DNA from: Minisyncoccia bacterium | GTDB taxonomy: Bacteria; Patescibacteriota; Minisyncoccia; Phycocordibacterales; UBA918 | Direction: 5' to 3' | NCBI GenBank assembly: GCA_964229335.1 | Contig: CAXRCZ010000012.1 | Location: forward strand, 1 to 33,522 | DNA length: 33,522 nucleotides | Shown here: positions 1 through 33,522 of the stretch, piece after piece | How the letters are laid out: the number at the start of each line of letters is the position of its first letter | Numbering within the stretch: the first letter of the stretch is position 1 | Translations under genes and position numbers: made by a program | Notes under the pieces: model-generated | Database searches by the model: none | Told to the model about the DNA's origin: nothing | Seen by the model: only the letters and a program-made list of their open reading frames with translations

Positions 1-90
1 ACGGGAGGAGGTGCGCATTAGCGTTACCACGCACGCGAATGCGTACGTTGAGGTACAGCCTCACCACGCACTCGGCGCGGCCAGCGTTGT

Positions 91-282
91 TCATCCAAGC
101 TTCGCTTGGAAATAGGTTCGAGCGGAATCATAAAGATGCCCCAGAATGTGACTTTCAGTCATAGAACCGCGCTTCGCGCGCAACGAGGACAAAACAAAGT
201 ACGGTGAAAGTGGCTCTGCGGAGCCGTTTTCCGGTGGGGAATGCAACAGCTCGCGAGCGCGCAGGCGGAGGTTCGCCATCAC
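91..282 (-). pseudogene. Duplicated recombinase C-terminal segment with alternative tail (HLYDSARTYFQAKLG); may be a silent cassette or a small protein
   Basis: NLRLRARELL...SHILG is identical to recombinase residues ~464-509, then diverges. Confidence 0.6.
138..275. repeat. Left arm of perfect 138-bp inverted repeat (partner 1861-1998)
   Basis: GCCCCAGAATGTG...GGAGGTTCG (138-275) is the exact reverse complement of 1861-1998; mismatches immediately outside both ends. Confidence 0.95.
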
Positions 283-337
283 GACAATTTCATTCTCGTT
301 CGGTGGAGTGTATTTATCTGCCCAAAGAAAAGAAGGT
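275..337 (-). repeat. Mosaic of short inverted copies of recombinase gene segments
   Basis: Minus strand reads ACCTTCTTTT (=483-492), CTTTGGGCAGA-TAAATAC (=845-863, 1-nt deletion), CACTCCACCGAACGAGAAT (=1108-1126, exact), TGAAATTGTC-GTGATGGC (=1799-1817, 1 deletion + 1 substitution). Confidence 0.9.
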
Positions 338-345
338 TTGTTTTG

Positions 346-354
346 TGATAAGAT
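346..354 (+). promoter_or_regulatory. Extended -10 promoter of recombinase (TG-A-TAAGAT)
   Basis: TGnTAnnnT match about 6 nt before a structured leader starting near 360. Confidence 0.45.
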
Positions 355-359
355 GGAGT

Positions 360-449
360 TGCAACCAGCCGATATAGAAAGCTTTTTCTAATAGCCGTCC
401 TAGGACAATCAAAGTCTTCTTTGGTTGGTTGCACCTAGGGCGGTTATTA
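360..449 (+). promoter_or_regulatory. Structured 5' leader of recombinase
   Basis: 16-bp stem 389-404:434-449 with inner stem 406-414:419-427; competing 13-bp stem 360-372:421-433; the non-Watson-Crick pairs are G-U on the + strand. Confidence 0.55.
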
Positions 450-470
450 AAGTTTTAATATCTTGTTCTT

Positions 471-2063
471 ATGGAGAAACCTACCTTCTTTTTATATGCC
501 CGCAAGTCGACCGATGTCGAGGATAAGCAGGTACTAAGTATCGAAGCGCAGCTGGCGGAGTTGCGTTCGTTTGCCAAGCTGGAGGGGTTAGAGATAGCAG
601 AGGAGTTTGTGGAGAAAAAGAGTGCCAAGATGCCCGGCCGTCCAATTTTTAATGACATGATGAACCGTCTCGAGCGAAAAGAGGCAGTGGGCATTATCGC
701 TTGGCACCCAGACCGCCTCGCACGCAACTCAGTCGATGGGGGACGAGTTGTGTATCTGCTCGACTGCGAACATATTTCGATGCTGAAATTTCCAACTTTT
801 TGGTTTGAAAACACATCACAAGGAAAATTTATGCTTAGCATCGCCTTTGGGCAGAGTAAATACTACGTGGATTCACTTTCAGAAAACACCAAGCGCGGGC
901 TACGCCAAAAAGTTCGTCGCGGAGAATATCCAGGGCTGGCACCAATGGGATATATCAACGACTCGAGGACAAAGACGGTAGTCATTGATAAAAATAAAGC
1001 GCCAGCCATTACCGCGGCATTTGAATACTACGCTGAGGGTGAACATCGACTGGAAGACGTTGCGAACTTTTTGGCGAAACGAGGGATCAAAGCGCGTGGC
1101 GGAAAACCACTCCACCGAACGAGAATTACTTGTATCCTTTCCAATCCGTTCTACACGGGATTGTTTCAGTACGCAGGTGAGGTACACGAAGGTACTCACC
1201 AACCAATTGTGGCAAAGAAACTGTTTGATGAAGTGCAGGAAGTCATGCAAGAGCGCGGGCGACCGCATAAAAATTTTAAAAATGAGCCACAGGCATTTTG
1301 TGGACTGATGCGGTGTGGAGGTTGCGGCATGATGATTACTGCTGAACATAGGGTTAAAAAACAGAAGAACGGAAACGTGCATGAGTATGTGTATTATCGC
1401 TGTACCAAGAAATCAAAATTAAAATGTGATGAACCCTATGTTCGAGAAGAGGAGATAGATAGACAAGTCACAGCGTTACTAGAAACAGTTTCTTTGCCCG
1501 CGTCGTGGGCGAGGCAGTTGGAGATTATGCTGGCGCAAGAGGAAACTGCCTCAACCTACGACGCAACGGAACATCTCAAGGCAAGCAAGGAGCGTGAGCG
1601 GAGGATAGAACAAAAGCTTGAGCGTCTTCTCGATTCATACCTAGAGCAGGATATTGATCGGGAAGTATATCTCGAGAAGAAAGCAGCTTTGCTCAGTGAA
1701 AAGAAGTCACTGCAGGAGAAAAACGCTGCCTTGGAGACGTCCCGAATTGGCTGGCTCGAACCCATGCGAGAGTGGATACAAGTGGCAGAAAACCTGCCTG
1801 AAATTGTCCGCGATGGCACCCTTTTAAAGAAAAAGGTTGCAGCCAAAGAAATCTTTGGCTCGAACCTCCGCCTGCGCGCTCGCGAGCTGTTGCATTCCCC
1901 ACCGGAAAACGGCTCCGCAGAGCCACTTTCACCGTACTTTGTTTTGTCCTCGTTGCGCGCGAAGCGCGGTTCTATGACTGAAAGTCACATTCTGGGGCGG
2001 CTACCGGGAATCGAACCCGAACTTTCGGTACCACAAACCGATGCACTAACCGTTATACTATAG
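471..2063 (+). CDS. Large serine recombinase (resolvase + recombinase + zinc ribbon + coiled coil)
   Basis: YARKS catalytic Ser motif, DRLARN, LSNPFYTG, CGGCG...YYRC...C zinc ribbon, coiled coil; last 21 aa are encoded by the antisense strand of tRNA-His. Confidence 0.95.
   Translation: MEKPTFFLYARKSTDVEDKQVLSIEAQLAELRSFAKLEGLEIAEEFVEKKSAKMPGRPIFNDMMNRLERKEAVGIIAWHPDRLARNSVDGGRVVYLLDCEHISMLKFPTFWFENTSQGKFMLSIAFGQSKYYVDSLSENTKRGLRQKVRRGEYPGLAPMGYINDSRTKTVVIDKNKAPAITAAFEYYAEGEHRLEDVANFLAKRGIKARGGKPLHRTRITCILSNPFYTGLFQYAGEVHEGTHQPIVAKKLFDEVQEVMQERGRPHKNFKNEPQAFCGLMRCGGCGMMITAEHRVKKQKNGNVHEYVYYRCTKKSKLKCDEPYVREEEIDRQVTALLETVSLPASWARQLEIMLAQEETASTYDATEHLKASKERERRIEQKLERLLDSYLEQDIDREVYLEKKAALLSEKKSLQEKNAALETSRIGWLEPMREWIQVAENLPEIVRDGTLLKKKVAAKEIFGSNLRLRARELLHSPPENGSAEPLSPYFVLSSLRAKRGSMTESHILGRLPGIEPELSVPQTDALTVIL
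1861..1998. repeat. Right arm of 138-bp inverted repeat, inside recombinase 3' end, overlapping the tRNA 3' end by 6 bp (TGGGGC)
   Basis: Exact reverse complement of 138-275. Confidence 0.95.
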
Positions 2064-2068
2064 CCGCC
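1993..2068 (-). tRNA. tRNA-His (GTG) with G-1 and encoded CCA
   Basis: Minus strand GGCGGCTATAGTATAACGGTTAGTGCATCGGTTTGTGGTACCGAAAGTTCGGGTTCGATTCCCGGTAGCCGCCCCA: GCGGCTA/TAGCCGC acceptor stem, GTG anticodon, GGTTCGATTCC T-arm, G-1:C73. Confidence 0.96.
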
Positions 2069-2217
2069 ATAACGGTGATCAACTTGATCACAAGTGGGGA
2101 ATATACTAGCGGTTTTACCCTATTTTGTCGAGGTAAACAGAAAAATAGTACAAATTTTGCTATACTATGTAAGGAATTATTATTAGTAATTCATACTCTA
2201 TTTAAATTTACACAACT

Positions 2218-2637
2218 ATGAATGTTCAACTTTTAGCAAAAATCTTTGCAGTAGTATTCATCGCTATCGGTATTCTTGGATTTGTACCAGGAATTACTGT
2301 AGATGGCATGCTGCTCGGGATCTTTCAAGTAAACGCTCTACACAATATCGTTCACATCCTTACTGGTCTCGTGGCTATTTGGGGAGCCACCTCAGCTAGT
2401 AACGCTCGCCTATACTTCAAAGTGTTCGGTGTAGTGTACCTAATTGTTACTATCTTGGGACTCGCTACTGGTAGCGTGCTCGGACTCATTGGTATTAATC
2501 TAGCTGATAACCTGCTTCACATTGTTATTACTGTGGTAGCGCTATACGCTGGATTTGCTGGTGGGAAAAAAGAAACCGCTATGCCAGCTGCAACGCAGTC
2601 AACAGCTCCAACCGACACTCCTCCCACTACAATGTAG
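2218..2637 (+). CDS. DUF4383-type membrane protein
   Basis: Four hydrophobic segments, NALHNIVH and N.ADN.LH motifs. Confidence 0.75.
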   Translation: MNVQLLAKIFAVVFIAIGILGFVPGITVDGMLLGIFQVNALHNIVHILTGLVAIWGATSASNARLYFKVFGVVYLIVTILGLATGSVLGLIGINLADNLLHIVITVVALYAGFAGGKKETAMPAATQSTAPTDTPPTTM

Positions 2638-2652
2638 TTAGACGGATTGTTT

Positions 2653-2691
2653 ATATAAAGAGCGGCGGCCTTTGGCCGCCGCTCTTTATAT
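2653..2691 (+). terminator. Perfect 18-bp hairpin terminator
   Basis: ATATAAAGAGCGGCGGCC-TTT-GGCCGCCGCTCTTTATAT. Confidence 0.8.
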
Positions 2692-2792
2692 TGTCTAAAG
2701 TGTGTCAGTAGGCTAGGCTATAGATATGGATCATCCATCATTCTTTTTGACACTCATATATACGTTAGCGATTAGTGTCAGTATTGGTTTTT

Positions 2793-3926
2793 ATGTGGCG
2801 AGATTTATTTTCTAAGCCAGGACTATTACTAGGATTGAGTTTTTTACTCCTAGCACCTGTCGTCGCTGACGCCCAAGAGCTACACCAAGATGTGCAAGAA
2901 GTTCTCACTGCAGAAGTGCTGGATGTTATTTCGAATGAAGAAGCGCCAATTACTGGGACTGATGCTACAAAAGTAGTGCAAACTGTCCGAGTCCAAATCA
3001 CTGAAGGGGAGAGAAGCGGAGAAGTGGTGACAATTACGAGCGAAGTAGTTGAACTACAGCCAGGTGATGACATTTTGGTCACCCGTTTTGAAACCATCAA
3101 TGGCGAGGAAGAATTTACCTATAATGACTTTGAACGTCGACCTATACTCCTTCTAATTGCCCTCTTATTTGTGGCGTTGCTTTTGATTCTGTCACGGTGG
3201 CAAGGAGTGAGAGCGTTGATTTCTTTGGCGGCCAGCATTGGTGCGATTCTCTTTGTGTTAGTGCCAGCGCTTCTAGCCGGATATAATCCGGCCCTTACGA
3301 CTATAGGAGTAGCGGCAGTCGTGTTGTCATTAGTATTGTTTGGTACTCATGGGGTGAATCCACGCACCATCATTGCCTTTGGAGGTACATTCAGTGCGGT
3401 CGCTATTACCGGTGGCTTGGCGTATGTATCAGTGGAAGCAATGCGTTTGACAGGGTTTGGTGATGATGCGGCGGTATATCTAAATTTTGCTACCAACGGA
3501 CAACTTGATTTGGCCGGACTGCTGCTAGGAGGAATTGTGATTGGTATTCTGGGTGTACTCGATGATGTATCGATAACTCAAGCATCGGTAGTGCAGGAAT
3601 TAAAATCAGCCAACCCATCTTTTAATGCGTACGAACTCTATAGTAGAGCAATCAAGGTTGGTCGTGATCATATTGGCTCATTAGTTAATACTCTCGCTCT
3701 AGCCTACGCCGGAGTGGCCTTGCCGCTTATTTTGCTCTACGCATCTTCGAGTAGCGATATATGGCTAGCACTAAATAATGAGGTAGTAGCGGTAGAATTA
3801 GTCCGGATTATGATCGGCAGCATCGGCTTGATTCTGGCGGTGCCAGCTACAACATTGGTGGCTGCCTGGTATTTCCAAAACCGCACAGTCTTACCATCAG
3901 AAGTTCATTCCCATCACCATCATTAA
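2793..3926 (+). CDS. YibE/F family membrane protein
   Basis: [12 protein letters not shown] and [12 protein letters not shown] motifs, many TM helices; ATG 2793 preferred over GTG 2775. Confidence 0.85.
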
Positions 3927-3952
3927 AAGTTTCGGTATATAATCTATTGCAT

Positions 3953-4345
3953 ATGAAATCATTACTACAAGAATTCAAAGCCTTTGCGATGAAAGGCAAT
4001 GTCGTTGACTTGGCAATCGCCGTTGTTATCGGAGCCGCATTTGGCAAGATTGTTTCTTCCTTGGTAGAGAACATTATTACGCCATCGATTGGTTTGTTGC
4101 TGGGGAACATCGATTTTTCTAGTCTAAATTACACCGTAGGAGACACTGCCATAACGTACGGAATATTCATTCAAGCAGTGATTGACTTCATCATCATTGC
4201 CTTCGTTATTTTCTTGGCTGTAAAAGCCATCAATACTGTGCAACGCAAAGAAAATGCCAAACCAGAAGAAGAAAAAGTAGCCGAACCAACCGAAGAGATA
4301 CTGTTGCTACGCGAAATTCGTGACGGAGTAAAAAGCAAACAGTGA
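3953..4345 (+). CDS. mscL: Large-conductance mechanosensitive channel
   Basis: [28 protein letters not shown]...LLREIRD. Confidence 0.97.
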
Positions 4346-4435
4346 GTGTCGTAAAACACCAATTTCAGAATAACTTTCTGGTATTGAAAACTTGGCAAAT
4401 CGAAAAATTATTTTCTACCGTGGGCGAGGTGACAC

Positions 4436-4444
4436 TTATCCACA
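4436..4444 (+). promoter_or_regulatory. Consensus DnaA box upstream of nrd genes
   Basis: TTATCCACA, about 70 bp upstream of extended -10 TGATATAGT (4516-4524). Confidence 0.5.
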
Positions 4445-4725
4445 CGACAATCAACCACCACTTTGAAAATAACGTTTGTTTTCGTTTTGACCACTGCCAA
4501 GCGAGATTTAAAAAATGATATAGTGGCTAGACCACACGACCACTCGTGTGTCGGAGGTAAGACACACCCTTATGTCTAAGCCGTCGGGAGACGGCAGGGG
4601 GTTGTTGTCGCCAAAAATCGCGCTCAGACCTAACTGACTGACTCTATTATCTGCAATGAGTCACTTACTATCATCGGTTACGTGTTAGCGGGATTCCTTT
4701 TAGCAACATAAAGGTATCTGTAGTT

Positions 4726-6039
4726 ATGAATATAGAAATGATTCGCAAACGTGACGGTTCAACTCAATCGTTTAATATTGAGAAGATCGTCAGCGCTATT
4801 GCTAAAGCGTTTGCTGAAACAGGAGAGGGTAATCGAGAGACGGCACAAGAAGTAGCCGAAGTAGCCCACCAAAAGATAGTAGCTATGTGTGTCCAGGCTG
4901 GCACCGCAGCGGCTGATAGTCCGCTGGCTCAAAAATGTATCGACGGAGCACCAGCTGTGGAGGAGATTCAAGACTTGGTAGAGCAGGCCTTGATGGAAAA
5001 GGACTTTTTCACCACCGCCAAAAAATACATCATCTATCGCAACGAGCGCAAAAAGCTCCGCGAGCGCGACATCTTTGCTCGTCGCGTTAATTTGAAACCA
5101 TACGAATACCCAAACCTCTATGAGTACACCAACGCTGTCCGACACTCGTATTGGGTACATACTGAATTCAACTACACCTCTGACGTGCAGGATTTTCACG
5201 TCAATGTTAATGAGGTGGAACGTAGCGCTATCAAAAACTCAATGCTCGCCATTGCGCAAATCGAAGTCGCGGTAAAGACATTCTGGGGTGATATTTACAA
5301 AAAGATGCCCAAGCCAGAAATCGGTGCGGTAGGAGCCACTTTTGCGGAGTCAGAAGTGCGACACGCTGATGCGTATGCCCACCTTTTAGAAATCCTCGGT
5401 CTTAATGATGAGTTCAAGCGAGTCAAAAATATCCCAGTTATCCAAAAACGTATCGCCTACCTCGAAAAGACCATCGAACTATCTCGCACACAAGATAATA
5501 AAGACTACTTCAAATCAGTCCTTTTGTTCTCATTGTTTGTTGAGCATGTGTCACTCTTTTCACAATTCCTGGTGATGATGTCGTTCAATAAGTACAAGAA
5601 TCTATTCAAAGGCATGAGCAACGCTGTAGAAGCAACCTCTAAGGAAGAGCAAATTCACGGCATGTTCGGAATTGATGTCATAAACATCATCAAAGAAGAA
5701 CATCCAGAATGGTTTGATGAGGAATGTAACCAAATGATTATTGAATCGTGTCGCGAAGCCTATGAAGCCGAAGAGGGAATCGTTGACTGGATATTTGAAG
5801 CAGGTGAACTTGATTTCATGCCAGCAGCGAACGTAAAGGAATTCATTAAGCACCGCTTCAATAGCTCGCTGTCTGCTATCGGTCTGCCGCGCATCTTTGA
5901 CATCAACGAAGCGTTGCTTGAAGAAACTGACTGGTTTGACGCTGAGGTTATCGCTACCAAGCACGTCGACTTCTTTAACAAGCGATCAATCAACTACAAC
6001 AAGCGGTCAGCCAGTGTCACGAGTGACGACCTGTTCTAA
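4726..6039 (+). CDS. nrdB: Class I ribonucleotide reductase beta subunit with N-terminal ATP-cone
   Basis: IRKRDG...VEEIQDLVE...AKKYIIYR ATP-cone; metal ligands AQIE, ESEVRHADAY, FVE, KEEQIH; C-terminal DFF...Y. Confidence 0.93.
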   Translation: MNIEMIRKRDGSTQSFNIEKIVSAIAKAFAETGEGNRETAQEVAEVAHQKIVAMCVQAGTAAADSPLAQKCIDGAPAVEEIQDLVEQALMEKDFFTTAKKYIIYRNERKKLRERDIFARRVNLKPYEYPNLYEYTNAVRHSYWVHTEFNYTSDVQDFHVNVNEVERSAIKNSMLAIAQIEVAVKTFWGDIYKKMPKPEIGAVGATFAESEVRHADAYAHLLEILGLNDEFKRVKNIPVIQKRIAYLEKTIELSRTQDNKDYFKSVLLFSLFVEHVSLFSQFLVMMSFNKYKNLFKGMSNAVEATSKEEQIHGMFGIDVINIIKEEHPEWFDEECNQMIIESCREAYEAEEGIVDWIFEAGELDFMPAANVKEFIKHRFNSSLSAIGLPRIFDINEALLEETDWFDAEVIATKHVDFFNKRSINYNKRSASVTSDDLF

Positions 6040-6079
6040 AAGTGAGAACGGAGAGAAATTTCTCCCCGTTCTCACTTTT
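6038..6079. terminator. 20-bp near-perfect palindrome between nrdB and nrdA
   Basis: AAAAGTGAGAACGGAGAGAA-AT-TTCTCCCCGTTCTCACTTTT, followed by TATAAT at 6083-6088. Confidence 0.6.
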
Positions 6080-6125
6080 CGTTATAATGAATTTAAATTA
6101 CAAAATTAATTAACTTCCACTGTTT

Positions 6126-7808
6126 ATGAACCCATGGTACTGGTTGAACGAAAATAGCCGCGCTTTCCTAGCTAGAGGATATCTGGCTGAAGGTCAGACG
6201 GCCGAAGAACGAATAGATGTAATCGCGAAAGCGGCTGAAGAATACTTACAGGAAGATGGGTTCGCTGAAAAATTTACCGAGTACATGTCGAAGGGGTGGA
6301 TTTCACTAGCTTCACCGGTCTGGTCTAACTTCGGTATCGATAAAGGGCTACCAATTAGTTGTTTTGGTTCATATGTCGATGATGACATGGGAAATATTCT
6401 CTATACCAACGCAGAAGTTGGTATGCAGAGCAAGCATGGTGGAGGTTGTTCTGGTTTCTTTGGCGCCCTTCGCCCGCGTGGTGCTGCTATTGGTAATGGT
6501 AACGGGTATTCTTCAGGTGCTGTGCACTTCATGCAGTTGTTTGAGACACTCATAAACGTAGTGAGCCAAGGATCGGTTCGCCGAGGACACTTCTCTCCCT
6601 ATCTGCCAGCGGAGCACGATGACATCATGGAATTCCTAGATATCGGGACCGAAGGAAATCCAATTCAAAAACTCACTCACGGTGTCACTGTGGGGGACGA
6701 ATGGATGCAATCAATGGTTGATGGTGACGAAGCCAAGCGTAAGGTATGGGCACGCATCATTCAGCGTAGGGGAGAAATGGGGTATCCGTACATCATGTTT
6801 AGCGATACCGCCAACAACAACACAGTAGACGTCTACAAAGACAAAGGACTGCGCATCCACGCCAGCAATATGTGTAGCGAGATTATGTTACCAAGCAAGA
6901 CTGACTGGTCATTTGTATGTTGTCTCTCTTCACTCAACTTGCGTCACTACGATGAGTGGAAAGACACCGACCTGGTAGAAACCATGATTAGTTTCCTCGA
7001 TGCGGTAATGGAAGACTTTATCGTCAAGCTAGAACGCATGCGTGATCACGAAGATGTACAAAAACAACAATCCTTTCACTTTATGGAACGGGCGTACAAC
7101 TTTGCTAAAGAAAACCGTGCTCTTGGTCTTGGAGTGCTGGGATACCACTCACTTTTGCAGGACAAGCGAATTGCGTTTGCTAGTGGCGAGGCCGCTACTT
7201 TAAACGAAGAAGTGTTCTCACTCATCAAGACCAAGGCCGATAGTGCAACCAAAGCATTGGCAGAGAAATTAGGTGAACCAGCAGTGCTTGAAGGGTACGG
7301 ACGACGCAATACAACTCTACTCGCCATTGCGCCAACCACTTCTTCTGCCTTTATTCTCGGTCAGGTATCGCAGGGAATCGAACCAATTTGGTCAAACTGT
7401 TATGTCAAAGACGTGGCCAAAATGAAGGTCACTATCAAGAACCCTACCCTCAAAGCATTACTAGCTGAAAAAGATAAGGATGACAAAGCTACCTGGGATA
7501 GCATTCGAGACAATGACGGCTCGGTACAACACCTCGACTGTCTATCTGATGAAGAAAAAGAAGTCTTCCGGACCTTTGCCGAAATCGATCAACTAGCTAT
7601 TATCGAACAAGCAGCCACCCGACAGAAACATATCGATCAAGCGCAATCACTCAATATTATGGTGGCACCAGATACGCCAGTAAAAGACATCAACAACCTG
7701 TACCTCGAAGCTTGGAAACAGGGAGTCAAGACACTTTACTACCAACACTCGATGAATGCTGCCCAGCAGATGGTGCGTCGCAAGCTAGCCGAACAAGAAA
7801 AGAAGTAA
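6126..7808 (+). CDS. nrdA: Class I ribonucleotide reductase alpha subunit (no ATP-cone)
   Basis: PISCF, SNMCSE, FVCCLSS, IAPTTSS and TLYY catalytic motifs. Confidence 0.95.
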   Translation: MNPWYWLNENSRAFLARGYLAEGQTAEERIDVIAKAAEEYLQEDGFAEKFTEYMSKGWISLASPVWSNFGIDKGLPISCFGSYVDDDMGNILYTNAEVGMQSKHGGGCSGFFGALRPRGAAIGNGNGYSSGAVHFMQLFETLINVVSQGSVRRGHFSPYLPAEHDDIMEFLDIGTEGNPIQKLTHGVTVGDEWMQSMVDGDEAKRKVWARIIQRRGEMGYPYIMFSDTANNNTVDVYKDKGLRIHASNMCSEIMLPSKTDWSFVCCLSSLNLRHYDEWKDTDLVETMISFLDAVMEDFIVKLERMRDHEDVQKQQSFHFMERAYNFAKENRALGLGVLGYHSLLQDKRIAFASGEAATLNEEVFSLIKTKADSATKALAEKLGEPAVLEGYGRRNTTLLAIAPTTSSAFILGQVSQGIEPIWSNCYVKDVAKMKVTIKNPTLKALLAEKDKDDKATWDSIRDNDGSVQHLDCLSDEEKEVFRTFAEIDQLAIIEQAATRQKHIDQAQSLNIMVAPDTPVKDINNLYLEAWKQGVKTLYYQHSMNAAQQMVRRKLAEQEKK

Positions 7809-7827
7809 ACTCTCATTACACAGCAAC

Positions 7828-7875
7828 TGACCGCCCTACAGGTACGTACTTAGGTACGTACCTGTAGGGCGGTCA
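7828..7875. terminator. Perfect 22-bp hairpin containing a GTACGTAC-N4-GTACGTAC motif
   Basis: TGACCGCCCTACAGGTACGTAC-TTAG-GTACGTACCTGTAGGGCGGTCA. Confidence 0.7.
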
Positions 7876-7905
7876 AAGCAAGCCAAATTTGCTATCATAA
7901 ATGCT

Positions 7906-8844
7906 ATGCGCTCAGGATATTTTGCAGCTTTAGTCATCGCTATCCTTGTGGGAGGAGTGGTTCTGTATGACTACACTATTGCATATTGCCCAGCACCGTT
8001 GGAGTACCGATTAGGTATGCTTGACGATGAGTTCAATCTCGCAGAAGAGCAGGCAATTCAACACCTCAAGACAGCTGCGGCTGTATGGAACGCGCAATCT
8101 GAAGAGGAGCTGCTCGTATACGAACCGACAGCAGATTTTACAGTTGACTTTGTGTTTGATGATCGTCAAGCGAGAGCCTATGCTGAAAGTGGTGAAAGTG
8201 CCGCCTTGGATAAACAGCGGGAAGAAAATGAAGAAGTCTTCGCCACACTTGAAGCAATGGAGCTTAAATACGAAGAGTTGGCAGCATCGTACCAATCAGC
8301 AGTTACTACTTACGAAGCAAATCTGGATACGTACAATGCCAAAGTACAGCGCTACAACGATCAAGGTGGTGCTCCGCCCGCCGCCTACGAAGAATTGCGA
8401 CAAGAGGAAATTCGGTTAAATCGCTCGGCGCAAGAACTGAGCGAGCGAGCTGATGAGTTAAATCAACTTGGAGAGCAAATAAATGAACTCGGAGAACGTG
8501 GCAATCAATTAATTGAGGACTACAACCGAGATGTAAGGCGGTATAACAATCGTTTCGGCTATACTGGGGAGTTTACGCAAGGTGACTATCAAGGTGACAA
8601 TATAAATATCTATAAATTCTCCAATGAAGCTGAATTGATTACTGTTTTAACTCACGAATTTGGCCACGCGCTTGGCATAGGACACGTTGAAGACACCGAA
8701 GCCGTGATGTACTATTTATTAACAGACTCCACTGTCAGTCCTCAGTTGACCGAAGCTGATCGCGGAGCCCTTGTAGAAGCATGTGGTTCTTCAGGCGACT
8801 GGTCCCAACAACTAAGCCGCTTCGTTCGAACAATTATTAATTAA
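7906..8844 (+). CDS. Membrane-anchored matrixin (M10-like metzincin) protease with coiled coil
   Basis: N-terminal TM, HEFGHALGIGH zinc motif, Met-turn AVMY. Confidence 0.85.
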   Translation: MRSGYFAALVIAILVGGVVLYDYTIAYCPAPLEYRLGMLDDEFNLAEEQAIQHLKTAAAVWNAQSEEELLVYEPTADFTVDFVFDDRQARAYAESGESAALDKQREENEEVFATLEAMELKYEELAASYQSAVTTYEANLDTYNAKVQRYNDQGGAPPAAYEELRQEEIRLNRSAQELSERADELNQLGEQINELGERGNQLIEDYNRDVRRYNNRFGYTGEFTQGDYQGDNINIYKFSNEAELITVLTHEFGHALGIGHVEDTEAVMYYLLTDSTVSPQLTEADRGALVEACGSSGDWSQQLSRFVRTIIN

Positions 8845-8860
8845 TTACTATATATACTTT

Positions 8861-9649
8861 ATGCAATCTTTTTTTAGTACAACTTGGATGCGAGTATTAG
8901 CAGCGCTGGCACTAGTCATGGTCATAGTGGCTCTATTTGCCTATACTCGGTTGAGTCTAGAACAAGCCAAAACCGCTGACTATGGTGCTACCATTTCGGT
9001 AGAAGGAACTGGTGAAGTAATCGCAGTGCCGGATATTGGAGAATTTTCATTTACTGTTGAAGCCGAAGCGGATACAGCCGCAGCTGCCCAAGATGCGTCA
9101 GCCAATTCAATTAATGAAATTCTCTCTTTCTTGAGTGAGGCAGGGGTAGCCGAGGCTGACATAAAGACCGCAAATTATAATTTGTATCCACGCTACCGAT
9201 TTGAAAGTCGCGTATGTCCAGCTGGTGGTTTTTGTCCACCAGGTGAGCAGGTGCAAGATGGCTTTACTGCCAGCCAGACAGTAACTGTAAAAGTTCGTGA
9301 TACAGAGCAGGCCGGGGATCTATTAGCTGGGGTGGGTGAGCGAGGAGCTACTAATATTAGTAACCTTTCTTTCACCACTGATGATGATGAGGCGCTCCGA
9401 GAAGAAGCTCGCTCCAAAGCGATAGCAGACGCACGTGCCAAAGCTGAAACACTAGCAGAACAGCTCGGTGTAGATTTGGGACGTCTGATTAGTTTTTACG
9501 AAAACAACGACAAATTCTATGGAGACCGCGCTATGATGAATGAAATGTCATTCGCTGTTGAAGAAGCGGCTGGACTAGGTGGAGCCACTCTGCCAACCGG
9601 GGAGAGTAACACTACCGTGGTGGTAAATCTGACCTACGAAATAGACTAG
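8861..9649 (+). CDS. SIMPL/DUF541 (BP26-like) protein
   Basis: TISVEGTGEV.AVPD, AIADARAKAETLA. Confidence 0.88.
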   Translation: MQSFFSTTWMRVLAALALVMVIVALFAYTRLSLEQAKTADYGATISVEGTGEVIAVPDIGEFSFTVEAEADTAAAAQDASANSINEILSFLSEAGVAEADIKTANYNLYPRYRFESRVCPAGGFCPPGEQVQDGFTASQTVTVKVRDTEQAGDLLAGVGERGATNISNLSFTTDDDEALREEARSKAIADARAKAETLAEQLGVDLGRLISFYENNDKFYGDRAMMNEMSFAVEEAAGLGGATLPTGESNTTVVVNLTYEID

Positions 9650-9664
9650 ATACACGGTGATACG

Positions 9665-9696
9665 CAAAAGCCGGCAACGCAAGTTGCCGGCTTTTG
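9665..9696 (+). terminator. Rho-independent terminator
   Basis: CAAAAGCCGGCAAC-GCAA-GTTGCCGGCTTTTG. Confidence 0.85.
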
Positions 9697-9721
9697 ACAT
9701 TTCTAACAATAGGCGTATGAT
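9694..9721 (+). promoter_or_regulatory. Sigma70 promoter of secE-nusG
   Basis: TTGACA-16-TATGAT. Confidence 0.6.
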
Positions 9722-9876
9722 GTAGCTAACCGCCCCCGAGGCGTTTTTTTGAGCAAAACAAGGAGAGACAAGTCTCGACTATGGTTTTGCTTACACAGGC
9801 GCTTAATCAAATCTGACTTATAAAGGGAAGATTTGATTGTAGCGAGCTGTGAATTTGTTAAATATCAAACCTATCC

Positions 9877-10065
9877 ATGAACCAACTTACCAACTACATC
9901 AAGGCTACCTTAGCAGAAATGCAACAAGTAGCCTGGCCGACTCAGCGCCAAGCCTTTATATACACCCTGCTTGTAATCGCCATCTCAGTAATTGTGGCGC
10001 TGTATGTTGGTGCATTTGACTACGTATTTTCAAACTTTATTAACTTCCTCATCCAAACTATCTAA
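9877..10065 (+). CDS. secE: Preprotein translocase SecE
   Basis: EMQQVAWPT motif plus single TM, directly upstream of nusG. Confidence 0.93.
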   Translation: MNQLTNYIKATLAEMQQVAWPTQRQAFIYTLLVIAISVIVALYVGAFDYVFSNFINFLIQTI

Positions 10066-10067
10066 CT

Positions 10068-10613
10068 ATGGCCAAGCAACACAGTAGCGGAAAACGCGAG
10101 TGGTACGCCATTCATACCTATTCTGGGTATGAGAACGCGGTAACTCGTAATCTCAAACAACGTATCGCCTCACTCAACATGAGTGACAAGATTTTTAACG
10201 TAGTAGTACCAACTGAGAAAAAGATTCGTGTCAAAGGCGGCAAGCGGGTAACCGAAGAAGAGCGTATCTACCCAGGGTATGTATTGGTAGAAATGATTGT
10301 CGATGACGAATCATGGTTTGTGGTACGAAACACCCCTCGAGTAACTGGGTTCGTCGGTAGTGGTACTCAGCCGGTACCTCTGACTGAAGAAGAGTACAAC
10401 GCACTCATGAAGCAAATGACTGACGAAACCGTCAAGCATAAAGTCGATCTGACCACTGGTGACCTAGTGACTATCGTCGACGGGCCATTCAAAGAACTAG
10501 AAGGAAAAGTGGGTGAAGTGGATGAAAAGAGTGGAAAGGTAAAGGTGATGGTGTCGATGTTTGGGCGGGAGACTCCGGTTGAGCTCGACTTCCTACAAGT
10601 AAAGCGCGTGTAA
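10068..10613 (+). CDS. nusG: Transcription factor NusG
   Basis: WYAIHTYSGYE, PGYVLVEM, KOW domain, FGRETPVEL. Confidence 0.98.
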   Translation: MAKQHSSGKREWYAIHTYSGYENAVTRNLKQRIASLNMSDKIFNVVVPTEKKIRVKGGKRVTEEERIYPGYVLVEMIVDDESWFVVRNTPRVTGFVGSGTQPVPLTEEEYNALMKQMTDETVKHKVDLTTGDLVTIVDGPFKELEGKVGEVDEKSGKVKVMVSMFGRETPVELDFLQVKRV

Positions 10614-10760
10614 TAGCAGCGCATTTACATAGTCACGCTGCAAAAAAAGCCGCTCACTGTACCACTCAGTACACCTCTCGGCTTTTTTCTTGCGTTCCTC
10701 GTACTTGCACCACTCTTCCACGCGCTTTCAGTGACGTAGACGTATCGATACTTTGAAATA

Positions 10761-10798
10761 AAACACGCCCCGCCGATAGTTCGGCAGGGCGTTTGTTT
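10761..10798. terminator. Probably bidirectional terminator
   Basis: AAACACGCCCCGCCGA-TAGT-TCGGCAGGGCGTTTGTTT between convergent nusG and a small ORF. Confidence 0.6.
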
Positions 10799-10825
10799 GG
10801 GATGTGTATGAGAAAATACGGGATG

Positions 10826-10951
10826 CTAATTAGTGACTGGTGTATCGCCCCACCACTCCATAACTGCTATTCCTATCAAAAGGGTTATGAGTAAAGCCTC
10901 GATACCCCTTGAGTAGATTCTCCCCCAATATCCTTTTTCTTTATTTTTCAT
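10826..10951 (-). CDS. Small single-TM protein (41 aa, MKNKEKGYW...)
   Basis: AGGGG SD 8 nt before ATG 10951; hydrophobic ALLITLLIGIAVM; terminator downstream. Confidence 0.45.
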   Translation of the reverse strand: MKNKEKGYWGRIYSRGIEALLITLLIGIAVMEWWGDTPVTN

Positions 10952-11136
10952 ATACTTAACCCCTGTACAAAAACGGCATTTAGCATATAAAGTAAAAACA
11001 AAGACGTCAAATAGACGCTTCGTATATAGCCTTTTAAAAGGTTGACTGATATACGCTTTCACCGTAAGATACGCGAGCTTCTAGAGGGGAGTGGCTATGG
11101 AACACTCGCCTCACTATAGTTTAATTAAACACAACC

Positions 11137-11562
11137 ATGGCTAAGAAATTAGTAAAACAAGTAAAAGTACAAGCTGTTGGTGGTAAAGCTACCCCAGCTC
11201 CACCACTTGGTCCGGTTCTTGGACAAGCTGGTATCAACATTGGTGAGTTCGTAAACCAATTCAACGAACAAACTCGTGAACGAATGGGGGACATTGTCCC
11301 AACCATTATCAATGTATACGATGACCGTAGTTTTGATTTTGTTACCAAACAATCCCCAATGTCACGACTAATCTTGAAAAAGATTGGTAAACCAAAAGGA
11401 TCAAGCAAAAACTTGGTTTCGAAGGGAGGCGAAATCACTCGTGCCCAACTACGCGAGGTGGCAGAAGAAAAAATGCCCGACCTCAACACCAAAGATATCG
11501 AGGCAGCAATGAAAATTGCAGAAGGATCTTGCTACTCTATGGGGGTAAAAGTAATAGACTAA
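11137..11562 (+). CDS. rplK: 50S ribosomal protein L11
   Basis: GKATPAPPLGPVLGQAGINI, VYDDRSF, KMPDLN. Confidence 0.98.
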   Translation: MAKKLVKQVKVQAVGGKATPAPPLGPVLGQAGINIGEFVNQFNEQTRERMGDIVPTIINVYDDRSFDFVTKQSPMSRLILKKIGKPKGSSKNLVSKGGEITRAQLREVAEEKMPDLNTKDIEAAMKIAEGSCYSMGVKVID

Positions 11563-11660
11563 TTACTTTTACCGACCCTTTGAGCTAGATTAGGAAGGTA
11601 TTGATTTAACTCTAGCCAAAAGGTGTACTGTTCCTGTAAGGAATAAAAGTAATAGACTAA
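11546..11660 (+). repeat. 17-bp direct repeat of the rplK 3' end
   Basis: TAAAAGTAATAGACTAA at 11546-11562 and 11644-11660. Confidence 0.85.
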
Positions 11661-11785
11661 GTTGCTTTAATTCCAGCAGTTTGCTACAAATGAGCCCGCG
11701 TTTAATCACGCGGGTTCTTTGTAAGAGGCCGAGCAAGCTCGCGTCTAAGCTTTTGGAAAATATTTGTTCTAGAGAAAGGGGCAGA

Positions 11786-12163
11786 ATGTCCACAACACAT
11801 ATAGGAAAAAGACCCAATCACCGACTAATTGCGGTTGTGCATATGGTGGGTGGGGAGATTTACCATGTGGTAGCTAAACAACAGCTACACCAACTGGGCA
11901 GAAAGTATGACGAAGAGGTTCCGGTCTTGCTCAAGCTAGCGTTTGGGTTCACTGGATTCTCCAGTCAGCATTGTCTTGAAACATTGCCTCGGTACAAAAC
12001 TTTCATCCATGAAGGTGAAGAGTGGCATCCGAGGCATGTCGATTGGACCATAACGGTCAGTCACAGTGCCTTGGTTGAGTTAGGTCACATCGATACCAGC
12101 CAATGTGATATTTGGCCGGAGGAGGAGTCTCCTTTTCGGGATCTAATTCGACAAGAGAGCTGA
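11786..12163 (+). CDS. Hypothetical protein
   Basis: AAAGGGG SD before ATG 11786; hairpins on both sides; no family recognised. Confidence 0.55.
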   Translation: MSTTHIGKRPNHRLIAVVHMVGGEIYHVVAKQQLHQLGRKYDEEVPVLLKLAFGFTGFSSQHCLETLPRYKTFIHEGEEWHPRHVDWTITVSHSALVELGHIDTSQCDIWPEEESPFRDLIRQES

Positions 12164-12261
12164 ATTACAAATGAGCCGGCGCGCATGTGCGCCGGCTTTT
12201 GTGTACAAGTCGACTCTATACTTGAGATAAATTGCTATAAATAAGTATAGAGGAGGGCGCC

Positions 12262-12405
12262 ATGCCAAATTCACCACCTGGGGCGTACGTCCCACCCACC
12301 ATACCCAAGGCCAAGCCTAAACTCTATCAAGCGGAGCCACGAAGCGAACAAATAAAACCAGAAGAATTGTTCAAGCTTTGTGTTAAGGGTAAGGTGAAAA
12401 AATGA
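12262..12405 (+). CDS. Small hypothetical protein (47 aa, MPNSPPGAYVPPTIPKAKPK...VKK), below the ORF-track cutoff
   Basis: GAGGAGG SD, TGCTATAAA -10-like element upstream, GGGGCGCA/TGCGCCCC hairpin downstream. Confidence 0.5.
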   Translation: MPNSPPGAYVPPTIPKAKPKLYQAEPRSEQIKPEELFKLCVKGKVKK

Positions 12406-12494
12406 AACCCTTTGGGGCGCAGTATGCGCCCCTTCATTTATGTTTAGTGTATTTTCTGCTATAAAGAGTGAAGATTAGACAAGGGGAAAGTTAG

Positions 12495-13001
12495 ATGAAT
12501 CGCGAAACAATTTTGTTGCTTGGCTACCTAACCAATGAAGATGGTTCTGTAGATCGTCCAGTGATAGGAATGCCTTTTTTATCAAGCACTTTAAATATAA
12601 CTCGACATGCCGACCAAGCTAATTATTATGATGAGATTGAAAATCGGCTCGGTCTTAAAGAGGAAGAAACTCCAAGTAACGATGTGCCAGCGAAGTCATT
12701 CGCTGCTAAATCTTCAGGAGCCACAATAATTTATGACTGCAAGGTCAAAATTGTTCCTAAAAGAGGAGGTCACATACCCAAACAGTTTGCTCTAGTGGTG
12801 GTGAAGCCCGGAATGCGCGAGCGGGTGCGAGAATCATTAAAGGGTGGAATTGTTTGGGTCAGCACCGGGGATTTGATCGAATACCTCGAGGAGATGCGTC
12901 GCAAGCGAGCTCGTCTTTACCGAACTTTCATTATGAACGCTGAGCATGACAGTATGGGTGTATTTGTAGATGTTCTCAAGACTTCTGAGGTGGGCTTATA
13001 G
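12495..13001 (+). CDS. Hypothetical protein
   Basis: 168-aa ORF, AAGGGG SD, TGCTATAAA upstream. Confidence 0.6.
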   Translation: MNRETILLLGYLTNEDGSVDRPVIGMPFLSSTLNITRHADQANYYDEIENRLGLKEEETPSNDVPAKSFAAKSSGATIIYDCKVKIVPKRGGHIPKQFALVVVKPGMRERVRESLKGGIVWVSTGDLIEYLEEMRRKRARLYRTFIMNAEHDSMGVFVDVLKTSEVGL

Positions 13002-13076
13002 CCCACCTCTTCGCTTTTGGTATATTCAGAACCGATACTCCTTTCAATTCATTAAATAAAGAGTATAGTATGGCGC

Positions 13077-13787
13077 ATGCAATATATTCCCATCAAAACT
13101 GACCGCTTACAGCCACCGCAAGATGACCTATTTTCAGCCTTAAACAAAGCACTTACTTCTCTAGAAGAAGGAGACATTGTGGTCATATCTTCCAAAGTGG
13201 TCGCGATTCATGAAGGAAACTGCTTGCCTATTACTGATGAGCCAAAAAGTGAATTGGTGGAGAGAGAGGCTGAGTTAGTCATTCCACGCACCTATAAACG
13301 GCTACCTCTAACCATTCGGCACGGAGCATTTATAGGCAATGCGGGTATTGATGTGAGTAATGCCAATGGCCATTACATTTTGCTGCCGAAAGATCCGTTT
13401 GCGAGCGCCAAGAATATTTATGTGCACCTAAAGGAACAGTTCAATTTAGAAAAACTAGGAGTGATTATTACTGACAGTCATTCTTCGCCACTCCGTCGAG
13501 GGGCGACGGGAATATCGATTGGGTTCTGGGGGTTTGAACCGATTCGTAATTATGTTGGCAAGCCAGATTTATTTGGTCGACCACTCAAGGTAGAGGTGGC
13601 AAACTTGGTAGACGGAATTGCTGCTGGGGCAGTGGTAGTGACCGGTGAAGCTGATGAAGGTACGCCAGTAGTAATCGTACGTGGCGTACCAGCTATTGAA
13701 TACACTGAAGAGAATCGTAAAGGCACGGTCATCATGCCCTTTTCTGTCGACTACTTCCGCGTGCTTTACGAACGCTTCCTCTCGTAG
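13077..13787 (+). CDS. CofE-like gamma-glutamyl ligase (F420-0 ligase family; putative alternative folylpolyglutamate synthase)
   Basis: GDIVVISSKVV, NAGIDVSN, GVIITDS, DLFGRPL, GEADEGTPVV. Confidence 0.85.
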   Translation: MQYIPIKTDRLQPPQDDLFSALNKALTSLEEGDIVVISSKVVAIHEGNCLPITDEPKSELVEREAELVIPRTYKRLPLTIRHGAFIGNAGIDVSNANGHYILLPKDPFASAKNIYVHLKEQFNLEKLGVIITDSHSSPLRRGATGISIGFWGFEPIRNYVGKPDLFGRPLKVEVANLVDGIAAGAVVVTGEADEGTPVVIVRGVPAIEYTEENRKGTVIMPFSVDYFRVLYERFLS

Positions 13788-14296
13788 TCAATCCATTGAT
13801 AGGAAATATCCTTGTGCTCACGAGGTGGATGTCTTTCAATAATCTCAAAATCATCTTCAAACTCTGGAAAAAAAGTATCAGCCTCTGGTGCATCATCAAT
13901 CCAGGTGACATAGAGTTTTTGTACCCGCGGCAGCATCAGTTGATACAACTGTGCACCGCCTCCAATATGAATTTCTACCGGTTTTTCATTCTGTGCGAGC
14001 GACACCGCTTCTTCTACCGAGTGAGCCACTAACACGCCATCGTGATTGTACGAAGTATCTCTCGTTACTACGATGTTGGTGCGGTTGGGTAGTGGTTTAC
14101 CCAGAATATCGAGTATCGACTCAAAGGTCTTGCGCCCCATAATAATTGGATGGCCTGAAGTAAGTGCTTTGAATCGCTTCAAATCATCAGGAATGTGCCA
14201 CAAGAGACTATTGTCTCTGCCCAAAGCCCTGTCTTGCTTTGACATGGCTACGACGATGGTGAGGGGTGGGTTTTTCTGAAAGAGTTTTTTGAGCAT
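13766..14296 (-). CDS. folA: Dihydrofolate reductase
   Basis: LLWHIPDDLKRFK, IMGRKTFESI, LPNRTNIVVT, IGGGAQLY, DTFFP; ATG 14296 preferred. Confidence 0.95.
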   Translation of the reverse strand: MLKKLFQKNPPLTIVVAMSKQDRALGRDNSLLWHIPDDLKRFKALTSGHPIIMGRKTFESILDILGKPLPNRTNIVVTRDTSYNHDGVLVAHSVEEAVSLAQNEKPVEIHIGGGAQLYQLMLPRVQKLYVTWIDDAPEADTFFPEFEDDFEIIERHPPREHKDISYQWIDYERKRS

Positions 14297-14499
14297 ACTG
14301 AAGTTACTTTGCAGCTCGCTGCAGCCAAAATCTTCCATGGTAGGTCGATTTTGGCTAAGCGCCTGCATACTTTCGCAATAATCGAGCTACGCTCTCTTTT
14401 GCTCAAGCATTATGCCATAGGGTGTCTTGGTTGTCGTTTTGTGACCGCTAGCATAGTCGGTATAATGCATATATTACTTAGCTTCACTACTATTTTCCT

Positions 14500-15174
14500 A
14501 TGTCACACTTTGAGATTGAAATAAAAAGCTTGCTCGGGGACGAGTCCAATGCAGTACGACTCAAGGAGAAAATGTGCGAGCTTGACCCCAACTGCCAAGT
14601 TGTGGCTAGTAACAAACAGCTCAACCACTACTTTGAAGGGGGAGATATAGAAGATTTGTATACACAAGTCAAACACTTATTTGACGATGCACAACAAACA
14701 AAACTACGAACTGTAATTGAGCGAGGCAGTGAATTTTCTATCCGGTCGCGGCAGAAAAATGACGAAGTGTTTTTGGTTGTAAAAGCATCGGTAGATGAAG
14801 GCACTAGTGCCAACACAGTAAAACGGATGGAGTTTGAAGAATTAGTCAATGTGTCACTAGATGAGCTTGACGAACTCCTCCTGGCGGCTGGTTTTGAGTA
14901 CCAAGCCAAGTGGTCTCGCGAACGCGAAGAGTACGCGTACAAAGGAGCGAGCGTATGTTTGGATAAAAATGCTGGCTACGGCTATCTCGCTGAGTTTGAA
15001 AAACTAGTTCACGACGAAGCCGAGGTAGATAAAGTGCGAGAAGAAATAGACGAGCTCATGAATGAGCTCGAAGTCGTCGAACTTGGTCAAGATCGTCTGG
15101 CTCGTATGTTTGATCACTACAACCAAAACTGGCCCCAGTATTACGGCACCAATAAAGTATTTGTAATTGAGTAA
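14500..15174 (+). CDS. CYTH / triphosphate tunnel metalloenzyme domain protein
   Basis: N-terminal EIEIK (ExExK), NHYF, IRSR, REREEY, LD...G.LAEFE. Confidence 0.85.
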   Translation: MSHFEIEIKSLLGDESNAVRLKEKMCELDPNCQVVASNKQLNHYFEGGDIEDLYTQVKHLFDDAQQTKLRTVIERGSEFSIRSRQKNDEVFLVVKASVDEGTSANTVKRMEFEELVNVSLDELDELLLAAGFEYQAKWSREREEYAYKGASVCLDKNAGYGYLAEFEKLVHDEAEVDKVREEIDELMNELEVVELGQDRLARMFDHYNQNWPQYYGTNKVFVIE

Positions 15175-15175
15175 T

Positions 15176-15721
15176 ATGTTTTTATCTGACGTTGATATCA
15201 AGGCAGGAGTAGAAAGCGGAGCAATCACTATCGAGCCCTTTAATGAAGATAATTTAAGCGTCGCCAGCTACGATGTGACACTTGGCAACGAGTTCGAAAT
15301 AGTCGACCGCCACCAAATTGAAGCCTCAGATCCAGCGCGCAAAATTTATCCTGCAACTCGCAAGATTGAGATACCTGATGGAGGAGAGTTCGTGCTGCAC
15401 CCTGGAGAGAATGTGCTCGGTAAGCAAAAGGAATTTATTGGCGTTGACCTTGAGCACTTGATACTACTCTCTGGCAAAAGTAGCTTGGCACGAATCGGTC
15501 TGGTAGTTCACAACACCGCCATGCTCTTTAACCCAGGACACAAGTTCTATCCCACTTTTGAGTTAGTTAATAGCAGCAACATCCCGATTATTCTCCGGCC
15601 GGGTATGGAGATAGCCCAACTCATTTTTGCCAAGTTACAAACGCCTGCCGGCAAAAGTTATGAGGACGCTGGTCGCTATGACAGTACCAACTCAGATCAT
15701 TTTAAGGAACGTAAACAATAA
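15176..15721 (+). CDS. dcd: dCTP deaminase (atypical motif 3)
   Basis: ASYDVTLG, GKSSLARIGLVVH, NPGH..PTFEL, GMEIAQLIF; ATG 1 nt after the CYTH stop. Confidence 0.88.
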   Translation: MFLSDVDIKAGVESGAITIEPFNEDNLSVASYDVTLGNEFEIVDRHQIEASDPARKIYPATRKIEIPDGGEFVLHPGENVLGKQKEFIGVDLEHLILLSGKSSLARIGLVVHNTAMLFNPGHKFYPTFELVNSSNIPIILRPGMEIAQLIFAKLQTPAGKSYEDAGRYDSTNSDHFKERKQ

Positions 15722-15724
15722 ACT

Positions 15725-16705
15725 ATGCAAAACAAACATCCAGAATATCAATATCTTGATTTAGTCCAAGAGATTTTAGAAAAGGGCAGCAAGCAGGTTG
15801 ATGCTCAGTCAAAAGACGTGACCTATAGTTTGTTTGGTAAACAGATGCGCTTTGATTTGAGTGAAGGTCTACCGCTTCTGACTACTAAAAAAGTGTATTG
15901 GAAAGGAGTCTTGCATGAGCTGTACTGGTTTTTATCCGGACAAACTAATATCAAATATCTAGTCGATAACAACATTCATATTTGGGACGACTATCCACTT
16001 CGTATTTACAATGACAAGCGTGAATCAGAAGGGTGGCCAGAGCTAAGCAAGGAAGAGTTTATCGCTAAGATAGAAAGTGATTCAGAGTTTGCTAAACAGC
16101 ATGGAGAACTACCGAGGATTTATGGTGAGATGTGGCGCAATTGGCCACGCAGAGATGGGGGGGGTATTGATCAACTACAGTGGGTGGTCGACGAGATAAA
16201 AGCTGATCCAGGATGTCACAATGCTATCGTAACCAGCTGGAATCCAGAATATCTATACGCTATGGCCAAACCAGGAGAAGCTTGCCGATTCCCAATTTGC
16301 CACAATATGTTTCAGGTCAATATAAACCAAGGAAAGTTGTGCTTGCAGCTATACCAACGATCAGCCGACATTTTCTTAGGAGTACCATTCAATATCGCCA
16401 GCTACGCTCTGCTTACTATAATTTTGGCAAAAATTACTGGTTATGAGCCAGGCGAATTTGTTCACACTTTTGGCGATGTTCACATCTATGAAAACCATAT
16501 CGAACAAGCTAAAGAGCAAATAAGTCGCACTCCTTACGCGTTTCCAAAAGTTACTCTTAGCGACGAGGTAACTTCACTAGAATCATTCCGTCCTGAGCAT
16601 GTCACGTTAGAAAAGTATGAGTCACACCCACCAATAAAGGCCAAAATGGCAGTGGTAGGTGGATTTCACGCCGACCTTCACGCCGACCGAGACACTAATT
16701 CATAA
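15725..16705 (+). CDS. thyA: Thymidylate synthase family protein (atypical phosphate site)
   Basis: RFDLSEGLPLLTTKK, ELYWFL, PICH (catalytic Cys), YQRSADIFLGVPFNIASY, GDVHIY. Confidence 0.9.
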   Translation: MQNKHPEYQYLDLVQEILEKGSKQVDAQSKDVTYSLFGKQMRFDLSEGLPLLTTKKVYWKGVLHELYWFLSGQTNIKYLVDNNIHIWDDYPLRIYNDKRESEGWPELSKEEFIAKIESDSEFAKQHGELPRIYGEMWRNWPRRDGGGIDQLQWVVDEIKADPGCHNAIVTSWNPEYLYAMAKPGEACRFPICHNMFQVNINQGKLCLQLYQRSADIFLGVPFNIASYALLTIILAKITGYEPGEFVHTFGDVHIYENHIEQAKEQISRTPYAFPKVTLSDEVTSLESFRPEHVTLEKYESHPPIKAKMAVVGGFHADLHADRDTNS

Positions 16706-16709
16706 CTCT

Positions 16710-17978
16710 ATGGATAGATACAACCACATCAAACAGCAAGACGAAGAGGTGTATAAAGCCCTGATGGGTGAGGAGAAGCGGGAACGAGTCGGCATAGAGC
16801 TGATTCCTAGTGAGAACTACGTCTCACAAGCCGTGCTCGAAGCCAACGGTAGCATCTTCACCAACAAATATTCTGAAGGATATCCAGGAAAGCGCTACTA
16901 TGGGGGACAAGAATTTACCGACCAAGTAGAACGACTAGCGATTGAGCGAGCGTGCCAGTTATTTAATTGTAAATACGCCAATGTTCAGCCACTAGGCGGA
17001 GCCGCTGCTAATGTCGCAATGTATTTTGCACTTATGAAGCCTGGCGATACAGTCCTTGGTATGGATCTCTCACACGGCGGGCATCTGACCCACGGCCATC
17101 CTACTACCGCCATTAATCAAGTATTCAATTTTGTGCGGTACAAAATGAAAGACGTGGATACGGGAGAGATAGATTATGATCATCTACGCGAAATGGCTTT
17201 AGAGCATAAGCCAAAAATTATTTTGGCGGGCTACTCAGCCTACACACGTGAACTCGACTACGCCAAATTCAAAGCCATTGCTGATGAGGTCGGAGCATAC
17301 ACAGTAGCTGACATAGCGCACATCACGGGGTTGATTGCTGGGGGAGTACACAAAAATCCGTTTGATTACGGATTTGATGTCATGACGATGACAACTCATA
17401 AATCACTACGTGGTCCACGCGGCGGCATGATTTTGGTTCGGGAAGATAAAGAGCTTGCTAAGAAGATAGATAAAGCGGTATTCCCAGGTATGCAGGGTGG
17501 TCCGCATATGCATATAGTGGCCGCCAAGGCAGTAGCATTTAAAGAAGCGCTTGCCCCAAGCTTCAAAGATTACACCGCGCAAATCCTCAAGAATGCCAAA
17601 GCTATGGAAGCAGTATTTTTACGCGAAGGGGTGCGCTTGCTTGGCGGGGGAACCTCAAATCACATGTTGCTAGCTGATGTCTACGGCTCGCTCGGTATTA
17701 GCGGACAAGAAGCCGAAACTGTTCTCGATAGTGTTGGTATTACTCTGAATAAGAATATGATTGCTGACGAACCACGAACCGCTCTAGACCCATCAGGCAT
17801 ACGGTTTGGCACACCAGCTATGACCACTAGGGGTATGAAAGAAGCAGAAGCGACAGAGCTGGCAGAAATCATGATTGACGTGCTGCGCCAACCTAATGAT
17901 TCAGCTGTGCTAGAAGTAGCGAAAGAAAAGGTAACGACACTCGCCAACAATTTCCCAGTCCCCGTCACATTCGTCTAG
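16710..17978 (+). CDS. glyA: Serine hydroxymethyltransferase
   Basis: LIPSEN, NKYSEGYPGKRYYGG, HGGHLTHG, TTHKSLRGPRGG; ATG 16710. Confidence 0.97.
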   Translation: MDRYNHIKQQDEEVYKALMGEEKRERVGIELIPSENYVSQAVLEANGSIFTNKYSEGYPGKRYYGGQEFTDQVERLAIERACQLFNCKYANVQPLGGAAANVAMYFALMKPGDTVLGMDLSHGGHLTHGHPTTAINQVFNFVRYKMKDVDTGEIDYDHLREMALEHKPKIILAGYSAYTRELDYAKFKAIADEVGAYTVADIAHITGLIAGGVHKNPFDYGFDVMTMTTHKSLRGPRGGMILVREDKELAKKIDKAVFPGMQGGPHMHIVAAKAVAFKEALAPSFKDYTAQILKNAKAMEAVFLREGVRLLGGGTSNHMLLADVYGSLGISGQEAETVLDSVGITLNKNMIADEPRTALDPSGIRFGTPAMTTRGMKEAEATELAEIMIDVLRQPNDSAVLEVAKEKVTTLANNFPVPVTFV

Positions 17979-17992
17979 TTGTAATTTCTAAT

Positions 17993-18032
17993 AATAACTA
18001 CCGCAAAGCATAACAACTTTGCGGCAGTTATT
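17993..18032 (+). terminator. Terminator after glyA
   Basis: AATAACTACCGCAAAG...CTTTGCGGCAGTTATT. Confidence 0.65.
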
Positions 18033-18049
18033 TTGGTATGATGTAGTCA

Positions 18050-19132
18050 ATGCCAGCACCAGCTCTACAAAAAACGTACACAGTGGCCAAAGAACACTGG
18101 CTGACGGTCGGTTTTCTTTTAGGTTTTGTCACCGATGTGATTTTGTTGAATCGAGTTGATGACCTGTTTGATAATTTGATTTTGCTCTTTTACGCGCTGT
18201 TGGCGACCACATCATTGATTTTCTTTTATGTGGGAGTAGCGCAAAAGGGTGGTCAGAAACTTAACCCGTTGCTAGAGAAATACATGCCGATTATCATGCA
18301 ATACTCCTTTGGGGGGTTACTTTCAGGTATGCTGATTTTTTATGGCCGCAGTGCTGATATTTGGGTCAGCGCGCCATTCTTGTTACTCATTATAGTAGTC
18401 ATATTAGGTAACGAGTTTGTAAAAAAGCGGTCCAACAAATTGCTTTATCATCTTGGGCTCTATTTCATCGGAATATTTTCATACATTGTCTTGGTCACGC
18501 CGGTCATATTAGGAACAATGGGCGATGCTGTCTTCATACTCAGTGGTCTACTGGCAATTGTGGTGGTCACACTGGTGACAAAGTTGCTCTATAAAATCGT
18601 GCCGAATTTTATGCGCCACAATACCCGACAAGTTATTCTCACCATCGGCTTTACCTATATCGGACTAAACGTACTGTATTTCACCAACATCATTCCACCA
18701 ATCCCACTGTCACTAACTGACTTAACGATTGCCCAATCAGTCCAGCGCATGGATAGTGGAGATTATCGAGTGGTAATAGAAGAACAACCCTGGTGGCAAA
18801 TGATTCCATTTACTCGACCAGATATACATCCGACTAATGGAAGTGTCGCTTGCTTTGCTCGCGTATTTGCTCCGACCCGACTCCATACCGAGATTTATCA
18901 CCGCTGGCAGTTCAAGAACGAAGCTGGCAAGTGGGAAGAGTACACTCGACTCGGATATCCAATCCAGGGTAGTGGAGAAAAAGGTTACCGAGGTTACACT
19001 ACCATTTCTAACCTTCGAAACGGAGAATGGCGCTGTAGTGTTGAAACTAAACGCGGACAAGTCTTGGGCAGACAGAGTGTTGATGTCGACACCACAACCG
19101 CCGGTAACCAAAAAGTGACAGTTATCAAATAA
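18050..19132 (+). CDS. Membrane protein with C-terminal DUF2914-like domain
   Basis: Multiple TMs, then FAPT...IYHRW...GYRGYT...GEWRCSVET. Confidence 0.75.
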   Translation: MPAPALQKTYTVAKEHWLTVGFLLGFVTDVILLNRVDDLFDNLILLFYALLATTSLIFFYVGVAQKGGQKLNPLLEKYMPIIMQYSFGGLLSGMLIFYGRSADIWVSAPFLLLIIVVILGNEFVKKRSNKLLYHLGLYFIGIFSYIVLVTPVILGTMGDAVFILSGLLAIVVVTLVTKLLYKIVPNFMRHNTRQVILTIGFTYIGLNVLYFTNIIPPIPLSLTDLTIAQSVQRMDSGDYRVVIEEQPWWQMIPFTRPDIHPTNGSVACFARVFAPTRLHTEIYHRWQFKNEAGKWEEYTRLGYPIQGSGEKGYRGYTTISNLRNGEWRCSVETKRGQVLGRQSVDVDTTTAGNQKVTVIK

Positions 19133-19149
19133 TTCAGTATCCTCTAGTC

Positions 19150-20835
19150 ATGCAGTCAGTCTTGCAGAAAAAAATCATTGAAGCACTACAGTCACTAGAC
19201 ATCACCACTAGTGATTTTGTGGTAGATCATCCCACTGACAAAAACACTACGGCAGATTATTTTTCGAACGTGGCTATGGTGGCGGCAAAAGATTCAAAAG
19301 AATCCCCAAAAACAATCGCCGAAAAACTACAGTCAATTCTTAATGGCAGCATTCCAGAAGTGCAAAGTATAGAGATAGCTGGACCAGGTTTTATAAATTT
19401 TTATCTTACTCGCGATTTTTATACCAAGCATCTAGAGAAGGCATTGGCTTCGGGAAGAGAGTGGGGTAGAAATGACTCATGGCGGGGCAAGCAAGTGTTG
19501 GTGGAGTACACAGATCCAAATCCATTCAAGGAATTTCATATTGGACACTTGTTTACCAACGCTGTCGGAGAAAGCATTGCTCGGTTGTTTATGATGAATG
19601 GAGCGACCACCAAGCGTATCAACTATCAAGGTGACGTCGGTTTACACGTAGCAAAAGCAGTCTGGGGAATACAAAAGCTCCAAGGAATAACAAAAGCGCA
19701 AGAAGCCATGGTGTTGTCACCGAGTATTCTTGGTAAGGCGTATGCGCTTGGTGCGACTGGCTACGAAGAAGAAGAGGAAGCTCAAGCAGAAATACGCGCA
19801 ATCAACACTGCTATCTACGAGAAAAGCGATGAAGATATTAACGAGCTATATGAATTAGGTAGAAAAATCTCCCTCGATTATTTTGAGACTATTTACCAAA
19901 CCATCAACACGGAGTTTGACGAGTACTTCTTTGAGAGTGAAGCAGGGCCAAAAGGAAAAGAGTTGGTGCTACAGAATCCAGACGTATTTAGAGAGAGTGA
20001 TGGAGCCAGAATTTTTCCAGGGGAAGAACACGGTCTTCATACCAGAGTATTTCTTAATAAAGAAGGATTGCCAACCTATGAAGCCAAAGAGCTAGCTCTC
20101 GCAAAGATGAAAGAAGATAAACTCGGAGCGTATGACTTGTCGATAATTTCGACTGCCAACGAAATCACTGAATACTTCAAGGTGCTAAAAAAAGCCATGC
20201 ACTTTGTCTATCCTGAACTAGCAGAAAAAACCGAGCATATTGGCCATGGAACCGTTCGCTTATCAACTGGCAAAATGTCGTCACGCACTGGAGATGTGAT
20301 TGCAGCGACAGACTTCATTGCTGAAGTTGCCAATGCTGCTGCCGAAAAGCTAGCCGAACCGAACCAAGACTTAGCCACAGATATAGCCATTGCTGCTATA
20401 AAGTACACAACCCTGAAAAGTAATATTCTACAAGACACCGTTTTTGATAAAGACCAAGCCCTGTCTTTTGAAGGGGATTCTGGACCATATCTTCAATACA
20501 CGCACGCCAGAATTTGCTCACTACTAACTAAGGCTACTAAGGCCGATATCGGCGCCAGGCTCAACAATCCACCGAGTGATGTATATGCAGTCGAGAAGGT
20601 TGTCTATCAATTTCCAGAAGTAGTAGCCGAGGCCTTACTCGCTCGCTCACCACACAAGATAACCCAGTATCTAACCAACCTCGCTAGTGAGTTCAACAGT
20701 TTCTACGCTACCGAAAAGATTATCGATAGCGAGGACCAATACGCGCCATATAAAGCTGCAATTGCAGCGACAGTACGCCAGACACTCAAGAATGGTCTTT
20801 GGATTCTAGCTATCAAAGCTCCCGAACAGATGTGA
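19150..20835 (+). CDS. argS: Arginine--tRNA ligase
   Basis: AGPGFINF, FHIGH, KMSSR, GPYLQYTHAR. Confidence 0.97.
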   Translation: MQSVLQKKIIEALQSLDITTSDFVVDHPTDKNTTADYFSNVAMVAAKDSKESPKTIAEKLQSILNGSIPEVQSIEIAGPGFINFYLTRDFYTKHLEKALASGREWGRNDSWRGKQVLVEYTDPNPFKEFHIGHLFTNAVGESIARLFMMNGATTKRINYQGDVGLHVAKAVWGIQKLQGITKAQEAMVLSPSILGKAYALGATGYEEEEEAQAEIRAINTAIYEKSDEDINELYELGRKISLDYFETIYQTINTEFDEYFFESEAGPKGKELVLQNPDVFRESDGARIFPGEEHGLHTRVFLNKEGLPTYEAKELALAKMKEDKLGAYDLSIISTANEITEYFKVLKKAMHFVYPELAEKTEHIGHGTVRLSTGKMSSRTGDVIAATDFIAEVANAAAEKLAEPNQDLATDIAIAAIKYTTLKSNILQDTVFDKDQALSFEGDSGPYLQYTHARICSLLTKATKADIGARLNNPPSDVYAVEKVVYQFPEVVAEALLARSPHKITQYLTNLASEFNSFYATEKIIDSEDQYAPYKAAIAATVRQTLKNGLWILAIKAPEQM

Positions 20836-20839
20836 TAGA

Positions 20840-20872
20840 TAAAAGGCGGTCGACTACCTAGGCCGCCTTTTA
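20840..20872 (+). terminator. Terminator after argS
   Basis: TAAAAGGCGGTC...GGCCGCCTTTTA. Confidence 0.7.
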
Positions 20873-20950
20873 CTTTCTTTAAATAGTGCTACTATCAATA
20901 TGTGGTCTGATATACCGCTTTAATTAAATGTCTGATACACATTAAAAACT

Positions 20951-23900
20951 ATGAATAAGAAAGTACATGGTCGTGAAAACGACTCAGTGAAAGTAGAAGA
21001 GAGCGCTCCCACTAGTGAGGTGGCATTGCGAGAAGAAGCCGTGCTCAGCTATTGGCGCGAGCAAGATATTTTTAACAAAAGTATAAAACATCCTGCAGGT
21101 ATAGGATTGGAGGGAGACAAGGTGAATGGCGAAGCCGGAGAAGGTGGCCTGGGCCATTTTGTTTTTTATGATGGACCACCATTTGCGACTGGTTTGCCGC
21201 ACTACGGACATATCTTAGCCGGTACTATCAAAGATGCCATTCCACGCTTTTGGACGATGAATGGCTATCGAGTGCGCCGGCAGTGGGGATGGGATTGTCA
21301 CGGATTGCCACTAGAGAATATTGTAGAGAAAGAGTTAGGATTGGCCACCAAGCGAGACATTGAAGAGTATGGCATCAAGAATTTTAATGAAAAAGCGCGT
21401 GGCATGGTGCTACGTTACGCTGACGATTGGCGCGAAATAATCCCACGCTTTGGTCGGTTTGTAGATATGCAAAACGACTACAAAACTATGGATAGCTCAT
21501 ACACCGAAAGTGTCTGGTGGGCATTCAAACAGCTACATGAAAAAGGACTAGTATACGAAGGGTTCAAGACTATGCACCTATGTCCTCGCTGTGGCACGAC
21601 CCTATCTAACTTTGAGGTCAATCAAGGTTACAAAGATATAAAAGATATTGCTGTCACCGTAAAGCTACCACTCCTTGATGAAGCTGGAGAAGTTTCTGAT
21701 ACCAGTTTGCTCGTCTGGACCACTACTCCATGGACGTTGCCGGGGAACACAGTAGCAGCGGTTCATAATGAAATTGACTATGTCACTGTCAAAATTGTCG
21801 TTGAGGGACAAGCAGAAAAAGTAATTGTAGCTAAAAGCAGATTGTCGCAGCTGGGTAATGTTGAATATGAAATTATTGATGAATACAAAGGCGCAGCCTT
21901 AGTGGGTAAAAAATATAAACCACCGTTCCCATGGCTCACAGAAGAAGACTTCAGTGGCAAAGAAAACGCGTGGACTATCTATCACGCTGACTATGTAGAA
22001 GAGGGCGAGGAAGGCACTGGCGCCGTGCATATTGCTCCCGCCTATGGAGAAGACGACATGAATTTAGCCAAGGAGAATGATGTTCCAATCGTCCATCACG
22101 TCGATGAAAGCGGGCATTTCAAACCATTCGTGACTGACTTTGCCGGACAGCTCGTCAAACCACGCGATGATGATGCGAGTGAGGTGACTCACCTCGATGC
22201 TGATATTGAAGTTGTTAAAGCGCTTAAAGAACGAGGAGTGTTATTTAAGAAAGAAAACATCACTCACAGTTACCCGCATTGTTGGCGGTGTGAGACACCG
22301 CTTCTCAACTACGCGACCACATCGTGGTTTGTGGAAGTAACTAAGATTCGTGACCAACTCGTTAGCATCAATCAGACAGTTAACTGGGTACCCGAACACG
22401 TCGGAAAGAATCGTTTTGGCAAATGGTTGGAAGGAGCGCGTGACTGGGCGGTCAGTCGCCAGCGGTATTGGGGAGCACCGTTGCCGATTTGGAAAAATCC
22501 AGAGACAGGGGAGTATAAAGTCCTGGGTTCACTTAGTGAACTACAAGAGTATGTACCAAACCGCCAGAATAAATACTTCTTTATGCGTCATGGCGAGAGT
22601 GAATCAAATGCCAGCAACGTGGTACAAACCATCATAGATAATCCAAATGCCCTCACAGAAACAGGAAAAGAGCAGGTCAAACAAGCAGTCAAACAGCTTC
22701 GGGAGGCCGGTATAACCCGAATCATCACCTCGCCATTTGAACGTACGGTAGAAACTGCCAAGTTACTACAAGAAGAACTAGAATTACCTAACGAAGCTGT
22801 TCAGCTTGATGAAAGATTGCGAGAGATTGCCATCCCAGAACTTGAAGGTGAATCAAACACCAAGTATCGAGAATTAGTTCAAACAGGAAAAGATTGGAGC
22901 CAAGCAAAAACCGCCAATGGAGAAAGTTGGAGTGATGTGCGTAATCGAGTGGGTGATTTCTTGTACGATATCAATACACAGTACGAAAACGAAACCTTAC
23001 TAATTGTAGGACATAACGCACCACTTAGAATGGTGTCGGCCATTACCAATGGAGACAAGTTGACTGAGAAAGACTTTGATCACGACGATGAAGGAGCTCG
23101 TTATGAAAATGCCGAAGTACGCCAGATAGACTTCACGCCGCTTCCACACAACGAGCAGTATGAACTCGATTTTCACCGACCGTATATTGATGAGTTTGAA
23201 CTCTATGAAGATGGGGTTTTGTTGGAGCGAGTACCAGATGTGTTTGATTGTTGGTTTGAGAGTGGCTCTATGCCATACGCGCAACACCACTATCCGTTTG
23301 CGATGGATGAAGCTAATTTTACAAATGAGCATTTCCCAGCACAATTTATTGCCGAAGGACTTGATCAAACTCGGGGTTGGTTTTATTCAATGATGGTGCT
23401 GGGGGTAGCTCTGTTTGAGAAAAGTCCATACGAAAACGTCATCGTCAACGGGTTGGTCTTAGCCGAAGATGGCAAAAAGATGAGTAAGTCTCTTCAGAAC
23501 TACCCGGATCCCATCGAGCTGGCGAACCGCGTCGGAGCTGATTCAATTCGTTTCTACCTATTATCATCACCAATCATTAAAGGCGAAGACCTTAACTTCT
23601 CCGAAAAGGACGTCACCGAACTACAACGCAAGAATATCGGCCGGCTGCACAATGTACTCGCTATGTATGAGATGTACCAGGATGGAACAAAGGCTAACGG
23701 TGATTCAAGAAACGTTCTCGACCGCTGGATTATCACTCGTCTCAACCAGCTCATTTCTGAAGTGACTGATGGGTACAAGAATTACGAACTCGATAAAGCC
23801 ACCAGACCGATTACTGATTTTATCGATGACCTTTCGGTGTGGTATCTCCGTCGCAGTCGAGACCGGCTCAAACACGATGATTTAGACGACAAGCAAGCCA

Positions 23901-24523
23901 CGCTAGCCACCCTGCGGTATGTACTACAAAATCTGGCCAAGTGCATGGCGCCAGCGATGCCGTTTTATGCTGAACACCTATACCAAGCTGTGAAAGGCGT
24001 GACAGATGTCGAAAGTGTGCATCTTACGCGCTGGCCACAGCCAGACACTATTGATACTGAATTACTTGCTCAAATGGAGACTACCCGAGAAATTGTCACC
24101 ACTGCGCTAGAGAAGAGAACCAAGGCAGGTATTAAAGTACGACAACCAATCAAGAGCGTCAGCGGACCACAGCTACCAGAAGAGCTGCAAACGGTCATAA
24201 CCGATGAGTTGAACGCAAAAAGCTACCAAGCAGCCAATGAGGTAGCAATAGATCAAAATCTCACTCCCGAACTCCTAGCCGAAGGAGCAGTTCGAGAACT
24301 TATGCGAGCCATCCAGAGTAAGCGAAAGAATAACTCACTCGAACCAAATGACACCATTGCGCTCACCATTGAGACGAGCGAATCAGGTCAGAATGCTATC
24401 AATGAGCATCAAGCCCTTCTTACAAAAACTGTCGGCGCAGATGCAATAGAATTTACTTCTACCGAAGGAGAGACAATAGTGGCCAATGACTACGAATTCA
24501 CCTTCTCGTTTAACAAACTATAA
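20951..24523 (+). CDS. ileS: Isoleucine--tRNA ligase (type 2-like) with inserted histidine phosphatase domain
   Basis: DGPPFATGLPHYGH, GWDCHGLP, WTTTPWTLP, DQTRGWF, KMSKS; inserted RHGE domain ~22571-23130. Confidence 0.96.
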   Translation: MNKKVHGRENDSVKVEESAPTSEVALREEAVLSYWREQDIFNKSIKHPAGIGLEGDKVNGEAGEGGLGHFVFYDGPPFATGLPHYGHILAGTIKDAIPRFWTMNGYRVRRQWGWDCHGLPLENIVEKELGLATKRDIEEYGIKNFNEKARGMVLRYADDWREIIPRFGRFVDMQNDYKTMDSSYTESVWWAFKQLHEKGLVYEGFKTMHLCPRCGTTLSNFEVNQGYKDIKDIAVTVKLPLLDEAGEVSDTSLLVWTTTPWTLPGNTVAAVHNEIDYVTVKIVVEGQAEKVIVAKSRLSQLGNVEYEIIDEYKGAALVGKKYKPPFPWLTEEDFSGKENAWTIYHADYVEEGEEGTGAVHIAPAYGEDDMNLAKENDVPIVHHVDESGHFKPFVTDFAGQLVKPRDDDASEVTHLDADIEVVKALKERGVLFKKENITHSYPHCWRCETPLLNYATTSWFVEVTKIRDQLVSINQTVNWVPEHVGKNRFGKWLEGARDWAVSRQRYWGAPLPIWKNPETGEYKVLGSLSELQEYVPNRQNKYFFMRHGESESNASNVVQTIIDNPNALTETGKEQVKQAVKQLREAGITRIITSPFERTVETAKLLQEELELPNEAVQLDERLREIAIPELEGESNTKYRELVQTGKDWSQAKTANGESWSDVRNRVGDFLYDINTQYENETLLIVGHNAPLRMVSAITNGDKLTEKDFDHDDEGARYENAEVRQIDFTPLPHNEQYELDFHRPYIDEFELYEDGVLLERVPDVFDCWFESGSMPYAQHHYPFAMDEANFTNEHFPAQFIAEGLDQTRGWFYSMMVLGVALFEKSPYENVIVNGLVLAEDGKKMSKSLQNYPDPIELANRVGADSIRFYLLSSPIIKGEDLNFSEKDVTELQRKNIGRLHNVLAMYEMYQDGTKANGDSRNVLDRWIITRLNQLISEVTDGYKNYELDKATRPITDFIDDLSVWYLRRSRDRLKHDDLDDKQATLATLRYVLQNLAKCMAPAMPFYAEHLYQAVKGVTDVESVHLTRWPQPDTIDTELLAQMETTREIVTTALEKRTKAGIKVRQPIKSVSGPQLPEELQTVITDELNAKSYQAANEVAIDQNLTPELLAEGAVRELMRAIQSKRKNNSLEPNDTIALTIETSESGQNAINEHQALLTKTVGADAIEFTSTEGETIVANDYEFTFSFNKL

Positions 24524-25101
24524 TGTCATATACGACGTATACCACCCCGGCTTTGGTGTGTGGCACCTACCGCCGGAATACTGCTGATGGTAGTTACCAG
24601 CTTTTTACCGAGTCGGCTGGTATGGTGCATGCAGTAGCTCGAAGTGTGCGCGAAGAGAAGTCTAAACAACGCTACGCCCTACAAGATTTTTCGTTGGTAC
24701 GAGTGTCGTTGGTCAAAGGCAAGAGTGGTTGGCGCATCGGCAGTGTCGAAGCTAGTGAAAATTTCTATCACAATGCGACTAGCAAAGAGGCGAGGGGGAG
24801 TGTGGTTCGAATGGTCCGTTTGTTGCGGCGGTTTTGCGGCGGTGAAAATCCGCAACCTGAACTATTCGCGTACTTTATTGACGTCTTAACACAACTAAGT
24901 AAAGAGCAAGACCATCGCCAAGACATCGAAGCAATAGTCGAATTGCGGTTATTGTTATTACTTGGGTATGTAGATGCTAAAAAAGTTCCTCCACATATCA
25001 ATACCTCTGTCGAAGAAATAACCAAAGCACCACTCTCAGTCAACGATTTAACAACTATCGAACGACTGACCAAGCAAGCCGTGACGACCAGCCATCTCTA
25101 A
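24523..25101 (+). CDS. recO: DNA repair protein RecO (short)
   Basis: N-terminal OB-fold pattern FT...G.V.A.A.SVR..KSK, helical C-terminus E.RLL..LGY. Confidence 0.75.
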   Translation: MSYTTYTTPALVCGTYRRNTADGSYQLFTESAGMVHAVARSVREEKSKQRYALQDFSLVRVSLVKGKSGWRIGSVEASENFYHNATSKEARGSVVRMVRLLRRFCGGENPQPELFAYFIDVLTQLSKEQDHRQDIEAIVELRLLLLLGYVDAKKVPPHINTSVEEITKAPLSVNDLTTIERLTKQAVTTSHL

Positions 25102-25127
25102 GGTTGTAGAATGATATACTAAGCCGT

Positions 25128-26999
25128 ATGGGCGGAATTAAAGATCAGGAAAATATAGAAGAAGTACGCCGTCGGTTGTATGACCGAGGGGCTGATTTGC
25201 GTACTAATCGTCATACCATCAATAACAAAACAATAGATGTGTCTCGCGATTGGGTTACCACAGATACGACAGACAAACCCACCGAGAATGCTCCGAACTC
25301 ATCTCGTAGATACCGAAAAATTATCCTGTTTGGTAGTTTATTTATCTTTGCTCTTGTTGCTTTGGTTAGTGGGGCAGTGCTCTACATGGGAGGTAATCAA
25401 ATATCTGGAGAGAACATAGACGTCATTATAGATGGCCCTAACTCAATTCGCGGTGGTGATACTGTCGATTTACAAATTGCAGTCACCAACAACAACGCAG
25501 TGTCCATCGATTCAGCCGTGCTAATTATTAACTACCCCGAAGGAGTACGTGGAGTCGGAGAAGAGCCATCCAGTACCTATGAAAAGAGGGTCACTATTGG
25601 AGAAATTACCTCGGAAGAAACTAGAAACATTCCCCTAGAGCTCTTAGTGTACGGTGAACAGGGAGATATTAAAGAAATAGAAGCCACCGTCGAGTATCGA
25701 TTAGCTGGCTCAAATAGCTTATTTAGAAAAGACTCAGAGCCACTACGGTTTGAAATAGTCTCTTCGCCGCTACAAATCAACCTAACCGCAGTCGAAAAAG
25801 TAGCTTCCGGTCAAACAGTAAACGTTGAAATAGAAGTCATCTCAAACGTTGAGTACGATTTAGAAAATCTATTAATCACTGCCGTGTATCCAGAAGGATT
25901 CCAATTTTCTTCGGCTCAACCCTCGCCTGACTTCAATCAAAACGTTTGGCAGATAGATCGGTTACAACCAGAAGAGTCGGCTACGATTACTGTCGCCGGG
26001 ACAATCCAAGGGCTTACCAGAGAAGCTATGCGCTTGCGAGTCAATGCTGGTCCAGCTCGTCAAGACAACCAGTTCATTTTGGATACTCCTCTCAATGAAG
26101 CGTATACGGAATTCGTGATTGAACAACCATTTATCTCAGTCAATATGAGTGTTGATGGTGATGCGGATGGCTCGGTGGTGTTAGCGGCCAGAGAGGACGC
26201 TGATGTAGAGGTGTTGATTCAGAACACTCTCTCAGAAAGTGTTTACGACGTGGTGATTGAGGTGATTCCGGGTGGTACTGCTCTAGGTCGAAATTCGATT
26301 AGTAGTAACCAAGGATTTTATGATTCCAATAGCGGAGTTCTGCGATTTGATTCCACTACCAGTAACGATCTCTCGCAACTTCTCCCCGGAGCCACCCGTC
26401 GCGTGGACTTCACCATTTCTCCAACCACTAGTGTCGGTACTACCGCCTTTGATGTAGTAGTCAATGCGTATGCTAGACGAGTAGCCGAGAGTAACGCGCA
26501 AGAGCAACTAATTGGTACCACTAAACTAGAAGCTCGCTATTCTTCCAATGTCGGCATTACCAACTCAGTCGAGCGAATGTCCGGCCCTGTGCCCCCAGTT
26601 GTCGGAGAGTCTACTCGATATCTCGTGTCACTGACCGCGGAAGCGGGGTCTAATAATGTCACAAATGCCGAAGTCACGGCTAGTCTACCTAGTTATGTCA
26701 CTTGGCTGGATGAACAGACCGCTGGTGGAAATTTATCGTACAATCCAACCAATAAAACCTTGACCTGGCAGGCTGGTAATATAAACTCAGGACAGCAAAA
26801 GAAACTCACCTTTGCGGTGGAAATCGTCCCTAGCTCTTCCCAGCAATCCACCGTACCAACCCTAGTAACCAGTCAAAGTATTCAAGCCACTGATAGATTT
26901 ACCGGCACCCAGCTGCGAGCGAACGCTGCTAAAGTTACGACCGAATTACCAAGTGATAGTGGATTTGACGAAGGGAACGGACGAGTGCAAAGTAACTAA
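25128..26999 (+). CDS. Single-TM extracellular protein with tandem Ig-like (DUF11-like) beta domains
   Basis: One TM, beta-rich repeats (YPEGF.F.SA.P, W.I..L, LTW.AG.I). Confidence 0.65.
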   Translation: MGGIKDQENIEEVRRRLYDRGADLRTNRHTINNKTIDVSRDWVTTDTTDKPTENAPNSSRRYRKIILFGSLFIFALVALVSGAVLYMGGNQISGENIDVIIDGPNSIRGGDTVDLQIAVTNNNAVSIDSAVLIINYPEGVRGVGEEPSSTYEKRVTIGEITSEETRNIPLELLVYGEQGDIKEIEATVEYRLAGSNSLFRKDSEPLRFEIVSSPLQINLTAVEKVASGQTVNVEIEVISNVEYDLENLLITAVYPEGFQFSSAQPSPDFNQNVWQIDRLQPEESATITVAGTIQGLTREAMRLRVNAGPARQDNQFILDTPLNEAYTEFVIEQPFISVNMSVDGDADGSVVLAAREDADVEVLIQNTLSESVYDVVIEVIPGGTALGRNSISSNQGFYDSNSGVLRFDSTTSNDLSQLLPGATRRVDFTISPTTSVGTTAFDVVVNAYARRVAESNAQEQLIGTTKLEARYSSNVGITNSVERMSGPVPPVVGESTRYLVSLTAEAGSNNVTNAEVTASLPSYVTWLDEQTAGGNLSYNPTNKTLTWQAGNINSGQQKKLTFAVEIVPSSSQQSTVPTLVTSQSIQATDRFTGTQLRANAAKVTTELPSDSGFDEGNGRVQSN

Positions 27000-27004
27000 C
27001 AAAC

Positions 27005-28387
27005 ATGAAAAAAGATATTGATAATAAAATGGAAAAGATAGTATCGCTCTGCAAAAGGCGTGGTTTTGTGTTTCAGGGTAGTGAAATTTATGGAGGACTG
27101 AAGGGTACCTGGGACCTTGGTCCGCTTGGAGTAGAACTCAACAACAACCTCAAGCGTGAGTGGTGGAAAATGTTTGTGACTGACCGAGAAGATATGTATG
27201 GTCTTGACGCAGCTATTTTGATGAACGAAAAAGTCTGGGAAGCGTCGGGCCACACGGGAGCTGGCTTTTCAGACCCAATCGTTGAAGATTTGAAGACCAA
27301 TGAGCGGTATCGAGCCGATCATTTACTTCAGGAGGCGGGAGTCGAAGCCGAAGGGATGAGTGTCGAGGCCATCAACCAAGCGATAAAGACCAATAGTATT
27401 AAAAGCCCAAATGGAAATGATCTGTCAGAAGCTCGACAATTTAACTTAATGTTTGAAACTCAGGCGGGAGCTGAGGGTGACACGAAGTCATACCTCCGAC
27501 CAGAGACTGCGCAGGGAATCTTTGTAAACTTCAAAAATGTCGTGGACTCAATGAGTCCTAAAATGCCGTTTGGTATCGCGCAGATAGGCAAAGCCTTCCG
27601 CAATGAAATCGCGCCACGTGAGTGGTTGTTTCGAGTGCGGGAATTCGAACAAATGGAAATCGAATACTTCGTCAAAGAAGAAGAGTGGGAAGCAGAGTTT
27701 GAAAAATTAAGGGTAGCAATGCACAACTGGTGCGAACATATTGGTCTTACACCTGAAAATATTGAAGAGTTAGAGGTGCCAGAAAATGACTTAGCCCACT
27801 ACAGTAAGCGTACGATTGATTTTGAGTTTAAATTCCCAGGCAAAGGACTAGATGAGTTGTATGGATTGGCCTATCGAACCAATCACGATCTAAAAAATCA
27901 TATGGAAGCTAGCGGAGTATCTATGGAGTACATCGAACCTGATGGGAGCAGATTTGTACCACATGTGATAGAACCAACGTTTGGTCTCGGCCGTACCATC
28001 GTCGCGGTTTTGTCTGAAGCCTATACAGAAGAAGAGAGTGGGGAAGAAACGAGAGTCTACCTCAAGCTACCAACCCACCTCGCACCATACCGCGTCGCAG
28101 TTTCGCCATTGCTTAAAAACAAGCCGCAGCTCGTAGAGAAAGCTCGAGAAGTATTTACGATGCTTAAAAAAGAGTTTGGCAATGTTGCTTGGGATGATAA
28201 CGGCAACATCGGTAAGCGTTACCGTCGCCAAGACGAAATTGGTACTCCGTACTGTGTGGTCATAGACTTCGATACTTTGGGGGAAGAAGCTCCTGAACAC
28301 AAAGACACCGTCACTGTGCGCCATCGTGATACCGGTGAGCAAGAAAGAGTTCACGTGAGTGAGTTAGCTGACTACCTAAAGAAGTAA
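27005..28387 (+). CDS. glyQS: Glycine--tRNA ligase (alpha2 type)
   Basis: KRRGFVF, LRPETAQGIF, FRNEI, IGKRYRRQDEIGTP. Confidence 0.97.
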   Translation: MKKDIDNKMEKIVSLCKRRGFVFQGSEIYGGLKGTWDLGPLGVELNNNLKREWWKMFVTDREDMYGLDAAILMNEKVWEASGHTGAGFSDPIVEDLKTNERYRADHLLQEAGVEAEGMSVEAINQAIKTNSIKSPNGNDLSEARQFNLMFETQAGAEGDTKSYLRPETAQGIFVNFKNVVDSMSPKMPFGIAQIGKAFRNEIAPREWLFRVREFEQMEIEYFVKEEEWEAEFEKLRVAMHNWCEHIGLTPENIEELEVPENDLAHYSKRTIDFEFKFPGKGLDELYGLAYRTNHDLKNHMEASGVSMEYIEPDGSRFVPHVIEPTFGLGRTIVAVLSEAYTEEESGEETRVYLKLPTHLAPYRVAVSPLLKNKPQLVEKAREVFTMLKKEFGNVAWDDNGNIGKRYRRQDEIGTPYCVVIDFDTLGEEAPEHKDTVTVRHRDTGEQERVHVSELADYLKK

Positions 28388-28389
28388 CC

Positions 28390-29817
28390 ATGTCAGAAAA
28401 ACGAGCTCAGTACATCACCACCACCTTGCCGTATGTAAACGCGGAGCCGCACGCTGGGTTTGCCCTGGAGGTAGTACAAGCTGATACGTTAGCTCGCTAT
28501 TATCGACTACTGGGCCATCCAGTATTCTTTAGTACCGGAACTGACGAGCATGGACAAAAGATTGCGCAAAAAGCTGAGTCGACTGGTCAAACAACCCAAG
28601 CGTATGTCGATCATTACGCTGAGACATTTACTCGATTGAAAGAATCACTTAATTTGTCGTACGACAATTTTATCCGCACTACCGACAGTAATCACATCGC
28701 AGCTGCTCAAGAAATGTGGCGCCGCTGTGCAAACAAGGGTGATATATATAAAAAGAAGTATACCGGCTTGTATTGCGTAGGGGATGAAATGTTTGTCAAA
28801 GAATCTGATTTAGTTAATGGCAGATGTCCCAACCACCCTGACACCGACCCAGTCGAAATCGAAGAAGAAAACTATTTTTTCAAACTATCGAAGTACCAAG
28901 ATAAACTCCTAGCGTATTTTGAAAATGAATCCAGTACAGTGCCAGACTGGCAACGGAAGTGGGCCATAGAATTTGTAAAAAATGGCTTAGAGGATTTAAG
29001 TATTTCACGACAAAAAGACCGCATGAGCTGGGGTGTGCCAGTGCCTGACGATGATTCACAAGTGATGTACGTATGGTTTGACGCCTTAACCAACTATATC
29101 TCCACTCTTGGTTGGCCGAAAGATGATGATACATTTAAGAAATTTTGGGTAGATGGAAAAACTACGCAATTTGCCGGAAAAGATCAGGTTCGATTTCAGT
29201 CAATTATCTGGCAAGCTATGTTGCTTTCGGCAGAAATTCCGCAGACGGACACTGTGTTTTACCACGGCTTTATAACAAGCGAGGGAAAGAAAATGAGTAA
29301 GAGTATTGGCAACGTAATTTCGCCGTCTGAAATGGTTAATCGCTACGGCACCGAGGCTACACGCTATATCTTATTGCGTCACGTACATCCATACGAAGAT
29401 ACTGACATTTCGTGGGAACGAATGGATGAGTGGTATACCGCCAACTTGGTCAATGGGCTGGGTAATTTGACAGCTCGGATTATGAAGATGGCTGAGACCC
29501 ATCTGGAGCCAGAAGATTTTCCGTTGCTTGACCCAGACACACTTGATTTGCCAGATATTATTGCGTTTCAACCTGCCATGGACCATATTTGGACCATGAT
29601 TCAGGGACTAGACGAGCGAATCACTACAACTGAGCCGTTTAAGCTTATCAAAACCAATCCAGACGAAGCCAAACTCATTATGGGAGAGCTACGCGCCGAG
29701 CTGCTACACATCGGTCGCTTGTTGTTGCCGAGCATGCCCGAAACCAGTAACACTATTCGAGCGGCGGTGCGAGCTAACCAGAAGCCAGATAATCTCTTTG
29801 CGCGACTCGATACATAG
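28390..29817 (+). CDS. metG: Methionine--tRNA ligase (no C-terminal tRNA-binding domain)
   Basis: YITTTLPYVN, GTDEHGQK, YVWFDAL, KMSKS. Confidence 0.96.
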   Translation: MSEKRAQYITTTLPYVNAEPHAGFALEVVQADTLARYYRLLGHPVFFSTGTDEHGQKIAQKAESTGQTTQAYVDHYAETFTRLKESLNLSYDNFIRTTDSNHIAAAQEMWRRCANKGDIYKKKYTGLYCVGDEMFVKESDLVNGRCPNHPDTDPVEIEEENYFFKLSKYQDKLLAYFENESSTVPDWQRKWAIEFVKNGLEDLSISRQKDRMSWGVPVPDDDSQVMYVWFDALTNYISTLGWPKDDDTFKKFWVDGKTTQFAGKDQVRFQSIIWQAMLLSAEIPQTDTVFYHGFITSEGKKMSKSIGNVISPSEMVNRYGTEATRYILLRHVHPYEDTDISWERMDEWYTANLVNGLGNLTARIMKMAETHLEPEDFPLLDPDTLDLPDIIAFQPAMDHIWTMIQGLDERITTTEPFKLIKTNPDEAKLIMGELRAELLHIGRLLLPSMPETSNTIRAAVRANQKPDNLFARLDT

Positions 29818-29852
29818 TACGTACTTAGGTACGTACCTAAGTACGTACTATG
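29813..29852. promoter_or_regulatory. Perfect 40-bp palindrome with three GTACGTAC octamers; putative operator
   Basis: CATAGTACGTACTTAGGTACGTACCTAAGTACGTACTATG abutting extended -10 TGGTATACT (29851-29859). Confidence 0.7.
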
Positions 29853-29865
29853 GTATACTCCGACT

Positions 29866-30042
29866 ATGAATAAGCATAATATTTCTAATACCCGAACCCA
29901 CAAACTGACCGTAGTTGGTGGCAAAAGTTACTCGTTAGTACTACCAGTTGAATTCGTGCGCCACTTAGGTTGGCGCGAGCGACAAAAATTAGATATCACA
30001 CTTCAAGACGATGCACTGATTATAAAAGACTGGAAGAAATAG
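29866..30042 (+). CDS. AbrB/MazE/SpoVT-family DNA-binding protein (58 aa, not in ORF track)
   Basis: MNKHNISNTRTHKLTVVGGKSYSLVLPVEFVRHLGWRERQKLDITLQDDALIIKDWKK fits the swapped-hairpin pattern; stop 1 nt before tatD. Confidence 0.85.
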   Translation: MNKHNISNTRTHKLTVVGGKSYSLVLPVEFVRHLGWRERQKLDITLQDDALIIKDWKK

Positions 30043-30043
30043 T

Positions 30044-30898
30044 ATGAATACTAAATATATAGACACCCATGCTCATTTAAATCTGAGCGCATTTGATAAC
30101 GACGTTTCATCAGTAATAGAGGAGTGTAAGAATGGCGGGGTGACTGTGTTCAATGTCGGGACCAAAGCCTCGACCAGTCAAAAGGCCGTCGAACTAGCTG
30201 AACAATACGATAATTGCTATGCCATTATCGGGCTGCACCCAATCCAGACCGTGCCGGGCTTTCATGACACCGCCGAAACCGGTGAGGGAAGTAAGCCATT
30301 TGCTAGTAAAGGAGAAGAATTTAACCCGACTGATTATCAAGAATTAGTACAACACCCAAAGGTAATCGGTATCGGTGAATGTGGGTTTGATTATTGGCAT
30401 TGTCCACCGGAAACCTACGAAACCCAAGAGCGTAACTTCATCAGTCAGACACAGTTTGCCAACGAGCATAATTTGCCGCTCATGATTCACACCCGCGGCC
30501 CAAAACCAGGGGAAGCTAGCCCTACTGGACGCAGTGTGTACCAGGATGTCTATGAGGTGCTAGATAAGTACGCCAAAGTGCCGTTCAATGTGCATTTTTA
30601 TGCCGGCACTGAAGAAGAAGCCAAGCAGTTTTTTGAGATAGGCGGGACTATTTCTTTTACCGGAGTCATTACCTTTGCCAGTGAGTACGAAACAGTAGTA
30701 CGCTCTGCGCCACTTAATCTTATTCATGCTGAAACCGATTGCCCGTATGTGGCGCCAGTGCCACATCGGGGGAAGCGAGCCGAACCGTGGATGGTCAAAG
30801 AAGTGTATAAAAAAATCGCCCTTATACGTGGCGAAGATGAGGAAACGGTGCGCCAACAACTTGTTCAGAACGCCAAGCGTTTCTATAACCTTGAATAA
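30044..30898 (+). CDS. tatD: TatD family nuclease
   Basis: IDTHAHL, GLHP, IGECGFDY, IHTR, ETDCPY. Confidence 0.95.
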   Translation: MNTKYIDTHAHLNLSAFDNDVSSVIEECKNGGVTVFNVGTKASTSQKAVELAEQYDNCYAIIGLHPIQTVPGFHDTAETGEGSKPFASKGEEFNPTDYQELVQHPKVIGIGECGFDYWHCPPETYETQERNFISQTQFANEHNLPLMIHTRGPKPGEASPTGRSVYQDVYEVLDKYAKVPFNVHFYAGTEEEAKQFFEIGGTISFTGVITFASEYETVVRSAPLNLIHAETDCPYVAPVPHRGKRAEPWMVKEVYKKIALIRGEDEETVRQQLVQNAKRFYNLE

Positions 30899-31049
30899 AG
30901 AAAACCCCCTGGCGACACGCATGAAGCGGTCACGCAGGGGGCGAGGTTCGATGTCCACCGCATTCTGTTTTGTTCAAGGAGGAACGGAAGCGTGCTTGGT
31001 AGAGCAATAGCTGGAATCGAGGGTTTGGCACAACTACATGGAGCATCTG
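30898..31049 (-). ncRNA. Small RNA, possibly a minimal 6S-like RNA
   Basis: TACAAT -10 at 31060-31055, 5'/3' closing stem, CCUUGAAC and UGCGGUGGACAUC segments, U-tailed terminator 30941-30898. Confidence 0.35.
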
Positions 31050-31084
31050 GCGAAATTGTAGCTTTTACTTCCTAGATGTCAATA

Positions 31085-32002
31085 CTAATCAAATATACTC
31101 ACTAAGTACTTGTCAATTTCGCGCTGCTCCCAGTCATAGAAGTGCGCACCACTGTCGTAAAGGTCGTCAGCCAATTCTTCGCCGACAAAGCGCCAGTGCC
31201 ATGGTTCATATTCATAATAGGCGTTGCCTTGTGGGTAAGAGAGAGTGAATCCATACTTGTGCGCATTGTCTTGTAGCCAGGCATAAGCTGGAGTGGAACC
31301 AAAACCATCTAAACCACCACCTAATCCATTGGTGGTGAAGTCTACTGCGGTACCTAGCTGGTGCTCAGAAAATCCTTGGTCGGCTGAAAAGGCATTGGCG
31401 CCAAATCCGTAGGTTACTAAGTAGCGACCCTTGAGCGCTGCTTGCTCTGAAAACGAACGGTAGGCCGATACTACCCACAAATTTATTCCATCGTCTTTGG
31501 CTGCCTGTACCATTCTTTCAAAAAACGGCTCAACTTTACTATGAAGAGGCAAACTCTTGCTCTCAGTGTATTTCCACTCATTATCAATTTGGCTCAAGCT
31601 TTCTGGTATGTAGTGTTCATTCAAAAAGTATACTTTTGAATATTTTTGTAACAGCTCCTTGTCTGTTTTGGATAGTTTGTCGAGAATACCGACTGTTTCA
31701 CCTAAGTCTTCGAGCTGATTCTCAAATTCTTCGTTCTTATCTTTTTCGTCATGATAATCATCAGTTAATTCTTCAAATTCTTCGCCCAATTCACCTAACC
31801 TACCTTCCAAAGCAGCAATGGTAGTGCTGGCCACTTCCAGTTCTCTATCTTTAGCCTCACTCAATTGTTCTAATTCTTGTTGATCTGCCAATAGGGCTTG
31901 ATTGGTAACATACTGCCACACCAACAACCCAGCCAATACCACAGCCACTACAGCAAAGACAATGAGTGAGGGTGAAAATTTACGCTGGGCAGCCGGTTCC
32001 AT
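31085..32002 (-). CDS. M15B (VanY-like) D,D-carboxypeptidase with TM and coiled coil
   Basis: SAYRS, SEHQLGTAVD, YEPWHWRFVG; ATG 32002 preferred (7 nt after TGCTACAAT). Confidence 0.9.
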   Translation of the reverse strand: MEPAAQRKFSPSLIVFAVVAVVLAGLLVWQYVTNQALLADQQELEQLSEAKDRELEVASTTIAALEGRLGELGEEFEELTDDYHDEKDKNEEFENQLEDLGETVGILDKLSKTDKELLQKYSKVYFLNEHYIPESLSQIDNEWKYTESKSLPLHSKVEPFFERMVQAAKDDGINLWVVSAYRSFSEQAALKGRYLVTYGFGANAFSADQGFSEHQLGTAVDFTTNGLGGGLDGFGSTPAYAWLQDNAHKYGFTLSYPQGNAYYEYEPWHWRFVGEELADDLYDSGAHFYDWEQREIDKYLVSIFD

Positions 32003-32119
32003 ATAGGTAATTGTAGCATGAGAAAAATATAGGCAATACAACGTTAAGAATCAAAAAAGTACTTGAATGCTTTTGTTCTCTGTGGTACTCTTCGCGCGTT
32101 ATTAGGTAAGTTCATACAC

Positions 32120-32650
32120 ATGAGCGATACAAAAATGCCAGCGGCTGAAGCTGAGTCAGTAGTGCCAGAAATGGCGAGCTACGAACTCGCTTTCCACGTA
32201 CTTCCAACAGTCGCTGAAGGGGAAGTAGCTAGCGTGGTTGATAGTATCAAATCACGCATTACCAAGGCTGGGGGAGAAATCACCAGCGAAGAAGCACCAG
32301 CTCGATTCGAGTTGGCGTACGAAATCGTTAAGTACCTTGAAGGCAAGAACCGCAAGTTCACGAGTGCCTACTTTGGTTGGATTCGTTTCACTATGAGTCC
32401 AGAAGAAGTTGAATCTTTGAATGAAGATATTGACGGTATTAAAGAACTACTTCGAACCATGCTTATCCGCCTCACGAAACTGGAAGAAGCTAATCCATTC
32501 TACTTCCACGAAGCATTGGCTTCTAAGCAAGTAGAGAATGTAGAAGAAATTGAAGAAGATGATGAGGATGAAGACGATTCTGAGGCATCGGACGCTGATA
32601 ATTCTACCGAGGGGGATGAATCTGACGATGATAGCGAAGAGACTGAATAA
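32120..32650 (+). CDS. rpsF: 30S ribosomal protein S6 with acidic tail
   Basis: YELAF...LAYEI...AYFGW; rpsF-ssb-rpsR order; ATG 32120. Confidence 0.9.
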   Translation: MSDTKMPAAEAESVVPEMASYELAFHVLPTVAEGEVASVVDSIKSRITKAGGEITSEEAPARFELAYEIVKYLEGKNRKFTSAYFGWIRFTMSPEEVESLNEDIDGIKELLRTMLIRLTKLEEANPFYFHEALASKQVENVEEIEEDDEDEDDSEASDADNSTEGDESDDDSEETE

Positions 32651-32690
32651 ACGGTATAATCACCATACTATTCAGTAATTCTCTAATGAT

Positions 32691-33131
32691 ATGTACATAA
32701 ACAAAGCAATGGTCTACGGGAATTTGACTCGAGACCCAGAGCTAAAAGCACTACCGAGCGGTATGCAAGTCTGCTCTTTCTCACTGGCTACCAACCGGGT
32801 CTACAACGACCGTGATGGTAAAAAGCAAGAATCAACCGATTATCACAACATTGTGGTATTTGGCCGCCAAGCAGAAAACTGCAGTAAATATCTCTTCAAA
32901 GGTAGTAGCGCCTACGTCGAAGGACGCCTACAGACTCGCAGCTGGGAAAAGGACGGACAAAAACAATACCGTACCGAAGTAGTAGCTGACCGAGTGCAAT
33001 TCGGTCCGAAAGGAGGTAGTAGCGACTCTTCAACTTCCGCTAAAAGCAATGCTACTGACAATGATGAAAAGCAACCGTCGGTGCCGGATTATCCAGAAGA
33101 GGAAATTAATCCAGAGGACATCCCTTTCTAA
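32691..33131 (+). CDS. ssb: Single-stranded DNA-binding protein
   Basis: NK..V.GNLTRDPE, VEGRLQTRSW, C-terminal DIPF. Confidence 0.98.
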   Translation: MYINKAMVYGNLTRDPELKALPSGMQVCSFSLATNRVYNDRDGKKQESTDYHNIVVFGRQAENCSKYLFKGSSAYVEGRLQTRSWEKDGQKQYRTEVVADRVQFGPKGGSSDSSTSAKSNATDNDEKQPSVPDYPEEEINPEDIPF

Positions 33132-33294
33132 CGATTGAATATAGTCAATCTGCAGCGTTGCGAGGCGGTAAAATAACTCTCGCTGGACCTATGTCCCACT
33201 CAAGTTATTTTCCTTTCGCGCCTTGCATCTCAACCATCTCAATCGCAAAAAAGAACTGAGAACTAAAAATATTGAAAAATTACTAAAAATAAAC

Positions 33295-33495
33295 ATGACT
33301 GAAACAACTCAAAAGTCCACACTCAATAATCATATTGACTATAAAAACATCACTCGGTTGCAAAACCATGTGAACCCACACGCTCGCATGATGAGCCGAC
33401 GTCGCACTCGTTTCTCTGCCAAGGGACAACGAAACTTCGCCCGCGCTATCAAACGAGCCCGGTTTATGGCTTTGATGCCATACATCAAGCACTAA
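33295..33495 (+). CDS. rpsR: 30S ribosomal protein S18 (no zinc cysteines)
   Basis: IDYKN, QR..ARAIKRARFMALMPY; ATG 33295. Confidence 0.95.
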   Translation: MTETTQKSTLNNHIDYKNITRLQNHVNPHARMMSRRRTRFSAKGQRNFARAIKRARFMALMPYIKH

Positions 33496-33501
33496 AAAGA
33501 A

Positions 33502-33521
33502 GCGGCTCCTATAGGAGCCGC
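33502..33521 (+). terminator. Hairpin after rpsR
   Basis: GCGGCTCCT-AT-AGGAGCCGC at the window edge. Confidence 0.55.
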
Positions 33522-33522
33522 G

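What the first reader, a model, noticed from the sequence alone, without database searches (positions are those of the whole stretch)
275..337. Upstream 'digest' of the recombinase gene: collinear array of inverted 19-nt pieces of its own CDS
Seen: the 63 nt at 275-337 are built entirely from reverse-complement fragments of the downstream gene, in gene order: 337-328 = 483-492; 327-310 = 845-863 (1-nt deletion); 310-292 = 1108-1126 (19/19); 292-275 = 1799-1817 (1 deletion + 1 substitution); then 275-138 = 1861-1998. The three internal pieces each correspond to exactly 19 nt of the gene, and the last three junctions overlap by 1 nt. One exact 19-mer by chance is roughly 1e5/4^19 (<1e-6), before counting order. 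As single-stranded DNA or RNA, 138-1998 would fold into one nested zipper that loops out about 350, 245, 670 and 45 nt of coding sequence, with the promoter/leader at the apex. Inference: a programmed antisense/guide array that silences, folds or rearranges the recombinase gene, or the footprint of a template-jumping copy or fold-back duplication trimmed by deletions. I do not know of a described element with this layout.
Basis: partly seen in the sequence, partly recalled or inferred. Interest (0 to 1): 0.92.

Follow-up and report, generated by a model that had tools for sequence, protein, structure and literature searches.

The report
Self-folding recombinase gene with stapling spine
In mobile DNA of ultra-small bacteria, short pieces upstream of a DNA-inserting enzyme's gene are near-exact mirror copies of parts of that same gene, and they are predicted to staple the whole gene into one folded single strand, likely DNA, while it moves between cells.

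Summary
The 63-nt 'digest' recurs at the same four gene positions in related tRNA-inserted serine-recombinase elements, mostly Patescibacteria: at least 2 pieces in 42 of 87 non-redundant modules. It follows each element's own gene (145 of 153 changes).

It is the spine of a larger fold. The coding sequence itself carries nested exact inverted repeats (393 vs 10 expected; 10 of 1082 pairs cross). Synonymous divergence is about 3-fold lower at paired sites. The pieces lie upstream of a conserved promoter motif and lack the G-T wobble bias of the adjacent leader, which favours single-stranded DNA over mRNA. They are inherited and slowly compensated, not re-copied.

Best reading: a fold for a single-stranded transfer stage (0.5). 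No single-stranded or free form was observed. Ten literature searches found no description. This scan had already noted the element family and its predicted fold on other DNA (e1-5108210, e1-2098632).

The parts
1..141 (.). X arm (P'-like arm of the attachment site; runs off the contig start). Its inverted copy is the end of contig C9, joined there to host DNA (attR-like). On the minus strand it encodes the conserved C-terminal tail that the integrated gene lacks
   Evidence: second repeat pair seen in 20 of 79 homologous loci
138..141 (.). 4-nt core shared by the internal inverted attP (X|IR), the tRNA junction (1995-1998) and the C9 host junction
138..275 (+). Left arm of the perfect 138-nt inverted repeat (IR; P-like arm)
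275..292 (+). Digest piece D, complementary to 1799-1817 (gene nt ~1330-1347); 1 deletion + 1 substitution
292..310 (+). Digest piece C, complementary to 1108-1126 (gene nt ~638-656); 19/19
310..327 (+). Digest piece B, complementary to 845-863 (gene nt ~375-393); 1 deletion
328..343 (+). Digest piece A, complementary to 477-492 (exact over 328-337 / 483-492)
346..354 (+). Extended -10 promoter-like motif (TG-n-TAnnnT) directly after piece A; the inferred transcription start lies downstream of the digest
   Evidence: motif within 45 nt of piece A in 29 of 32 loci vs 71 of 2484 coding windows; alignments; function inferred
360..456 (+). Optional leader with two mutually exclusive helices (360-367/426-433 and 390-404/434-448) and RNA-type G-T wobble pairs; apex of the fold
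   Evidence: no Rfam match
471..2063 (+). Large serine recombinase ORF, 530 aa (Resolvase, Recombinase, Zn_ribbon_recom); its last codons run antisense through tRNA-His
903..1076 (.). Conserved intragenic helix 903-916 / 1063-1076, inside the loop between pieces B and C
1211..1498 (.). Conserved intragenic helices 1211-1226 / 1483-1498 and 1344-1355 / 1432-1443, inside the loop between pieces C and D
1861..1998 (+). Right arm of the 138-nt inverted repeat; it is coding sequence and ends in the tRNA 3' end (attL-like junction)
1993..2067 (-). tRNA-His(GTG), the integration target; its T-loop motif lies 4 nt nearer the core than the matching motif in X

Best explanation
The 63-nt digest is the spine of a conserved, nested fold of the whole 1.9-kb recombinase module, and this fold likely forms on single-stranded DNA when the mobile element passes between cells. 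Shown: the element is host | rc(X) - cargo - X | IR - digest - promoter motif - leader - recombinase gene - rc(IR) | tRNA 3' end. On one strand the IR arms can pair, pieces D, C, B and A continue that stem, and each looped-out part of the gene is closed by its own conserved helices. Selection maintains the pairing. Inferred: the folding molecule is DNA, because the digest lies upstream of the promoter motif and the helices lack wobble bias. Inferred: the single-stranded stage is uptake by natural transformation, since ComEC and DprA are encoded in this genome. Predicted: the fold would protect and compact the incoming strand, while the two long repeat pairs would zip into one double-stranded attP. 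The integrase would then insert the element at the 3' end of a tRNA gene, reading the T-loop as half-site, probably after second-strand synthesis. Insertion removes the enzyme's conserved tail.
For: Recurrence at fixed positions in two independent collections: pieces A 33, B 38, C 12, D 39 of 87 non-redundant modules; at least 2 pieces in 42 of 87. Pieces follow their own gene in 145 of 153 changes, 74 of them at codon positions 1-2. Intragenic exact inverted repeats of 12 nt or more: 393 vs 10.0 expected in 92 modules. Controls show none: 6 vs 5.0 in 30 Patescibacteria-order recombinase genes of another family, and 1 vs 2.2 in 9 host genes. Helices nest: 10 of 1082 pairs cross vs 17.7% in a span-preserving null. 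Synonymous third-position divergence is 8.2% at digest targets, 10.3% in gene helices and 26.2% unpaired (22 pairs). With a strand-symmetric finder, G-T:A-C mismatches are 89:4 in the leader but 41:32 in the digest and 96:139 in the gene. The extended -10 lies downstream of the digest in 29 of 32 loci. Predicted DNA folds of either strand contain all four digest helices. ComEC and DprA are present; Saccharibacteria are naturally competent (PMC10633639, passages). Integron sites fold during transformation and conjugation (PMC8946536, passages).
Against: No single-stranded or free form was observed; the depth pattern in run X1 is inconclusive. Serine recombinases cut both strands (established knowledge, recalled), so direct use of a folded single-stranded circle would leave hairpin-capped breaks; a second-strand step or unknown chemistry is needed. 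Cargo is only weakly self-complementary (29 vs 9.3 in 20 cargo loops; about 2-fold in 13 more), although it would travel on the same strand. One branch (for example L019, L022, L045-L052) keeps the long repeats but lacks the digest and most gene helices, so the fold is not essential to the family. G-T is also favoured over A-C in DNA, so no bias means either both strands fold or wobble is not selected. The small A-C excess (139 vs 96) would fit a minus-strand fold, which could be RNA. Related loci share mismatches, so the p-values overstate.
Confidence: 0.5

Rival explanations
1. The fold acts on RNA: a read-through transcript (from the tRNA promoter on the minus strand, or from cargo/X on the plus strand) folds end to end, is cut by a double-strand RNase or sequesters the mRNA, and so silences the recombinase in the integrated state.
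For: The tRNA gene points into the module in 100 of 138 loci (2 upstream, 14 none, 22 contig ends), so antisense read-through is available. The slight A-C excess on the plus strand (139 vs 96) equals G-U on the minus strand. The fold is far stronger in the recombinase module than in cargo.
Against: Other (non-wobble) mismatches dominate in gene helices (219 vs 81 G-T and 115 A-C in the 56 strongly folded modules), unlike the leader (32 other, 54 G-T, 0 A-C). Silencing would not need about ten nested helices spread over the whole gene. No RNA run holds the stretch, so expression could not be tested.
Confidence: 0.2
2. The fold is single-stranded DNA but forms inside the resident cell (lagging-strand template, or a strand displaced during excision or replication of the circle). 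It brings the attachment arms together and buries the promoter, guiding excision or inversion rather than uptake.
For: Same DNA-type evidence as the main reading. It explains why the module, not the cargo, is folded. The long repeats are homogenised (258 compensated vs 45 one-sided), which needs frequent pairing or recombination of the arms. Lagging-strand folding is known for attC (PMC8946536, passages).
Against: A 1.9-kb fold is at or above the length exposed between Okazaki fragments and would compete with SSB (recalled). Orientation relative to replication was not tested.
Confidence: 0.15
3. The repeats are a non-adaptive mutational footprint: template switching in a hairpin-prone segment created and perfected inverted matches, which are then inherited.
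For: Pieces match their own gene even at amino-acid-changing sites; the long IR is clearly copy-corrected.
Against: Digest and gene helices are not copy-corrected (mostly one-sided changes). They show about 3-fold lower synonymous divergence and almost never cross, as expected only if they must coexist in one structure.
Confidence: 0.07
4. The digest is a programmed guide or antisense array that directs the recombinase or a rearrangement of its gene.
For: The pieces are contiguous, 12-21 nt long, and vary in number (0-4) between elements. In one subfamily similar pieces lie in the cargo loop in non-nested order (L067, L075, L077, L079).
Against: Targets are fixed, there are no repeats between pieces, the pieces lie upstream of the promoter motif, and equivalent helices occur wholly inside the gene. 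No rearranged or shortened gene joints appear in four runs (contigs only).
Confidence: 0.06
5. Assembly or amplification artefact.
For: The contig starts at an assembly fork, and the genome holds a 126.7-kb perfectly palindromic contig.
Against: Junctions are spanned by contigs of three samples, and the layout recurs with co-varying sequence in dozens of independent assemblies.
Confidence: 0.01

Closest known systems
Large serine integrases and their attP/attB logic (A118/LI, phiC31, Bxb1)
   Same: Resolvase + Recombinase + zinc-ribbon domains. A shared motif sits 4 nt further from the core in the element arm than in the tRNA arm (43 of 54 loci), like the 5-bp ZD-motif shift between attP and attB (PMC3783163, passages).
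   Different: Two inverted copies of attP, 32 different tRNA targets, and a self-complementary gene. The best phage and plasmid hits are under 30% identical (listed rows). Known substrates are double-stranded.
Dehalococcoides ssrA islands with DsiB; SCCmec CcrB
   Same: The large serine recombinase gene overlaps attP/attL, reads antisense into a small-RNA gene and has a variable C-terminus (PMC3146451, passages).
   Different: Direct-repeat boundaries and a six-gene module. The words 'inverted' and 'hairpin' do not occur in that paper's main text (its supplements were not read).
Integron attC cassettes; CTX phage attP; IS200/IS605 and REP (folded single-stranded DNA substrates)
   Same: Function depends on a strand folding on itself during transformation, conjugation or replication (PMC8946536, passages; CTX and IS200/IS605 recalled).
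   Different: Those use tyrosine or HUH enzymes and short non-coding hairpins with fixed extrahelical bases. Here the enzyme is a serine recombinase, the fold covers 1.9 kb of its own coding sequence, and bulges are not conserved.
Single-strand promoters and origins (Frpo, sso, M13 minus-strand origin)
   Same: A fold that places a -10 element at a stem end (names seen in the search listing; mechanism recalled).
   Different: Those are a few hundred non-coding bases. No priming or promoter activity was tested here.
DIRS retrotransposon internal complementary region (recalled)
   Same: Inverted terminal repeats plus internal segments complementary to other parts of the element, acting on a single strand.
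   Different: No reverse transcriptase among 41 cargo ORFs scanned; tyrosine versus serine recombinase.

Membership tests
Large serine recombinase integrative element | Catalytic resolvase domain followed by recombinase and zinc-ribbon domains | tested here: met
   PF00239, PF07508, PF13408 above cut-off
Large serine recombinase integrative element | attL/attR hybrids with a short shared core and an attP that joins the two element arms | tested here: met
   host|rc(X) on C9, rc(IR)|tRNA and internal X|IR share a 4-nt core
Large serine recombinase integrative element | Binding motif shifted about 5 bp between attP and attB half-sites | tested here: met
   4-nt offset in 43 of 54 scorable loci, 5 nt in 5; comparison PMC3783163
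Large serine recombinase integrative element | A single attP on a double-stranded excised circle | tested here: not met
   a second, inverted attP is retained inside the integrated element; no circle was observed
Large serine recombinase integrative element | Demonstrated attP x attB recombination and an empty site | tested here: inconclusive
   no empty-site joint in contigs of four runs; tRNA-His matches in relatives were not analysed for synteny
Integron / CTX-type folded-ssDNA recombination | Tyrosine recombinase | tested here: not met
   serine recombinase
Integron / CTX-type folded-ssDNA recombination | Recombination site formed by a folded single strand | tested here: inconclusive
   sequence allows a double-stranded attP from one strand; activity untested
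Integron / CTX-type folded-ssDNA recombination | Conserved extrahelical bases | tested here: not met
   1-nt bulges occur in a minority of pieces and at varying positions
CRISPR-like / bridge-RNA-like guide array | Repeat-spacer layout or variable targets | tested here: not met
   pieces are contiguous, without repeats, and have fixed self targets
CRISPR-like / bridge-RNA-like guide array | Expressed as RNA | not testable with these tools
   no RNA holder listed
Structured cis-regulatory RNA | G-U wobble bias on the transcribed strand | tested here: not met
   digest 41:32 and gene 96:139 G-T:A-C, versus leader 89:4
Structured cis-regulatory RNA | Match to a curated RNA family | tested here: not met
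   only tRNA reaches a gathering score in 1-2300

The most novel reading that the evidence does not exclude
A class of serine-recombinase mobile elements with a single-stranded DNA life stage. The strand self-assembles like natural DNA origami, with an upstream staple strand holding the enzyme's own gene in a fixed branched shape and two inverted arms forming a double-stranded attP. The integrase acts on this folded strand to enter the 3' end of almost any tRNA gene.
Probability: 0.35. Interest if true: 0.93.

Novelty: new variant of a known kind. Interest (0 to 1): 0.8.

Why it matters
A bacterial protein-coding gene under selection to fold end to end as a single strand, with DNA-like rather than RNA-like pairing, is unexpected. 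If the single-strand model holds, serine integrases would join tyrosine and HUH enzymes in using folded DNA. It would also explain how small integrative elements without conjugation or capsid genes spread in naturally competent Patescibacteria. The enzymes insert at 32 different tRNA gene types, apparently by reading the T-loop, which is of interest for genome-engineering tools. The claim is directly testable by synonymous recoding with compensatory rescue.

Tried and rejected
1. Chimera or one-off duplication: rejected.
2. Fixed 19-nt unit and conserved bulges: rejected; lengths are about 12-21 nt and bulges vary.
3. Shared protein-binding consensus among the four targets: none visible.
4. 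Re-copying of the pieces each cycle: rejected. Changes are mostly one-sided, and in the window piece D keeps the base seen in L001's gene while the window's gene has changed.
5. Piece C and the internal helix at gene nt 396-412/630-647 as mutually exclusive alternatives: not supported (Fisher p = 0.71, 42 loci).
6. Free circle from depth: in run X1 the X|IR joint (15.9) is deeper than host|X (6.2) and the gene (9.2-9.6), but these are single short contigs at low depth and the tRNA side reads 9.3; inconclusive. Loci whose gene ends in the full tail (L096, L119, L145, L149), or with X on both sides (L140), cannot be taken as circles because the repeat makes the assembly path ambiguous.
7. No RNA holder listed.
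8. Viral origin: only 2 partial matches in viral contigs.
9. Generic promoter/terminator scan of 1-2300: not above shuffles.
10. RNAalifold energies of the two strands are similar (-397 vs -381 kcal/mol, 18 loci) and do not identify the strand.
11. A planned tRNA wobble control was not obtained; the leader served as the internal positive control.
12. Literature searches that found no description; some searches gave only analogues. PMC10083194 has no occurrence of 'tRNA', 'single-stranded' or 'candidate phyla' in its main text (supplements not read). One review on folded DNA was not held. The library lacks most subscription papers.

Full report
OBSERVATION. The window (G000 contig C12) has an exact 138-nt inverted repeat, 138-275 / 1861-1998, around a 530-aa large serine recombinase ORF (471-2063) that ends antisense in tRNA-His (1993-2067). 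A collinear spliced alignment scores 55, against a maximum of 30 in 300 synonymous shuffles of the gene. Contigs span the junctions in run X1 (possibly the source), X2 and in part X4, all from one study and contigs only.

THE ELEMENT. Window 1-141 is also the reversed end of contig C9, where it joins host DNA. In 20 of 79 homologous genome loci a second long inverted repeat (X, up to 288 nt) flanks 1.0-2.3 kb of unrelated cargo and abuts the first. Pfam hits among 41 cargo ORFs include NUDIX, methyltransferase, HAD, HEPN and Fic; no reverse transcriptase or replication protein was hit. The layout is host | rc(X) - cargo - X | IR - digest - gene - rc(IR) | tRNA. The three junctions share a 4-nt core, and the internal X|IR junction read on the minus strand gives the gene end with a conserved tail that the integrated gene lacks. 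So an intact attP is kept inverted inside the element (inference). Targets are the 3' ends of 32 tRNA types in 74 of 92 non-redundant modules. Over all 138 loci examined the tRNA is downstream in 100, upstream in 2, absent in 14, and the contig ends in 22. A T-loop-like motif lies 4 nt further from the core in X than in the tRNA in 43 of 54 scorable loci, resembling the 5-bp attP/attB shift of serine integrases (PMC3783163, passages). Eleven of 61 related genomes carry a homologue at E <= 1e-80. Earlier notes of this scan describe this family on other DNA; I had derived the layout before reading them.

THE DIGEST IS CONSERVED AND FOLLOWS ITS OWN GENE. Pieces recur at gene nt ~5-29 (A), ~375-400 (B), ~637-664 (C) and ~1300-1350 (D) in the genome set and in a separate metagenome set. 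Of 114 modules with a complete repeat and no ambiguous bases, 92 remained after removing near-duplicates. Of the 87 of these that could be anchored, 33, 38, 12 and 39 carry A, B, C and D; 42 carry two or more, 3 all four, and 31 none. Among rows scoring 10 or more in a 66-locus set, the piece follows the gene in 145 of 153 cases where the gene departs from the column majority (71 third, 44 first, 30 second codon positions). That count is favoured by the local alignment, but own-gene scores also exceed mean scores against the other 65 genes wherever a piece is present.

THE GENE ITSELF FOLDS. Exact intragenic inverted repeats of 11 nt or more number 215 vs 12.1 expected in 24 digest-bearing genes and 183 vs 12.2 in the other 42, at recurring positions. 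At 12 nt or more there are 393 vs 10.0 in the 92 modules. Controls show no excess: 30 serine recombinase genes of another family from the same order (6 vs 5.0; none with a long repeat) and 9 host genes (1 vs 2.2). The helices are compatible with one planar structure: 10 of 1082 intragenic pairs cross (null 17.7%), and 20 of 1798 when the digest is included (re-pairing null 33%). A consensus fold of 18 loci gives 20 helices of 5 or more pairs common to both strands, with more than one Watson-Crick pair type at 79 of 225 pairs. The DNA-parameter fold of 138-1998 contains the four digest helices on either strand. The window's own gene is a modest case: 3 exact repeats of 11 nt or more vs 0.2 expected. 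Cargo is only weakly enriched: 19 vs 5.0 in 40 genes, and 29 vs 9.3 in 20 loops.

SELECTION, NOT RE-COPYING. In 25 pairs of close relatives the long repeat changes on both arms together (258 compensated, 45 one-sided). The digest (8 vs 117) and gene helices (30 vs 328) change mostly on one side, with compensation about 2-2.5 times the independent expectation. Helices were defined on one member of each pair, which inflates one-sided counts. Third-position synonymous divergence is 29 of 352 at digest targets, 205 of 1987 in gene helices and 1596 of 6099 unpaired (22 pairs, after leaving out two pairs of the weakly folded branch and one pair with a stop in frame).

DNA OR RNA. An extended -10 motif follows piece A within 45 nt in 29 of 32 loci (background 71 of 2484 windows; window 346-354). 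In L083, L084 and L089 it sits just before the start codon. The digest is therefore probably not part of the recombinase mRNA (inference). With a finder blind to strand, the optional leader shows 89 G-T vs 4 A-C mismatches, as an RNA fold should. The digest shows 41 vs 32 and the gene 96 vs 139. This argues against a plus-strand RNA and favours DNA. It does not exclude a minus-strand read-through RNA from the tRNA gene, and related loci are not independent. No RNA run was available.

MECHANISM. I commit to a single-stranded DNA transfer stage (0.5). The genome encodes ComEC and DprA, Saccharibacteria are naturally competent (PMC10633639, passages), and transformation is known to fold recombination sites of integrons (PMC8946536, passages). 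On one strand, X pairs with rc(X) and IR with rc(IR), which would give a double-stranded attP; the digest and internal helices would compact and shield the gene. Shown steps: architecture, complementarity, nesting, selection. Inferred steps: DNA as the folding polymer, uptake as the stage, protection as the purpose, and how a double-strand-cutting enzyme completes insertion. Against it: no free or single-stranded form was seen, cargo folds weakly, and one branch lacks the digest and most helices.

COMPARISON AND NOVELTY. The element meets three tested features of serine-integrase elements and departs from them in keeping a second inverted attP. DsiB of Dehalococcoides shares the self-truncating gene at a small-RNA end, but its paper mentions no inverted repeats or hairpins (PMC3146451, passages; lead taken from note e1-2098632). 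The best phage and plasmid relatives listed are under 30% identical. Ten full-text searches (listings only) found no description of this fold; subscription papers and supplements were not covered. Two earlier notes of this scan (e1-5108210, e1-2098632; seen) predicted the same whole-gene fold on other DNA; they are not independent evidence.

VERDICT. Real, conserved and strange. It is a new variant of serine-integrase elements whose gene is built to fold as one strand. Interest 0.8.

Noticed in passing
window 360-456; homologous leaders in L082-L149: Optional ~100-nt leader between the promoter motif and the start codon, with a-b-a'-b' architecture (two mutually exclusive helices) and a strong G-U bias; absent from leaderless variants such as L083, L084, L089; no Rfam match. 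Likely an RNA switch (also noted in e1-2029100).
   Followed up: partly
L001, about 580 nt inside digest piece A: An insertion with its own short terminal inverted repeats splits the digest; it would loop out without breaking the fold. The gene end of L001 joins a non-tRNA sequence resembling another X-type arm.
   Followed up: no
L067, L074, L075, L077, L079 (about -320 to -226 from the match start): A subfamily whose short complementary pieces lie upstream of the X arm (in L075, at the edge of the cargo loop) and pair with the gene module in non-nested order (loop-loop or pseudoknot topology).
   Followed up: partly
G000 contig C7 (126,716 nt); window 7828-7875, 29813-29852, 33502-33521: C7 is a perfect palindrome centred on a short palindromic repeat, probably an assembler artefact that may inflate the contamination figure; related palindromic repeats occur twice in the window, and another palindrome ends the contig.
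   Followed up: partly
G000:C4:137430-138725 (L173, L182): A second, 431-aa serine recombinase of another family, with no long repeats or internal fold; used as a control. Its family matched in 32 of 121 genomes of the order.
   Followed up: yes
L041 (-380..-304), L062 (-428..-340, -266..-171): Two of 138 loci have a tRNA upstream on the same strand, possibly the flipped isomer; both contigs end too early to see the gene tail.
   Followed up: partly
L174 ~1873-1946 and ~2170-2201 (end region of C9): Further assembly forks and raised depth 0.8-1.1 kb from the host junction, suggesting another repeated or variable segment beside the element.
   Followed up: no
L061 ~+1500 to +1900; L038 ~+1583 to +1816: Tandem direct duplications downstream of the element at the tRNA (204 nt in L061, 58 nt in L038).
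   Followed up: no
window 20951-24523: A 1190-aa class I tRNA synthetase (I/L/M/V family) with an inserted histidine-phosphatase domain.
   Followed up: no
C9 end to C12 start: This element's cargo is unassembled in G000; in run X1 the X contig extends 105 nt beyond the window start.
   Followed up: partly

Follow-up and report, generated by a model that had tools for sequence, protein, structure and literature searches.

Why should a recombinase gene that runs out into a tRNA gene be preceded by a perfect inverted copy of its own 3' end? The question arises at the beginning of the window, i.e. the whole stretch of 33,522 nucleotides analysed here, which is the start (C12:1) of a contig in a 741-kb, 13-contig genome of a Minisyncoccia bacterium. 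The two arms at 138-275 and 1861-1998, originally predicted to be a perfect 138-bp inverted repeat, indeed measure 138 nt each, are 100% complementary and constitute by far the longest repeat of the window, the second-longest inverted pair being 31 nt. The gene that had been said to read through the right arm into the antisense strand of tRNA-His was confirmed with its 530 codons, as was the 524-aa variant via the left arm, which comprises 509 common codons plus 15. An open reading frame at 91-282 (63 aa) exists as well. As to what these features mean, the attachment-site, tail-swap and conserved-tail parts of the original prediction stood, and the proposed self-inverting switch and directionality factor found no support.

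On the basis of sequence and predicted fold, the 530-aa protein is a canonical large serine recombinase with a catalytic resolvase domain, a recombinase domain and a zinc ribbon that includes a coiled coil. Matches to PF00239 (Resolvase), PF07508 (Recombinase) and PF13408 (Zn-ribbon) all scored above cut-off, and the best PDB matches had E values of 1.5e-12 by sequence and 8e-16 by fold. The catalytic serine motif is intact, Y9, R11, K12 and S13 being invariant among 29 aligned proteins. Long helices were predicted at residues 345-427 in the model of a tail-bearing homologue, which is weak overall (pTM 0.45, N-terminal domain poor).

Table 1. Coordinates, strand and basis of the features assigned in the first part of the window.
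Position	Strand	Feature	Basis
1..141	-	P' arm of internal inverted attP; extends past contig end; repeated at the element's far end (attL, C9 end)	141/141 identity to C9:10015-10155
91..137	-	Conserved C-terminal tail HLYDSARTYFQAKLG with its stop, continuing the P-arm frame	Minus-strand frame; conservation; predicted helix
116..121	-	T-loop-like motif TCGAAC in P'	4 nt farther from crossover than the tRNA's own motif
138..141	-	Internal attP crossover core; tRNA positions 71-74 here, family core 72-74	Common to C9 junction, internal copy and tRNA junction
138..275	-	P arm, internal inverted copy (left arm)	138-nt inverted pair
283..337	+	Four abutting splint segments, complementary to 1799-1808, 1108-1126, 845-855 and 483-492, nested order	Sequence complementarity
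346..354	+	Extended -10-like motif, predicted recombinase promoter, 3' of splint segments	TGnTAnnnT
471..2063	+	Large serine recombinase gene, 530 aa, final 21 residues tRNA antisense	ORF; profile and fold matches
903..1076		Conserved intragenic stem 903-916:1063-1076	In 28/48 homologues; covariation
1128..1783		Nested intragenic stems 1128-1137:1774-1783, 1211-1226:1483-1498 and 1344-1355:1432-1443	Recurrence; covariation
1834..1867		Hairpin at inner boundary of the gene's P arm, looped out between arm stem and first splint stem	Folding
1861..1998	+	P arm, gene copy (right arm); attR core 1995-1998; provides the tRNA's CCA	Repeat and core comparison
1993..2067	-	tRNA-His(GTG), target; T-loop antisense TCGAAC at 2011-2016	tRNA call

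The left arm begins 138 nt from the contig end, and the same assembly contains one wholly palindromic contig (C7); both would suit an artefact of assembly or amplification close to a contig end. However, the same pair is present in 143 of 190 homologous loci from many assemblies including single-contig genomes, and in 101 of the 109 where room suffices to show it; the 190 loci (79 genome, 80 metagenome, 29 order sample and 2 viral) include some records retrieved twice, so that these counts are not counts of independent events. Moreover, independent unitigs yield the same path. The artefact, which had been named as a possible objection, is thus already refuted and its probability is negligible.

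The sequence past the left arm is itself a repeated arm, an observation that goes beyond the original prediction. Window positions 1-141 are identical to the end of contig C9, which joins a different sequence at the same four-base core, and in the likely source run this stretch belongs to a 246-nt unitig with a depth of 22 as compared to about 9 for single-copy sequence and a branch at 141. Thus, C9 ends in attL (B/P'), the window holds P'rc/Prc, and attR (P/B') is the end of tRNA-His. The layout of the element is therefore B/P' - cargo - P'rc/Prc - gene - P/B', that is, attL, cargo, inverted attP, recombinase and attR. As judged from its sequence, the left arm is one half of an intact inverted attP, with window 1-141 as the other half. 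The original proposals of an intact attP kept in inverted orientation, of an att crossover where the arm ends at the tRNA 3' end, and of a recombinase tail that is swapped on integration are supported. The cargo of this copy, expected between the P' copies, is absent from the assembly. Among seven genus relatives viewed that lack the insertion, the tRNA-His ends lack a full CCA, and one of the seven has the same first bases as the C9 flank.

Elsewhere, the P' pair is additionally visible in 35 loci within the DNA fetched, and complete P and P' pairs were found in three single-contig genomes (G109, G093 and G047). The whole layout is present in eight of 14 extended regions, four of these eight lying in single-contig genomes; the remaining regions are cut, decayed or rearranged. 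Arms range from 70 to 350 nt across loci and have sharp ends. They evolve in concert: within a locus they are 98.5-100% identical, as compared to 71-99% between loci (nine chosen pairs), and the window's arms, 100% alike, are 77-93% like the arms of its three closest relatives.

To our knowledge, few mobile elements have been described in Patescibacteria, the group to which most carriers of this small mobile element belong. The element is widespread among these ultra-small bacteria. The genome analysed here probably belongs to the same group, as judged from its gene set and from the taxonomy of homologue carriers. A related recombinase (E <= 1e-40) was detected in 83 of 151 sampled genomes of the order, some of which were checked for the layout, and matches at E <= 1e-100 comprise at least 6206 protein clusters. 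By record label, and with binning as deposited, other carriers are Bdellovibrio, Myxococcota, Nitrospirales, Omnitrophota, Marinimicrobia and Gammaproteobacteria. The elements span 3.2-6.0 kb, although longer ones exist, and their cargo of 1.0-3.7 kb is mostly unrelated (29 elements). All-against-all BLAST and inspection of 80 ORFs from the 29 elements gave no evident shared cargo gene for a reverse transcriptase, replication, transfer or an excisionase. Likewise, packaging or conjugation genes were not evident in these elements of 3.2-6.0 kb with their unrelated cargo, and a scan of viral contigs returned two partial matches only.

Target choice appears to follow a very short core. Insertions occupy the ends of at least 15 types of tRNA as well as of tmRNA, and in all 17 complete sets attL, attR and the internal copy agree at positions 74, 73 and 72 (G, N73 and N72), of which 72-73 presumably form the cleaved dinucleotide. 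In a quick tree of 91 rows the cores were clustered (29 changes versus 50.9 when shuffled), and close relatives switch tRNA with the two-base core unchanged (for example Asn/Gln, Gly/Thr and Leu/Ala). The motif TCGAAC lies at offset 15 from the discriminator base in the tRNA half-site and at offset 19 in P' (55 loci), where it is likely to be the binding motif of the zinc ribbon. In the LI integrase the zinc-ribbon motif of attP is displaced outward by 5 bp, compared to 4 nt here, according to the accessible part of that study (PMC3783163). The internal attP remains intact in integrated elements, and the tail motif is present on the internal copy in 114 of the 143 loci. Two of the 143 carry tRNAs on both arms with matching cores (Ser/Ser and Phe/Leu), suggesting that the internal attP can recombine. 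A pattern search of genome G097 for the reciprocal junctions of locus L167 gave none with the correct core.

Through the left arm, the minus-strand frame ends in HLYDSARTYFQAKLG followed by a stop. The suggestion that a tail of the YxxARTYF type would prove to be the conserved one was borne out: of 43 distinct intact loci, 41 have this tail in frame as identified by its motif, the codons vary synonymously, and a stop mostly follows 2-5 codons past the motif. Four further motif matches among the loci as well as protein P0100 were false and were dropped. In the weak model of a natural tail-bearing homologue, the tail is a predicted helix (residues 505-523, block pLDDT 87-88). Because the tail is conserved, in frame and synonymously varying, the gene must sometimes be expressed joined to P'. 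Among database entries, 90 of 121 proteins examined end in the tRNA-antisense tail, and a full gene with the conserved tail was found for 11 of 120 listed homologous proteins, all on contigs of at most 5.3 kb. At locus L086 attP flanks the gene on both sides, with arms 94% identical. All of these might represent free forms of the element, but also tandem junctions or mis-joins caused by the repeat. Integrated elements retain a live attP beside many matching tRNAs and yet second crossovers are rare (2 of 143), so the tRNA-tailed enzyme probably cannot integrate.

A crossover between the two P arms would flip 276-1860, give the gene its conserved tail and thereby turn the enzyme on, as the original prediction had envisaged with a self-inverting recombinase. 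The geometry for this is valid, flipping would homogenise the arms, and the tail is indeed conserved. Nevertheless, such a switch is improbable. The tRNA is found at the 3' end of the gene in 106 of the 143 arm-pair loci and the flipped state in none of the 143, as judged from assembled sequence, the unitigs from four runs of one study being unable to resolve orientation across a 138-nt arm; a flip that is rare and short-lived might go unseen in such data. Moreover, Prc x P does not constitute an attP x attB pair, and inversion accounts neither for the long P' pair nor for the splint segments and the folding along the whole gene described below. The cargo does not look freely flipped either, since HTH genes beside the internal attP have the same orientation in five of five elements (a small number). 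The second suggestion, that the short ORF at 91-282 encodes a directionality factor, found no support, the ORF having no conserved start: a start codon of any kind occurs near the arm in 28 of 61 loci at scattered positions, and ATG in three. A Shine-Dalgarno-like site for this ORF was found in none of the 61 loci; such sites are often missing in these bacteria. Nor did any small gene common to the elements emerge as a candidate directionality factor among cargo ORFs of at least 70 aa; a shorter factor, or one encoded by the host, may nonetheless exist.

The gene is built to fold as a single strand by nested self-complementarity. Intragenic stems of at least 10 bp number 451 in 48 homologues (dereplicated from 68), compared to 57.9 in codon shuffles, and 46 of the 48 lie above expectation. 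For 102 long ORFs of the same genome the corresponding figures were 97 and 84.4, and the recombinase gene ranked first; a recombinase on C4, cut out of frame, was left out as a control. Both strands of 100-2070 fold as DNA into the same nested tree, and 276-1275 alone reached a folding z of -11 (20 shuffles). The stem 1211:1498 recurs in 30 of the 48 homologues with at least two Watson-Crick types at seven of its 16 pairs, and alternative Watson-Crick pairs occur in several stem columns. Covariation in five of six conserved stems exceeded all 500 row shuffles, a result that is inflated because kin are not independent, and a count of compensatory cells did not separate the stems from slid controls.

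The spacer at 283-337 consists of short pieces complementary to sites along the gene, a second observation beyond the original prediction. Family-wide, their targets are located about 60, 750, 1015 and 1385 nt before the right arm, and in 46 loci inverted matches between spacer and gene amounted to 90 versus 14 expected, direct ones to 16 versus 11.5. The -10-like motif is located downstream of the splint segments both in the window and in 30 of the 58 loci that have such segments. This motif, TGnTAnnnT, was found in 47 of 85 spacers as compared to 24% in shuffles; a two-hexamer promoter scan did not call it at 346-354. Read on the coding strand, wobble cells are 26 G-T versus 54 A-C (16 versus 22 distinct), an independent count gave 9 versus 10, and the tRNA-stem control 53 versus 3. 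The missing G-T excess on the coding strand, together with the location of the splint segments upstream of the predicted promoter, argues against an mRNA-like structure.

Based on these features we propose, and give an even chance to, a model in which the internal attP acts as a splint on single-stranded DNA: the ends of the element would anneal to the internal copy and rebuild both attP and a full-length integrase gene without an excisionase. Because no reverse transcriptase is evident, the single strand must come from DNA. A strand spanning the element would most likely be supplied by host competence uptake or be exposed at replication. Folding would pair both element ends with the internal copy, leaving host flanks as protruding flaps, and host repair might then trim, fill and ligate the structure to a closed dumbbell with a rebuilt attP and a gene that again runs into its tail. 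Once the second strand has been made, the complete enzyme would recombine attP with a tRNA or tmRNA end recognised through the T-loop and a matching 72-73 dinucleotide. A crossover at the gene-end attP would strip the tail and switch integration off, and insertion via the other attP would place an active enzyme next to a live attP, an arrangement expected to be lost or rearranged.

Several findings count against this model. Taken by themselves, the gene's first 600 nt show no excess folding (z -0.2 and -1.2), and ileS, a control gene, reached -3.5. Stem density in cargo loops (5.9 stems/kb) is not enriched over that in host flanks (5.4), compared to 11.4 in gene loops. A Saccharibacteria subgroup is devoid of splint segments, and some spacers of 41-70 nt are too short to hold a promoter. 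Furthermore, a double-stranded circle would carry two equal attP sites, and the orientation ratio of 106:0 hence demands selection or a cis preference. ComEC and DprA are encoded by the host, but both occur widely (in 10 and 11 of the 14 control genomes, respectively) and do not single out a competence route. No empty-site joint was found in contigs from four runs of one study, and no intermediate was observed.

Alternatively, the element might follow an ordinary double-stranded cycle, in which excision through attL x attR is the work of the tRNA-tailed enzyme or of a host factor and the circle, its tail regained, re-integrates; the internal attP would be a back-up or decoy kept identical by arm recombination, and the folding would have another cause. 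Standard site logic of serine integrases fits this reading, with a matched central dinucleotide and an outward-shifted P' motif, and so do the full genes with tail on contigs of at most 5.3 kb, the attP on both sides of the gene in L086 and, weakly, an attP junction unitig of 56 nt whose depth in one run was 15.9 rather than about 9. The tail-bearing genes may, however, be tandem junctions or repeat mis-joins, no empty site appeared in the four runs, and an internal copy in 101 of 109 loci, sharp-ended arms of 70-350 nt, splint segments and nested stems are left unexplained. On balance we regard such a cycle as rather unlikely. It is quite doubtful, too, that the folded strand is itself the substrate, one strand of a fold-back attP being exchanged with the tRNA site and resolved by replication. 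One-strand exchange has precedents in XerCD acting on CTX phage and in integron integrases acting on attC, and a dumbbell holding a single duplex attP would impose the strict orientation (106 versus 0) without selection. Serine recombinases, by contrast, cut both strands and rotate, this enzyme is canonical by sequence and fold, and a full exchange on a dumbbell would, given the layout, leave hairpin-capped chromosome ends. The slight wobble lean to the template strand that would suit single-strand use is missing in the independent count (9 versus 10).

Very improbable, finally, is an RNA intermediate, in which a transcript, for example by tRNA read-through, would fold and serve a reverse transcriptase of the host as template, as happens in true DIRS elements. 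The layout resembles an ICR, the element begins at a tRNA 3' end, and RNA parameters yield good folding of the minus strand (z -4.7 and -7.3; 8 codon shuffles). Yet the cargo is without evident reverse transcriptase, the stems are nearly pure Watson-Crick (1645 cells versus 80 of wobble type), 11 of 85 loci have a terminator-like hairpin after the arm, and Rfam searches of six loci matched tRNAs only.

The enzyme class and tail swapping as such are already known. The integrase genes of phage Mx8 and SSV1 are reportedly split by their own attP. In phiRSS0, integration replaces the C-terminus of ORF13, the gene that holds attP, according to the portion of the work accessible (PMC3816273). These three cases resemble the element described here in C-terminus replacement on integration, but are tyrosine-recombinase or XerCD systems without an internal spare attP. 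Large serine integrases (SPbeta SprA/YokA, A118/LI, Bxb1 and phiC31) are alike in domain order, sequence and fold, and also in the matched central dinucleotide and outward-shifted attP motif, as far as the consulted sections of PMC3783163 go. They differ in that here attP lies within the integrase's own 3' end, a second intact attP persists inside the integrated element, a directionality factor is not evident, and at least 15 tRNA types plus tmRNA are targeted.

Single-strand folding and paired inverted sites each have precedents. In CTX phage attP and integron attC, fold-back creates the duplex site for tyrosine recombinases. The yeast 2-micron circle has two inverted sites, flips freely by a tyrosine recombinase and replicates, whereas neither flipping nor a replication gene was seen here. 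Regarding layout, the closest parallel is offered by DIRS1-like retrotransposons, in which both outer ends are likewise repeated internally, side by side and inverted, as available passages of PMC7192593 describe. According to the same passages, their ICR is essential, and intramolecular single-strand annealing, ligation to a circle, second-strand synthesis and recombinase-mediated integration have been proposed (PMC7192593). In the present element, the P pair adjoins the P' pair at the internal junction, which creates a region complementary to both outer ends. DIRS elements are, however, eukaryotic and RNA-mediated, with reverse transcriptase, RNase H, Gag, a tyrosine recombinase and an 88-bp ICR (PMC7192593, in part). 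By contrast, we deal here with a bacterial element that has a serine recombinase alone and whose internal copy is about 380 nt long; the DIRS gene set of reverse transcriptase, RNase H and tyrosine recombinase is not represented, the recombinase being of the serine type and no cargo gene shared.

Tycheposons and other tRNA-integrated cargo elements likewise reside at tRNA genes, and 27 of 937 encode a large serine recombinase; unlike here, direct att copies flank tycheposons, many of which have replication genes and excisionases, going by the accessible portion of 10.1101/2020.12.28.424599. The single-stranded filamentous phage phiRSM uses a serine recombinase at a tRNA-Ser 3' end, differing in its small recombinase and 13-nt core (PMC3816273, in part). 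The same parts of these two sources contain no description of an internal inverted attP (10.1101/2020.12.28.424599, PMC3816273). A search of the open literature, with subscription papers outside its scope, found no published description of the element layout and gene-wide folding. The word 'tRNA' does not occur in the main text of PMC10083194 in its accessible form; its supplements may list such enzymes.

It is tempting to speculate, at somewhat below an even chance, that these elements represent a DNA element class built for natural transformation, which dispenses with excision enzyme, origin and transfer genes. In a chromosomal fragment taken up single-stranded by a competent cell, the element would fold on the internal attP, host repair would seal the dumbbell, and the integrase, made whole, would insert it into whichever tRNA or tmRNA end carries the two matching bases, whereupon the element would disable itself. 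This would be a DNA-only serine-recombinase counterpart of DIRS and a main gene-delivery route in Patescibacteria. If the splint model is true, DNA folding in place of excision would be a new route of horizontal transfer. Whatever the route, these serine integrases appear to read the universal T-loop, to select among tRNA ends through a core of two bases and to shut themselves down once inserted. In database entries they mostly bear the wrong, tRNA-antisense tail, and enzyme testing needs the tail-bearing form.

Stacked insertions occupy one site in the homologous recombinase loci L001, L027, L145 and L025. At L001, the P arm (the counterpart of the 138-nt inverted pair of the window) runs out of frame into a tail-like half-site belonging to another element. 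In the window's own genome, a second GGGCGGC, which resembles the 3' end of tRNA-His, lies about 97 nt past attL on contig C9. The stretch between it and attL is 77% like the sequence adjoining the L001 element, and this likeness suggests that an older stacked remnant is preserved there.

Recombinase modules with a tRNA on each arm were found at locus L150 (Ser/Ser) and at L167/L207 (Phe/Leu; genome G097, contig C10). The presence of tRNAs on both arms implies that the chromosome was rearranged at these loci through the internal attP. Related recombinases target tmRNA at L173 (genome G127) and L164/L204 (genome G080).

A pairing variant characterizes the clade of loci L066, L071, L074, L075, L077 and L079, in which a 27–30-nt copy of the sequence immediately before the gene's P arm is located beyond the internal P' arm, such that pairing is crossed, not nested. 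In L005, L007, L014, L023, L027 and L079, cargo genes resemble captured cassettes in that they terminate no more than 0–7 nt from the edge of a P' arm.

Many recombinase genes are preceded by a long conserved hairpin, present in the window and in homologous spacers, whose loop motif resembles TTTAATGGCCGTCT..GGACAAT. It may represent a regulatory RNA or an operator; an Rfam scan of six loci returned no match for it.

Features with coordinates
Feature	Sequence	Position
Upstream hairpin	window	355-470
Stacked insertion	L001	6525-6600
Putative older remnant	C9	9918-10015
Palindromic repeat	window	7828-7875
Palindromic repeat	window	29813-29852
Palindromic repeat	C7	63343
Second serine recombinase	C4	137469-138584
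Isoleucyl-tRNA ligase-like protein	window	20951-24523

An intergenic palindromic repeat with the core GTACGTAC also occurs once each on contigs C1, C4, C11 and C13, and one copy forms the mirror centre of contig C7. Since C7 is a perfect 127-kb palindrome, it is probably an assembly artefact in which about 63 kb were doubled.

The other serine recombinase encoded in the genome is more distantly related, at 36% identity, and a P/P' profile search gave no match near it. Three homologous proteins of 876–908 amino acids (P0005, P0006, P0008) are possibly products of duplicated or fused recombinase genes. The isoleucyl-tRNA ligase-like protein (1190 amino acids), judged by eye, appears to contain an inserted histidine-phosphatase-like segment with an RHG motif.

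Follow-up and report, generated by a model that had tools for sequence, protein, structure and literature searches.

Many ultra-small Patescibacteria carry a swappable gene module, CYTH-dcd*-thyA*, usually in genomes without dUTPase and thymidylate kinase (Tmk). The module was observed through its gene content, the residue changes in the dCTP deaminase (Dcd*) and the arginine-poor thymidylate synthase (ThyA*), the linkage of the genes and the joint loss of tmk and dut. Since the module is present where dUTPase and Tmk are usually absent, methylation of dUDP would be a likely replacement for methylation of dUMP. There is an even chance, in our judgement, that this represents a third way of making dTTP de novo, which would skip dUMP and dTMP by combining a tunnel-fold dUTP phosphatase with a ThyA clade methylating dUDP (or dUTP) and would render dUTPase and thymidylate kinase dispensable in many Patescibacteria. 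No paper on this module was found in the literature searched, whose coverage mostly excludes subscription journals.

Organization of the thymidylate locus

The window, i.e. the whole stretch of 33,522 nt analyzed here, contains the four-gene run CYTH-dcd*-thyA*-glyA. Re-reading of the coordinates confirmed the intergenic gaps of 1, 3 and 4 nt, the divergent orientation of folA (13766-14368, minus strand) and the absence of dut from the cluster, as reported in a first-pass annotation. The sole PF00692 match in the genome is Dcd itself, which scores 19.4 bits, under the cut-off of 22. The relevant features are:

4726..7808, plus strand: class I ribonucleotide reductase, small and large subunits
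13077..13787, plus strand: CofE/FolC2-like gamma-glutamyl ligase, in convergent orientation to folA; neighbours the module in some loci only
13766..14368, minus strand: folA, dihydrofolate reductase; Pfam match from residue 36 onward
14409-14437, opposite strand: promoter match facing folA; consensus match only
14439..14466, plus strand: sigma-70-like promoter match upstream of CYTH; consensus match only
14500..15174, plus strand: CYTH / triphosphate tunnel enzyme, 224 aa (PF01928); predicted dUTP gamma-phosphatase
15176..15721 (ATG 15176), plus strand: dcd*, dCTP deaminase with Asn for the motif-3 Asp; PF22769/TIGR02274 above cut-off
15725..16705, plus strand: thyA*, long-form thymidylate synthase of the HN subtype; TIGR03284 above cut-off
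16710..17978 (ATG 16710), plus strand: glyA, serine hydroxymethyltransferase (SHMT), by family match; methylene-THF supply
18001..18024, plus strand: terminator-like hairpin directly 3' of glyA; consensus match only

Promoter consensus matches numbered 9, with 6.1 expected. The longest frames of dcd and glyA start at TTG 15167 (184 aa; used for the numbering of Dcd residues) and GTG 16659, respectively. The true folA start is probably located downstream of 14368, because the Pfam match begins only at residue 36. An Rfam scan of the window returned a tRNA and nothing else.

The genome containing the window is 98% complete. It harbors class I ribonucleotide reductase, Ndk and uracil glycosylase, and none of dut, dimeric dUTPase, tmk, tdk, dNK, thyX or dCMP deaminase was detected in it. 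A tblastn search of this genome with 80 queries taken from the same family (tmk, dut, long-Dcd, deaminase and ThyX), accompanied by a positive control, yielded 0 matches. Class I ribonucleotide reductases act on diphosphates and would supply dUDP and dCDP.

Sequence features of CYTH, Dcd* and ThyA*

The CYTH protein displays the tunnel fold together with the ExExK (residues 5-9), small-x-R-x-R (S80-x-R82-x-R84) and ExE (E165-x-E167) motifs. Its best matches in a fold comparison by Foldseek alone were the archaeal SaTTM (Saci_0718, PDB 7NSD) and PH1819 (PDB 2EEN), with TM 0.52-0.58. Both share the three motifs, and CYTH aligns to A54/R56/R58 and E135/E137 of SaTTM, a residue set that Vogt et al. 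assigned to gamma-phosphate hydrolases (PMC8233210). The motifs point to gamma-phosphate cleavage, and the alignment was counted in favour of the dUDP route. CYTH differs from SaTTM and PH1819 by an identity of only ~20%, a two-helix insert, an Asn at the presumed DxY motif, an invariant, family-specific aromatic C-terminal helix and the thymidylate-operon context. The Asn belongs to an invariant N42-H-Y44, equated with DxY by position only and lying outside the SaTTM alignment; AtTTM3 has NxF at this motif, and the effect of D38N is mild (PMC8233210). Among 65 CYTH sequences 45 columns are invariant. An Atlas search retrieved CYTH and hypothetical clusters only.

Databases label the protein as class IV adenylate cyclase CyaB, with which it shares the fold and a weak TIGR00318 match (37.4 bits, under the cut-off of 57.95). 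The features of class IV cyclases (HFxxxxExExK, a small residue for the first Arg of xxRxR, and ExA for ExE) were not found: in CYTH, HF directly precedes ExExK and is not invariant, and contrary to the cyclase pattern the gatekeeper Arg (R82) and the second Glu of ExE (E167) are invariant. The absence of these motifs, together with the 3'-hydroxyl binders still present in ThyA*, makes cyclisation of the triphosphate, one of the activities initially considered for CYTH, unlikely and led to the rejection of cyclic dUMP as the intermediate. Thiamine triphosphatase was also discarded as an assignment, as S80 is invariant where W/YxRxR would be required.

Dcd* scores 133.9 bits against TIGR02274 (cut-off 92.8). 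Its best sequence matches include the bifunctional dCTP deaminase:dUTPases of M. tuberculosis (2QXX) and M. jannaschii (1OGH) as well as the monofunctional E. coli Dcd (1XS1), whose Glu, KSS/RSS and HxTA motifs are retained. The first-pass annotation correctly recognized the catalytic Glu (PTFEL; Glu132 aligned) and the unusual motif 3, NPGH (N122-P-G-H125), where the M. tuberculosis/E. coli enzymes read DPGF/DPGW. Unlike all three enzymes, Dcd* has Asn122 in place of the motif-3 Asp, which is catalytic in bifunctional Dcd:dut and trimeric dUTPases, and a His in place of the following aromatic residue. Formation of dUMP by Dcd* is unlikely by analogy, because the matching Asp-to-Asn change leaves M. 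tuberculosis Dut with a kcat of 0.0013 instead of 1.22 per second (PMC5519681). As G334 and G349 have Dcd* in the absence of CYTH, next to intact dut, tmk and synthases of the ordinary kind, this enzyme is predicted to be probably just a dUTP-releasing deaminase.

ThyA* scores 358 bits against TIGR03284 (cut-off 108). The model reaches pLDDT 91 and its best fold matches are ThyA, among them the long-form enzymes of L. casei and E. faecalis (PDB 1LCA, 3UWL; TM 0.81-0.87). The catalytic Cys, the uracil-selecting Asn and the 3'-hydroxyl binders of canonical long-form ThyA are shared: Cys192, Arg212, Ser213, Asn223, His253 and Tyr255 are retained, and C192, N223, H253, Y255 and R212 are invariant across 120 ThyA* rows. 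Four arginines bind the phosphate in ThyA, namely Arg21, 126', 127' and 166 (PMC6005164), and three of the four are replaced in the protein of the window. With respect to L. casei ThyA, Arg23 is substituted by Ala27 and Arg178/Arg179 by His165/Asn166, and Arg218 (Arg166 among the four named above) is retained as Arg212; the position of Asn166 is never Arg in the 120 rows. The chain extends 16 residues beyond the usual terminal Val, with a Gly-Gly tail in 96-100% of the rows. This tail is frequently lysine-rich and poorly predicted (pLDDT 60 and below), and a new beta-phosphate site within it is a guess. The confinement of the changes to the phosphate end, with invariant uracil, 3'-hydroxyl and catalytic residues, was counted for the dUDP route; counting against it, loss of arginines alone would not favour a more charged substrate. 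A natural ThyA lacking a phosphate arginine is also present in the VAAP clade (Vibrio parahaemolyticus) and still uses dUMP, with a higher Km (PMC6005164). However, this enzyme lost a single arginine (Arg127' position), whereas three are lost or changed in ThyA*, among them Arg126', and conservative mutation of that residue impairs catalysis (PMC6005164).

Distribution of the module and loss of tmk and dut

A neighbourhood check showed that the CYTH linkage is conserved and not a matter of chance: of 80 genome loci retrieved with ThyA, 37 have CYTH adjoining thyA. Among 80 metagenome loci fetched by CYTH, some of them near-copies, all readable Dcd genes contain NPGH (69/69) and all classifiable ThyA genes are arginine-poor (56/56). 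In the family of the window, 62 of 64 readable CYTH loci harbor ThyA* and one an ordinary ThyA (G353). Most loci have dcd* immediately upstream of thyA*. The co-evolution proposed for the three enzymes is not supported in a lock-step form: ThyA* lacks CYTH in 38/94 HN-type rows (a small number of them from loci that stop close to the gene), Dcd* lacks CYTH in G334 and G349, and synthases of other kinds accompany CYTH in G353, G408, G107, G047, G079 and G203. The co-evolution of CYTH, Dcd* and ThyA* is thus loose. The generalizations that CYTH never occurs with an ordinary synthase, or never with a dut-like gene, were both falsified by counterexamples. A dCMP-deaminase-like gene accompanies CYTH and ThyA* in G260, which lacks Dcd, and CYTH and a different synthase in G047 and G079; both situations count against the dUDP route. 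Enzymes of the dCMP-deaminase type normally yield dUMP. The CYTH copy of G203 is diverged and lies outside any thymidylate cluster. A phage origin or a role in a modified DNA base was rejected, as viral contigs contained no CYTH relative and 0 of 69 viral ThyA loci showed HN or RKSY motifs.

Among the 99 genomes of the window's own genus that are at least 90% complete, Tmk is missing in 37/55 with CYTH vs 3/44 without, which was counted for the dUDP route; the corresponding numbers for the family are 45/67 vs 15/63. ThyA* was present in all 43 readable loci that are CYTH-positive and Tmk-negative. In genus g60 a single site is occupied either by dcd-thyA-tmk-dut or, in their place, by the module: the order is dcd-thyA(RR)-folA-kinase-tmk-dut in G139 and G084 and CYTH-dcd*-thyA*-folA-kinase in G202 and G222, and the small kinase is constant in all four. 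Where CYTH clusters with a two-arginine synthase or ThyX, tmk is kept (3/3; G353, G408, G107). A GlyA tree of 79 family loci contains 17 module state changes, and in 8 independent pairs Tmk loss coincided with the module in 5.7 and showed the opposite in 0.0 (median p 0.03), the non-module rows having been chosen for having Tmk. The independent-pair test on the ThyA tree, where 6 of 81 labelled genomes have no row, did not reach significance: of 6 pairs, 2.1 went the same way and 0.1 the opposite way, and 3.7 showed no difference.

Other counts speak against the dUDP route. Genomes with ThyA* and without CYTH kept Tmk in 19 of 25 cases, mostly along with a dUTPase-like gene, and this combination is a normal dUMP setup. 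Tmk is retained in 19/62 family genomes with CYTH and ThyA*, a clear trimeric dUTPase is missing in 9/24 genomes with ordinary ThyA, and 40 of 71 class genomes without any synthase also lack Tmk. CYTH stands where relatives carry a dUTPase-fold gene, which is in agreement with its suggested place between dUTP and ThyA*: the dUTPase-like cluster c2 was found in 27 loci, all without CYTH, and a second PF00692 gene in 0/29 CYTH genomes and 0/4 further ones. Cluster c2, which is Asp-poor, also adjoins ThyX and occurs with ordinary ThyA; this counts against the dUDP route, and c2 was rejected as a ThyA*-specific partner on the same grounds. A nucleoside route (dUTP -> deoxyuridine -> thymidine) was dismissed as well, since tdk is present in 0/29 CYTH genomes (3/78 overall) and the window's genome lacks dNK.

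A predicted diphosphate route and its alternatives

With a probability that we place a little short of even, the module is predicted to work at the diphosphate level (dCTP -> dUTP -> dUDP -> dTDP -> dTTP), a scheme of which we infer every substrate and product. Dcd* would convert dCTP to dUTP, from which CYTH would remove the gamma-phosphate; the resulting dUDP would be methylated to dTDP by the arginine-poor ThyA*, and Ndk would form dTTP. GlyA and FolA would recycle the folate, class I ribonucleotide reductase would feed in additional dUDP directly, and CYTH could double as a guard that keeps dUTP low. In such a scheme dUMP and dTMP would be dispensable, so that dut and tmk would be free to be lost. 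The canonical dcd-dut-thyA-tmk route (E. coli type) has the dCTP deaminase, the ThyA fold and the FolA/GlyA folate cycle in common with the module, which differs by the lack of dUTPase and Tmk and by the CYTH gene in the operon. The first-pass annotation had offered two options for CYTH; the loss of Tmk with the module and the gamma-phosphate motifs favour a differently phosphorylated intermediate, and the new-fold dUTPase is retained as a rival. Other arginine-poor synthase families in Patescibacteria may have arrived independently at the same shortcut. In the respective papers, dUMP is described as a precursor without which dTTP cannot be made de novo (PMC5519681) and Tmk as essential in every domain (PMC10653934). 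A dUDP-using synthase, if true, would break both statements and explain how reduced genomes drop two enzymes; the CYTH family, whose physiology is largely unknown (PMC8233210), would gain a defined metabolic job, and many "adenylate cyclase" labels would be corrected.

The main rival, to which we attach an appreciable but clearly minor probability, would make CYTH a dUTPase of new fold. CYTH would be a pyrophosphatase (dUTP -> dUMP + pyrophosphate), ThyA* would methylate dUMP in the ordinary way, its phosphate site having been rebuilt, and an AAA_18/UPF0200-like protein or Cmk would replace Tmk. The mutual exclusion of CYTH and dUTPase-fold genes and the frequent retention of Tmk beside ThyA* without CYTH fit this explanation. 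A small AAA_18/UPF0200-like NMP kinase, which could cover dTMP and therefore counts against the dUDP route, is present in 25/29 CYTH genomes, sits inside thymidylate operons and shows a faint match to T4-type dNMP kinase (E 0.0085). The window's genome has this kinase on its contig C3, and Cmk and Adk as well. A T4-type kinase replaces Tmk in P. putida KT2440, which like the window's genome runs without canonical tmk (PMC10653934). However, dTMP is still made there and the substitute kinase was shown (PMC10653934), whereas here tmk loss tracks the synthase/CYTH module and not the candidate kinase: the latter occurs in 6/6 genomes of family f54 tested, and tmk was lost only in the 2 with the module. 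The CYTH motifs, moreover, predict beta-gamma cleavage. Free pairing with ordinary ThyA would also be expected, yet it occurs in 1/64 readable family loci. At this locus, G353, CYTH and Dcd* occur together with ordinary ThyA, and the ~390 of 848 kb scanned contained a degenerate dut and no other dUTPase, as the rival would have it; against the rival, two Tmks are present, as is a weakly MazG/PRA-PH-like gene that the CYTH-free G364 and G348 share.

Direct methylation of dUTP to dTTP by ThyA* is improbable. Dcd* without the hydrolytic Asp would hand over intact dUTP and CYTH would trim the surplus to dUDP, which would account just as well for the missing tmk and dut and suits both the position of dcd* directly before thyA* and the often lysine-rich tail. 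However, it needs a standing dUTP pool despite uracil glycosylase, and CYTH would compete with its companion synthase in 62/64 readable family loci.

We consider it very unlikely that CYTH is a transferase moving phosphate or pyrophosphate from dUTP to dTMP, thereby replacing dUTPase and Tmk together, with ThyA* using dUMP. In an even sample of the class 6/7 CYTH genomes lack Tmk, spanning ThyA*, a synthase fusion and ThyX, and VTC4, a fold-search match with the tunnel fold, is a transferase. Yet transfer between nucleotides is not known to us from any tunnel enzyme, the three clusters of CYTH with a two-arginine synthase or ThyX have all retained Tmk, and both Tmk-less fusion synthases themselves lost one arginine.

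Least probable of all is that CYTH is a general triphosphatase (e.g. of inorganic triphosphate) riding along while the host partly supplies thymine nucleotides and dut and tmk decay: although SaTTM, its nearest relative with a solved structure, has a preference for inorganic triphosphate (PMC8233210), many class genomes without a synthase lack Tmk and the G203 copy lies outside thymidylate clusters, the 45 invariant columns including the family-specific aromatic helix, the fixed position beside dcd* and thyA* and the mutual exclusion with intact dUTPases all argue against it, and a ThyA*-FolA-GlyA cycle that is both conserved and intact would lead nowhere.

The CYTH operon and its genome

The genome holding the window (741 kb, 98% complete, 7.5% contamination) carries a four-gene operon whose family assignments hold by profile:

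14500-15174, + strand, CYTH (triphosphate tunnel enzyme fold)
15176-15721, + strand, dcd (dCTP deaminase)
15725-16705, + strand, thyA (thymidylate synthase)
16710-17978, + strand, glyA

The gaps of 1, 3 and 4 nt and the divergence from folA reported in the first-pass annotation were borne out by the window sequence, and consensus matches place a promoter-like element 5' and a terminator-like hairpin 3' of the operon. The alignment agreed with its reading of Dcd, in which the Glu is kept and motif 3 is NPGH instead of DPG(W/F); this type is termed Dcd*. In the aligned synthase, Arg23, Arg178 and Arg179 of L. casei ThyA correspond to Ala27, His165 and Asn166, Arg218 is retained and a 16-residue tail is present. 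The structure model, confident except for the tail, matches ThyA structures. Passages of earlier studies describe four phosphate arginines in ThyA, the loss of one being called the first natural case (PMC6005164), and abolition of dUMP binding by charge reversal at Arg126/127 (PMC5981203). The arginine-poor synthases, of HN type in the window and RKSY type elsewhere, are termed ThyA*.

Searches of the genome for dUTPase (the two folds tested), Tmk, Tdk, dNK, ThyX and dCMP deaminase found none, and a tblastn search with 80 query sequences of family relatives had 0 matches, with a positive control run. The genome does encode class I ribonucleotide reductase, Ndk, uracil glycosylase, CTP synthase, kinases resembling Adk, Cmk and PyrH, and a small NMP kinase that is uncharacterised. 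An ordinary ThyA would have no clear dUMP source or dTMP outlet in this genome. On another contig, two Nudix-like ORFs with the same length and score (G000:C7:62436-62915 and 63802-64281) are 1.4 kb apart, possibly a duplication or an assembly repeat.

Elsewhere in the window, a CofE-family ligase at 13077-13787 (nearest TIGR04132, 206 bits, below the cut-off of 350) represents a family that often adjoins folA in relatives; two ORFs between rplK and the folate ligase (12495-13001 and 11681-12163) had no Pfam match. At 4726-7808 the ribonucleotide reductase small subunit bears an N-terminal ATP cone, and none was detected in the 560-aa large subunit. The class I tRNA synthetase at 20951-24523 (1190 aa, Ile/Leu/Val type) is interrupted at residues 543-703 by a histidine-phosphatase domain. 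Within 471-2067, the end of a large serine recombinase overlaps a tRNA gene (1996-2067, - strand), which suggests the edge of an integrated element.

Linkage and predicted chemistry of CYTH, Dcd* and ThyA*

The linkage of CYTH, dcd and thyA was recovered in two sets. All 80 genome loci retrieved with ThyA harbor the altered synthase, and 37 of them also harbor CYTH; 36 of these 37 contain Dcd, with NPGH in 35, whereas the 43 CYTH-free loci include only one NPGH Dcd, at a contig end. The dUTPase-like cluster c2 occurs in 27 of the ThyA-fetched loci and bacterial dut in 3, CYTH being absent from all of these. The metagenome set, 80 loci retrieved with CYTH, has NPGH in 69/69 readable Dcd genes (72 present); of its 60 synthases 56 could be classified, and all 56 are arginine-poor (28 HN and 28 RKSY). 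In a quick tree with trait columns kept in, the HN and RKSY synthases group as a single clade (SH-aLRT 98), with no fewer than 8 gains or losses of CYTH inside it. Across 120 ThyA* rows there is no variation at the catalytic, uracil and 3'-hydroxyl residues, and position 166 is never Arg; a Gly-Gly tail occurs in 96-100% of ThyA* rows versus 0/25 ordinary rows. A HAD hydrolase lies between CYTH and dcd in L006, L007, L010 and L046 and in 8/80 metagenome loci. The proteins of cluster c2 (e.g. L037:4910-5449), a dUTPase-like family of archaeal type that is widespread in thymidylate clusters, are mostly without the deaminase Glu and the motif-3 Asp; at the Asp position, 51/64 read have Pro, Gln, Ala or Ser.

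The database label of this CYTH is adenylate cyclase. According to Vogt et al. (PMC8233210), triphosphatases split their substrate between the beta- and gamma-phosphates, its organic part being turned towards the C-terminal plug helix; cyclases carry HFxxxxExExK, have lost the first Arg of xxRxR and have ExA in place of ExE. In the window CYTH, S80/R82/R84 align to A54/R56/R58 and E165/E167 to E135/E137 of the archaeal triphosphatase SaTTM (Saci_0718), and all five residues are invariant. From the many invariant aromatics of the C-terminal helix (197-214) we infer that it binds a nucleoside. These motifs and the plug-helix orientation therefore predict dUDP as the product from dUTP. Release of dUMP by Dcd* is unlikely, since in M. 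tuberculosis Dut the equivalent Asp-to-Asn substitution is crippling (Table 1 of PMC5519681). Most simply Dcd* would release dUTP, because it also occurs without CYTH beside intact dut and tmk in two genomes (G334, G349).

Tmk and dUTPase across genomes

Profiles were made of 78 genomes, 50 from the 80 locus genomes and 28 from the class sample, with Tmk called at E <= 1e-9; several weak matches are divergent Tmk-like proteins. CYTH was detected in exactly the 29 genomes carrying it beside ThyA*, and a second dUTPase-fold gene in 0/29 of them. Tmk was found in 24/24 ordinary-ThyA genomes, in 19/25 ThyA* genomes without CYTH and in 9/29 with CYTH. The baseline in 250 class genomes was 88/101 with ThyX, 38/41 with close ThyA and 31/71 with neither. 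The 130 genomes used for the window's family were, except for the window's own, chosen at >=90% completeness; among them Tmk is missing from 45/67 with CYTH versus 15/63 without, and in the genus from 37/55 versus 3/44; Fisher tests overstate these differences, as kin are not independent.

The loci of the 67 family CYTH genomes comprise 62 with ThyA*, 3 that end too early, one with ordinary ThyA (G353) and one with ThyX (G408); all 43 readable Tmk-negative loci have ThyA*. Of the 48 genomes with Tmk but no CYTH, 20 carry at this site ordinary ThyA, ThyX-like genes (four checked individually) or other synthases, and none of the 20 has ThyA* there. In genus g60 the module replacement at one site is a clean swap, with dcd-thyA-folA-kinase-tmk-dut in two genomes and CYTH-dcd*-thyA*-folA-kinase in two others. 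The module is scattered across a GlyA tree with 79 loci from the family (of 86 loci fetched, 8 lacked a full glyA). Independent pairs on this tree, with non-module rows selected for having Tmk, gave a median p of 0.03; the same test on the ThyA tree was not significant.

Several genomes depart from this pattern. Six family loci with CYTH and ThyA* also carry a dut-like gene, which accompanies a second Tmk type and lacks the Ser-Gly motif and C-terminal arm. G353 combines CYTH, Dcd* and ordinary ThyA with two Tmks; the scan, which covered under half of this genome, also showed a degenerate dut and a gene whose similarity to MazG/PRA-PH pyrophosphatases is weak and below cut-off. In an even class sample this CYTH occurs at E < 1e-70 in 7/251 genomes, three with ThyA*. 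G047 and G079 each pair a dCMP-deaminase-like gene with a one-arginine MtrA-ThyA-DUF4346 fusion, with no Tmk found; G107 combines a long Dcd with a two-arginine fusion, ThyX and Tmk; and G203, where the CYTH copy is diverged and unlinked, carries ThyX, with no Tmk found. In L391-L394, L396-L398, L409 and L419 a second type of Tmk forms a conserved pair with a short dUTPase-like protein in which the Ser-Gly motif and the C-terminal arm are missing, and a 136-aa protein weakly like MazG/PRA-PH pyrophosphatases, a candidate all-alpha dUTPase, lies between two tmk genes beside ordinary ThyA (L392:3910-4374, L409:4965-5375, L419:6658-7068).

Candidate routes to thymine nucleotides

Tentatively, and at slightly less than an even chance, we favor a route through dUDP, all of whose substrate assignments are predictions. 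Dcd* would convert dCTP to dUTP, CYTH dUTP to dUDP, ThyA* (with GlyA and FolA) dUDP to dTDP, and Ndk dTDP to dTTP; ribonucleotide reductase would supply further dUDP directly. Such a route would explain the motif reading and the rebuilt phosphate site, as well as why dut and tmk are lost together and why tmk stays wherever an ordinary synthase occupies the slot. It assumes that ThyA* of CYTH-free genomes also accepts dUMP or obtains dUDP via Tmk. The chances that this ThyA pathway variant skips dTMP altogether are about evenly balanced, and our literature search found no paper on the CYTH module or a dUDP-methylating synthase.

Less probably, perhaps one time in four, CYTH is a new-fold dUTPase and a substitute kinase acts on dTMP, a kinase replacement for which PMC10653934 provides a precedent. 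The small kinase occurs in 25/29 CYTH genomes, 11/25 other ThyA* genomes and 8/24 ordinary ones, the query coming from a CYTH genome and favoring its kin. Direct methylation of dUTP is improbable, a transferase role of CYTH slightly more so, and CYTH as a passenger of the module the least probable of all.

Other non-standard arrangements were also encountered. Tmk is missing in 11/18 distant-ThyA genomes. A further divergent ThyA family with VAPCH/VVPCH at the catalytic Cys (L293-L302, L304, L307, L411, L421, L423), mostly with one arginine at the pair, usually adjoins a 280-aa deaminase-like gene, with a cytidylyltransferase-like gene alongside in the two loci checked; it may represent another non-standard thymine route. 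Among MtrA-ThyA-DUF4346 fusions (L369-L371, L374-L379), Tmk is missing with four of the five one-arginine proteins, and the four with both arginines adjoin tmk.

Follow-up and report, generated by a model that had tools for sequence, protein, structure and literature searches.

The phosphate-binding site of thymidylate synthase (TS) has been rebuilt in a widespread clade of Patescibacteria; this remodelling is real and conserved. The usual dUTPase is missing from genomes of the clade, and thymidylate kinase (Tmk) is often missing too. Taken together with the rebuilt site, these losses suggest that the variant TS uses dUDP and not dUMP. We infer that it methylates dUDP to dTDP, bypassing dUMP and Tmk. 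This is the single most economical account, to which we give a probability of about 0.4. A wider statement, which includes dUTP as a substrate, has slightly better than an even chance: a large group of Patescibacteria would make thymine nucleotides without dUMP or dTMP, its TS being fed by two unrelated dUTP gamma-phosphatases which can stand in for each other; one of these would be a dUTPase fold whose chemistry has changed.

The operon and its genome

The gene lies in contig CAXRCZ010000012.1 of a Minisyncoccia bacterium (assembly GCA_964229335.1). The whole stretch analysed, 33,522 nt, will be called the window; its features are given in Table 1. The operon has the order CYTH-dcd-TS-glyA with gaps of 1, 3 and 4 bases, and folA is divergent. 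Promoter and terminator scans gave results near chance level.

Table 1. Features of the window related to the variant TS
Feature	Position	Strand	Basis or comment
Class I ribonucleotide reductase, small and large chains	4726..7808 (4726-6039, 6126-7808)	+	
Dihydrofolate reductase folA, divergent from the operon	13766..14368	-	Longest ORF probably begins upstream of the true start
CYTH triphosphate-tunnel enzyme, TS-linked family	14500..15174	+	Predicted to convert dUTP to dUDP + Pi
dCTP deaminase	15176..15721	+	Deaminase Ser/Arg/Glu intact; dUTPase-type motif-3 Asp changed to Asn
Variant folate-dependent thymidylate synthase, 326 aa	15725..16705	+	Sole TS found in the genome
Arg21-equivalent loop, one residue longer, with Ala27 in place of the Arg	15800..15823	+	Alignment
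His165-Asn166 replacing Arg126/Arg127	16217..16222	+	Alignment
7-residue insertion upstream of the catalytic Cys, last residue the conserved Arg188	16268..16288	+	Alignment
Catalytic Cys192 (E. coli Cys146)	16298..16300	+	Cys in 102/102 clade sequences
Arg212-Ser213, retained phosphate contacts (E. coli Arg166, Ser167)	16358..16363	+	Alignment
C-terminal extension of 16 aa with clade-wide Gly312-Gly313	16655..16702	+	
Exact 12-bp tandem duplication	16665..16688	+	Incidental
Serine hydroxymethyltransferase glyA	16710..17978	+	Supplies methylene-THF

The genome has 741 kb and is estimated to be 97.95% complete, with a contamination figure of 7.5%. One of its contigs (C7, 1-126716) is a perfect palindrome over its whole length, so the unique part of the genome is below 741 kb; the palindrome is an assembly artefact, which probably inflates both genome size and contamination figure. 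Profile searches of this genome found no ThyX, Tmk, thymidine kinase, deoxynucleoside kinase, classic or dimeric dUTPase, nor a second gene of the ThyA family. It does have nucleoside diphosphate kinase (NDK), genes like Adk, Cmk and UMP kinase, and an orphan kinase (contig C3, 11040-11678) distantly like the dNMP kinases, which could replace Tmk here. Such a replacement is found in P. putida, where a T4-like kinase takes the place of Tmk (PMC10653934). Motif matches indicate a uracil-DNA glycosylase and several Nudix proteins; the latter could make dUMP.

Class I ribonucleotide reductase acts at the level of NDP, so it would supply dUDP and dCDP directly, a supporting context for dUDP as substrate. 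An ATP-cone was detected at the N-terminus of its small chain but not on its large chain; this arrangement has been described.

Residues of the variant TS

Residues were numbered by alignment to the ThyA of L. casei and E. faecalis. Four arginines of ThyA bind the phosphate: 21, 126', 127' and 166 (PMC6005164, Table 2). Only one of the four is left in this protein. An earlier note, made from the DNA letters alone, had seen that canonical DRTGTGT is DAQSKDVT here and that PxSRR is PGCHN; it concluded that the equivalents of Arg21, Arg126 and Arg127 are lost and that the arginine of YQRS is the sole survivor. The alignment agrees in every point: Ala27 occupies the Arg site in the loop D-A-Q-S-K-D-V-T, with one residue extra, the pair is His165-Asn166, and Arg212 corresponds to Arg166. 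The note was equally right that the catalytic Cys, Glu, Tyr, Asp/Asn and the His/Tyr which bind the 3'-OH are intact: we find Glu65, Trp87, Tyr133, Cys192, His193, Ser213, Asp215, Asn223, His253 and Tyr255, together with Tyr where the canonical enzyme has Trp83. It missed the 7-residue insertion before Cys192. From the Trp to the Cys there are 21 residues vs 14 in the canonical enzyme, and the insertion brings in Arg188.

The canonical end of ThyA aligns to residue 310. The protein thus continues for 16 aa beyond the usual end, as had been noticed, and its terminus is not the canonical one. The tandem repeat of 12 bp in this tail is also exact, and it arises in 0/200 codon shuffles. However, six close relatives have a tail of the same length and a similar peptide with no exact DNA repeat: the duplication did not create the tail, and we reject it as its source.

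All three profile cut-offs for TS are exceeded, with scores of 358 vs 108 (TIGR03284), 360 vs 325 (NF002496) and 326 vs 24 (PF00303). The alignment-based AF2 model (pLDDT 94.2) has the TS fold; it was used instead of the single-sequence fold, which has pLDDT 35. Foldseek with this model gave only TS structures among the 50 matches listed. The tail is predicted to be partly ordered, with a helix at 316-319 and pLDDT about 72 for residues 311-320. The enzyme is ThyA-like in fold and chemistry, yet two features which define canonical ThyA, the full set of phosphate arginines and the conserved chain end, are missing from it. We therefore file it as a variant of the ThyA superfamily with a putative substrate.

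A clade in Patescibacteria

The best 120 database homologues, with 68-88% identity, share the changes just described. Of 387 genome loci, the best 80 carry for the most part the names of Patescibacteria groups in their titles, and one that of Pacearchaeota; the other titles, as labelled, are 'bacterium', Gammaproteobacteria, Bdellovibrionales and Pseudomonadales. For the phylum we sampled 200 genomes which are at least 90% complete. There is a ThyA-like gene in 82 of them, and 80 were analysed, G024 and G080 being left out. Typing by motifs gave 22 variant, 47 canonical-like and 11 otherwise divergent genes, so that the variant is present in 22 of the 200 genomes, about one in nine. The 22 variants and the TS of the window form a single branch (SH-aLRT 97, in a quick tree with the trait columns included). 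The question raised by the note, whether the substitutions define a clade, is thus answered by alignment and tree: there is one branch and the changes are common to the relatives.

The clade alignment has 102 variant sequences, with one duplicate among them (L057 = G099). Arg127 is lost in all 102, where Asn (82), Ser (11) or His (9) is found; position 126 has His (63), Lys (31) or Arg (8). Arg21 is present in about 30 of the 102 vs 44/47 canonical sequences. No clade sequence has all four phosphate arginines, vs 40/47 of the canonical ones. The claim that three of the four are lost holds for the enzyme studied here and for 69 of the 102; it does not hold for 26 sequences which keep two and 7 which keep three. 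The catalytic Cys, Glu58, Tyr94, Arg166, Asp169, Asn177, His207 and Tyr209 are kept throughout (102/102). Gly-Gly follows the canonical end in 101/102, and many tails are Lys-rich; the extension is 0 in 47/47 canonical sequences. From its residues, the rebuilt site appears to remain polar or basic. The note had named other basic residues filling the pocket as an argument against its own reading. At the level of sequence this is partly the case: Arg188 is found in 73/102 and there is an Arg at position 125 in 16. These new basic residues make the use of dUMP a serious rival.

Other TS proteins with related changes were observed. L138 (in G104) is sister to the branch: it lacks Arg126/127 and the Gly-Gly tail, its genome has no Tmk, and neither of the partners described below was found. 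In a separate TS group from six genomes of Patescibacteria (L151, L152, L153, L156, L159, L161) Arg21 and the Arg-Arg pair are also gone, but by other changes, and there is no Gly-Gly tail; this is possibly an independent remodelling. L160, L162, L163 and L164 are TS-like proteins which diverge strongly and whose catalytic segment is altered; they possibly act on another substrate, and three of them adjoin a Dcd-like gene without the deaminase Glu. Within the clade, L102, L104, L107 and L315 form a subtype with a 13-residue insertion in the Arg21 loop. They have the same CYTH-dcd operon, with CYTH genes up to 77% identical to the one in the window, so the subtypes seem to be interchangeable.

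Phage origin of the variant is not supported: viral matches, which were counted without motif typing, reach only 45% over full length.

The partner slot: CYTH or PRxT

The variant TS is coupled to one of two families. Among its 102 loci a linked CYTH gene is found in 47, and in 43 a gene which we call PRxT, a label for the dUTPase-fold family adjoining this TS. No locus has both, and 12 have neither, several loci being incomplete. The other TS loci have a CYTH or PRxT partner in 0/58 cases; the partner profiles used for these counts were built from these same loci. Three of the genomes with neither have a partner elsewhere (G095, G217, G252), while none was found anywhere searched in G004 or G213. 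The presence of any CYTH protein does not discriminate (35/69 genomes): only the linked family does. CYTH matches in canonical genomes (25 of 26 scored) have at most 25 bits vs at least 284 for members of the linked family, in a search which missed one known member and is not exhaustive. The reverse test started from the partner: 80 metagenome loci were found via CYTH and 60 of them have a TS, of which the 56 readable ones are all variant and 4 are N-terminal fragments.

The CYTH motifs are ExExK (E5/E7/K9), RxR (R82/R84) and ExE (E165/E167), in 48/48 proteins. There is an HF at the N-terminus, but not at cyclase spacing (no HFxxxxExExK). RxR and ExE mark gamma-phosphate hydrolases which yield NDP and Pi (PMC8233210). 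From these motifs the partner is predicted to turn dUTP into dUDP and Pi, and by analogy it would belong to a diphosphate-yielding family. Its best solved match is PH1819 (PDB 2EEN, E 1.3e-7), which shares the three motifs, as does SaTTM (PMC8233210); the partner family differs from both by its greater length and by its tie to the variant TS. SaTTM converts ATP to ADP and Pi, but its preferred substrate is inorganic triphosphate and it does not distinguish between bases; the main text of that paper does not mention dUTP (PMC8233210).

PRxT shares the trimeric dUTPase fold and a Ser/Thr-Arg motif with the archaeal-type dUTPase PRK02253 and with Dcd:dut. It differs by its scores, 64-85 bits where PRK02253 has a cut-off of 130, and in its residues: the deaminase Glu is absent in 45/45 and the motif-3 Asp in 39/45 (present in 6/45), although many positions are invariant. 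The motif-3 Asp is affected in the dCTP deaminases as well. It is Asn in 41/76 from variant genomes, including one here, vs 0/16 from canonical ones, and is kept in 32/76. The same change lowers the efficiency of M. tuberculosis Dut to 0.0002 (PMC5519681). Short degenerate dUTPase-fold proteins without the C-terminal motif were also seen near the variant TS, at L057:4236-4598, L106:1884-2261 and L088:4993-5424.

Nucleotide enzymes in the same genomes

Co-occurrence was compared in the 22 variant and 47 canonical genomes. A full-length classic dUTPase is present in 1/22 vs 34/47, and the lone one of the variant set lacks the C-terminal motif. Any match to Tmk (E 0.001 or better) is found in 11/22 vs 46/47. 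The Fisher p values are 4e-6 for Tmk and 6e-8 for dUTPase; they exaggerate the significance, since the variant is one clade and its correlations with gene losses are not independent among kin. The second set consists of 50 out of 80 genomes of close relatives, whose completeness was not given: classic dUTPase occurs in 2 of the 50 and Tmk in 25 (strong match) or 36 (any match). Full-length thymidine kinase is found in 0/22 vs 9/47, weak matches on ORFs of roughly 357 aa being excluded from the counts. ThyX is absent from all 69 genomes (0/22 and 0/47), and five further genomes have one ThyA each. NDK is nearly universal (21/22 vs 47/47). No dimeric dUTPase appeared in 5/5 genomes searched, where the control is weak (1/14).

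The chemistry which makes dUMP from dUTP has thus been lost repeatedly in genomes with the variant TS, and the kinase which uses dTMP has often been lost. The loss of Tmk is not a rule: many variant loci carry it, and we reject the idea that it is always absent. The 11 variant genomes without Tmk belong to four families, five of them to one genus; as a background, 27/118 genomes without ThyA also lack Tmk (a derived count). Nor is the orphan kinase a general reason for the loss, since it is found in 7/22 variant vs 22/47 canonical genomes and is missing from 10 of the 11 without Tmk. One of the genomes lacking both is a single contig (G037), with short kinase matches only of the Adk-like and Cmk-like types.

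Some genomes look more ordinary. G213, from Pacearchaeota, has the variant as its only TS, adjoining an intact dUTPase and a DHFR-Tmk fusion; neither CYTH nor PRxT was found. It is the only one of 121 genomes searched in its order with this TS. L063 has an intact dUTPase. A dCMP-deaminase-like gene is present at 6/22 variant loci, and a tree of these deaminases does not separate clade from canonical loci.

The substrate of the variant TS

The earlier note had proposed a catalytically competent enzyme whose substrate differs at the 5' position, as deoxyuridine, dUDP, dUTP or a modified nucleotide. The genome context (loss of dUTPase, frequent loss of Tmk, a coupled partner) gives this partial support. 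Among the candidates dUDP fits best and dUTP comes second. According to our proposal dUDP would have two sources: it would come directly from ribonucleotide reductase, and also from dCTP, which the deaminase would convert to dUTP, from which CYTH would remove the gamma phosphate only. In other lineages the dUTPase-fold protein without Asp would take the role of CYTH. The TS would methylate dUDP with methylene-THF by the usual Cys mechanism, DHFR and SHMT would recycle the folate, and NDK would convert dTDP to dTTP. In the pocket, Arg166 and Ser167 would keep the alpha phosphate, the shorter side chains of His and Asn would make room, and Arg188 with the Gly-Gly tail would hold the beta phosphate.

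Several facts argue against dUDP. In half of the clade genomes Tmk is still present, frequently at the TS locus itself; the dCMP-deaminase-like genes at six loci would yield dUMP; NDK would re-phosphorylate dUDP in a partly futile cycle. To these are added the dUTPase of L063, the 32/76 deaminases with Asp and the 27/118 ThyA-less genomes without Tmk. G213 shows an ordinary layout for dUMP; Tmk also acts on dUMP, so that even there it could still supply dUDP. The corresponding rival is an ordinary synthase from dUMP to dTMP with a compensated pocket, in which CYTH and PRxT are new enzymes from dUTP to dUMP and another kinase replaces Tmk. We consider it a serious possibility, only a little less probable than dUDP. 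The terminal carboxylate of ThyA contacts Arg21: the tail removes this carboxylate, so the loss of Arg21 may just offset it, and His/Lys126 and Arg188 would restore charge. The variant passes the ThyA equivalog cut-offs, and a natural loss of Arg127 is compatible with dUMP activity in the VAAP enzyme (PMC6005164). G213 looks like a replacement in place, in a locus with dUTPase and Tmk. This layout, the dUTPase of L063, the dCMP-deaminase-like genes, the orphan kinase of the present genome and the possible compensation of charge let this rival keep its weight. It requires, however, three separate ad hoc changes which co-occur only with the variant TS. It also leaves three things unaccounted for: the absence of a CYTH/PRxT slot beside any canonical TS, the loss of the Asp which forms dUMP, and the phosphorylation of dTMP in the 10 genomes without Tmk and orphan kinase.

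Methylation of dUTP, the product of the adjacent deaminase, directly to dTTP would explain the losses of dUTPase, deaminase Asp and Tmk equally well. The position of dcd directly upstream and the Lys-rich tails are in its favour, and the partner would only trim surplus dUTP. We find it unlikely: a near-obligate hydrolase would compete for the substrate, a standing pool of dUTP is hazardous beside the uracil-DNA glycosylase indicated by a motif match, and the site loses arginines rather than gaining them. Quite improbable is a uracil nucleotide modified in some way, for instance as the 3',5'-cyclic form, or a role in DNA modification. Some CYTH enzymes are cyclases and the one here has the N-terminal HF, but its spacing is not that of cyclases and the RxR and ExE motifs are those of phosphatases; His253 and Tyr255 imply a free 3'-OH, Asn177 is kept, and the enzyme is the only TS of its genome, in a housekeeping operon and with no close viral relative found. 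Least probable of all is free deoxyuridine, methylated to thymidine, with the partner possibly moving the whole triphosphate between dUTP and thymidine. It is the simplest reading of three lost arginines and the 3'-OH binders are intact; against it, the clade genomes have no thymidine kinase, neither this enzyme nor a deoxynucleoside kinase was found here, Ser167 is retained, and nothing but His, Lys or Arg occurs at position 126. We know of no precedent for triphosphate transfer in the CYTH or dUTPase fold.

Comparison with known enzymes

The closest known enzymes are the long ThyA of E. faecalis and L. casei (EC 2.1.1.45; PDB 3UWL, 1LCA). The variant is 42-49% identical to them and has the same fold (TM 0.81-0.87 by query) and the same linkage to folA and glyA; it retains every catalytic residue as well as those for uracil and the 3'-OH. 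Unlike them, the variant has one of the four phosphate arginines, the 7-residue insertion, a Gly-Gly tail past the terminus and Tyr at the Trp83 position, and its genomes differ from those of canonical ThyA hosts by lacking dUTPase and often Tmk. Mutants of L. casei ThyA are changed at the same positions (PDB 1BP0 R23I, 1BO8 R178T, 1TSV R179A and the doubles 1BPJ and 1BP6), but these losses were engineered, and the mutants have neither the compensating insertion nor the tail. TS-fold (hydroxy)methylases of cytosine nucleotides have Asp in place of Asn177, whereas the clade has Asn there (Asn223) in 102/102.

The VAAP-clade ThyA of Vibrio parahaemolyticus shares the natural loss of Arg127 and was called the first natural substitution of a single arginine (PMC6005164). 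It keeps Arg21, Arg126 and Arg166 and uses dUMP with a higher Km (PMC6005164). The variant is not of the VAAP type: it has Asn where VAAP has Gly, and it also lacks Arg21 and Arg126.

According to a published description, de novo synthesis of dTTP must pass through dUMP (PMC5519681). The odds that the variant TS reveals a route to dTTP independent of dUMP are about even. If true, a TS acting on dUDP or dUTP would depart from a route to DNA precursors which is regarded as universal; it would explain how dUTPase and thymidylate kinase can be dropped from streamlined genomes, and two enzyme families so far uncharacterised would gain a function. Even if dUMP is used, the clade is a natural test of phosphate binding by TS with one arginine. 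In the literature searched, which covers few subscription journals and no supplements, we found no description of the clade or of dUDP or dUTP methylation by a TS; a term search in the accessible text of PMC9931769 gave no mention of CPR or of the arginines.

Other features of the window

A CofE-family glutamate ligase is found beside folA at 13077-13787; its best match is TIGR04132, below the cut-off of that profile. At the end of the contig there is a large serine recombinase ORF (471-2063), which overlaps a tRNA-His (1993-2067, minus strand). A perfect inverted repeat of 138 nt has one arm upstream of the recombinase (138-275) and the other in its 3' end (1861-1998). Recombinase and repeat are either the edge of an integrated element or an assembly artefact.
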